A DNA stretch of 56,739 nt, filler included, from Dirinaria sp. TL-2023a (lineage: Eukaryota): NCBI GenBank assembly GCA_051941275.1. It is 2 parts of 2 records of this genome, joined end to end, with 100 filler letters (N's around TTAATTAATTAA, not from the genome) between each part and the next. Parts side by side here need not be neighbours in the genome. Positions count along the whole stretch, not along the records: positions 28,448 to 56,739 come from JAVEBF010000128.1; 1 more part is not named here. One strand, written 5' to 3'. The position numbers and the translations under genes are program-made. This document shows positions 1 through 56,739 of the stretch, piece after piece. Each line of letters begins with the position of its first letter. Position 1 is the stretch's first letter. The notes under the pieces are model-generated. The model was not told where the DNA came from. It worked only from the letters and a program-made list of their open reading frames with translations, and ran no database searches.

Positions 1-277
1 TCCTTTCTTTTCAAGTAATGCATGTCTTGTCTCCCGTACTACTACATTTTCAAGAAAAAAAAAAAAAATCCTTCGAAGGTAGGTTCCATAAGCATCCTAT
101 ATACATATATACATACATGTAGATAGATATAAGTTAACACGGACACATACACAGGCCCTACTTTGCAAAGACGCATTGGGGGGGATTTTGATTATTTCGT
201 GACTGATTCTCAACAGTGTCTACTGTATCTATCTACATGTATACATAACAGGGGGTGTCTAATCTCTCTTATCTGCC

Positions 278-332
278 AAACAACAAGAACAAGAAGAAAA
301 AGAAGAAGAAGAAGAAGAACAACAACAACAAC
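278..332 (+). repeat. Compound (GAA)n/(CAA)n microsatellite
   Basis: AAGAAGAAGAAG...AACAACAACAAC tract downstream of the ESS2 stop. Confidence 0.8.
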
Positions 333-429
333 CAAAAAAGTCTTCTCCGCCCGAAAAAGGGGGCATGTAAGATACAGTACAGTATATACCGAATCCTGCA
401 TGATCCATCCACCCACAGAGATTCTTATT

Positions 430-1881
430 TTATCGCGTGCTATCGCCTTTCTGCAGTAACGGTGTCATCAGAGCAGTATGTCTGAGCCCTGATTTTGCTC
501 GCCCGTTTCCACCTTCCCATACACTGCGATTACTCGGTGTTTTCGTCTTATCTGCTGCTCCGCCACCAACTTTCCCCAGCAACCGCTGCGCGGCGGGCGT
601 CAAGCCGCCTTTACTTATGATTCTTGGACTACTTGCGAAGCGAGGCACGGTGGTGGTAGTAGTAGTAGTAGTAGTGGTAGGTGTCCTGGCCAGCTCGGCC
701 GCGCGCTTGCCTTTGGCGACTTTATCGACCATGCGATGGTGCAGGGCTTCGCGTCTGCTGCCTTCTTTGATTTGGAAGGGGTTCGGGGTGCTGGAGCCCG
801 GGCCGAGGAAGGGGGGGTGTTGTTCGTTGCTGCTGGACCATGGGCAGGGTTGGGGAGGTTCCTCCGGATCCACGAATGCGTAGCCGTTGATTCGTGGCGT
901 CGAGGCGCCGTTGAAGGTTGCTTCCGAGGCTGTGGGGCGCGGGCGGCCGGCTAATGCATCTTGCACGGCGGAGAGGGAGGGCGATGGCGGAGGGTTGTTT
1001 TCTTCGGAGGAGGAGGATGGGGTGGAGATTTTTGAGGGTGCGAGGCGGGTGTTGTCGTAGACGACGGCTTTCGGTGGTGCGCGAGAGGTTTCTTCCGCTC
1101 GTTGCTGCACGGTTTGGTGTGTGTCTTCGACGGATGAAGGTTCGAACATGAGGTTGTTGTCCGGGCGCGAGCGCCACGTATCGGGCGTCGCTTTCCGAGT
1201 GTCTTCTAAGGCATCGGCTTTGATCAGTTCTTTGCCGCTGGTGTCCGAAGCCTTGTCGGCTAGACGCTGGGCTTCGCGTTTCCGATACGCAATCTGTCGC
1301 GCGGCGGGGATTTTGTTGTCCGCCCACATCCAAGCGTATCTTTCCGACCGCTTCACGTTCTGTTTGTCGAGCAGTTTGTAGAAGCTCTCGTTGTCCTCGC
1401 TGGTATACTTTGACTGGAAAGCGCCCAGGCTCATGTTCGTATCGATCGCTGGTTTGGGCTTTGCAGCTGAGCCTTCAGTTGCCGCGGACATCACAGAGCC
1501 AGGTGTAGTTCCCTGCCACGTGCTCGGCGTTTCCCCAGCCCTCCCATTCAAGCCTGTCATCGGCGTCATACTCGTCCCCCGTCGGCCGCGGAGCCTTCGG
1601 CCGTTTGGCCTAGGCGTCATTATTGCCGTCAGCCTCTTGCCCGCGGCTGCAATCCATTCCGGATCGCGTGACTCTAAGGCGTTCAGGTAATCTTGCTGGG
1701 ATTCCGTCTCTACGAGGCCAGGGAAGAAGTCGCGCGCAATGATGTGCGACAAAGCATCCGTATAATCGTCCTCATCCAGCACTTTAGCGGGGCGTTTTAT
1801 CCGTTTCGGCCGTGGTGGAGGTGGCATGAGAGCGACATCTTGAGAGCGCTTTGCAAGCGCCTGCGAAGTATCTCCGGACAT
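430..1881 (-). CDS. ESS2: Splicing factor ESS-2/DGCR14 (nuclear protein Es2)
   Basis: Intronless 483-aa ORF with Es2-family motifs VLDEDDYTDALSHIIARDFFPGL, SLGAFQSKYTSEDNESF, TPRINGYAFV, GLTPAAQRLL. Confidence 0.9.
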   Translation of the reverse strand: MSGDTSQALAKRSQDVALMPPPPRPKRIKRPAKVLDEDDYTDALSHIIARDFFPGLVETESQQDYLNALESRDPEWIAAAGKRLTAIMTPRPNGRRLRGRRGTSMTPMTGLNGRAGETPSTWQGTTPGSVMSAATEGSAAKPKPAIDTNMSLGAFQSKYTSEDNESFYKLLDKQNVKRSERYAWMWADNKIPAARQIAYRKREAQRLADKASDTSGKELIKADALEDTRKATPDTWRSRPDNNLMFEPSSVEDTHQTVQQRAEETSRAPPKAVVYDNTRLAPSKISTPSSSSEENNPPPSPSLSAVQDALAGRPRPTASEATFNGASTPRINGYAFVDPEEPPQPCPWSSSNEQHPPFLGPGSSTPNPFQIKEGSRREALHHRMVDKVAKGKRAAELARTPTTTTTTTTTTVPRFASSPRIISKGGLTPAAQRLLGKVGGGAADKTKTPSNRSVWEGGNGRAKSGLRHTALMTPLLQKGDSTR

Positions 1882-2060
1882 GGCGAAAATGAGTCTCGCT
1901 ATTCAAAGTGTATGAGGAAGAGAGGCTTAGTCGTGAGCTTCTTGCTTTATTATTAACGATCGTGAAGTGGGATAAGACGCAAGTGAATCTCAACTTCCAG
2001 GCAATGCCTATCCGAATGAGGCCTAGCGTGCTTGGCAGACAGATGTCAGGGACTCAAAGC

Positions 2061-2154
2061 TACCTAAGCTCGCCGGTTTCAAAAAAAATCGGACACTGAA
2101 TGCGCCAAGCCTCACCCAGTGTCCGGTTTTTTTTGATACCCACGAGCTAAGGTA
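2061..2154. repeat. 94-bp imperfect inverted repeat (hairpin, MITE-like)
   Basis: TACCTAAGCTCG..GGTTTCAAAAAAAATCGGACACTG-loop-CAGTGTCCGGTTTTTTTTGATACC..CGAGCTAAGGTA; the arms pair over about 36 nt with few mismatches and both ends are TA. Confidence 0.85.
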
Positions 2155-2853
2155 CATACTCCGTACCTTACCTCGGCTCCTCGGCTACTTTAGTACTCGT
2201 AAAATCTTACGTTACGAAGCTGCTTTTGATTTATGTCACCTGCGCGATTTCATGGAATCAAAATCCCTCTGATTCAGCGGTATTCAAGCCGACTTCTGCA
2301 ATCTCACATGAATTCAAGATGGATTGCTGCAAGCAGAAGTCGGCATTAGACTCAATTCTGACCGGCGGTCCCCCTCCAGATACTCACGCGAGTCATAGTA
2401 GTAAGAAGCACATAAGCCGACTTTGATCTGAAATTATTTTTTCAATGAAGAACACGATTGAAAACAATTCCGTAAAGGCTCATCAATTGATACGTGTGGC
2501 TCTGGGATCAAGCTCTGCCGTTGCACCCTGTGTCCTAAATCTGCCAGAAAGCTGACGATGCTGGGCTTCTGCTCAATGTTGCGAACCTATCTGGCTAATG
2601 ATCAAGCTACACTGTTTATGCTAAAATGCTTAGGTCGTTAAAGACTGGTTTCCCCTTGAGGTCAAGACAGTACGCTCTCTGGGAGATGGCGTGGAAAGGA
2701 CCGGCAGCCTCGAACCAATGTCTGCGGTCGATAACATTGGATTTGGCACTTCTGCAGCAATGATGGCCTCGAGACGTATCCGTGTTCTATACGGAGCAGC
2801 AGAGCGTTTGAGAACGATGGGTTCCAAATGCATTGTGCTCCGATGCAAATTTC

Positions 2854-3363
2854 TTACTCCGGATGCGTCCTGTCCACCCACTTCACACTCTCCGGCTTCT
2901 CCACCGGCTCGATATCCAGATTAACTGCCACGGCCTCACCGTCGCTCCGCATTAGTACGCATTCGAGCTCCTCGTCCTTACTAGCATTGATCTCCTGATG
3001 CGGTACCCACGGCGGGACGTATATGAAATCTCCCGGCCCCGCTTCAGCTACGAATTCTAGCTTCTGGCCCCATCGCATGCGAGCCCGGCCTTTGAGAACG
3101 TAAATGACACTCTCGAGATGTCCGTGATGATGAGCGCCTGTTTTGGCATCGGGATGGATAGTTACCGTACCTGCCCACAGTTTTTGAGCGCCGACTCGTG
3201 CGAAGTCGATGGCCGCGGCGCGCGTCATGCCTGGGGTTTGCGGTGTGTTGGTGTCAAGGGTGTTGGAAGGGATGACGGAGACGCCGTCATGTTTCCATGG
3301 AGGGATGGTGCTGGGGGAAGTATTGGAGCCTGGCGGTTGGATAACACTTTCCGCCATGGTCAT
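2854..3363 (-). CDS. Single-domain RmlC-like cupin protein
   Basis: Cupin motif 1 TGAHHHGHLESVIYVLKGRARM and motif 2 AGPGDFIYVPPWVPHQEIN with His/His/Glu/His metal ligands; intronless; start at 3363 or 3357. Confidence 0.85.
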   Translation of the reverse strand: MTMAESVIQPPGSNTSPSTIPPWKHDGVSVIPSNTLDTNTPQTPGMTRAAAIDFARVGAQKLWAGTVTIHPDAKTGAHHHGHLESVIYVLKGRARMRWGQKLEFVAEAGPGDFIYVPPWVPHQEINASKDEELECVLMRSDGEAVAVNLDIEPVEKPESVKWVDRTHPE

Positions 3364-3567
3364 CGATTAGGGTGGAGAGATAAGATAATGATGCTGCTAT
3401 GATCGGACGACCGTGAATGAAGAGCTGAGGAAACAAGGTAGTGACTTTGGCGGATCTTATAATACTCTGTAAACTCGGTACCAAAGGCGGGGTAATGAAG
3501 GTACGAGTACGAGTAACGGACTACCCAATTTCCAAGTTTGAGTCTTTAATGTACACTGCTTCCAATG

Positions 3568-4803
3568 TCAGTCCTCCTCGCTGTCACTACCATACCCAAC
3601 AAGCGGCCCCTTTTCGGCGTTCGATGAGGGTGCTGCTGTTTTGTAGCCTTTGCCATTGCTGGTTGAGGAGTGCTTCTGCAGCGCTGCCAAGGTCGAACCC
3701 GATAATATTCCTCCCCCGTCTCCTACTGTTGGATGGCCATCTTCGATCGCAAGTTTCTCTTCTCCACCCAACGCGCTCGGAGCTTCTGCACCATTTTCCA
3801 GCTGTCTGCTTCTCGCGTACCAAATCGCATCCGGCGCCTCATAACCCTCCAGGCCAAACCCACCCTCAATTCTCTTCCTCTTCCTCGCCTCTGGGTCCCG
3901 GCCTTCGATCTCGCGCACAAATTCTTCTGGCAAGGCCCTCCTAACAGCTTCTGCAGCTTGTTCTTCGATCTTCCTCGCCTCTCGCTTCTGCGCTAGAGGA
4001 TTTGGGTCTACTGTCGCCCAACGCACATTTAATATCTCATTGTGATCCAGAGCCTGATGCGCCATAGCTTCTTTCGCAAACTGACTGTTCGCCTCATTCG
4101 TATAAGTCACGAATGCAACACCTCTTGCCGTCAGGACCCGTATGCGATCCACTTGGCCCCATTCTGCAAAATGCCGTGCTACTATCTCTTCGATGTCGTC
4201 CGTCACATGAATGCGCCCTATGTACAGTGTGCGATTTTGGCGCATGAAGCTGCCAACACCGCCCATGTCATCTCTGTAATCGCTGTGCTTGTCACGTCCA
4301 AAGCAGTCCACATTCGGATTAAAATGATCATGTAGACCCGGGAGTCTGTGCAAATATTCACACTCGTGGCCCCTCGGGCATAGTCCTTTTGCGAAGAACA
4401 AGCAAAAGTATGAGCCGGGCACTTTATCCGCCCTGGTATAGCCCGAATCTGTAGCGACATTGCATCGACCTGGGGCTGCAGTCTGAGCGAGGTATTTGTC
4501 TTCGCGATCGCCGCCTGACCATTTATTGTACCAGATATTGAAGATTGTGCCCGTCTGCGGTGGAGGTTCAGACTTGAGAGTGGAAGGGTCAACTTGAGGC
4601 CTCGCAGGTCGCCGTTTCCGCCTTATTATTTTCTTCGTCTTCTTAGCATCTGCAGAGTCGGCTGGGATTTCTTCGCTTGCAGTTTGTAGGGCATTGGTGT
4701 TATTAGTTGTGGTCAGGTCTGTAGAATGTGGTTGAGATGTGGGTGATTGTGCTTCCAGTGGCGAGGATGCCTGAGCCTGTGGAGGAGGAGCAACCTCTGC
4801 CAT
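3568..4803 (-). CDS. CWC2: Pre-mRNA splicing factor Cwc2
   Basis: RPARPQV, FNIWYNKWSGGD (Torus), CCCH finger CLFFAKGLCPRGHECEYLH, DYRDDMGGVGSF, RRM ending ILNVRWATVDPNP. Confidence 0.95.
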   Translation of the reverse strand: MAEVAPPPQAQASSPLEAQSPTSQPHSTDLTTTNNTNALQTASEEIPADSADAKKTKKIIRRKRRPARPQVDPSTLKSEPPPQTGTIFNIWYNKWSGGDREDKYLAQTAAPGRCNVATDSGYTRADKVPGSYFCLFFAKGLCPRGHECEYLHRLPGLHDHFNPNVDCFGRDKHSDYRDDMGGVGSFMRQNRTLYIGRIHVTDDIEEIVARHFAEWGQVDRIRVLTARGVAFVTYTNEANSQFAKEAMAHQALDHNEILNVRWATVDPNPLAQKREARKIEEQAAEAVRRALPEEFVREIEGRDPEARKRKRIEGGFGLEGYEAPDAIWYARSRQLENGAEAPSALGGEEKLAIEDGHPTVGDGGGILSGSTLAALQKHSSTSNGKGYKTAAPSSNAEKGPLVGYGSDSEED

Positions 4804-5164
4804 ACTAATGAGAATGGATGGTCTTTCGGTTGTCCTAAGCTTTCATTGCTTTTCAGAATCAAAGCAAAAGATGCGTCTTGAGCTTTTGCAGGTTCACGAA
4901 CGATGAGGCAACACGCTGACTAAACGCCAAGGTATGAATCCTCCTTAGATACCCCATTGGGATTAGTGGATAATGTCAATGCGATATTCGGAGACGAGGG
5001 CGAGTTCGGGTACCTGGGCTCCTGGGTAAATTGCCACTCAACAAAAGACATGTCCCGAGATATGGCTTCATGCAAACGCTCCGCAGCGCTGGCGAGACTA
5101 CTTCTATGTATATACTAGAGATCCCCTCTCGTTGATTCTGCAATCTCCATGAACATTATTCGTC

Positions 5165-8100
5165 ATGTCCGGCGCCGAGGGTCTCGTGCTTCTAAGCGTT
5201 GCGGCGAATGTATTGCAATTTGTAGAATTTGCAACTGAGCTTTGTGGCCGTATACGGGATTACTCCAATGGCCCAGGTATGCCAAGGAAGCTCGCCGCGC
5301 TGGCTGACCAATTGGCAGACCTGGTAGCCATTATAAAATCAAGGTCAACTTCACTCGATACTGATCCATTGGAGGAGCAGGTGGCCGGAAGATGTTTAGC
5401 TCAGGCGGAGGAGCTATCGCTTTTGTTGGAAAGCTTGAAGGGTTCCAAAAAGGACCAAGATCACTGGTGGAAGAATGCTCGGAAAGCACTTAAGTCTTTA
5501 AGCCGTGCTGAGAAGATCGAGGAGCTTCAATCGACGTTGAACAACCTCATCAATACTTTAAGTTTGCAGCTCTTGATGAAGACAAGGTTAGCATCTCGTA
5601 GGCCTGTAGGTCAACTTTCCAATTCCCTAGCCGAAGTCGTTTTCATGGAAACATCCTTCCACTGCTCCATCCCTCTCGTCGGGGAACGCTTTGCGGATAG
5701 TGATATTGGGCTCATTTTATTCGTACTAAGTTTCAGTTGACCAATATGTCTCTGAGCCGAGCTTGATGGGGTAAAATACATTAACCTTTGAGTTCGCAAT
5801 ACCCGAATATGATGAGGCTGCAGCGTCAGCTAATACTGAGCCCTATTAGGGAAACAAATGCCGATGTAGATGATAAGACGACGTCTATATTACGGATGCA
5901 GAATGACCAGGTCGAATTGCTTCGTGAGATCTATCGACTCAGTCAGTTGAAGCTCGAGGGCCCGGGCGAACATATCAAAGTCGACCAGTCTGTATGGTTA
6001 GTTGCCGTCAGCAGGAATCCTGACTTCGTAGGTCGTCAGCCTATCATCCAGGAGCTCGAAGAGCGACTTGCCGGTAGACCAGATGTGATGCAAACAGCAG
6101 TCCTTTTTGGACTTGGTGGTATTGGGTGAGTGTCTTTTCCTGTGCCGTCCGTTCATAAGCTTTGCTCCTTCCCATTATGACTGCGGCTTCAGTGCGCATG
6201 GTTGGGTCTATCTAGTTTCCCTTTCATCAACATTACTATGAGAATTTCACCTAGTACAGCATTCCAACTTGTCTACTGGTTGGATTGAAGTTTAGACCTG
6301 GCCCCGAAAACGTCTCGTTAGCTATAGTATCAAATGAAAGAATGGTGGACAGAATATTCTTGATCGATCCTTGCTCGATCACTGATTTGTGACCATCACT
6401 CGCTGGGAGTAGAATCTGCTTTGGCTCGATGGGCAGCTAACCTTAAGCCCATATAGCAAGTCGCAGATCGCTCTGGAATTTGCATATCGCCAAAAGCGGA
6501 GTTCACACGAGCTATCTGTCTTCTGGATTCACGCTACAAATTTTGCACGATTCGTCGAATCGTTTAAACGAATAGCATCCGCACTAGACATACCAGGGCT
6601 AGAGAATCCCGAGGTAGACGTGTTGCAACTTGTCCGAGACCACCTTGAGATCAAGCATAGATGCGACTGGCTTATGATAATCGACAACGTTGACGATCGA
6701 TTCATGTTCTTTGAGGACGAGAGCTACAAGGGAAAGCGATTGTGTGAATATGTACCACAGAGCTCACGTGGAGCCGTCCTATATACTACGAGGAATAGAG
6801 AGATTGGTGTCGACCTAGACCATGATCGGAATCCTATTGAGGTATGCTCAATGAACGTTAAAGAGGCTCGTATGCTACTCGGCCCAAAACTCACAGCCGA
6901 GAGCACTCAAAGTCAGCAAATCGAACTGCTTGAGGAATTGGTCTATCTTCCACTTGCTATCACACAAGCAGTAGCTTTCATGGTGAAACGTCGTAAGAGC
7001 ATCCGCCAATACCTCGATGATTATAAGCAGAATGACTCTACACGACTCAGATTACTCAATCAGAAATCGCTATATCACGGCCGCGAAGCAAGACCGCTAG
7101 AGTCCGTAATCACTACATGGAAAATCTCGTTTGAGTCAATAGAAACAGAGAATCCAAGGGCAGCGAATCTATTGGCGGTAATGAGCTTTCTCGACCGTCA
7201 AAGCATACCAGATAGTCTATTGATCATGGACGACGAAGAACCATTTGATTTTGAAGATGCTGTCGAAATCCTTAATGCCTTTTCGCTCATCGCACGGAAC
7301 GAAAGGAATGACGCTTCCGATATGCATCGTCTTGTGCAGCTCGCTACCCGGGCTTGGTTGCTGGAAGACAAAGGCTCAGCTGAAAGGATAGCTGCAGAAG
7401 CTTTAGACCTGCTGTCCGCAAAGTTTCCGAAAGGTTGGTACGAGAATTGGAGTACTTGCTCCATATTTCTACCGCACGCCGACGCTTTACTTGATTCAAT
7501 CAGTGTGCGTACAGACTCTGAAGAAGCTTCAAAGGCCAAACTCCTTCTCAACACTGCCTCTTATCTTAGAAGGCAGGGCCGATTCGGGCCTGCAGAGTTG
7601 CGCTCGGCCGAATCAAAAGATATATTTGAACGCCTTTATGGATTTGAGCACGCCGACACGCTTGCAGCTACTGCAGAATATGCAATGACAATTCACAAGC
7701 GGGGCTCATTCGAAGAAGCTGTACGGCTACAGCGAATTATCCTGAAGGGTAGAGAAAAGGTAGGCGCATGCCCTTATTGAAGAAGTAGTGCTCGCTGAAC
7801 AGAGAGTAGGTACTGGGTAAAAGTCATCGTCTAACACTTGAAACACTCAACGCTCTAGGTTATGATTTAAGAAGCTTAGGCAGGTATAGGTCAGTGCGTA
7901 CGAACTGTTTTGAATCCTTGATGAGATCAATCGACTGAGACTCTAGCACAGAGAAGCAGAACAGGTTCATCGACGAGAGATGGTGGAAAAACAGAAATTG
8001 CTGGATCAAGATCCTCATGACTTTGGCTTACAAGCGGATCTGCTTGTAGCTGTCAACAATTCTGCACGTCTACTTTCCAATCAGTACGTCTGTTCCAGTC

Positions 8101-9727
8101 CAATTTTCCTAGCTGTATCATTCAGTTCCCTGGCACAAGGCAGCGAGCGATGACCGAAAATGGCTAGTAAGCTCACCGCGTTGAATTTCCCTCTTACCCA
8201 TAATGAACAATCATCCCATGTAAACTATTAGCGTGGCTTCTTTAGTGACCTATGAGGTGGTCATTGATTGGCGTTGATGCCTGAGCTCCTTAAATTTTGA
8301 AAACTTGATCAGGAATACAAATGTACTGATCTCGTGAGACTCACAGAGGCAAATATGCCGAAGCAGAGCGCATGCATCGAGATGCACTCAAGAAGAGCAT
8401 GACTCTCTTGGGTCCTACTCATCCGGATACTTTGATTACAATGGGCGAGCTTGCTAGTGACTTACGAGACCAGAATAAGCTTGAAGAAGCGCAGAGAACG
8501 TACGAAACATTGCTTGCCAGCCGCGGTCAAGTCCTTGGCGACCTCCATCCGGACACACTTCTCTCGAAAAGTAATCTGGCGACATTGAGGGGCAGACAGG
8601 GGCAGCAGGACGAAGCTGAGAGACTATACCGAGAAGTGTATGAACACGAATGTCAAGTGCTTGGAAAGCATCATCCTTCATCTCTCAATACTCAGCACAA
8701 TTTAGCCTGTGTACTCGCGGACCAGGGCAAGGCTGAAGAGGCAGCAGATACGTTCCAGGAAGTGCTCGAGGGCCAAAATCGTCTGCTTGGAGTTTCCCAT
8801 TCCGACACTCTTACGACACGTACGAATTTGTCGATATCACTAGGCACCCTAGGCAAAAAAGCCGAAGCTGAAGTTATAGATAGGCAAACGTTGGAGCTTT
8901 CCAATAGTCGAGCTGAGAAGAACAGCGCCCAGCACATGCGCATCCTGGCTAATCTATCGACACTGTTGGCGGATCAAGCGAAGTTCTCTGACGCAGCGTT
9001 CTTCCGACGTCAGGAACTCGACTTGAACATTGAGCTGCATGGTTCGAACAGTGGCGAGGCGCATTCTTGCCGTCAGGCACTGGCTCATGCATTATGCCGC
9101 CTTGGCAAGTTAGACGAGGCCATTGCTATGAATAGCGAAGTGCTTGAATATAGGGTGGAAGCGTTAGGCTGGGAGCACGTCGATACGCTTTCAGTCCTCT
9201 GGAACCTTGCGCTCTGCTACCGCGACGCAGACAGACTCCATGAAGCTAAGCTGAAGTACGGTCAACTGGTGGAGATAAAGTCACAGAAATACGGCCCGGA
9301 CGATTACCAGGTGCTCGAAAGCCTCGTACAGCTGGCATGGGTGCAGCAGCAATTGAAGGAATATCCCGAATCGGAGAAGAATTATCGTCGACTTCTTGAA
9401 GTACAGGCAAAGCTCTCTGGCCCTGATGATTTGTTCACGATCATGATTACTAATAATCTGGCTTCAGTGCTGCATTATCAACGTGAGGATCAAGAGGCTG
9501 AGAGTCTCTTCCGCACGGCTTTTGCGGCACGCCATAAGGTCCTTGGCCCAAATGACCGGTTGACAGTGAAATCTCGTCGTACATTAGCAGAGTTTCTAGA
9601 CGATATTGGGAAGCCCGACGAAGCGGTCTCATTGCTGGAGCCAGTGATGAATACTTCTGACACCGTTATAACGCGTTCTGCAGCTCCAGCCGAGCCTGAA
9701 GGCCTGGTTCAGGAAAAGAATAGTTAG
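5165..9727 (+). CDS. Fungal NLR-like STAND protein: SesA/HeLo-like N-terminal domain + NB-ARC + kinesin-light-chain-type TPR repeats
   Basis: Six exons that splice in frame: 5165-5586, 5850-6125, 6457-7759, 7810-7889, 7952-8083, 8347-9727. Motifs: SRNPDFVGR, Walker A GLGGIG|KSQIA split by intron 2, Walker B WLMIIDNVDD, VLYTTRN, YLPLAITQA, MHRLVQ; then about 42-aa repeats LGxxHPDTL..NLA. N-terminus MSGAEGLVLLSVAANVLQFVEFA is SesA-like. Confidence 0.9.
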
Positions 9728-10386
9728 GCATGCAGTTCCGCAAGCTTCTGTCTGGTTTCTATCATATCAACTCGCCAGCCTGTTCTTAAAAACTCATCCT
9801 AAGCCAGAAGTCAAACCTCTACATCAAGGTGCTTGAGTTGAGCGATCTTGAAACAGCACCGACTCGGATCGTTCTGAGCTCGCGTCTGATACAACCTGCA
9901 CGACCATCTAAATCCGTGTATGACGCTGAGAAAGTATACAAAATCAGTGCTTCAGAACACTCGAAGCTTGTCAGTCGCGGTAAATCGTATCTTCAACAAA
10001 TGGGTTCCCTGTCGTACATCTCGAGTCGGACTGTCTTTTGATATGCCGGATGCATCGATGGCGGATTAACTAATGCACCGTTGATCGACAACTGCACCTT
10101 CTATAAGCGCCGCAAGGTGATTTGATGGTATTACGTTCCTGCACAGCTATTGTCAGGTACTAGCCATCACTGCACATTGTGGGGATTGTGGGGCAGCCCG
10201 GTTGACGTTTTCCATGCAAGATGTCTAGGAATATGGGCGCTATCATCTATATAGCTGCTGAATCCTCTCAACTAGCATGGCAAAGTCGCTTGCTGCTGTT
10301 ACTCGAGCTTCAGACTCGCCGTCATATAAACCGTGTACATTGCCAGCTATACTGTACGCAGGCGACAACTGAAGCCAGTTGAAATC

Positions 10387-11388
10387 ATGTATTCTGTACT
10401 CAAAGGTGGTTCGAGCCTTTGCTTTCTCCTTGCCATTGCTGGATTGGTCAGCGGACAGAGCTCAGGCGTCAATGCGACAGACCTGAGCAACTGGCCAACG
10501 TGCGCTGTAATGAGAGATCCCCAGGACCAAATCCGATGAACGTTACGGCTGACCGGTGATTTTTAGCAAAAATGCATCCCACTTGGCTTTGGGCCACCCG
10601 CGAATTGCGGAAGCCTTTCGAACCTCGATTGCGTCTGCACAAAGCCCGAATTCACCCTCGCCATCGGGCGTTGCGAGCAAATGACTTGTACGGAGACGGA
10701 AAAGCTACAAATCCAGTCCCTCAGCAAAGTGCTGTGCGCTCCTGTCGGCGGTGTCGGGGCAGCAGTCAGTAGTGCCCAGCCGCCGGCCAGTTTCTTCGCA
10801 ACCACCCATGCGGCGGCGACTGTGTCGACGACCACCACGCCCGTCCTCGTCGCGCCGACACCGGCCCCGACGGTGAGCGGCAACGCGTCCGACTTGAGCT
10901 CCTACCCGGTATGTGCCCAGCAATGCTTCAACAAGACCGTGTCCCGTTTATCACTTACCCCGGACCAAATCACGGATCCGAGCGTGATCTGCGGACCGGA
11001 ACTGCGCAGCTTGACCGCTGCTTGCGAGGCGGTGTCGTGCGATGCGCTCGACTACCAGCAAGATACTCGGCTGGGGCAGGTGTTCTGTGGCCCGCTGTAC
11101 AAGGACAACACCTCGCTCAGCGCAACCGTAGCTGCCGCCATCGGATCGGCGACCCATGCGGCAGCAGCAGCGGCAGCAGCAGCCTCGACGGGCTTCACTC
11201 CCTCCTCCGCCAATAATGCCTCCGTGACTGGCGCTGCAGGAGCACCGCCACCCACGCCATCGGCTTTCACCGGCGGCGCAAGTGGTTGTTTCTCGGTCTG
11301 GACGACGACCAGCGGTAGTAGTATGACTGGCTTCCTTTTGCTGGGATCGTCGCTTGGGATCGTGGTCATGGTATTCGGTGTCTATTAA
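10387..11388 (+). CDS. Secreted, probably GPI-anchored protein with two CFEM domains
   Basis: Signal peptide MYSVLKGGSSLCFLLAIAGLVSG; intron 10507-10566; CFEM1 PTCA-QKC..NC..DCVC..RCEQMTC..LC; Thr/Pro linker; CFEM2 PVCAQQC..IC..ACEAVSC..FC; Ala/Ser/Thr stalk; hydrophobic C-terminus. Confidence 0.85.
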
Positions 11389-12395
11389 GCTTTCGAGTAA
11401 AAAATTCCATGCATACGTAATGTAGAGAGAGAGGGAACTTTCAATTTGACCAACTGCTCTCTCAAAAGCCTAGATAAAATAAAAGTTTTAAAGCAATATA
11501 CATAGGAAACTGAGCATTTTAAGTAAGCAAAACCACTTCCCTTAAACAATCCGCCGAGCTCAAGCATCCCTCTTCGGACCCTTTTTTTTTTTTTGCTATC
11601 GAAACCTCTCCCATCGATATATCCCTGGATCAGAAGGTTTACAGTCAGTCAGACGATCGTCACTGACCATTTATTTACGCATATATATCGGTTTTTCCCT
11701 CCTTCAACTAACGCTTCGCTGGTATTTAATTTCATTTTGATATTAGTAGTTGAGTTTTTTAGTTTTTTGGATGGATGGATGGATGAACGGATGGATGGTC
11801 GGGATGCGATGTGCTGTAATGTAGATTATAATAGATATAACCTGGGTGGATGGAAATGGGATATGAAGGGAAACAATTATTTTTCATGTAAGAATCTTAC
11901 TTTTTCATTCTGTCCTTCTTTAGGACATAGGGATTAGGTTGTGGAGTGAAGGGGACTCGTGAAAGAGAATGGCAGGAGAGGGGGGGGAAATAAAAAAAAA
12001 AAAAATTCGACTTCACGACGGCCAGCGAAGACCTTGGAGTACTTTAGACAGAGGCATGCAAGCAAATAAAACATAGTTTCTTCTTCTCTTTTCGGCCATT
12101 GGTCTCAATCTAATTGGAAAAAAAGGAGGAGAGCCAGTGATCGCCCGACTTCTGCTACAAGCAACATGCCTCTAATACATCCACTCCAACACTGTCACTT
12201 GCCGGTTTGATTCCAACCACAGCTTCTTTTTTTTTTTTTTGCATATACCGGCGTTGGCAGTTCATGACACCGTGCTCTAATTCGCTTGCTTGCAGAACCA
12301 ATAAGAGGCTTTTCGCCAGACGAACACATATCACTGTAAGAGGCTGTTCGTGGTCAGTGGTACGCAGAAAATCCATTTTGCCGAGCCAACACACC

Positions 12396-13920
<1,525 letters not shown>

Positions 13921-15009
13921 GGCGATTTAGGTTGTGGGGCGCAAGGGAGATAGTACGAGAGATATGAGGGGGTATGGAAGAAGTGTAAGGACTACTGGTG
14001 GTAGGAAAGAGTTTGTAGACAAAGGATGGCGACTGTCTCTAAAGAGTCGTGGAGGCAGGTGCAGGAAGATGGTTCACTACAGCACTTTAATGGTGTTGGC
14101 CTCCTTGTGCGGCAAGCGAGGCTGGCTAAAATTTTAGCTGATCGACGAACAGGAAGCCTCGACTACACACGCAAAAAAAAAAGCTGAAGATCGCCCTTGC
14201 CCTTCACAGGCTTAATTCATCGGCTGACAAGCTCTCATTTAATCACCTCTACATGTCCACTTTATCATTGCTGCCTCCAAGATCGTACAATGCTTACGCA
14301 GCTCTACAAAGCCAAGAGTAGGCAGCGAGGTTTATGATCTTCAAACGCGCGTCTACTAATTGCTACTAATCGAATGCAAGAGCTGTTGGCTTGATTCAGA
14401 TTGGTCTGGGAATCTGCTCATAAGCAGTCCTACTGGAATTTTTCGCAGGTGAGCAAGTTGCCCTGACGGGTGGCTGAATACTCCGTACTCCGTACATGGC
14501 CCTTCCTCCCTTCGTACCATGGCTATTTGCCGCTACAGATTTGCGGATGGCTTGGCAGCTTGGCAGCTTGGCACATCACAGTGGAGGGTAAAGTCATGTA
14601 GGTAGCAAGCAGTACGGAGTACGGATGCGGATACAGGTACCTCCGTACCCGCTGGTGCTGCTGTTCCCCTTGCAGCATCCACAGAGCTACCTTATCATGA
14701 TAGGTTTAGATTCTTCCCCCAACACAACAGAACGAAGGAGTTCGGACCGAACAAGAACCTGAATTGGTACTTCTATGGCTTGCGGAAGGGATTGAATCCG
14801 TGATCCGTTGATCCCAATTGGAGTGAGCCTCGGGCCTGTTCACCACGGACTGTGGGTATATCCCGAGACTCTCGACCGTGCTCCTTCCTGATATTGCATT
14901 TGCCTTTGCTGCGGACATTCGAGTCCCAGGCGAACAGATAATTGATCTACGAATGAGTTGCTATGGATACTACGCGACGCATACTCTGCAAGAAGCTAGT
15001 TGCTATAAC

Positions 15010-15810
15010 CTTATAAACTTCAACAACATTGCCGTTCGTAACGGCTCCTACATCTTGCCAGAATTGGTTGAAAGTCTGTAGGCTGTGCAAGAATACTGTA
15101 CAAGTGGATCCTGTGACAATCCTCGCTTTTCTCTGGCGTCTCAGTCGCTACATGTAGCTTGGCGTTCGAGAATGATAGAACCAGGGACAGGTTTCGATAA
15201 GAACACCATATATTGAGCAACTAACATTTGACCCTTGAGTTGAAAAGATGAAGAAGGCTGGCTCTGTACACTCATAATATCGTTCTTGTGTTGCGAATAT
15301 CCAATGGCTGGAGTGGATTCCCTTTTCTAACCCACCCGCCAGACACTTGGCGTGCATCGCTCCTCAAACGCAGGAGAGCTCGAATCCTAGATCAAAAAAA
15401 ACTAGCTCTATATCGAGGGGACTCCTTACTGCCGAAGAGGAAGTGCGCCGGTAGATGATTTTGCATAGGTCTTGCCCTAGGCAGCAACCTACTTCGAGGA
15501 TCGTTCGACCTGACTTGACCTGTGAGCTAACTTCTGGAGAGTTGGAATATGTGGCTCTTGTGAGATCGAGGGACCGCAAATACGCAATACCGGGTTAAGT
15601 CCAGATAGCGAAGGCGCCAACGTTCATTACTATTATCAATGCAACTTTAACGATCTGCTAAGTTGACAATAACTCTTGGTCGATGTAATAGCTCATCACC
15701 ATGTCGTTAATATTTTCTTATCGCGAGATGCTGATATATCTCAGATCCAATATGGTCACCGTAAGTCACCTGGCGGTGTCGTAAATGCTCGTTCTGGGGA
15801 GTCCGGGCAT
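15010..15810 (-). pseudogene. Degenerate SAM-dependent methyltransferase (fungal AusD/Trt5/AdrK-like family)
   Basis: Fragments in different frames: AFAIWT*PGIAYLRSLDL (stop at 15595-15597), ILEVGCCLGQDL, FFDLGFEL, ASLLHLFN, FLSKPVPGSIILERQ, FLHSLQTFNQFWQDVG. These follow the family order PYPCIG.FRFLDL / LDLGCCFGQD / FHLF / PGS.I.GRQ / H..ESF..LW.EVG; stops and frameshifts throughout. Confidence 0.75.
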
Positions 15811-16820
15811 AAGACGCTTGTTTTAGTAGTCGAAGATTGATGTTGTGGAGTTGCTCTGACTATTCACAGTAGTTGGCAGAGCTCCGGCGGACGAGGAAGA
15901 AAATGATGGTGAATCAAAGGCGCTCAGCTCGAGGAAGTGGAGAAGAAAGATGACCTGCACCTTGAGATCTTGAGGTGTGATTTGAAGATGGAGGGTGCTT
16001 GTGTGAGGCGATGAGGGACCGATGTTATTCGAATCGAGATCGTCTGTTGGAATACAATGCTTGAATGGAATAGTTTTGCCGCGCGAATTTTAATATCGAG
16101 GCGTAGAGCTTCCTATGTAGACAATTGAAAAAAACTTGAGCGACGATAGACAATAGGGGAACCCCAGAAACGTGAAAATAGTACTTTTTTTTTTTTACGA
16201 GCAAGAATTTTAGATTCCTAAGCCATTAATTCTTCCTTGGGAAATTTTCTCCCGTGCCGAATTCATAACGAGTCTCATCGAACATACTTACCTACTTTTG
16301 CGTTAGCCAATCAGTCTCTCTATCGCCAATAAGGTAAGATACCTGAAGTATCGACCTCACTCAGCACAGCTAAAGAAATTTTCCTCTTTAGCATACACGC
16401 ATGGCATCAGCTCGACGATAGAATATTAGAACGAGATTTGGCCAGCAAACTACCTTAATTCAAGAATTGAATTCATGAAGCCTATACTGACTGTAGTCTG
16501 ATTATTGTTCCTCTGCAGGATAAAATTCGCGGTAAAACGAGGGAGTGGTATGACAGAAGTCTTGGCACAGCTTGGCATTAAATCGCGTGGTGGGGCAAAC
16601 CGGGTACGATACCCGCCGATTCCGCCGGAAACTACTACTCCACCATAATGAAAACGAAAACCACCACGGCAACAATGATGCTCCTCCGGGGATCGTACAC
16701 AGCTGCGACGAGCAGCTTCTTGTCAGATGCCCCGCGCGTCTCGCTCTGTCTATCAATACATCATCCAGAGCCATGATAACAGGCTCCAAATCCCGTTCTT
16801 GCTAAGTAACAGGAAGAAAC

Positions 16821-16860
16821 GGTTCGAACCGAACCGAAGCCCGGAGCATGTTCACGAACG
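16821..16860 (+). promoter_or_regulatory. Possible heat-shock element upstream of FES1
   Basis: nGAAn units: GGTTCGAACCGAACCGAAG (16821-16839) and TTCACGAA (16851-16858), about 190 bp upstream of an Hsp70 co-factor gene. Confidence 0.35.
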
Positions 16861-17040
16861 ATCCATCGTCAGAGGCACCCAAATTCAAACATCAACTATA
16901 AAATAAAACCTCGCAACCCTTGGCTGTGTTTCTCAGGAGAAAAATAAAACCAAAGTTCACTTTCCGATACTATTTCCCTTCCTCACCTAATCCTTTCCCA
17001 CCCTACCTTTCCCAACTTGCCTAAGCCAAAGCAAAGGAGC

Positions 17041-17798
17041 ATGGACAAGAACTTAAACCAGCTCCTAAAATGGAGCATCGAAAACTCCTCCTCCTCGCGC
17101 GCCGACCCGTCTTCCGAAAACGACCCCAAAGCCGTGCGCGAAGACTGGCCCGCGGGCCGGGGTCTGAACCCGGAAGCATTGGCGGCGCTGATGGGCGGTC
17201 CGTCGGACGCGCAACTGATGCAGGAAGCCATGGCCGCGATCACATCGCCGGACACCTCGCTCGAGCAGAAAACGGTTGCATTCGACAATCTGGAGCAACT
17301 GATCGAAGTGATCGACAACGCGAACAATATGGAGTCGTTGGGCCTGTGGACGCCGCTGGTAGGCCAGTTGGATAGTGAGCAGGCGGAGATGAGGCGGATG
17401 GCCGCGTGGTGTCTGGGGACGGCTGTGCAGAATAATTTCAAGGCGCAGGAACGGGTGAGTTTTTGTTAGCCCCTTTTTTTCTCTGGGTTATTATGTTGTT
17501 GGGGTGCTGGGGGCGGGGGCTGACTTTTTGGGATGTGCAGATGCTGGTGCTAGGTGCGATACCGAAGCTTGTATCTCTGGCGACGTCGGACTCGAATGAG
17601 CCTGTCAGACGGAAAGCTATATATGCTTTGTCGAGCGAGATTAGGAATTACCAGCCTGCGTTTGAGGAGGCGGTAAAGTCATTGCCGGAGGATGTGAGGC
17701 CTTCGGGGAAGGTTGATGCTGGGGATATGGAAGCTGTGGATCAGGTCATGGAGAGACTGCGGGACATCTCGCAGAAGAAGGTATCCGACACCTCGTAA
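17041..17798 (+). CDS. FES1: Hsp70 nucleotide exchange factor Fes1
   Basis: [70 protein letters not shown]; intron 17455-17540. Confidence 0.93.
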
Positions 17799-18083
17799 CT
17801 GATGAAGGTTTGTGAGGAAGGTATTCGAAACTGCTGCAAATGCCTTTGATACCCTGGATAAAGCTAGAGCAGACTGAAGACGCTATTAATCCATCGATGA
17901 ACCAATCTCGGTTTTCTTCCCATTCAGCAGGTGTTCAAGCCTACATCATGTTGTTCAGGCTAAGGTGGCAGCAATGATACATACAAATCCCTGACTCAAA
18001 TCCATGGTGCTAGATGCTCGTATCCCACAACACAACGCCATGTAGTGCAATATAATAGTAACGCTCAACATCCGAATCTAGAA

Positions 18084-19015
18084 TTATCGGACATCTGGGG
18101 CCGCCGCGGCCGCAATTTCATGATTAATCGCCGTCGTTCCCGTATCTTGCGGCCTGCCCTCGAACAGCCGTCTCCACCACATTGGAGGATCCAGGGGTCG
18201 TTGGCCGTCATGTAGCGAAGGATAGACGTCACAGAAGAAATACCACACTGCACACGACGGTCAGTATATCCAACTTTCACCCAATCAACGCTGTACGAAA
18301 AAAACCTACCGTGCCCGACAATAACGCCACACAGCTCATCTTTTGGCACGCTCCCATGCAACACCAGGCTAAAGGCCATCAAGACCCAGGGCAGATACGG
18401 CGCCGTGAACACCAGGAGCCCCAGGAAACTCAATCTGGTCTCCGGATTGCGCCGCGACCAGATATATACCAGGGAGCTGCTCAGCGCCGATCCCAGGAAG
18501 GGCATCGAGAGCATCGGAGACAGGCAGAGGAGTATGCTGGTGGCGTAGAGAAGAAGCCAGGAGAAGTGTGCGGCGGAGCGGCCTGATGTCTCTTCAAGGA
18601 GGCGCGAGTAGCGTTGGAGGAAAAAGACGTGGAAGAGAAGGTCGAGGGAGAGAGGTCCGAAGTAGACAAAGGTCGTTAGAAGGCGCCAATACTGCACAGA
18701 AGAAAATCATGATCAGCATGTCTTTTTCCGGTAATTGGAAGCTATGATAGATACACAGGATTCAAAGAAGTGCAAAGAGGTTTGGTTGCGAGGACTGTCT
18801 TTGTGAGGAGTACATACCTGATTTTTCACAAACACGGCTCGGAAACTGTAGAACAGCTGGAACGGGGTGAGGATATGACACTGAACCAAGACTGAAGTTG
18901 CAACAGTAGCGACAGTCCACCATCGTGTGCATATAGGCATCTCGTAGAACCACTGTTCAAGGGGGAATTGTCCCATAGCTCCTCCTCCCCCACCCAGCAT
19001 GTTGTCCATGTCCAT
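18084..19015 (-). CDS. DER1: Derlin (ERAD component Der1-like)
   Basis: EMPICTRWW, Q|YWRLLTTFVYFG, YSRLLEE, VYIWSRRNP, APYLPW, GH|VWYFFCDVYP; exons 19015-18818, 18691-18310, 18247-18084. Confidence 0.92.
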
Positions 19016-19764
19016 CTCGACAGGCTAGTCTGGCTGAGGCGAAAGGGCACGAGAGTGAGTCTTATCACACTGACGACTGTAGTGAGGAAGGTCAGCAATT
19101 TCCGTCCTTCTCCGCTCTCATCTAAATGATGTCAAGTTATGTGAATGGAACTTCGAGCTCGATGTATGTATTAAAAGCAACGTACTTGGCAACGTGGAAG
19201 CGCTGGCAAGAATAAGCTTTCAGACAGGACACACGGGCCAGGGTTCAAATGCAGATCCCTTGCATGAATAATGACGGGCATCGGAGAAACCACGGACATG
19301 GTCAGTGAAATATTACTGCTACTAATGTAATGTAAAATTATTGGGCCCAGCTGATGTGCTGCCAAGGCTTTCTTTTGGCGAGGACGCGATCCAGAGCACC
19401 CTTTAGCATGTCGCGGATCCAAAGTGTCAACAAACCAGTGGTATTCACTTGTCGCGAAAGAAGAAAGCACTCCGCAACACCACCCAAAACCTTTCTATTG
19501 CTAAGTACAAATGAGGATTGCTATGCGACAATCACCAACCCCCCAACCCAGCCTTTCGACCCAAAAAGCGCGGGTAAATTCGCGTTGACGGTCGAAAACA
19601 TTAATTCCCAGCCACCCCGCCTCAGCGCGCGTCCACATTCTCCACGCTCCTCCTCCACCAAAAACCACACCTTTTGAATTCTCCCATTGAAAAAGAAAGG
19701 ACAAAAAACCGCTTGAACTAGAGTACACTTGATAGCAACCGATTTATTGTCCCTTCCCCCGTAA

Positions 19765-20480
19765 ATGGCAGGTCAAAAGCAAAATCGAGGGCGACGGACA
19801 GGCACCGCTCACCCAATCGGTCAAACATCGCGGAAAGGACGTCCGTCTCTGGGTGGTGGTACCGGTGGCAGGGGAGGCAGATTCGGCGGAAAGACGATTG
19901 GCGCCGCGAGCAAATCGGCGAAAAGGAGGAGCAGCGAGATCGGTGGTAGTGGTGGTGGGTCGCTCCTTCTCCAGCAGCTCGAACAAGCTGTTGTTGTCGA
20001 GGAAGGAAATCTGCTGATGCAATTTGGGTGCTACTGTAGGCGATGGCGACCGCGCCCGCAAACCCAGGCGGTATAAGCCCGGGACGCTCGCGTTGAAGGA
20101 GATCAGACGGTACCAAAAGTCCACGGATCTACTCATGCTCAAGCTTCCTTTCTCGCGACTAGTATGCCCTCCTTCCCCCTCCCCTTCTTGTTGTCCTTTG
20201 CACCTGCCGTCTCTCATTTTCGACCCTCGAACCAATGCGTTCACTCACGTCTCTCTCCTAGGTACGTGAGATCGCTATGCAAATAGTCTCGATCAATGGC
20301 GAGCCGTTCCGTTGGCAGTCGCAAGCTATCCAAGCGCTGCAAGAGAGCTGCGAAGCGTTCATGGTACACTTGTTCGAGGATACAAACCTATGCGCCATAC
20401 ATGCGAAAAGAGTCACGATTATGCAGAAGGATATCCAGTTGGCAAGGAGGATCCGTGGTGCGTGGGGGGGTTTGGGGTAG
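19765..20480 (+). CDS. CSE4: Centromeric histone H3 variant CENP-A
   Basis: Divergent N-tail, then [33 protein letters not shown]; longer loop 1 and CenH3-type WQS and VHLFED; C-terminal [10 protein letters not shown]. Introns about 19955-20039 and 20162-20261. Confidence 0.92.
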
Positions 20481-20968
20481 ATACTTTGCGGGTCATGGAT
20501 GAGATATTGTTTGCTCCTACTCTTGGGCGCGTGGTGGAAGGGGGGCAAAAGATGCCTCCGCTCGGAGTGTGCTCCAATCGGTTGCTTGAATCGTACTTCT
20601 TAGGAGCTTGGGCGACGGGACGGTTTTCGTGCTGTTATGCAGCGGAATGGATGGGTTGCGCCTAGGTTTTACTCCATTGGAATGATCTTAATTCACTGCC
20701 AGCGAAGCAATATTTGTGGCGGTAAAAGTAGAGTGCTCCTTCAGAGCCGCAGATAGTGGTATGAGAGAAGGAACATTCGTCATTTCATGATACGCGTTTT
20801 CGGATGCTCCTTGTATGGGACAGACAATATTTCCCTCATGGGCTATCAAGCTCCAGCAGCGATACCGCCCAGCAATACAGGTTACCGACCTCCTACTTGT
20901 ACATCTTTTAGATACAGCATATAGCTCTCCAAAACAACCTGGAATTTAGCTTGCATCCACATGCGTCT

Positions 20969-23457
20969 TCATGTTCTGAGCCCATCAGTTTGGACTCTTT
21001 GCACTAATTCTGGCAATGCTCCAGCGATCTTCCTCCCCTCGGCTCTGACAGCATCTGCCTCACTCACTCTGCCTTGGATCTCGAGTGTGTCTCCAAGCAG
21101 CCCTGCACTGACACTCATCCACAACGTGTCCTTGCCTTTATTTGCAAGACTCTGACTTGCCCGAGCGCTCTTCTCCGCTTGCTGGCCCACAACACCCCTA
21201 AAAAATTTCCAACTCATAAGATTGAGCGTCATACACATGAGTTGGTTGTTAGCAACAACTTTGGCGGCCTGTAGCGCATTTTGAAGACATTGCTTCGTGC
21301 GCACGATGGTTTCAGCTGACGGTGCAATGGCAAGAATGAGATTGTAAGCGCTCATCAGTGCTTTGTTAGTGTTTTCAGCGCATAGGGGGCCCAGACGATC
21401 GATAAGAAGTGCAACTTCAGGAGAAGTAGGCGTGCGTGAACGGATGATGAGCAGTGAGTTGAGTGCTGCGAGGATCGACATATCTAAGCAGTGCTTGGAA
21501 GGAGCAGGCTTGTTCGGATGAGGTAGGGAAAAAGTCGGGCTCTGGAAGATCCGAAGTGCGGGATCGAGACGGCCAGTACCTTGATATATGAGCGCTTCAA
21601 GATAAATGACGATAACACGAAGGTCGGCAGGTACGTCGCCTTGCATTGCGTTCATGTCCTCCTTCAAAAGGCGCAGTCGGTCCGACGCTGCCGACCATGC
21701 CGTACGAGCACAGAGTGCAAAAGCAAGATGTAACTGCATGTAGCATTTCAAAGACTGCCACCACGACAACTGAGAGGCAGCAACAGTCGCTGATTGGGCT
21801 AGCTCCTCAGCTGCTCGAATGTTCACTAGCAACCTTGTTAGATCACGTAAGATAGGACAGCTGAGGAAACAGACTCTCTTGCTTGCGAAGGCCCTCGTTC
21901 AGCATATGCTCTGACCTTTGTCCATCAAGCGGATTTTTGTGAGCGGTACATATACCGCTTAGCAGGTAGCCGAAATTGTAGATATACTCTTTGGGCATCC
22001 AGTTGAACAACAGCCCCTGATGGCCGTTTGTCCCGTCTTGAATGATTCCCTTACAGCTCTTGTCTTGCGATGCCTGTGTGTGATTTATAGGTACCAAAAA
22101 ATTGCCAGTCTCGCTCGAAGATGAATTAGTATGTACTGCCTCGAGTGTCGTCTGCATGGCTTGCAACTTGGGTACTGCCTTTGCTGGGTCTAAGTATTGC
22201 AAGGTACAGCATAGGTCCACGAAATTTGTCATCGTAGCCAGTTGAGAGATCTCCGCCACTGCAGAATCAAATTGTAGGCTCCTGGCCGCGGCAAGTGCTC
22301 GCTGAGCCTGCTCAAGGGTCTCAGCACTACTACTCATCCGAACGTAACAGAGAGCTTCTAGAATTGATGCCAGAGCCGAGATTGCTCCGTCACCATGTCT
22401 TTCTGAAACTGATACAATGAATCGTAGTTGACCCAATGCGGAAAGAACGTCTTGACGTAATGACGACTCCAGACATAGAGATACACGAAGGAAGCGAAAA
22501 GCGTATACCCATGCGACATGCTGATAGCTAGACGGGTGTTAGCAGACATAAGCAATACTACGTCTGCACACTGACGCTTCAATGTCCCCTATTACTCGGT
22601 CAATATACTTCAGTGAAGCTTGGTTGTTTCGTCGATGTAAAACCCGAGCTAGAAGGTGCTGCATATTATACTTGAGATCAAAATTGCGCAGCTATTCAAC
22701 GTCAACAATGCGACCGGAAAAGTCAAAGCTTTCATCCAAAGCGCGTACTCTGTCACAGATGCTAATCTACACAACGTCAATACAGTCATACAATTGAGGA
22801 TTATCATATGGCAAGTACCCCTTTACTCAACGCTTCCTCGGCTTCCATGAAGTTTTCAGTCTCATCGTAGAGTACTGTGGCATAACGCAAGCGAATTCGA
22901 GCTTCCAGTAACGGTTGTAGTCTCCAATACTAATCCATGATTAAAGGACATCCTTGTTACAGAAACATCCATACCTTCAATACGGCTTCCAAGCAACCCA
23001 ATCCAGTAGCAATGAGTTTGTGATACGTCTGAGCATCCGATCGTCGTTTCATCCAAGCAACCTTAGACCCTCCAGCGTAGGCTGCTGCGAAATAGTCTTC
23101 GGCCAGAGAGACCAGAAGCAGCTGATGCTCAACCGAGAGCTGCGTAGGATTTGTTCGCACAGGCTCGACGGGCCTGGCTGCTGTTTTGATGCTCTGATGC
23201 CTCGGTGTATTTTTTGGAGAAGGAATTACGACTTGGACTGACTGAGACACTTTTGGCTGAACATCAGGCTGAGATCGAGGGTTCACGCCATTGGTTGGGG
23301 TACGAATCAAATCTACATGTTTGTTCTCGAACGCAATATGACTGGAAGAAATGCCATTGGCGTACGTCTGATCATACGATTTCCTCGCTCCATTAGAGAC
23401 ATATTGATGAGGTAGATGTCCATCCCTGGTATGCGCATTCTCATAAGGATAGGCCAT
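20969..23457 (-). CDS. SCC4: Cohesin loader subunit Scc4/MAU2 (Ssl3)
   Basis: LLVSLAEDYFAAA..YHKLIATGLGCLEAVL, RIRLRYATVL.DET, WVYAFRFL, and C-terminal NQLMCMTLNLM..KFFRGVVGQQAEKSARAS..LWMSVS, as in fungal cohesin loading factors; multi-exon, internal boundaries not fully traced. Confidence 0.82.
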
Positions 23458-23839
23458 GTCTCGGGTATGAAAACAGTCTACAGCCTACACGTGGGGGACC
23501 CACTTGGCTGTACGTTATCCATCTCGTTCGAGGCTCTCGAGGCTTTCGAAGATTTCATGATAGGGAAGAGACGATTGAGGTAGCTTTTAGGTGTCAACAT
23601 TCGAGATGGCGTTCAACGCGGCTATCAAGTCGTACGCTAGCCGCGTTTCAATACACATGCCTTCCATTTATGATACATTACGCCTCGATGTTCAAGACGA
23701 CTTGTGGCGGAAAGACTAAGTATTGTAGCTTAACATCCTTGGTCAAGGAGCCATGTCAAAAGGTTTGCAAAGATTCTTCAAGTTTGCTGCTTTATTAGGA
23801 ACATGGATCTTATCCTGATCAAGCATCAGAGTGTCGAGA

Positions 23840-25561
23840 ATGGATTTCTGGCGGCTATTAGGCCACAGCAAAATCTCATTTTATCACCATTCGCATCCAG
23901 TCACGATTCAGAAAAGGAACGGAGATAAAATCAACTTATTAGAGCTTGTTCAAAGTGCGACGCCGCCGTGCCGATTGAATCCGTTCCTGTTCAACGGCCA
24001 TCTACAAACATTGTGGACGACTGTTAAAAGCAAAGACATCCCAATATACTACAAGCGAAAAGTGTTCGAGGCCGAGGATGTCACATATGCAGGATCTTTC
24101 GCGGTCGACTTCGTTGTAGCCCCAAACGAGCTAAGTGATGATGCGCTACCGCCTCGAACGAGTTACTTCAATGACTCCGAATTCGAGAGTTTCGTAGCGT
24201 TAGATGCTAAGCCAATGCTTGTCGTGCTTCACGGCCTAGTTGGCGGTTCTCATGAAATTTACTTGAGACAAGTAATCCGTCCAATAGTCGAAGCAGGCTG
24301 GGAGGCTTGTGTTGTAAATTCTCGAGGTTGCGCAGAGAGCAAGCTCTCTACTGGAGTGCTTTATAATGCTCGAGCTACATGGGACCTACGGCAAACCGTA
24401 AGGTGGTTGAAAAAGGCTTTCCCAAATCGCCGTCTTTTTGGGCTTGGATTTTCATTGGGAGCCAATATAATGGTCAATGTATGTCTGCCAATGGAATAAG
24501 TCCTGCGTTGCATTAGTCAGACTCTAATGACGTGGAATATCTTTCGCAGTACCTTGGCGAAGAAGGTTCCTCCTGCATGCTTGAGGCCGTCGTGGTTTGC
24601 TCGAACCCGTGGAATCTCGAAGCTGGTTCTTTAGCCTTGCAGCGGTCCTGGCTTGGACTTCACGTCTATTCGAGAGCAATGGCAACCAATATGAAGACAT
24701 TGTTTGAAAAGTAAGCGCTAGTGTAGGCTTCGAGTAGGCGGCGAGTCCTAATTCATTGGTCCTTCCAGACATTTATATGCCATGTCGAAAAACTCGAGAA
24801 TTGATGTTGCCAAAGTTCGAAGCATCAAATACCTCTACGAGTTCGATAGGTCGGTCCGGTATCGTCTCCGCTTACTATTCTTGACTAATTGAAGAACAGA
24901 GAACTTCAAGGGCCAGTAAGTATTTAAAAAACATTGGAATTGTTTTAAACCCCTTGTCGTGAACTCTACCACGAGTTTGTATAGCAAACGCCCCATGATT
25001 GCCGTCGATTTTTTTCTGGGTACTGTTCGAGGAGCTCGCTGATCCAACAGGTATGACAGACCTGGGGGTATCCCACAGAAGGAGCATACTATCGCGACGC
25101 TTCATCTGTCGACTCATTGCTCGCCGTTCGAGTACCTCTGCTTGCTATTCACGCAGAAGACGATCCGGTAATAATGCTTCAAATTTCGAGTTTGTTGGTA
25201 GAAGAGGCTAAGGAATTTCAGATCGCTACCAAGGAAGGGTTACCTCTCGAAGAATGCAAACAGAATCCATATGCAATTTTATGCACCACCTCCTTAGGCG
25301 GCCACCTGGGCTGGTTCGAGACAGGGGGTGACAGATGGTTCGCTAAGCCGGTCAGTGCCCACCTCTTCAATGTTGATACATTCAATGACCTTGACATAGG
25401 CAAGTCAATTCCTCGTCAAAATAGCGACCGAATTCAAGTCCATGGAGTGCAGGCAACACTCGGAGCAAACTAGAGTGGTCGATGGGATCGCACTTAGCAA
25501 AGCCAGTCATGCCTTTGAGCCAATGCGGCGAAAGTTGTTCGTCCCCCAGAAAGGAGAATAG
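23840..25561 (+). CDS. AB hydrolase-4 family esterase/acyltransferase (EHT1/EEB1/ABHD-like)
   Basis: LFNGHLQT, VLHGLVGGSHE, VVNSRGC, nucleophile GFSLGANI, GYPTEGAYYRDASS, HAEDDP (Asp), GGHLGWF (His); several introns and a 16-nt micro-exon at 24900-24915. Confidence 0.88.
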
Positions 25562-25592
25562 TGATTATTGCCCCCACTAAAGTATAGCGTAG

Positions 25593-26270
25593 TCACTGTT
25601 TAGCAAATGATACTTGTTTCCTGCCAGGAATTGTAGATCTTTCTGGCTTAGGGAGATCCTCCGCGGGCTCGATTAGATCAGATTTTGACTTTCTCTTCCG
25701 CTTGCGGCGTATCGAGTCCTTAGTTTCCTCCTGAGCGATGTTAGCCTGCAGAGGATTGTAGTCGGGGAGAGAATGAATCTGGTCAAATATACCAATTTCG
25801 CCTGCTTCTCCTCTTGTCGGGCCTCCAATTGCTTGCGCCTTGCTTCCCGGATCTCCTCCATCTGCCTGCTCTTCATCATCTTACTTTCAATCTGACCTTC
25901 TTTGCTCGCATTGACGATAGCGAGTATGGTCATCATGCTTTCCTGCTGGACGTTAGGAACTTTACAGGCACCGACCGCAGAACCGAGGAGACTATACCTG
26001 ATCATCTACAAAAACTTTGCCCTTCTTTTTGCCTCTCGGCTGCTCTGGGACCGCTGGTGTGATCATATTGAGCTTTGGTATGCCTAATTCCTTGTCTGTG
26101 TAGACTTTGCGTTTTTTCTTGATAATCCCTGTACTAGGTTTGGTTTTTTGTTGAACTGGCGGTGGAGCCTTTGGCTTCTTCGAGATCTTCGTTGTTGATT
26201 TCTTGTTGTTTAAATTTTGCTTGGACTTTTTGGGCCCAGCCTTCGCATTAGAGCCCTTGACGGGCGCCAT
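25593..26270 (-). CDS. LOC1: 60S ribosome assembly/export protein Loc1
   Basis: Lys-rich; [58 protein letters not shown]; two introns; ends RKQVSFAKQ*. Confidence 0.85.
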
Positions 26271-26448
26271 GCTTTTGAAGTGATATGCTAAAGCAGTCGA
26301 ATGATAGATGGGAGCTTGAAGACTTGGCAGCAGGTGTTTGCCGAAATAAGTTTAGCGCTATGACGCTTCACGGCCTACTTTTACCTTACCACTGCTGCTG
26401 TCTCCAAGCATCGCCTTCCAGTTCGATGTCTTCGATTCTTTAGTTTGA

Positions 26449-28298
26449 ATGTTCATAAATGCTTCTAGGAGCATAATACATAATAGTTTTAACACCCTGT
26501 TCATTCATTCTCACCACCGAGTTTGGCGATTCTCTGGTTCCTCTGAGAATGCCAGACTGCTACATCACCTCATCCAGGTAATTCTACTGGCATGGTTCCT
26601 TTGAAGCCTTAGATACTGACCCATGGAGGCCCTCAAGGCTGAAGCATCGACTGCGCCACGACATGCGCCCTTGAAAACCATGTTCCCACATCCAGATCAA
26701 GGGGTCCCGGTGACTGAGCCGATTGTCCATGAATCCCCTAACAGCATGGAGGATCTGGCGCTGAAGCAGCAACGCAAGGCACAAAAGAAAAAAGCACGGC
26801 GCGCAAGGCGAGGCAAAAAGAAGGAGACTGCTGCACTAGATATTCCAAAGCCTGGCGTCAATGTATTCGCGACATCACAAGCAATCACACCCCAACCTTC
26901 ACGAGAGTCCGAGTTTGGAGAACAAACATCAAAAGCAGACCATCCCAAATCTACGCGCCGCCAACGCAAATTGCAACAGATGCTCGAAACGGAACTCTCA
27001 GATATTTTGGAGCAGACGAGCATTACTCCCCCGGATGCTGAACCTGAAACTTCAGTAAACCCAAGTCAAGCTCCCACCGCGAACTCTACGAGTCACAAAA
27101 TCAGCAATGGCGTCACAGAGGGTAATCACGTCTGGTACCAAGCCAATCCGACTCCAAGTGCGGCAACGTCTACTTGTTCCTTCCAGCAGGACTCTTCGCC
27201 GGCGCTTAGAGGAGATGCGACGGGATTGCAGCAGAAATATCCAGAGTTTGTTCTTCCGCTCCCCAAGCTATGAGACTACCACCATAGCTTATTGAAACCT
27301 GTCCTACTAGGTTCAATATCGTACCATCCTACAATGTCCTACCAATAGCGCCATTGGGCACGCTTACGACCCCAATTCATGATGTCTTCAGCACGCCCTC
27401 AGTGGCCCACAATAGGTTTGGGAAACCTATCAAGACAGCACCCTTTGCAAACCAACCGGCGCGTGGCCTGTCGACTACTTCGCCTCCCAAGGCGACCCCC
27501 TACAGCGCCCCAAACTCGGATCCACAACCGCAACCCGCGAAAAGATCGCCTTCACCACCAAAGCCAAAACGCCAGCAATCTCCCGCAAAAGAGAAGCCAC
27601 TGCCCGCACCGACTCCGACACCTCTCTACCTCTCCCAAGCCAGCCTCGAGCCAACCCCACTATCCAAACCCCAACGCCTCCTGCTCGTACTCGACCTAAA
27701 CGGCACCTTACTTTACCGCTCAAAGGGCAGCTCGACATACCGCGCCCGTCCATCCCTCCAGCCCTTCCTCGAATACTGTCTGAACGAGCACTCGGTCCTG
27801 ATCTGGTCCTCGGCGACCGCACCCAACGTGACCACGATATGCTCGCGCCTCTTCACCACGGCGCAACAGCAGCAGCTGCTCGGGAAATGGGGCCGCAACA
27901 CGCTCGACCTGACCACGGAGCAATACTACTCCAAATGCCAAGTGTACAAGCGGCTGGACCGGATCTGGGACGGGCGGGCAGCAGCAGCAGCCCTGCAGAA
28001 CTCGCATCCGCATCCGCCAGCAGCGAGCGGGAAATGGAGCCAGGCAAACACGCTTTTGCTCGACGACAGCGCCGCGAAGGGGCAAGCCCAACCGCATAAT
28101 CTGGTGGAACTGCCCGAGTTCACGAGGACGGGGGAGACGGATCGAGGTGGAAAGGAGGAGGTGCTGGGCCAGGTGGTGGCGTATTTGGAGGAGGCGAGGC
28201 GCTGGGCCGATATCAGTGCTTTTGTGAGGAAGTGGCCGTTCAAGGTCGATGCGGGCTGGAAATGGAACTGGGATCAGGCGCGAAAGAGTACTTCGTAG
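26449..28298 (+). CDS. FCP1-homology/NIF-type HAD phosphatase-like protein with long disordered N-terminus
   Basis: LLVLDLNGTLL, RPSLQPFLEY, IWSSA, KRLDRIW, NTLLLDDS..K..QPHNL; intron 27246-27310; likely upstream exon 26449-26577 (alternative start at 26623). Confidence 0.8.
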
Positions 28299-28347
28299 AG
28301 CGGGATTTCATTTGCAGAGCAAGCAAGCAAATTAGGTACTCCGGGGG

Positions 28348-28447
28348 NNNNNNNNNNNNNNNNNNNNNNNNNNNNNNNNNNNNNNNNNNNNTTAATTAAT
28401 TAANNNNNNNNNNNNNNNNNNNNNNNNNNNNNNNNNNNNNNNNNNNN
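28348..28447. other. Artificial assembly spacer (44 N + TTAATTAATTAA + 44 N)
   Basis: Exactly 100 bp; the central 12-mer (28392-28403) carries stop codons in all six frames, a typical contig-joining linker. Confidence 0.95.
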
Positions 28448-28865
28448 GAGGAGAAGGGGAAGGCAGGCCTTTGCCCGCGGGTTTGGGGCGAATCAAATGG
28501 AGGATTTCCCTTATCGGGCGATAAGAGCAATGAAATCCAATGGGCAATGGCCGTTATCAAAAGCCAACGCTCGTTCCCTCGATTTCAGAGCTCAGCGAGC
28601 CGCTCGAAGCTCGGTGAGAAGCCTTCTGTTCTGCCCCGTCTCGGACATGTCGCAAGCACGACTATGCACGGCATCTGATGTTCGTGCAACCTTAGTCGCC
28701 TTGCGCTCTGCGTCCATGTGCCTGCTACCTCCAAACATGATCACCTTCAAGCAGAACCACTGACAGGAGGTAAGTACCGAGGGGGAAAATCCAAGCACCT
28801 CATCTGCACAAGCGCACCCAATAAAGCGGTCTACGTGACCTCATCCTTCCATCCCCCGTGATGCC

Positions 28866-31800
28866 ATGACCTCATCTTCATCATATAAACGCGCTCGGCT
28901 GTCCGCGTCCAGCCCCGATGACCTACAGCCCTTCCATCATGCTTCTGATTCTCCGCCTACCCTAACACCGCATTCATCCTCCTTCTCCTCTGCTTCTCAA
29001 TCCAATGTTGCTTCGTCCTCCTCTTTCCGGAATGTCTCGGCCTGCAATCGCTGCAGAGTGCGCAAAAACCGCTGCGATCAAAATCTCCCGGCCTGCTCGC
29101 CCTGCGAAAAGGTGGGCGTGAAATGCACGGGTTTCGATCCAATTACCAAGAGGGAGATCCCTCGCACGTATGTCTATTACCTCGAGAGCCGAGTCAAGTA
29201 CTTGGAAGGCCTGCTCGCAAGTCATGACATCAAATTTGGCTCTCCAGAGGAGTTCGATCTGGGCGCAACACCGATCTTGGATAATTCCTCTAGCCGTGGC
29301 CCCGTAGACGGGGATCACCGAGTGTCAAGAGACGGTCAAACAACTTTAACAAAGGCGAAGGTGGACTTCAAGCCAAATGAGGTTGAGAAGCTCGATAAGC
29401 TGGTGTCTAACATTGGGATGGTTTCTGTTCAGGGGACCTCAGATCCACGCTTCCTGGGATCAACCTCTGGCATCTCGTTTGCGCGTGTTGTGTTAGCGGC
29501 CGTGAAGAGTTCGCTCCCGAACGCGAGCTCCAGCAAGAGCAATGCCGCGAAAACGAGGCAAGTGGCGAAGGCCCCTACCACCAGTGCACCGTCCATGAGA
29601 GGTACGTGCAGTGTACCCACAAGTGACATGAGTATAGGCTCACAGTCTAAAATTTGCGCATTGACCAGATTCGTTCTTTGGCTTGCAGTCTCGGCCAACA
29701 ATCAATCCGGCTCCCTTACCAGACGAGGATATTGGAAAGCGCCTTGTCGAGCTCTACTTTGAGCACGCCAATCCGCAAATTCCGATTTTGCACCGAGGGG
29801 AATTCATGACACTTTTTGCACGAGCGTACCGAGCTAAAGTGAAATCGTCTCGTGAGCTCTACATGATGAACATCGTTTTTGCGATAGGGGCTGGCATCAT
29901 ATATGAAGACAAGCGAAGAACGACTTCCACCGGCTCAACTGTGGAAAGACCTGAGGTTCCAAATGAACAAAAACAGCCTGAAGAATATCATTCTGCTGCG
30001 ATGCAGCATTTGGAATCGTTCCTCGGTTCTACGCCGGTCACCGACCAGTCCGGGTTTGGAGGCGGATTAGAGGAACTGCAGGCTGTGCTACTCCTGGCTG
30101 GCTTTGCATTGCTGAGACCCGTGGGTGAGTGAGTGCTATTCTCTTTGAGATTTCTCGTTCAAATATCCGTAAATATTCAAATGTCCTGCTACCGCACATG
30201 ACGGTGCGATGAACTTTTGCAAAGTCTATAACGGTCCAAGCATCGAGACGTTTGTCGAATGAGGCAATATAAGGCTAATGTTTAATCTTGTGCCGGCTTT
30301 CATTTTCCATACTTTTTTTTTTCTTTTTTTTTTGTGTTGGGGGGGGGATGGATGCGTGGAGTGGGCTTTCGTGACCCGGAATATCAACTGAAAGGTCTCC
30401 TATCAATACCAGATGGCAGAGTCAACTGCTTCGGATCTTTGCCCCCACTCAAAGTATTTTGACAGCCCTCATGGTCTACGGTCTCAAGCAAATTACAGTG
30501 TTCTTCTTGTACTTGTGTTCGTTCCAAAAAGGTGCGCTGACAAATGGTGGAATCATGTAGCACCAGGACTTTGGTATATCACCGGAGTAGCTGTTCGTCT
30601 AGCCGTAGACCTGGGCCTACACTACGAAGACGGCTCGGAGGCGGTACAATTAAACGAGAAGTTACCGTCCACCAAGGCGAAGATTACTCAGAGCGAGGAA
30701 AAGGGCCGTAGGGAGTGGATGCAAGACCTGCGCCGCCGCTTGTGGTGGTGTGTGTACTCGTTCGACCGCTTAGTGAGGTAAGGATACCTTGTTACTCGCT
30801 GGGCGTTGCTATCCAGGAGCTCACTTCTTAAACTCTATAGCACCTGTGTTGGACGACCATTCGGAATTACAGATCAAGTCATAACCACCGGGTTTCCATC
30901 CCTACTAGATGATGTCCTAATTACTAGATCAGGCTTCTCTGTCAAACCGGAGGCGTTTTCTGGCGCAAGCTACAAGCGAGTGTCTCATCACTACTTTCGT
31001 CTTCGTCTCCTCCAATCAGAAATCCTGCAAGTTCTACAGTATAGGCAGGCTCAGAGAACACATCAAAGTAAGAGAGACAGGCCTAATGAGTTCATGCATA
31101 CTAGGCTATCTTCGTCCTTCCTGCAGAATTTCGCTTCTTTTCATGCTTGGAGGAAAGACATCGATCGTCGACTCTGGGAATGGAAGGAGAGTGCACCGCT
31201 CCAAGAGGACACCACAGTTCAGTTCTCGGTTAAATTCCTGGAATTGAACTATTGGCAGGCAGTCATTATGCTATATCGACAAAGCTTAAGTGTCCCGCCT
31301 GTACTGGCGGGTGAGATGAGTCCTGATGATGATGTCGCCAGTCCGATGTCGATAGGTCTAGACGAGCCAGAGAACGAGGATGATATCTTTTTGAAGGTTG
31401 CGGAGGCCGGCCAATCGGTCTTGAAGCTATACCGCCAACTCCACCGTGTGCACCTGGTGAATTACACCTATCTAGCAACGGTTCACCTTTTCATGGCCGG
31501 TATTGCATTTCTCTATGCCATATGGCATTCGCCCACGGTTCGAAGCCGTTTGTCCCTTGAAGATGTTGAGTACACGGTGCATGCGGCAACGTCGGTCTTG
31601 GCCGATCTAGTAGAGAAGTGCCCGCCGGCGGAGGCTTGCAAAGATGCTTTCGACCGAATGAGTAAAGCTACAATCAAGATGGTCCTTTCCACGACCGGGT
31701 TCATGGCCCCACTGGGTGAACAAGTCTCCCGCCGGTCACAACAGGATTACAACAGCCCTCCGTCTCCCCAACCAATCAAAGGTGACCTTTCACAGCAGAG

Positions 31801-32218
31801 CTGCGTACGTTCCTCCCGGCCTTCGCCCCAATTCGATATGAATCTTCGTGACCTCTTCCCTGAGGTGCAGGATGGGCCTGCCTTCGACGGGAGCTTCGGT
31901 CATTGGCAGTCCTCTGCTCCAAACGTACTTCCAAGTCAAGCTGCGTCGCAATTCCATCAGACTTCGAATTTCCCAACAGCGCAGCCGCAGTACGTTCCGG
32001 TTCCGCAGCAGCCAGCGCCTACGTCAAACGCGAGCCTGCATACCGAACAGTACTCGTTTCCGAATGATTTGGATATGTTATTCATGAACGACGAGACTGT
32101 TATGTTTGGTGGCAATCCTGGCCTGGATCTGGGTCTCACTGGAGATCACAATTGGGCAGACGGTGCACAGGTGGATCTCTTTGATGGATTCTTTTTCGGG
32201 GGCACGAACAGCTGTTGA
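28866..32218 (+). CDS. uaY: Zn(II)2Cys6 transcription factor, positive regulator of purine utilisation (UaY/Ppr1 family)
   Basis: FRNVSACNRCRVRKNRCDQNLPAC..CEK.GVKC.GFDPITKREIPR.YVYYLESRV; fungal TF domain (LQAVLLLAGFALLRPV|APGLWY, DLGLH, RRRLWWCVYSFDR); introns 29602-29668, 30125-30560 and about 30778-30840. Confidence 0.88.
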
Positions 32219-32875
32219 AGACTCATTCATCAAGCGAAAGCGAAAGCGGCAGCGGCGCGGAACAGACCATGCTGTCAGAGTACCGAAAGCTTCGCCGCGA
32301 AATGCGAAGGCATCTCTCAATTCCAAAGGCCTGGTGCAAGGCAGTTAAGTCCTTCCTTCACTGTGCAAGTATTGGAAAGCCTTGTGGGCTCGCGACACTG
32401 CATAGCAATACTCATATCCCGGCAGGAATCACTGTGTATCCCATGCATCAGCCGGGTGCTTGTTTGGGTTGGGACTGCCACCAAAATCCTGCTTGGCCCT
32501 GAAATGATTACCCAATGGTACTGGTGCATCAGATCCTGCCAGATGTCGGCGGGATGTGCGGGCTTGCTTGCTCTTGCTGACGGGGCGGGAGAAGGTGAAA
32601 TGAGTCTTGATGAGTTCACGAGGAAGGCTTCGGATATCAATCATACTATGCAATCATACCGTAGGTGCCGCAGCGTTGCTAGTATTTAGCATACCCGTAG
32701 ATTGACAGCGTAGAACTCATAAGCTCGAAGCGGAACGCATACATATATGTACCTACCATTTTCGACCTTGTTGACATCACAATCCCCTTTTCTTTTTTTC
32801 TTTTTGTCTTTTTTTTTCCCCGGTGTGTGCGAGTTAGGGCAAGTTAAGGTACGCAGTCATTGAATGTTGGTTGTG

Positions 32876-32901
32876 TCATACCTACCTTAAGGTAGGTATG
32901 A
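32876..32901. repeat. Perfect 26-bp palindrome TCATACCTACCTTAAGGTAGGTATGA
   Basis: Reads identically on both strands; built from the TACCT/AGGTA motif seen throughout intergenic DNA. Confidence 0.95.
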
Positions 32902-33417
32902 ATGATAAAATAATATACACTTAAGATAGTTTACATGTATGAAGCCGGAGGCCCAGCCTCCCAGCCTCCCCTTTTCAGGTACGGGGACACCAGCCATCCA
33001 TGTTTAAGGTCCCAGCCACAGCCGAGGCGAGTGACACGCCAGCGAAACCGCGAACCACGACCACCCAAAACCTACCCGACCGATGACCCCGTCTCGCCCG
33101 TCCCCCACCAGACATTAGGTATTACCTATCATCATATCACTACCTGATTGACATTTCAATCCAGGGCACAAATCATCCATGCTGCCTTGATCTTTGACCT
33201 CGTCCCTTCTTCGTCGTCTTCCTTTTCCTCCACCCAGTCACTCGTTTGCCGTCTTCCTTGGAACCTGCGTGTGGCCTCTTTCCCCCCCACGTAGACTCCC
33301 AATTCGAACGACGTCAGTATCACAGCAACCACGTAACTACCCGCTCTCAACTTCTGCCATCCGTCGGCGCATGAACACGGAACGGTTTGCCTCGACACAC
33401 GGCCACTTCTCCGGGCA

Positions 33418-34113
33418 ATGCCTCCTTTCCTGAATTACCGGTCACGAGCGTCCTTACTCTCCACCCACATCCTCTCGCTTCGCCCCTCCATCCCCCCAAG
33501 CTTACACTCTCCTCCGCGATCATCTTCTTCCAGCACGCCCACATACACGACCGAGCCATTAAAGCATCTCACCCGATCCCTTGCATCCCTCTTTCGACGG
33601 CAGGTCGACCCTGCCGTTATTCCAACCACATATTCCGGTCTCAATGCTGGACCAACACCCGGCACTGTTGTGGGCATAGTCTTCGGCTCTGTCGCAGCGT
33701 TCTTATTGGTGTTGTGGCTCATATACTCAATCTTCATGACCCGCCCGTTCAGTCGCGATATATCTTCTGTGGAGGAAGAAGTTGTGGTGCGCCGGAGATC
33801 ACGCTCCCCTCGACGCAGCTCCCCGCGGCGAAGCTCCCCTCGAAGACCGCCGTCAAGTCGGTCGCGGAGCGAAACAATTGAAGTGTCGCGAAACCGCAGC
33901 CCACCGCGCAGGGAGACGAGAAGGGAAACCGTGATCCTCGAAGAGACCAGAAGAGCTCCACCCCCCCAGGACGACATTGTGGAGGTTATCGAAGAGCACA
34001 GTCCTGTAAGGCGCGTGAGGCGCGAAAGCCGACGGGAAAGCGGCTACAGAACTGTCGACCCGGAAGCTTACGGAGGTGGTGATCGACCGCTGAGGAAAGT
34101 CAGTCGGAGGTAG
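33418..34113 (+). CDS. Hypothetical single-pass membrane protein with Arg/Ser-rich cytoplasmic tail
   Basis: 231-aa ORF; PGTVVGIVFGSVAAFLLVLWLIYSIF transmembrane helix, then RRSRSPRRSSPRRSSPRR and EVIEEH segments. Confidence 0.7.
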   Translation: MPPFLNYRSRASLLSTHILSLRPSIPPSLHSPPRSSSSSTPTYTTEPLKHLTRSLASLFRRQVDPAVIPTTYSGLNAGPTPGTVVGIVFGSVAAFLLVLWLIYSIFMTRPFSRDISSVEEEVVVRRRSRSPRRSSPRRSSPRRPPSSRSRSETIEVSRNRSPPRRETRRETVILEETRRAPPPQDDIVEVIEEHSPVRRVRRESRRESGYRTVDPEAYGGGDRPLRKVSRR

Positions 34114-34858
34114 TTCCTAAGGCACTGCTTCTCAAAGCGAGGAGCTCCCACGAAATTTGCGATACAACTATGATCCCTTCGGAACAACGCCGAAGCACCT
34201 TCAACACAGTACTACTAGGGATTACCGGCGAGAAGAAATTCGTTTTGTTGGACATGGTGGAGAAGGGGGAATCGGGCTGGGAATTAGCATGGCGAATGAG
34301 GCTCCCAGACTCTGGGATGGGTTCTTGGAGCTACGAACGTTTTTTTGTATACATGCATTGGGTGGGGCAACGAAGTGTCGAGAGCGATCTCTCTCCGAGG
34401 GCCTGTTGCGCCTTTTTCTTGTGCTGCTTTGGCGAGCACTATGCGTGTACAATCATGTCGTCTATATTGCAAAATGCAAGTCGGAACAAACCCCATTCTT
34501 GGTATAGCGATAGGAACTCATCATCGTTCCGCCTTATTCATTATTGCATACTGCTTCGCCCCATTTCCTCTTATTTGTCTCAATGTTACCAATATGGGCA
34601 GCATTGATGATTAAATCAGGTCGAGTATTTACTCGCACTAGGCATTTCTCGCCACCACTGCTGGCTAAATGCGGCTGTGCTCCTCGCCTTACGCAATACC
34701 ATTTTCCACTGTCGAGACGTTCTCTCATCATTCATTCCTCGACTCCATACTCGTCGATACTTCTTGCGTGAGTTCGTCTGCAACTGTAACAGTCTTTGAC
34801 GGCTCCCTCGTGAGCCTACAACGCGACCATCGCTGGATCCGCCCTCCATCATCAAACC

Positions 34859-35315
34859 ATGTCCGATAAATACGTAAGCCTTTCTACTACATCTCTCAAT
34901 CTTCACAAGCATCTCACTAGTAATCTTATCCTTCAAGGACGCGCCGAACCACCCACCGCCCGCACACCTTGATGCCGGTCCGTACGCTCCCGCTTCCGAC
35001 CCCTCCCCCGGCTCCGGCGCTATGGAATATTACAATCCAACTCAGCAACATCAACAGCAATACCCTCAAAATAACTACGGACCTCCTGTGCCATATAATC
35101 AAGGCGGCTACGGCCCTCCACAGCCATACTATGGTCCGCCGCAGCAGCAGCAACAAGGCATGTATTACGGCCCACAGCAGGGCTATCCGCCACAAGGCTA
35201 CCAGCCGCAAGGGTATTATGCCAATCGAGGAAACGGACCAGGTGCTGCAGAAGGGATATGTGCGGGTCTCCTGGGCGCGTTGGCGTGTTGTTGCTGCATC
35301 GACTTTTTGTTCTAG
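34859..35315 (+). CDS. CYSTM-domain (cysteine-rich transmembrane module) protein
   Basis: MSDKY|intron|DAPNHPPP..; Pro/Gln/Tyr/Gly-rich repeats ending GICAGLLGALACCCCIDFLF*. Confidence 0.85.
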
Positions 35316-36540
35316 GTGGGGCAAATACAAGGGGGTTGAACGGGAGTAGGTAGGCGGCGAGGAAAATAACTCTGGTCTGCGGTTTACCCTGCCCCTAACT
35401 TGTCGGAGAGTATGTGACAGTATTTGACAAGGACGCGAAATGGGAAGAAGACACTTTCAAACCCTTCACGACTATGAATTGGTTCGCAACGTCTTATTAT
35501 GGGGAATAAAGCATTAAGAGCAGTCTGGGAACGAGATGCATCTAACCGGGGAGGAGCGCATTTTGAAAACGGCATTTAATCCTCGAAATTTAAGACCTTT
35601 AGAAAGATTCAGCCATGCACCAATCCGTTCTGATCTCCCAGCACCAAGCTTTTCCTTGTCCAATCCTGGCTACAAGTGTCTCTGTATCCTTGAGTCGTCT
35701 CTGTTGCACGGAGACACCGCTCGTTTTCCTTCTATCCCTGAGTGTTTCCGTGACAAAAGGTTGACGAAATCTCGCCTAGATCAGCCTCCATCGGGATACA
35801 TCGACTTTATCCAGTGAGTACAGGCTAGTGATAGGATCGATGGAAGCCTCTTTAGTGCCACTAACTTTTCCTCGTTGCGACTACTGTTTTCAAAAACGTT
35901 TTGTCTATACTCCTGCGGCTGTGAGCTTCTTCTTCTTCTTCTTCTTCTTCTGCTGCTGCTGCAGCTGCTGCTAGAGATCAAGATATATATGACGTCTCTC
36001 CTCCACTCGGCCTGCCAAAGTGACAAGCCTCTTGGTGGCCGGAAGTCGAGCTGAGTCGAGTCGAATGAGACATAAAAATGCATCATGTTCAACGGAATTA
36101 GGCAAACAGTCTGCACGAGCTGCAGCAGTCTTCGAGACGAAGCTATGTAAACTGCCCCCTTAGCTGCTCCTAACAACGAGGTCACAATCAAAGCACCTCT
36201 AAGAGCGCCGAACGGAGGCGTGAAGCCATCAGCGACGTAATAGCACGGCTTCTTCAAAGATTTCTACATCACGGGTTTCCATAGGATAATGCTAGCCCTG
36301 ATCGGGATATGACGCTCTTGTACAGAAATGATTCGAAAGACACTGACTGGCATGCGCGTAAGCACTGAGCGTGCTCTTTCGTCCATAACACAAAGAGTAC
36401 ATAATGCCATTACCGTCATGTTCCACAGAGCTCCCATTCCGACTGTAGCGATTAACGACAAACGCCGTCTCATCTTCTACTGTATTCTGCTTGGGGGTTC
36501 ATAAAAGGTTTAGCTGCTCAACTCTAGCCATAAGCACAGG

Positions 36541-38411
36541 TCATGCGACTACTGTTTCGTGTACGCTACTGCCACTGGCTTTCTCCGCACTAGATTTCCT
36601 TGCCTTTTGCTTTTCTGCCCACTGCCTCGATGCAATTCTTCCTCGTTCGGCAGCTTCAGCCCTGGCTTTCTTGGCTGCTTCTTCTCTGTCTTTCTTCATC
36701 CTCTCTTGTTCCTCTTTGGCCGTCTGAGTCCGCTCGAAAACTTCCTTACCGCGAGTGGTATGAGGGGCATTCTTGCCATTGCTTCCAGTGCGCTGGAGAC
36801 CTGCCGCTGACGAAAACCGCGACGTGGTCCGGTCGAGCAATGACGAGCGAGCTGACGTGTACCCAGCGGCGGAAGACTTGCGCTTGGCCACCGTGAGGGA
36901 GGAATTGTGCTTGCTGGCTTCGGCAGGAGCTAGAGAGGTGGGACGCTTCACTGTAGCCGGCTTCGATCCGGAACCTGGTCGACGCGCGTCCTTGTTATCT
37001 GCGTCATCAGCCTTTGCAAGGCTGGTTCGTGAATTATTGATCGCCGTCGACTTTACGTTAGCTGCTTGACTAAGCCGGACACCTCGGGATTTGGGATCCT
37101 TCTTTCTCGAGTCCACTTCTGACTCTTGCTGTCTCAGACGTTCTTCTCGCTGCTCTTTCAATTTGCGCGCAATCCCTTCCCCTGGCAGCTCAAATGAGGA
37201 GCGAGTTGGTGGTTTCGTCGACCTTACTTTGGGTGCTTGGGCTCGGACAGATTGCTTGGGGGCAGTTCCCGCATTCTCCACCTGTTGCATTCGCTGCTCA
37301 CGCTGCTCTTTCAATTTGCGTGCCACGGCATCACCAGGGAGCTCGAAAGTTGAAATGGTCGGCGGCTTGCTTGATTTGACTGGTTGGAAGGGAGCTTTGT
37401 GGATGGAGCTGACTCGTTTGTTGCGTGGTCCGGTTAAAACAGACTTTTTTGATGGAGCTTGGCTTTGGCGTTCCGAGAGTCTACGATTGTCCACCCGAAC
37501 GTTCGGGGGTTTTTTCGCTGTAATTCTCCCAGACTTCTCAGTCAATTCCTCGCTAGCTTTGCTTTGCTTGCTCGGTTTCACTGGGGTTGCGGGAGCATTG
37601 ATGTTTGGAATCTGTTCCCCAATTTTCTCAATCTCCTCCTCGAAAGCGTCAATGGCATCCACGCAGTCTTCGATGCGCATAATGGGTTTCGCCGGAGACC
37701 TAGCCACAATATGTTCTTCGAAACTATCCTCCTTGATTGGAGATTGCTGCTCCGCCATGTGCGTATCAGTGTTTGGCTTTTCGACTACTTGGGAATGTGT
37801 TTTGTTCTGTGGTAGTGAGTCTGGGGTGGTCTTCGTTGGAGAATGAAAGTCGACCGCCTGGACAAATGAGTCGTCAATTATGTGTGCTCTTTGCTTATTT
37901 GGCTCGCCGCGTCCGGGTAAGGCAGATGCCCCAGCACCCCCGACTGCTTCAACGGCAGGTGTGGATGATCTCTCATGCTCATCTTGTATGATGACCTGCA
38001 AAGAGCCTAGTGCTCGCGTCAGTTCTGAATTACAAGTCCACCATACAGTCTGCAGGGCTCACTACATTCAGATCCACCGTTGACGAGAGTTTCACGAACA
38101 TCTTCTACGGCAGAAGTAGTCGAGCTTTGCTTATCATCCTCTAACACTTCCATGGACTTGTTAATCGCTTCGGAATGTCCGGTCCTCTTTGCGCCCTTCC
38201 GCTTCCGGCCCTTTGCAGGACCCTTCATTCTGGGTTGCTCGTCTTCGCAAATGATTGCCTCTGTCAATGGCTCCAGTGTGTTACCAGCAATTTCGCTCAG
38301 CGGTTCTCGATCTTGATGTGGTGTCGTAGGCAAAGGGACCGCGGCTGCGTCGTCCGTCGTTGAGAGAGCTGCGGCATTTGAGCGAAGCGCGGCGCGAGTA
38401 ATGCGCGGCAT
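36541..38411 (-). CDS. Conserved fungal protein with duplicated STKPPTxxxFELPGxxxARKLKEQRExR repeat (TPX2-like microtubule-associated candidate)
   Basis: MPRITRAALRS start, one intron near 38006-38061, RIEDCVDAIDAFEEEIE, two copies of the repeat, C-terminal helix EEAAKKARAEAAERGRIASRQWAEKQ. The function is inferred. Confidence 0.7.
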
Positions 38412-39415
38412 GGTGGATATGGATTTGAAGGGTAGACCGGTGGACAACTGGTGGACACTATTTTGCCAGTCAATATTCGAGGAAGAGTCGGCGCGAGGGG
38501 CGTGACACGAAGGTTTGTTTACATAGCAACAGCCGAGCCCGCCCTAACGATAGCGCAAAGTCGTGACACACGCGCTGAAAGTGGTGTCTAGCGCGTCGCG
38601 TTCAAGCCAGGGGGGGGGGCGGGGGTAAGGTGGTAATTAACCGCATGACGATAGACTGCTAGTCGACGATTGAACCGTTATTGTTAAGGTAGATAGGATA
38701 GTGGTTAATGCGTAGCAATTACTAAGAGTACCGAAAAAAGTTCTCACGCAAAAGAATCGAAATGAAGTGATATACTGAGCGAACAAGCACCCGTTTTTTC
38801 CAGGGCACGGGATCATGATGAGACGAAAACAAACGTTGCCGACCAGACGCTACATCGGGGTAGATTTGGAGGGAATGAATTCAATGCCTGTACTCAAGGT
38901 TTAGTCAGTGGAGGATGCTAATCCATTCGTTAACCACGGAGTCTACTGCCAATGGTCATAATACTTTCGATGATGGTGCTAAACAGGCCGGAGCTTGCTT
39001 TCTCACAATACTACTCTCTCATCTCGAAAGTGCTCCTCCGAATCGAGGTCAATTGAAGATGCCTAGGATTAGTCCTCGTGTGAACTTCATGGAGCTTGAC
39101 GACCCATGCGCTAGTATCCAACTACAGTTGGGGAGTATTATTTTATCTTCGTTCGAAGCCTCTGAGGTATCCCTCAAGAATGGCTGAATGGTAAATGTAG
39201 TAGCTAAGTTCGAATTCGACTGGCTCACATTCCACCCATCTGATTGGCGCTCTTCCTCATTTTGTCCATGGCCTGAGCGACTCAATTTTCATGCAACATC
39301 ATCAATGAGCATAGTGTCTTCAGCACCACCTCAAAACACTTCAACATATATCGTAGCATCATACATGACCCACGAGCCGAGTCGCAGACGCGATATCAGA
39401 CTTAGTAGGCATCTA

Positions 39416-39949
39416 TCACTTCCCATCCTGGTCTGGCTGGTACTCCGGTTGCTGCGGATCGACAGGAATTCGAACAAGTGTCTGTGGTAATATAACCCTA
39501 GGTATAGAGTCTGTTCTTCCTTCAGCCACTTGATCTTCGGCCGGAGGCTTCGGTACTATCACTGAGGCTTATAAGCCAAGATACAGATATCGTGCTCGAT
39601 ACAAGTGGTACCTGAGGCCATTTTGATTGCTCGAAGCACATTGTGCCAGTTGGATAAGACAGCTGCTACGGCTGTTGAATCCACAACGTTAGCACTTTCC
39701 ACTAGGAGTGTGGACGAATTCACCTTCAGTCCCATTGGACAAAGTCGATATCTTCTGCTCTAGTGTTTGCATCTGCATAGCTAAGCCGCTGCTGAGGTCA
39801 CGGAGCCTCTTAAGGTTTTCAAGTTCGGCTCTTTTCTCGTTAATGCGTGCCACCAGCATCGGTGAAGGGTTGGTAGAAGAAGTCTGCGCACCTCCCAACG
39901 AAGGGTGCCGCAGGCTACTAGATGGTAAAGGCTTATTCTGGTAAGCCAT
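39416..39949 (-). CDS. DAD2: DASH/Dam1 complex subunit Dad2
   Basis: RINEKRAELENLKRLRDLS..L..Q..TLEQK..TL.NGTE|AVAAVLSNWHNVLRAIKMAS|..LPQTLVRIP; two introns. Confidence 0.9.
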
Positions 39950-40095
39950 AGCGTTTGAGAAATGTCCGAATTTAGACCTTTTGCATAGTATCTTCTTGGT
40001 CTACCTCATGTAATTGTAGCGCGGGGTCCGCGCTAACCAGTTTTAGGGCAGCCTCGGCTAATGCTTAAGGTAAGGTAAGGTAGGCAACAAAATTT

Positions 40096-40129
40096 TTGTT
40101 TACACTAAACCCTCACAGGTCGTAAACAA
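40096..40129. promoter_or_regulatory. Pair of inverted forkhead-type sites in the DAD2/SGO1 bidirectional promoter
   Basis: TTGTTTAC (40096-40103) and GTAAACAA (40122-40129) within the 230 bp separating the two ATGs. Confidence 0.6.
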
Positions 40130-40179
40130 TCGGAAAACGTCTCACTTACTATCTGGTACACACATTTTCCAAATGCTTT

Positions 40180-42602
40180 ATGGCGCGATTGAACGATGCT
40201 TCAGCAGCAGCAGAGTCTGTGGACGCTTGTCAGCTGTTCTGCCTTCCTCTGATTGGGCCTATCTGACATTGTAAAGTGAAACGCCGTTTTGTCCGCCAAA
40301 ACCGTGAGCTTGCAAGGTACGACGATTAGTTATTGCTTGTCCAGAGTCACGTCTAAATGACCTTAGGATCAATTCAAACCAGTCTGTTCGAATTCGAAAC
40401 CTTGAGAACGAAATATCACGTCTACTGTCAGAAAATATTGCATACAGAGAGCGCGTAATAAAGCTGCAGCACGAGGTTGACAGGAGCCCGGGCTTGGAGG
40501 CAAGGGAGAGCATCACAACATTCAGATCACAGCTGGAATCGAAATTAGCAAACTTGACTGAGCTGGTCCAAGAGCTTGGAAAAGTACAGGAGAGCCTGGA
40601 GCCTCGGAAAGTCTCGTGCAGAAGATCTATGCCCCAAAATTCTCCTAAAAGGTCCCCAGATCAAAGGAATTGGAAGAATAGTCTTTGTCTTTCCGAAGTG
40701 CCAGGTGTGGTGGGTGGCCGCTTGCCGCCAATCGTGGAGGACAAATACTACCCTAGGCAAACTCTAGAGTACGATCCTACATTCGATCAACTTGACCTGT
40801 GACTAAAACACGGACAGAAGCGAAGAATTGCACGATCTTCTAAACGCTACCAATGCAGTGGGCTCGCCAGATCTAGGCCCGCCGCCTGTAGTGTCATGGC
40901 AAGATTCAGATTCGGTGAAAAATGAGTCTGTGTCCACCTCACCAGTGAGAGAAAGGGACGCCGGAAGTGCGGACCATCAAAAGCTACCATTGCTCGCGAA
41001 CTTGGAGACACGAAAGAAACGAAGGGAAAGCACGCAGCACTCGGCATCTGAACGTTCTATGCCGCGAGACTTCCAGTCAACCCAGCGGCTGCAGCCAAGC
41101 GAAGTTTCCACTCAACCCTTGAAAGCTGGGGCGAAGCGGAAGCTCAATGCCCGAGACGACCAGACAAAAAATGAATCGATCAACGCACTGAAGGAAAATT
41201 GCGTCTTAGATCCCAAAACGGAGGCTCAAATCTTAGACGCGGATCAGCCGACAGTTGCTAATACCGACGATTTGTTATGTCTCGATACATCTCGAAGCCG
41301 AGCACGAGGCACCGGCGGATCTCGTGAAAAGGACAACGAAAGCCTGCCAGCTATCACGGACAAACCGCGGCAAGTGCTGGCGCCGAGTAAGCTGCTTTTA
41401 TGCATGTTACCAGATAGGAGTGGACTAATACGAGCCCAGAAAGCGTTAACGCCGACCCGTTGCAATCGCCGGCCAAGGCGAAAAAAGCAGTTGTGGATGA
41501 CAAAGTTTCGGATGGTAAGCATAGCACAAATGGCAAGCCTAGAGATCGGAATCGATCGATCGAAAGGCCGCTAAATCGCAAGCACGAACGTCGGCGGGAT
41601 GACACTCATGAACAAGTCCAAAGTCCGGGGAAGGTGGCAGACGAGGCCTCTGAAACCCCTGCAGCCACTCCACGAGATCATGCGTTGCCTCAATCTGAGC
41701 CCTCAGCTGTTCGGCCAGGCTCGCGAGACACGCCGCCGCCACCAGATCTGAATCACGAAACATCAGCTGCGAAAGCTTTCGAGCTGGCGGGCAGAGCTAC
41801 GCGCCGCCCTCGTGGCACGGTCAGCTACGCCGAACCAAGCCTGCGAGACAAGATGCGCAGGCCAACTAAGGAACTGGTTGACGCTGTCGGGGCGGACGAT
41901 CGGCCGCAGATAATCAAAGTGCAACAAAAGCCTACGGAGTCTGGATACGACACGATGCAAAGGATGATTGTGAAGCAAGAAAACCTTGGCGATGATGAAA
42001 ATTGGAAAACTCTGCCAATCGCCACCAAACGCGAAAGTCAGAAATTCATGGAAACCGAGCCGACGAGTCCTCGGACTAGCAAATCAAATCCTATGGAAGG
42101 TCACCCTCCAATGCCAGTTGCTGGTCACCCAGAAGAATGCTCAATGAGCATTGAGCGCAGCGAACGGACTGCCAGAGCAGTCTCGAACGCTGGATCGACT
42201 ATCGCAGCGCTCGTATCAGGTACACACAACGTGAAGAAGCGAGAGGACAAAGCAGCGATGAAAACGAAGGAATCCAAAGATATCTTTGAACTACGTAGTA
42301 GCTCGCCAAATGAGACCACGATGGCTGTGGCCACAATGACTGGACCCATTCGAGGATCTCGCCGTCATTCCAGTATCTCGGCCAATGTGGATGCCAAAAC
42401 TAGAGTGACGGGCTCGGATGGCCCTGCATCGAGGAGAGGCGAGCGTAGAAGGGAAAGCACCAGGCCCGCCTCAACGGGGCCGCGAGAGGGCGAGTACGGA
42501 GTCAGCGAACTGAAGAGTATTAGCAGTGTGGCAGATCTGGTCGAGACTGGGATGACCAGGGCGGAGCGGGCAGCAAGCCGGAGGAAGAGTATGATGCTGT
42601 AA
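40180..42602 (+). CDS. SGO1: Shugoshin
   Basis: N-terminal coiled coil MARLN..|LKRRFVRQNRELAR|INSNQSVRIRNLENEISRLLSEN; C-terminal SGO motif RRPRGTVSYAEPSLRDKMRRP; ends RRKSMML; four introns. Confidence 0.93.
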
Positions 42603-42783
42603 TGCTGCATTGGAATATGGCGTTCTGAAACAATGAACGCTGCAGCGGGGTACTGGGGTGGGCATCCATTATTCTACGAAGGACACGTAGCGCCGGTTGG
42701 ATCCACCGAATTGTTGTGGCAATCCGGTCATTCGACGTTCCATGGCGCTTATCTTGGACGTTAATACCATCGAATGAGCATCC

Positions 42784-42815
42784 AGTAGTAGTAGTAGTAG
42801 TAGCAGTAGTAGTAG
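42784..42815 (+). repeat. (GTA)n microsatellite
   Basis: About 10 AGT units with one interruption, downstream of SGO1. Confidence 0.8.
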
Positions 42816-45452
42816 CTGAGTCCACCCAGAGCGCACGTTAAGGAAATACGGTCGGCTAGATGCCTCCAAAACGTCAAGTACGAGGACAATGCCTCATCAA
42901 TGAACGAGTTTGGGGTGAAGGTGCACATTAGCAGTCAGGATATTGCGAAGGTAGATGGCAACGTGGATGGAGCGAGCAGATGTCCTTTGGACTGTTTCGC
43001 TCGGGGCCAGAAGTTGTTCATGGATACTGATTTTAGATCATCAAGTATCGCTCCTTGCTCTGCTGATGTAAAGTATCAACTCGAGGTGTGTGCGTGTAAG
43101 TGAGTATGCACACTAAGGTATGACCAAGTCCCGAAATCCAGATGCATTCTTCACAAAACCACTTGGCCTTTTCGGTTCACCCGTGCAGCCAAGCTAAAGT
43201 TCGCTGCCAGAGTGCCAGTGCCTAGAGGTAAGGTAAGTACTGTAAGGTAAGGTGCTACTCCAAGTACTAAGGTAGGAGCGGACATAGCATAATGTATATT
43301 ACTTCCGCTGCCATTTACCTTATCGTTCCATGAGACTTTTAGTGTATCTCGACTTACTTTATGCACTTCACTCCTTCTGGCGCTATGATACAGAGCCAAA
43401 GGTGGAGAGACCAATCCTTCCTAACGCCATGGGCCGTGTACGTAGACTCGGTACCTACAAGGTAAGGGAAGGTACTTCAGTCGATACCTGACCATCGGAG
43501 ATGCCTCGGGCACTACCTACCTTAAGTTCTTCTTACAACACCTAATGTAGGTAGTGCTCCGGGTTTTTTTACTTTCGGATCAAACCCCGCAAGTACTTCG
43601 TGAACAGGTACTTTTGTAAACTCAGTACTTGAGTTTGATCAGGGTGGCAAGAATAATGAACAGAATTTGGCTGCTGATGCATGTAAGCTCTCACCCGGTT
43701 GCAGATCCGTCGTGCCTCGGTTCATTATACGACATCCCACACGGTGTTCAGTGCAACATGACGCAGCGCACCCCCCGGTAGCAGCGCTCTCTTCGCATTG
43801 CGTGGCATGCAGTAGAGTCATTCGGTGGGCCACAAGCCCACAACAGCGTGGCTCGACGTGGGTCGGCTGTTACAACGCTTGAAGTGGTGGAGACGATTCT
43901 GCAAGCGTCTCATTACGATCCGGAGTCCAGAATTGTTGGGGAAGGGAAAGGGAGCTGACTGCATCCAAGCGCTCGGTGCCTGGGCTAAGGCTGCAGGCAC
44001 ATGCATCAAGAACCGTTGTTATTGCTTTGCGAGTTGCGAACCCCCTGCTCTGTTTCGACAAGCCGATAGCTCTTGCGGACGTGACTCGTCCTACTAGGCC
44101 AAGGTACGGAGTTTTAAGGTACTGTACTACTAAATAAGGTACCTTGCCTTACGGTTACCTCATGATCTTCAATCATATTGTGGAAGGGGAAAAAGCAGTA
44201 AAGCTCATTACTACCGTAGTCTGGTGGCTAAAAAGTGTGAGCGCGAAGCGGCCCGCTTCTCATCCATCTGGCTCATCTGCCGGTTCCAGATCTGGCGCTT
44301 TGCTGTTTGGAGACACGGCCGAATGATCGGACTAGATTGGCTTGCACTAAAGTACGGAGTAGAAATGGTTTCTTCTCAGATCCTGTGGATCCTGCGCGAT
44401 AGAAACCGATCGAGCCATAAGCCAGCCAATGTCTGCCTTGGATGTAGGGGCAGAAGGAAGAATATCTCCGAGCATGACCACAGCCTAGCCGCTAGATCGG
44501 GCAAGACACCACTATCCACAACGATGCGGCAAGCTAAGCTTATCTGATCCTCAGGTTAGCAAGTCTGCGCCAATTGGAAGCCAGGGTAGATAAAGGGGGG
44601 GGAAATGTGGCATTCAAGTAGGTCGGTCTCTCATCAGAATTTTACTTGTCTGCGTAGCGTGGTATTAGACTGCGCGATCGGAAAGCGTAACGGTGAGCGT
44701 AAAACGTCCACGTCTGTCCGGCGATCCGTTGCCCTGTCTGCCATCGATCTGTTTCCCGCAGCTTTCCTTTCAGTTGTCCTTTCATCGTTCAGAACAGCAA
44801 ATGTGAGCTGAATGTGCAGATCTTAAGATGTGAGAGCTCCTGCTAGTTACAGCGTTACAGCACAATCAAGCTTATTCGATCTTGATTTCGTTTGTTGCGT
44901 AGGGACTGAGTCTGCTGGGAACAGATGCGGTTTCTGGAGAAAAGACCGTTGAAAGCATTTAGATCATCAACAGCAGCTATCTCTCGTAATTCGAGTTGAG
45001 TGGATCTCATCAGTGACTTGTACATAAGCACCTTTTATCGTAGGATCATTCACACCATGGAGTATGTACATAATAGCCTCGAAAAAACATGCTCAACCGA
45101 TGAGCTTCGCTCATCACCATTTTAAAAACTTCTTGCCCGAAACGCTGATATGCCCTTGTGCTGAACCATTGGCCAAATTGTAAGTTGCGAACGCCGCTTG
45201 TGAATGTAGCATTTGCGTGCCGCTCCAAGAAACCTAGATGCAAGGAACTCCCCACAAGCCCGATAGGGCGCTTTTGTACAATGCTTAGAAATCCATGTGT
45301 TTTTTGTTATTACACTTGAAAGATGTGAGCTGGAGTGAAGACCTGAAGGCATCCTGGGTGACAGAGCACTCCTGCCTAACTTGCTTCGACGAGTGTGGGT
45401 AGCGCGCGGTCGTGTTCCGGAGACGGTCGGAAGCAGGATCGAATGCCATGGT

Positions 45453-45950
45453 CTAAGGGGAGGCCATCTGCCTCCGCCAGTTCCGGATAAGATCAAATGA
45501 GTTCGCATAACTGCGAAGCTCCGTGCGAGCCTGAACTGATAATGGACACTCAAGCGGCGAATTGCTGGCAACAGAGCCTAACGAAGAGCGAGAGGATGAC
45601 GGTGTCAAACTTCGACTGGATGGGTGTGAAGGCAAGGAGAAGGTCGAAGTTGAAAATTGGGTTGTTGCTCGAGCGGAAGTTCTTTGATTATTCTCCCGAG
45701 AGGAAACAATAGTTGTTCGATGAGCCGCAAAGTCGTAGGCGGGTTCAAGTTGAAGACCAGGACTACGCCTGGGCATCGTCGACTGAGGATCAGAGGAAAA
45801 TTCAAGGTTTCTTGGTGACTCTGGTTCTGATGAACAGGGCGATCTATCGAGATCGGCGAGACGGCAACTTTGGCAGCAGTATGCCTCTCCCGAAGTCTGT
45901 TTGTCGCAGGCCAGACAGTAGTCAAGAGACCAATCTAACTCCACCGTCAT
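45453..45950 (-). CDS. ECL1: Ecl1/2/3-family chronological lifespan regulator (4-Cys zinc-binding)
   Basis: WSLDYCLACDKQTSGEAYCCQSCRLAD, then Ser-rich region with LTPSSSRSSL and ELRSYANSFD. Confidence 0.8.
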   Translation of the reverse strand: MTVELDWSLDYCLACDKQTSGEAYCCQSCRLADLDRSPCSSEPESPRNLEFSSDPQSTMPRRSPGLQLEPAYDFAAHRTTIVSSRENNQRTSARATTQFSTSTFSLPSHPSSRSLTPSSSRSSLGSVASNSPLECPLSVQARTELRSYANSFDLIRNWRRQMASP

Positions 45951-48900
45951 GTTGTTTGTGAATTTGACTTGGGGGATAGACGAGTGGGAATACTGAATGA
46001 AGAACTTCTGTGGCGGGATGAACTTGAGTACGATTCGGATAGGTGGAGTCAAGATGTCAAAGGAAGGTTATGTCCAACTTTTAAGATGCTCCCGGCGCTG
46101 AGGATGTGGTGGATGAGAGGCCAGTGAATGCAGTGACGGAGCTCGTGACAGAGGTGCGAAGAAAAGAGGCGGGGGGAGGGTGGGTCATGTATTTGCACGA
46201 GACAAGAATTACAGAACCCTAGTCAGTGCTGAGGAATGGGAGAGGTACAAGAATCCAAGTGGTGAGTCGAAGGCATGAAAGACAGGGTGTTTTACGAGGC
46301 GGCGGCAGACCTGTATATTATTCTGGTGTTTCTCGCATGCAGGCACGCTGGAACGCAGGCTTGCAGAACAGCACTTAACGAAGGGCAGTTTGCGATAGTG
46401 CAGGTTCGACCCCCGAATAATCTCCCTGGCAAATGAGGATTTGGAACGAGATGCAGCAGTGCAGATCGAAAGCTGCCGCGCCATTGAGCAAGCGCATGTT
46501 CGACCAGGCGGTTTTGGGACAAGCAACAACCTGAAGGAGTCTGCTGCAGGACTGCAGGCGGGGTTGGGATTGCTCTAGTGGTCGGTTAGAGTGGAAACTG
46601 GAAAGGGAAGGGCGAGGAGAGATGCATCCTTCAGAAAAAGGTCATGGCACTAAGGTACTGATGTGCACGCTTGCTCGGCTTGCGCCATCGCTCTTCCACC
46701 TTAGGGCTGTTTTTCGCTTGCTAGTTGCTGTTAGTTTGTAGCGCAGTGATGTGCTTTTGCGTCTTGACTTTCTCCCGTGGCGCAATACTAATTTGTCGCT
46801 TGGCCAGCCTGGGCCCCGTGTGGGGGACAATCTGACAATCCGACCACTTGCCATCGGATGACTTGCACGAGAAACCCTGCCGCTAGACTTGTCAATCCCC
46901 CAGCCAAAAAAAAAAATGCAGTCGAATTTTGCCCACACACAACCCCCCCCCCTCCTTTTTCCCGACCCATTAGGTGGTCACTCCTTGTTCGATAGAGTAA
47001 GGTGTGTACCGAGTACGCTTCGTGCTGGATGTCGATTGCAAGAATGGGTTTCTACGAGTCTTCATTCAGACTGACCTGTAGTACACTCTTCGAGAGCTGC
47101 GCTCCCTGTCCCTCATAAGCAGCTTGCTTTGGCCTTTTGCCGTGGGCCCAAGCTCTCCACAGCAGCCAGGCGTCAATCGCAACTCACAAGGGAAACCATT
47201 TCGAAGAATGATGCCATGACCACTGCTGTATTATTCTGGATGCGTTACAGTAGTACCTTACAGAGGAGTCAGAGGACGGAGTACCTTAGCTGATGCTCGG
47301 CAGAGTTTAGCTTGCGACAGCGCTTGATTTGCAACAGGGATTATTGAAAAGGGGGACAATAAGACGGGAAGCATTCGGACAATTTATTACTGCTCCCGTT
47401 ATTCCCGCACACGCACATAGGTATCGACGTTTACTACGCCTCCGTGCTAGAGGACCTTCAATCATGTACAATGGAACCATGAATCAAAGGCTTGGTAGCA
47501 TAAGCTACAGTAGCTTGGAATTCCCACGGACGGTCTAGTACGCCAATCACAGCATGTCCAGAGGTCACAGTTCACACTCCGTGCTTGGAATGATTGGCAG
47601 ACACGGCTTCCTGCATCAAGCGATTCTTTGCTCCCATTGTTGGACGAGCTTCTCTCGGCTCTTCACATGCAAATAGCTTACCCAAAGATCTACTTCGAAG
47701 TACTTTGTTCGAAGCAAAATCGAATTAGTACATTAGAATATAACGGCTCAAGAAGGGTCGCTCCTCTTTGATCTTATGGTTGATACACACGTCCCTGTAG
47801 ATGTAGATTCTTGAAGTGACGGAATCAGTCGCTTACCGCCCGTTATTTCGGCAATCAGCAGACTGAACGATCTGTTAGAATGGGATTGCGTGGGGAAGAA
47901 GAGTTTCGGGATCTATAGTCTCTGAATGTTGAAGAAGCGGGCAGTAGGCGACCAAAACTCGGGTAGGATAAGAACTCGTTAAGGTTCTGGCAGGTCCTGG
48001 GTGACGCGGGTAGGGTGGATAAAAGTACCTACTACTCCGTAGTCCGTACTGTGCTCGGTACTTACTCCGTCCACTTGTGTGCGTACCTTATGTAAACTTG
48101 GCTGGTTTAGACTTCGGAATAGATTCGGTTGAGTGACTGACATCCCACCATCCCTGCTTCTAACGGGAATTATTAAGGCTGTTTTCATCTATGAGGTCTG
48201 TGCGGAGCCTAGTCGAATCGAGCGTCTGACAGCTTGCTCGAAGTTTTATTATCAAGGTACTTCACTTAGAGTAATAATGTATAGAGTAGAGTCCTGCTAC
48301 CTACTTCAACGACTCAGCTCGAGCGGCGTCGAGCGCGACCGGTGCTGACCAGCTACCACTATAGGAATGGGTGTAGACAGCCGGCTCACCAGGGCGTTTT
48401 TTGATGTTTCCTGCTGAGCGTAGAACACCTTAGATCCATCAAGGGAGCGCTCCTTTTCCCATGTGCTTACGCTTTCAAGTCCTCAGGCACGGAGGAAGCA
48501 TCAGTGTCGATCACAGTCAATTTTTTCGCACCCCTCTCAATTGCCACAATTCAACGTAAAGTACTTATCACGACATGGTAATTCGACCACAATAATGGGA
48601 GGGCAGTGATCCATTTATTGGATTGGTTCATGTACCCAAACGCTTTAGGCAAAACAAGGGTCCATTTGTTGCGCATCTGCCATAAACTTCTGGTAAAAAC
48701 CCCGTTTCAAGCAGTTCTAAGGTACCCTGGTCTTTTAGCGTACTGCGCTCGGACCTCCGGACTCATCGATGGCCGAGTAGTTAGAAAGAAGTCAAGAGCT
48801 GTCTTGTTTCAGTTGCATCGTTTCTATTTTCGCTCAGGTGCATTAGCAGTTCCTGTCAAACCCTTTTTGATATTCGACTGGCTGAGCCGACAGGAGTAAA

Positions 48901-51095
48901 TTTCTGCACGCTGGTGGGGTCAGTAGTGGCATTGAAAAGACATCTCTCGTTTGTCGTTCCAACCTCGTGGGTGGCTGACCGCGTTGGCTTTCTTTGAATT
49001 GGTTTCGAGATTCGCAGACCATATCTAGGACTGCAATTGTACAGCATCGATTGCACAGAAAATGCTGGGGCTCCCTGATATTGGTATGAGACATGTCATC
49101 GAAAAGAAATCCTCACAACGATGCGTATCGAGAAAGGCGGTGATAAGTAATGCCAATGAACTCCGTGTGGGATGCGCCTCGGTACATACTTTAAGCAGTT
49201 CAACAATTGGATGTACAAATCTCAAGACCCTGAAATATATGGGCACCTTCTGTTGTATGGAGAAGCTAGCCATGGCTCAGGACTTGGACGGACTTGTAGG
49301 CGCCTTGCACCGGATCCACCTCCCTTCAGCAGCTTCTTGCCTGTTACCACTTACCTTCGCGACCGAGGGAGCTATGTCCAAGACTATTGGTGCTTCATCA
49401 AGAAGAGACAAACGAACTGGTCAGTTAATAAACAGATGGGATCTAATGTGCCTCGTGTTCTTTGCTTTGTCTATCGTTCCACTAATCAGACAGTGTGCAC
49501 CACCGTTGGGACCACTAGTAGATTCGAGTACAATTAACGAAGCGCATAATGGAGCGCAGCGAAGGTCGTCCATAGTGTAATGCGACGCAGAGTATCCGAT
49601 CTCAGGCCAAGATCGGTTTCGATACCGTTACTAAAGGCTCTCTCATTCTTGTTTCATTCGAGCTTGTTTTGCAGGTCAACCCCTTTTGCTTGAATTTTGT
49701 CAATGACGACTGAAGAAAGTGGAAAGCTCTCCAATATGTGTTGAGGACATGTTATGGAAGTCGAATTGATTCTTGATCCACGGCATGGCTGGACAAAAGT
49801 CCGTTCTAACAACGACATTATTCCCCCACTTCTAAGGACAACCAAATTACACTGAGCCTAGATAATCAATTAATCCTTGCCCGACCATTGCTCGAATACC
49901 ACTGCGTCCTATTTATAAGATTCCACTAACTTGACCCTTTGCCAACTCAGAGTACACGAAAAGGCTGCTATGCACATTGTTGGAAAACTTCAGAGGCAGA
50001 ACGAATTTTCAGTCTTTCAAGATGTTTGAATTTTGTAACTGTGGTTGGCATAATTGATGCTCCGCAACCGTTATGCCTTTGGGGATCGCTGAATTCTACT
50101 ATTTATGAAAACCCAAGACAGCGGCGCTATTTGGCTCGATCACTGTTCCCAACCAGAGTAGATTTTCGTTGAGAAAGGCCTCATCCTTGCGCCAAATCGG
50201 CTCCCGGCTCGCCACAACAGTCAACTGTACGCCTCGGTCATCAGCAGATGGCGCGTTCGCGATTAGAGGAGGCCCCCTGAAAGAGAGAGAGCGAGCGGAG
50301 GGGGAGAGTGAGAGAGTGGCTGAGGAGCTGAGAGGCAGCCGGAAGTACTGCATCAAATAGGAACGACACATAGAACATGAGAGTCGATTCGTCATACACT
50401 AAGTATCTTGGCGAATATAGAATTGAAGCTATAGCGAAGCTTAGCGTAGATGAGCCAAAGTAGCCAGCTACGATCTCATGAGGGCGTTGTTAACCGTGTA
50501 GTATGTCGCTGCTAGATCGACTTATCAATATAATAGCTCTCAGAGGTGTCCTCACTGAAAGGGGGCAAGTCACAAGGACAGGATGTCAGCTCATCAAGGT
50601 CTGACTTGCGTGCGAAGATGGTACATTTCTGGGGCTGGACCGAACGGTCAAGCCCCAGGCGAAGCTTGATGGCAGACCAAGCTCGGTGATGAAGATCATT
50701 ACAGGAGTCTACCTGCTTTTGATGAGAAAGTATCTGTAGGGTTAAGCAAAGTAATCTTACTACACTCTACAGACCGTGGTACGATAAATGTAGTGTAGAT
50801 ACTGCCGTATGATTACTAAATTGGTCAAAATGATCTGCACAGGGGTGTGTATTCCCCGAAAGCATTTCAATCATTTCGCGCACTGAGAACTGAAAGGGAA
50901 TTCAGCGGCTCTGCTTCTACTAAAGGAGCTTAGGATCCCTTTCAAGTGCGTAAATACATTCAAGGACTCGAGTGCGCCTTCTTATGTAAATTAACACTTC
51001 CCGCATCTGTGAAAAGCGTTTCGCATGCAGAGTTAACATCATGGTCTAGACCTCCCTACTTCGCATATTATTATCCAAGCCTTTTATTACTCACG

Positions 51096-52830
51096 ATGGC
51101 AAATGCGACGACTCAATCGGGTGCTCGGGTCTCGCCAGTCGATGTTGGAGCACGTCCATCAGATAAGCAGCAGAAGACGAGACCAGAGAAGCCAAACGAG
51201 CAACAATACAATGAGGACCTAGCTAAAGCGGAAAAGGAGCATGCCGCAGTTCAAGAAAAGCTCGTACGTAAATATAAAAGTCTCAAAGCCTTCAAATCTC
51301 GTTCGAAACTATGAGGCTGTTCTGTAATCCAAAGCATTGAAGCGCTGCTGACGTCTCCGTCTAACAGAATGCTATCAAAGCAAAGATTGACGCTGCGCAG
51401 CCACAAAACAAAGACTCGCCGACGGCTAGGAGACAACAGGAGCTCAAATCGGAACTGCAGTCTATTAAGCAGAAGCAGTCAGCCTTCAAGAGCTCCCGAG
51501 GAAGTCTTCAGGAGAAAATATCCGTACTCGACGCCCAGTTGAAGTCTCGTATGGCGGAGCAAAAGATTGCGCGCAGTCGAGTAGCATTTAAGAGCGTGGA
51601 AGAGATTGATCGCGAAATACAACGGCTGGAAAAGCAGGTCGATGCAGGAACGATGAAGTTGGTGGACGAGAAGAAAGCCCTTGCGGAAATATCCAGCTTG
51701 CGAAAACAGCGAAAAGGATTTGCGGGATTTGATGAAGCTGAGAAGGGTATACAGGATGTCAAAACACAGATCGCTGAGCTTCGTAGGACTATCGATAATC
51801 CGGAGGTCAAAGCGCTAAACCAAAAATACGATGAAATCAACCAAGACCTGCAGAGCATCAAGGCAGAACAGGATAAGGCATATGGCAGCCTGAACTCACT
51901 GCGGGACGAGCGATCCAAGCTGCATGCCGAGCAGCAAGAGAAATACTCGGCTGTGCGCAGTATCAAAGACAAGTACCGCAAGGCTTGGACGGTCTATCGA
52001 GATTACGAGCAAGAGCAAAATCGGCAACGTCAGGAACGGCAAAGGACCGAACGGGAACAGTACCAAAAGCAGAAACGCAGGGAGATAGCAGCAAAAAAGC
52101 TGGAAGAGGCCAGTGAGCCCGCTTTCATGGACGAAATCCTGACTGCAGAAGGATTGATACGCTATTTTGAACCTTCTTCTTTAACGGAGGCTTCTAAGTC
52201 CTTGCGCGGTCCCAGTGGATTTGCGGCTGAAGCCCAAAGAAGCGTAGATTCCTTCGAGTTCAAAGGAGTCAGGGTAGCAAAGAAGGAAGATCGCGACGAC
52301 AACTACTTCATGGGGGGTGGAGGTAAAAAAGGCAAAAAGGGCAAAAAGGGCAGCAGCACTACAGGATCTCCCGCTCCCTCAACACCTACGGAAGGCAAGT
52401 TCAACCTAACCGTGGGAGTCATTGAAGAATTAGCAAAGATCAATGTTGAGCCTCCGATGAACCAGGCTGGTGTGCCCGTAGTTGTCGAAAAGCTCAAGCA
52501 AAAGCGAGATCAATGGAAAGCAGACCAGGACAAAAAGACGAGAGAGGTAGGCGGATCTACACTGTTTGCAGTTGCGATTGCGCTAATATGACAAAACAGA
52601 ACATCGAAAAAGCGCAAAGAGAAATTGACCGCCTCGAAGCAGAAGCAATAGAAATGCCTCAGTCGGGCAGTCGCAGAGCACATGATTCGTCAAAGAAACC
52701 TGCAGCGATCAATCAATCCGTGAGTGGCACAGCATCTGCACAGGCTGAGCTTGAACAAGAGAAAGACGCATCAGCCGACGTAACAGAAGATCTCAAGAAG
52801 GCAGGCATCAGCGATATTGTCGAAAACTAG
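51096..52830 (+). CDS. BFR1: Nuclear segregation / mRNP protein Bfr1
   Basis: RPEKPNE..LAKAEKEH, FKSVEEIDREI.RLEKQVDAGTMKLVDEKKALAEISSL, PAFMDEILTAEGLIRYF, YFMGGGGKKGKKGKK; introns 51264-51367 and 52547-52599. Confidence 0.88.
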
Positions 52831-53622
52831 TCATCTGTTAATAGATGGGATTTCTTTCCAATTTCAATTGATCAACATCGATTCGGCGGCAAAAATCCGA
52901 GTGTTTAGAGTTGGCTAAATCGAAAACTTTTGCATTCGCGATCGAATCGTGTCTTAAGTCTGTACTCTCTCCTTATCAGATGCCTGTCCTCAGGTTGAAG
53001 AACTTTGCTCAAACTTCTCTATCGTACTACAGCGTGCAGCCCAATCTATGGAGCGAAAATCGTCCTTCTAACTATGACATGTCATTCCAACCATCTTCTC
53101 CCCTGATATATCTTATTGCATTTTCGTATGAGATCACTGTGCTGGACAATTTTAGTCAGATCCCGGCATTCTTTGTTGCCCAACCCTATAAAAGGCCAGG
53201 GACGAAGCATTCTGTGGATTTCTGTCACATCTCCGTTGTTCGCTGAACTTTTCCTTCGTGAGTAGTACGCTTTTGCTTCTTCGAGATCCTTTGGTATTCT
53301 ATAGCTTACCTTTCTTCAATTGCGCGTGTGTGAACAGCCTTTAATTCCCCATAGGCGCTTCCGATAGGATCACTACCCTTGTGGATCGAAGGTTCTGTTT
53401 CACCACCTGAGGCGATTACGACTGTAGAGTCGCTCGCGTCTGCAAAGGCGATACGGAAGAAGCATCAACGGAACTCCAAGATGATGCAGTGCTGCATCAC
53501 ACCAACATTCCCGGTGTTCCACTCTGTGCATCCGGAGCCAGCAGTTTTCTCCTTTTTGTTTACATCTAGCTCTTGACGGCTGGTAGGTAGCCGCCCAACC
53601 TTGCAGTGTTCAAACACCACCT

Positions 53623-56591
53623 TCACTCCTCGACATTATCCACGCCAGTACTAGATCCGTAGTTTTCCATGTTTGGCCTACTGTCTTCTCCACTACCCAT
53701 CCCAGTCGGATCGGCTCCAAAACCGGATGCCTCAAGTGCCACACCACCTTCCTCCTCCTCATCCTCACTCCGCAAATTGGTATCATCGGGCGCTATCACT
53801 ACTGCGAACTTCTCCAGTTGCTCAGCTGCTGCGGCTTCTTCGACTTCCAACTCACTGGCTGGATCGAGTCTCAGCGGGTCAGAATTGGGGCCAGACTTTC
53901 TGATGAAGCGGTGCTTGCTGTGGTCCATCAGCGGTGTATCCTCGTTGTATAGTCGGAGAAGCATGGCTTTGCGGTCTTCTTTTGGTAGCATAAGATTCAA
54001 AGAATAGAGACTGCGCCATAGCGGGAGTATCATGCGCTCGCTGCGAAGATATCAGCATCATACCAGGCTCAAAGAGTCACAACAGTACTAACTCAAAGCC
54101 GTCGTCGCCTACCCGGGGTTCCGATCTGAGCACATAACATCCCATACCGGCGTCTCGCATACGCTCGCCTATTTCCCCTAAATCCTTCCACCCATCACCG
54201 TCTACCTTTGGAAACATCTCTACCAATAGCTTTCGAAGCGTCCTCCTGCTCCACAGCTTGACGATCCTCTCTTCTCCCACCCATGGCTCCAGCAATGGTA
54301 GACCCTCGGTCTGGATCCGCCATTTGCATACATTCTCCCGCTGTACGTCCTGTTTCACGAACATTTTGATCCCGCAGTGTACGAATTTTAAGCCTTTACC
54401 TTCGTTCTCAGTGAGGACACTGCGGGCTAAAGCAGAGGTATAGTAGATTGTTTTAGCTGGGTTGCCAAGGGCGTTCCGAACCATGAAGCGATCCATAGGA
54501 AATTTAGGCGAGAGCCGATAAAACCTCTGGATGAATTGTAGTTCTGGTTGATCGGGTGGGAGATACTTGAATGGTTCTTCGAATAGCGCATTCGGAAGGG
54601 GCTTGCTTTGCCCACTATTTGGTACAGTTTGAGCCGACTTTGACTTACTCGGTGTCATAGGACGCGTGATTTCCAGTTCTGCCCCAGGCGGGGGCGGCCA
54701 ATGAACCATTCTATCGGCTGCGCCTTGGGGTGTTGGGTCTTGGACTGCATCCCCCGGCTCCCGAGTCCTAAGGCGCTTCGAAGCCACTTCTGCTTCGGCT
54801 CCAGCATCAAACTCTCTTTTCTGCGCCGTCACCGGCGTATCTGGAACGTTTCCTTGGTTTTGACGCGCCGCTGCCGACTGCAAATTTGCGCTACCCCTCT
54901 GTTCTGGTAACAGAAGACTGTCGAGGGCATTGATCTTGTCGTTGAGGTTCGTCTCGTTCACCGGCTTAGCCGCGATCTCGTCTACTGTAGCAATGATAGG
55001 CGGTTTTGGTTCGATCTTTTTGTTCTCGCTCTCTGGCCTGGCGCGGATCTCTTTCTTTTTCTCCAGCACGGTAATGAAGAACCCACCAGTATCTTGCAAA
55101 TGAGGGTATATTCGCATGCATCTTTCCAGTGGCAGAGCCTGCTTGTTTTCCGACAGTGGGAACATTGCTTCTACCACTCTACCGAGGCCTTCCAGGCCAT
55201 TTTTCAGCTGTTCCTTCTCGAAATCAGACCATGACTGCCATATTTGGCCTTTCTTGTCCATTAACTTCCAGCTCGTCAGGCCTGGCTGCCTCTTTAGCTT
55301 TGGAAGTAGATTCGTGCAGTCGACTATATCGACTTGAGATGATCCACCACAACGTTCGATGGCACTTGCAATGACAGCTTCATTTTCAACAGGGTTCATG
55401 CTGCAGGTGGAGTATACTACCCGGCCTCCCACCTTCAGCATCTGGAGAGCACGGACTAGGATCCGGACTTGTGTAGGAAACAGCCCAAGGCCGTTCGCTG
55501 GGTTCCAATCCTTCCACACATTAACATTCTTGCGAGCGGTGCCATCTCCCGAGCAAGGCACGTCAGCAAGGATGCGGTCAAACTTTACATACCGCGCTGT
55601 GGGTGCTGTTGCTTGGATACTCGGTTCAGATGGTAACTTGAAAGAAGGGAATGACGTTGCGTCGTGATTTGTAACAATGAGATTTGGGGAACTCAGACGT
55701 TTCACCTGGTGTATCAGCATCTGGGCCCGCTTGTAATCCGAATCATTAGCGACGAGCAGGCCTGTCGTTCGACCATCGTCTGACCAGTCTCCGCCCAGTT
55801 CTTGTGCCATAGTGTTCTGCTTCACCAGTTCTGCGTCGGGGTTTCGGCCCCGAGACACAGCCCCTTCTGAGTCCTGGGCGATCTTCCTCATACGAGCTTC
55901 TTCCCCACCATGAATCATCTCGATCAACTGAGCAGTCTTACTACCTGGCGCCGCACACATGTCCAGTACAACCATGCCAGGCTCGACACCCATGAGTAAT
56001 GGTGGAATCATGCTTACGGCTTCTTGCCTGCTGATATTGCCAACACTGGTCTCAGAAACTAGGAACTTCTGGAAGGAGGCAAATTGGGGCATGCGGCGAA
56101 CCACGTTCTTGGTGGTGGTCATCTGCCAGGCCAATTGATCGGGAAACCAGGGAATTGGAGTGGGTGGGTCTACTGGCTCGTCGTTGTAACGCGTGCCAGC
56201 GATCTCCGGAACGTAACGATCTATCAGTCGTTGCTGTACTCGAATAGCATGCCTGAATTTGTCAGTATGAGGCCTGAAAGTGCACAATGTACTTCCTGGC
56301 CGTACGCCTTGGAACCCGTGAAGCGAAAGCTATTGGGAAGCTCACGCCGCAATGCAGCCCAAAAGCTCTCCCGCTCATTTTCTGGAACCAGCTTCAAGTC
56401 GTTGTAGTACTCTTCGAAAAGAGTATTGTGTTTAGGAATCTCTTCATAATCTGCGCGTTGAGAGCGCTGGCCACCACCTCGTTTGCCGCCTCGTCCACCA
56501 CGAAACTGGTCGATGAGATGTCAGTAGCGAATCGCTCCCCAGAGGCGATGCAACATGTGTATCATACCCGCTTGCCTCCAGATTTAGCCAT
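53623..56591 (-). CDS. NCL1: Multisite tRNA (cytosine-C5)-methyltransferase (NSUN2/Trm4)
   Basis: GNISRQEAVSMIPP, VLDMCAAPGSKT, FDRILADVPCSGDGT, VVYSTCSMNPVENEAV, RIYPHLQDTGGFF; start MAKSGGKR at 56591; three introns. Confidence 0.95.
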
Positions 56592-56739
56592 TTCACGAAT
56601 TTGCTTGCGATTGGTGTAGCACCTCATGTAGATAATTACTTTCTATTTGTTGTCCGCGAGCTGAAGTCGACATAAGGTATGTGAAGGTCATTCCGACAAG
56701 TTACGGAAAGATTTGAGGTTCCATGCTTCTTTTTGGGAG

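Follow-up and report, generated by a model that had tools for sequence, protein, structure and literature searches.

The locus raises the question of whether three neighbouring genes, described in a first-pass annotation as a TPX2-like repeat gene, DAD2 and SGO1, are controlled together through forkhead sites in their promoters. "The window" refers throughout to the whole stretch of DNA analyzed, 56,739 nucleotides (filler included) from Dirinaria sp. TL-2023a (assembly GCA_051941275.1). The repeat gene is designated "gene 1", and the transcription units and spacer were placed as follows.

36541–38411, minus strand: gene 1; exons 38411–38063 and 38006–36541, intron 38062–38007; 604 amino acids
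39416–39949, minus strand: DAD2 (DASH complex subunit); exons 39949–39724, 39671–39612 and 39561–39416; 143 amino acids
39950–40179: shared DAD2/SGO1 spacer, putative bidirectional promoter; 230 bp
40180–42602, plus strand: SGO1 (shugoshin); five exons, 40180–40228, 40277–40316, 40367–40768, about 40817–41387 and about 41449–42602

The head-to-head pair and its linkage in relatives

The identities first given to DAD2 and SGO1 hold, since both proteins pass Pfam thresholds. The DAD2 protein matches DASH_Dad2 (PF08654) at 48.8 bits (cut-off 26.9, E 9.7e-13), a family present in all 58 of its homologues. SGO1 combines the N-terminal coiled-coil family Shugoshin_N (PF07558; 35 bits, cut-off 30, 1.2e-8) and the C-terminal basic motif family Shugoshin_C (PF07557; 34 bits, cut-off 23.3, 2.4e-8) in one gene, both above threshold. 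The two genes are head-to-head as described, with 230 bases between the DAD2 ATG (39949, minus strand) and the SGO1 ATG (40180, plus strand).

Related loci were found by a DAD2 alignment-derived search with two DAD2 peptide patterns, which yielded 80 metagenome loci. Neighbours were placed by tblastn; SGO1 was counted where at least 1 kb was present upstream and gene 1 where at least 4 kb was present downstream. Conserved linkage in relatives had been set beforehand as a refuting test, and the core pair passed it: of the 58 metagenome loci having at least 1 kb upstream, 57 carry SGO1 in a head-to-head arrangement with DAD2. The SGO1 start could be placed in 40 of 41 cluster representatives, which keep the start peptide MARLN; their ATG-to-ATG distance is 230–575 bp (median 358). 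The sampled loci include ones closest to Lecanoromycetes, to Leotiomycetes (gene 1 there is 67% identical over 757 amino acids to Lachnellula) and to a Dothideomycetes species. Note that Penicillium DAD2 (P0178, alignment A2) has ELENLRQLR and ARIAAKK at the pattern positions and fits neither pattern, so whole classes, such as Eurotiomycetes, may be unsampled.

To our knowledge, DAD2 and SGO1 do not form a divergent pair in budding yeast, and judging by their name prefixes the S. pombe orthologues SPAC1805.07c and SPBP35G2.03c appear to lie on different chromosomes. The sampled DAD2–SGO1 loci have the attributes of a divergent pair: the genes are head-to-head, their starts lie within 1 kb of each other, and the arrangement is retained in distant relatives. 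Other fungal divergent pairs, for example histone pairs, are likewise head-to-head, separated by less than 600 bp and retained over long evolutionary times (PMC6900853, PMC2871058), presumably since the two genes depend on a single regulatory region. A term search of PMC2871058 gave no mention of shugoshin, DAD2, DASH or Sgo1, and no report of the DAD2–SGO1 pair was found in the literature searched.

A forkhead-type site in the shared spacer

A DNA search of the whole window for GTAAACAA gave exactly four sites, all of which the first-pass annotation had located. These and two further spacer elements are listed here.

38515–38522, minus strand: forkhead-type site GTAAACAA (TTGTTTAC on the plus strand), 104 bp upstream of the gene 1 ATG (38411)
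40018–40034: palindrome AGCGCGG-GGT-CCGCGCT, 69–85 bp upstream of the DAD2 ATG
40083–40088, minus strand: RFX-like half-site GTTGCC (GGCAAC on the plus strand) in the DAD2–SGO1 spacer
40096–40103, minus strand: forkhead-type site GTAAACAA, oriented towards DAD2; its 7-mer core begins 154 bp upstream of the DAD2 ATG
40122–40129, plus strand: forkhead-type site GTAAACAA, reading towards SGO1, 51–58 bp upstream of the SGO1 ATG
53556–53563, minus strand: fourth GTAAACAA, outside any promoter, with no GTTGCY within 45 bp

The two spacer sites are inverted, with 18 bp between them, and together with the gene 1 site they place three consensus forkhead sites (GTAAACA / RYAAAYA) in two adjacent promoters. 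The fourth, directly 3' of an NSUN2-like gene within a region of convergent 3' ends, is indeed non-promoter and is no part of the module. By number, the 8-mer is observed four times against 1.15 expected (at least four in 3/100 shuffles) and the 7-mer GTAAACA four times against 4.71 (at least four in 67/100 shuffles); the motif count in the window alone is therefore not significant and is weak evidence. What stands out is placement: three of the four window sites are promoter sites, each with GTTGCY within 45 bp.

Comparison with relatives decides the matter. Many loci are near-duplicates, so occurrences were also counted after de-duplication at 80% identity. GTAAACA occurs in 51/65 raw spacers and in 28 of 41 clusters (3.57 expected), where it is the commonest of the 7042 7-mers tested. 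When counts are confined to the true interval between the SGO1 and DAD2 ATGs, the 7-mer is found in 26/40 de-duplicated clusters vs 2.34 expected, the 8-mer in 16/40 vs 1.19, and RYAAAYA in 35/40 vs 13.67; because the clusters are related by descent, binomial P values for such counts overstate independence. The exact 7-mer is absent from 13/41 clusters, which have at most degenerate RYAAAYA variants, and in clusters L061 and L063 the only GTAAACA copies fall inside the SGO1 transcribed region. The motif is thus conserved at the core pair beyond chance. It lies 112–318 bp from the DAD2 ATG, and its orientation differs between lineages while its place is kept, which makes the conservation independent of orientation. 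DNA around the site could not be aligned among relatives (alignment A4), and information content drops to about 0 bits within 3–4 nt beyond the 7-mer core. The palindrome at 40018–40034 has no aligned counterpart in the same alignment. Across the rest of the noncoding-like DNA in the representative loci, about 108 kb, GTAAACA turns up just 19 times, six of these being gene 1 promoter sites.

The extended consensus is aaW-GTAAACA-Aa, which overlaps the site of budding-yeast Hcm1, WAAYAAACAAW. Companion elements were sought in the flanks of the sites. A GTTGCY is found no more than 45 bp from the forkhead site in 12/26 clusters vs 2.2 expected, and the top flank 6-mer among 1132 tested is GTTGCT/AGCAAC (11/26 clusters vs 1.16). 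This RFX-like element is a half-site and occurs in under half of the clusters; none of the site flanks inspected by eye appeared to hold a full RFX X-box palindrome (GTTGnCntggcAAC). The retained forkhead-type site in the shared promoter points to joint, probably cell-cycle, control of a real and conserved chromosome-segregation gene pair, which is probably forkhead-controlled.

Gene 1, its promoter and the TPX2 label

Gene 1 encodes a protein with 100% identity to a 604-amino-acid NCBI hypothetical protein and is a member of an uncharacterised family that comprises 742 clusters at E<=0.001. The AlphaFold2 model of the product has a mean pLDDT of 51.3 and shows isolated helices, and the product is a largely disordered repeat protein. 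Proteins of the family have FELPGE...FKARP repeats together with SPxK/TPxK sites and a D-box-like motif, and conserved blocks are seen in alignments A1, A3 and A6. The description as a repeat gene is borne out by two FELPG[DE]..ARKLKEQRE repeats. The conserved motif RxPLxE[IV]xxN has L38 invariant in A3 (at least 90% in A6) and P37 at least 90% in A3; it is one residue longer than the APC/C D-box consensus, RxxLxxxxN, near the N-terminus. Gene 1 features, read from the ORF in the first two cases, are as follows.

About 37270–37368 and about 37123–37215, minus strand: FELPG repeats
About 38280–38309, minus strand: D-box-like REPLSEIAGN
38525–38530, minus strand: RFX-like half-site GTTGCT, separated by 2 bp from the forkhead site; gene-strand sequence GTTGCTATGTAAACAA
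38570–38602: MCB-like cluster of CGCG cores; gene-strand sequence AACGCGACGCGCT, with ACGCGC in addition

The TPX2 label was not upheld. The gene 1 protein of the window has no Pfam match to TPX2 (PF06886), and in two scans covering 38 proteins 0/20 and 0/18 family members reached the Pfam threshold. The sole sub-threshold match, in P0268, one of the 18 (E 0.018, 15.4 bits vs a cut-off of 25, residues 596–637), appears from alignment A3 to be the ...EE..FKARPVP stretch, and the window protein reads PKSRGV where relatives have FKARPV. Searching the PDB with a gene 1 profile gave no match. Membership is therefore unsupported by any family model. A likeness remains, in that TPX2 itself has short basic helical repeats and an FKARP motif, and the gene 1 family is disordered, with short basic helical repeats and, in relatives, an FKARP-like motif.

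The first-pass annotation had proposed a three-gene cluster with a common site. This stands for DAD2–SGO1 and is narrower for gene 1, which lies downstream of DAD2 on the same strand in 22/33 loci having at least 4 kb downstream (tblastn) and carries the 7-mer at -86 to -180 in 19/34 loci with a defined ATG. The carriers are all the lichen-like loci plus L047; the other 15/34 have no site. Three independent signs also indicate gene 1–DAD2 adjacency: neighbouring NCBI locus tags in two lichen assemblies, homologues on equal-sized contigs (at least 15 coincidences), and one fused DAD2+gene 1 gene model, P0099. In the window the 8-mer does lie roughly 100 bp upstream of the gene 1 ATG, and the CGCG cores said to accompany it are present at 38570–38575 and 38590–38602. 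The aligned promoter consensus in lichen-like relatives is AACGCGnnGCGCG ... CCGGTTGCTATGTAAACA (alignment A5), and ACGCG/CGCGT cores occur upstream of gene 1 in most relatives.

Proposed control and its alternatives

We hold with reasonable confidence that the best explanation as a whole is a maintained pair with a forkhead-type promoter read by a cell-cycle factor, with gene 1 probably co-regulated in the lichen-forming lineage. DAD2–SGO1 would be an old head-to-head pair kept by selection, its short shared promoter driven through the forkhead-type site, often with a GTTGCY half-site nearby. One site would be bound by a cell-cycle forkhead factor, of Fkh2/Sep1 or Hcm1 type, that acts in both directions, possibly jointly with a Sak1/RfxA-type RFX factor. 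The DASH subunit and shugoshin would then be produced together before chromosome segregation, presumably through periodic co-expression, perhaps with G2/M timing. In the lichen-forming lineage gene 1, next downstream of DAD2, has the same composite GTTGCTATGTAAACA together with MCB-like CGCG elements; its disordered product, with a D-box-like motif, SPxK/TPxK sites and basic helical repeats, would probably be co-regulated with the pair and may have a mitotic role.

Known systems offer close parallels. Fission-yeast Fkh2 targets combine GTAAACAAA with the Sak1/RFX motif GTTGnCntggcAAC, of which half-sites may work, and these targets include at least one divergent pair (Garg et al. 2015, PMC4538799). 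The mitotic promoters bound by Fkh2 (and Sep1) together with Sak1 have the same forkhead consensus as the present ones and a GTTGC..GCAAC-type RFX element close to it, of which the present promoters show half-sites only. Hcm1 of budding yeast turns on about 180 genes in late S phase, close to half of which serve chromosome organisation or spindle dynamics (PMC2876151, PMC11093055). As a forkhead factor that activates chromosome-segregation genes before mitosis, it is functionally the best match to a DASH subunit and shugoshin. In Pezizomycotina, the FKH1- and HCM1-type factors of Magnaporthe oryzae have been tied to sensitivity to cell-cycle drugs (PMC4174854), and Talaromyces marneffei RfxA regulates cell-division events (as cited in PMC6174557).

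GTAAACA could instead be functional outside the cell cycle, bound by a forkhead or other factor acting as a constitutive activator or a nucleosome-excluding "pioneer", with the pairing kept by promoter sharing and no mitotic regulon. Conservation demonstrates selection on the site rather than on timing, and M. oryzae carries two additional FOX factors that are specific to Pezizomycotina and have no assigned role (PMC4174854). In supplement files 3 and 6 of PMC4538799, S. pombe dad2, sgo1, sgo2, dam1, duo1 and dad1 have a cluster value of 0 and no periodic label, and their ChIP columns for Fkh2, Sak1 and Sep1 are blank; since dad2, sgo1 and sgo2 are neither periodic nor ChIP-flagged, the yeast precedent leaves these particular genes uncovered. 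We nevertheless consider a role outside the cell cycle unlikely: the GTTGCY companion matches the fission-yeast mitotic architecture (PMC4538799), DAD2 and SGO1 are both chromosome-segregation genes, and gene 1, with the same composite, also has CGCG elements and a D-box-like motif that fit cell-cycle control.

It is distinctly improbable that something other than a forkhead factor recognises the conserved word, whether an HMG-box protein, a class linked to the core CAAAG, or a factor reading a longer composite. CAAAG does overlap or abut the core in about 12/27 aligned sites, many copies reading GTAAACAAAG or CAAAGTAAACA, and further conserved blocks lie near the site (TTCTCCGC..CTAGCG in lichen-like loci, GGTTAGA in another group). 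More than half of the sites lack CAAAG, however, and invariance coincides exactly with the 7-bp forkhead core, whose flanks reach at most about 0.5 bits and fit, as aaW...Aa, S. pombe Fkh2 GTAAACAAA (PMC4538799). That the three genes share the motif by functionless coincidence or close-genome ancestry, as the window 7-mer count and the near-duplicate loci might suggest, is extremely improbable and already contradicted by the de-duplicated spacer counts and the information profile, by unalignable flanks and switching orientation at a constant place, and by the scarcity of the 7-mer in other noncoding-like sequence.

The proposed maintained, forkhead-controlled pair also admits a wider and doubtful extension, a "segregation cassette" in at least three classes of filamentous ascomycetes. 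Here a forkhead/RFX bidirectional promoter would couple Dad2 and shugoshin, followed by a D-box-degraded, CDK-regulated, disordered basic-repeat protein that would be a new Pezizomycotina spindle or chromosome factor. We know of no securin identified in Pezizomycotina. If the cassette exists, gene 1 might, for example, do the work of TPX2 or act as a regulator resembling securin.

Gene models and forkhead-type sites in the window

The window DNA is fungal. Models for DAD2 (a DASH complex subunit gene), SGO1 (shugoshin) and the third gene beside them, designated gene 1, are listed below with the copies of the forkhead site, taken as the 7-mer GTAAACA or its 8-mer.

Genes and promoter features in the window
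36541-38411, minus strand: gene 1; exons 38411-38063 and 38006-36541; 604 aa, equal in length to the NCBI model
38515-38522: forkhead-type site TTGTTTAC, 104 bp upstream of the gene 1 ATG
38570-38602: CGCG cores upstream of gene 1
39416-39949, minus strand: DAD2; exons 39949-39724, 39671-39612 and 39561-39416; 143 aa
40096-40103: forkhead-type site TTGTTTAC in the DAD2-SGO1 spacer
40122-40129: forkhead-type site GTAAACAA in the DAD2-SGO1 spacer
40180-42602, plus strand: SGO1, ATG to stop; five exons
53556: fourth 8-mer, immediately 3' of an NSUN2-like gene and within a convergent 3' region

In Pfam, DAD2 scored 48.8 bits (cut-off 26.9) and the two shugoshin domains of SGO1 scored 35 (cut-off 30) and 34 (cut-off 23.3), which confirms the gene and both domains. 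An NCBI hypothetical protein from a Dirinaria sp. lichen-fungus metagenome-assembled genome matches the gene 1 protein at 100% identity, and close relatives of gene 1 in a protein search come nearly all from lichen-forming fungi.

A first-pass annotation had proposed that the three genes form a co-regulated mitotic cluster sharing forkhead sites. Reading of the sequence confirmed its site positions, CGCG cores and fourth copy, as well as the 230 bp separating the DAD2 and SGO1 ATGs. The 8-mer occurs four times in the window against 1.15 expected, a count reached in 3 of 100 shuffles, and the 7-mer four times against 4.71 expected. By itself the motif count is unremarkable; only the placement is striking, with three of the four sites in two neighboring promoters.

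Other features of the window were recorded separately. A perfect palindrome, AGCGCGG-GGT-CCGCGCT with a CGG-N3-CCG core, lies at 40018-40034, 69-85 bp upstream of the DAD2 ATG, and had no aligned counterpart in relatives in the spacer alignment. A G-run of 17 bases interrupted by one C (GGGGGGGGGGCGGGGGT) lies at 38613-38630, ∼200 bp upstream of gene 1, and a (GTA)n/(GCA) microsatellite at 42783-42816 is directly 3' of SGO1. A Scc4-type cohesin-loading-factor gene at 20969-23484 (minus strand; Pfam Cohesin_load in three ORF pieces) is a further chromosome-segregation gene, ∼13 kb from the DAD2-SGO1 pair in window coordinates; no GTAAACA lies near it, all four window copies being elsewhere. At 5153-9727 (plus strand) is an NLR-like gene or gene pair with a SesA N-terminal domain, DUF7779 and a long TPR_10/TPR_12 repeat array, which we take to be a typical fungal non-self-recognition architecture.

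Linkage and spacer motifs in relatives

Metagenome contigs were scanned with a DAD2 alignment (A2), giving 242 pattern matches, 102 of which encode a relative; the best 80 were retained as loci (L numbers), and neighbors were located by tblastn with the window's own exons. Note that loci were sought with two DAD2 peptide patterns, and that Eurotiomycetes and Sordariomycetes may lie outside the reach of the scan. Among these best 80 of 102, 58 loci have 1 kb or more upstream, and all of them but L070 (57 of 58) show SGO1 and DAD2 head-to-head, which upholds the proposed linkage of this pair in relatives. Within representative loci the SGO1 start peptide MARLN is kept in 40 of 41, and 230-575 bp (median 358) separate the two ATGs.

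Of the 33 loci, again among the best 80 of 102, with 4 kb or more downstream, 22 have gene 1 downstream of DAD2 and co-oriented with it; tblastn did not find gene 1 within 4 kb in L015, L016, L034, L061, L063-L066, L068, L073 and L080. Two loci carry rare rearrangements of the cassette: in L053 the SGO1 match is downstream of DAD2 and co-oriented with it, and in L056 gene 1 is inverted (opposite strand). The adjacency of gene 1 and DAD2 is borne out in three independent ways: NCBI locus tags of the two are adjacent in two lichen assemblies, the size of the source contig coincides at least 15 times between the gene 1 and DAD2 hit lists, and there is an annotated protein (P0099) that joins the DAD2 first exon to the gene 1 body, a gene-model error betraying the adjacency.

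The sampled loci are taxonomically mixed, part of them being nearest Lecanoromycetes. Placing loci by DAD2 alone was rejected as too weak (DAD2 of several loci is 74-81% identical to a Dothideomycetes species), and only long gene 1 matches are informative; gene 1 of L023 has 67% identity over 757 aa to Lachnellula (Leotiomycetes).

GTAAACA was found in 51 of 65 extracted spacers. Spacers were clustered at ≥80% identity into 41 clusters, the window among them, and a background rate of 0.167 per kb was taken from noncoding-like parts of the same loci. The 7-mer is present in 28 of the 41 clusters against 3.57 predicted, and is the most widely present of 7042 7-mers tested; since clusters are related by descent, P values for such counts are not true probabilities. 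It is missing in exact form from 13 clusters, and in L061 and L063 the sole copies fall within the SGO1 transcribed region. Counts were also made for the true spacer, from the SGO1 ATG to the DAD2 ATG, in 40 clusters. There, GTAAACA occurs in 26 (2.34 expected), GTAAACAA in 16 (1.19 expected) and RYAAAYA in 35 (13.67 expected), so that motif conservation in relatives holds for this spacer.

The site is 112-318 bp from the DAD2 ATG; in lichen-like loci it points towards DAD2, in another group towards SGO1. When sites were aligned on the core, flank information was at most ∼0.5 bits and fell to zero within 3-4 nt, giving the extended consensus aaW-GTAAACA-Aa. In a MAFFT alignment of nine lichen-like spacers the site (consensus AATGTAAACAAAGC) is an island amid otherwise unalignable DNA.

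Other enriched words were set aside. GCGCATA (18/41 clusters, the lowest P in the spacer scan) is mostly at the far SGO1 end, with most copies in or beside SGO1 coding sequence and outside intergenic DNA. CAGAACC, AACCGCG and TGGCGCG appear to be SGO1 coding words (QNRE; the start M-A-R), as read from the words without mapping. No MCB (ACGCGT)-type word is prominent among the top 25 spacer 7-mers, and the CGCG-containing words among the top 7-mers look like SGO1 coding sequence.

Second conserved blocks were also observed. The block TTCTCCGC(A)CTAGCG occurs in L017, L025, L001, L007, L009 and L011, ∼20-45 bp from the forkhead site on the DAD2 side. A related form, CCGCACTAGTG, occurs in L020, L028, L029, L031 and L052, a group that also has a separate GGTTAGA block 17-19 bp from the site. 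Neither the window nor L006, its closest relative, has these blocks.

When 6-mers lying up to 45 bp from the forkhead site were counted in an unbiased way (1132 tested, 26 clusters), GTTGCT/AGCAAC ranked first, in 11 clusters against 1.16 expected, and GGTTGC third, in eight. The RFX-like half-site GTTGCY is within this distance in 12 of the 26 clusters (2.2 expected). All three promoter sites in the window are accompanied, at 45 bp or less, by a half-site of this type (AGCAAC at 38525; GGCAAC at 40083); none lies within 45 bp of the non-promoter site at ∼53556.

Gene 1: promoter and product

For 34 loci, the gene 1 ATG was set by N-terminal matches and the 400 bp upstream were examined. GTAAACA is present in 19, comprising all lichen-like loci and L047, and absent from the other 15, in which gene 1 is nearest Leotiomycetes proteins. 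Seven lichen-like promoters align to a block AACGCGnnGCGCG, followed ∼40-60 bp further on by CCGGTTGCTATGTAAACA. The 15 loci mostly retain ACGCG/CGCGT cores around -290 to -370, which, given the frequency of that 5-mer, are only a lead. Because the gene 1 site is confined to lichen-like loci and L047, the proposed three-gene cluster stands, as a putative regulon, well supported in the lichen lineage; more widely, the promoter comparison supports the DAD2-SGO1 pair only.

A search of 1.84 billion representatives placed 742 clusters in the gene 1 family at E≤0.001, with named members in Lecanoromycetes, Dothideomycetes, Leotiomycetes and Eurotiomycetes. Databases call these proteins "hypothetical protein" and nothing more, or in some cases "Carboxylesterase family protein"; Pfam scans of the family gave no carboxylesterase match.

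Conserved features of the gene 1 family, from alignments
N-terminal M(P)RVTRAALR
D-box-like RxPLxE[IV]xxN
SPxK/TPxK sites
Block RIEDSVEAIDALEE
KSTKPPTKxxFELPGEAxAxKLKxQREERLK, one to five copies
FKARPV, degenerate in the window's copy
C-terminal AAERGRxASREWAEKQK

Copy number of the repeat, KSTKPPTK..F(E/Q)LPGE..KLK.Q.EER, varies from one to ∼five between classes (Dothideomycetes-type P0217, P0228 and P0268; alignment A3), so the array is evolving quickly. AlphaFold2 (60 sequences) gave a mean pLDDT of 51.3, with 381 of 604 residues below 50; the protein is thus predicted to be mostly disordered, with isolated predicted helices that coincide with the conserved blocks.

The label "TPX2-like" did not hold as family membership, as no scanned member has a Pfam match above threshold. 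The window protein has nothing above the Pfam threshold; TPX2 was matched in none of 20 members, and one sub-threshold match was seen in 18 (P0268, E 0.018). A PDB profile search gave two chance FapC matches only (E above 4), the ESM Atlas gave unnamed or "Carboxylesterase family protein" clusters with scores ≤0.89 or nothing, and a literature search on TPX2 in filamentous fungi gave chance matches only. The FELPGE...FKARP repeats presumably resemble TPX2 repeats, and we take the N-terminal motif to resemble an APC/C D-box. The motifs and regulatory context of gene 1 suggest a mitotic role, and it is reasonable to regard the family as a candidate new mitotic protein.

Forkhead control in other fungi

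In budding yeast, chromosome-segregation genes are known to be under forkhead control: Hcm1 acts on ∼180 late-S genes, nearly half of them concerned with how chromosomes are organized and with the dynamics of the spindle (PMC2876151; PMC11093055). Fission yeast uses Fkh2, Sep1 and Sak1; in Fkh2 targets, GTAAACAAA is accompanied by GTTGnCntggcAAC, to which the RFX factor Sak1 binds and of which half-sites are possibly functional, one corresponding to the older "PCB" element (PMC4538799). The forkhead site with a GTTGCY half-site described here resembles this arrangement. In contrast, dad2, sgo1, sgo2, dam1, duo1 and dad1 of S. pombe are neither periodic nor flagged as bound in supplement files 3 and 6 of that study (PMC4538799). 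The RFX consensus ends in GNAAC, and RfxA of Talaromyces marneffei has a cell-division role (both quoted in PMC6174557). In filamentous ascomycetes, FKH1- and HCM1-type factors are tied to cell-cycle drug sensitivity (PMC4174854), and the Fkh2 orthologue of Beauveria bassiana orchestrates the cell cycle (PMC4424799).

No description of the DAD2-SGO1 pairing or its motif was found in a full-text literature search or in a paper on conserved gene order. From the comparison of loci, we regard the shared, putatively forkhead-type control element conserved in this linked chromosome-segregation pair as real, and the central proposal of the first-pass annotation survived comparison of linkage and motif in relatives. 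Which factor binds, when the genes are expressed and what the third gene does are what we infer. The control is of a known type, another instance and not a new kind.

Transcription through the cell cycle has been mapped well for two yeasts, but scarcely for filamentous fungi, the bulk of fungal diversity and the group to which the hard-to-culture lichen-forming fungi belong. A short cross-class promoter with one identifiable site is a concrete, testable entry point for whether Hcm1-like or Fkh2/Sak1-like forkhead control of segregation genes reaches Pezizomycotina. That a microtubule-coupling subunit is so constantly paired with a protector of centromeric cohesion suggests selection for joint dosage or timing, and gene 1 adds a widespread, unnamed family.
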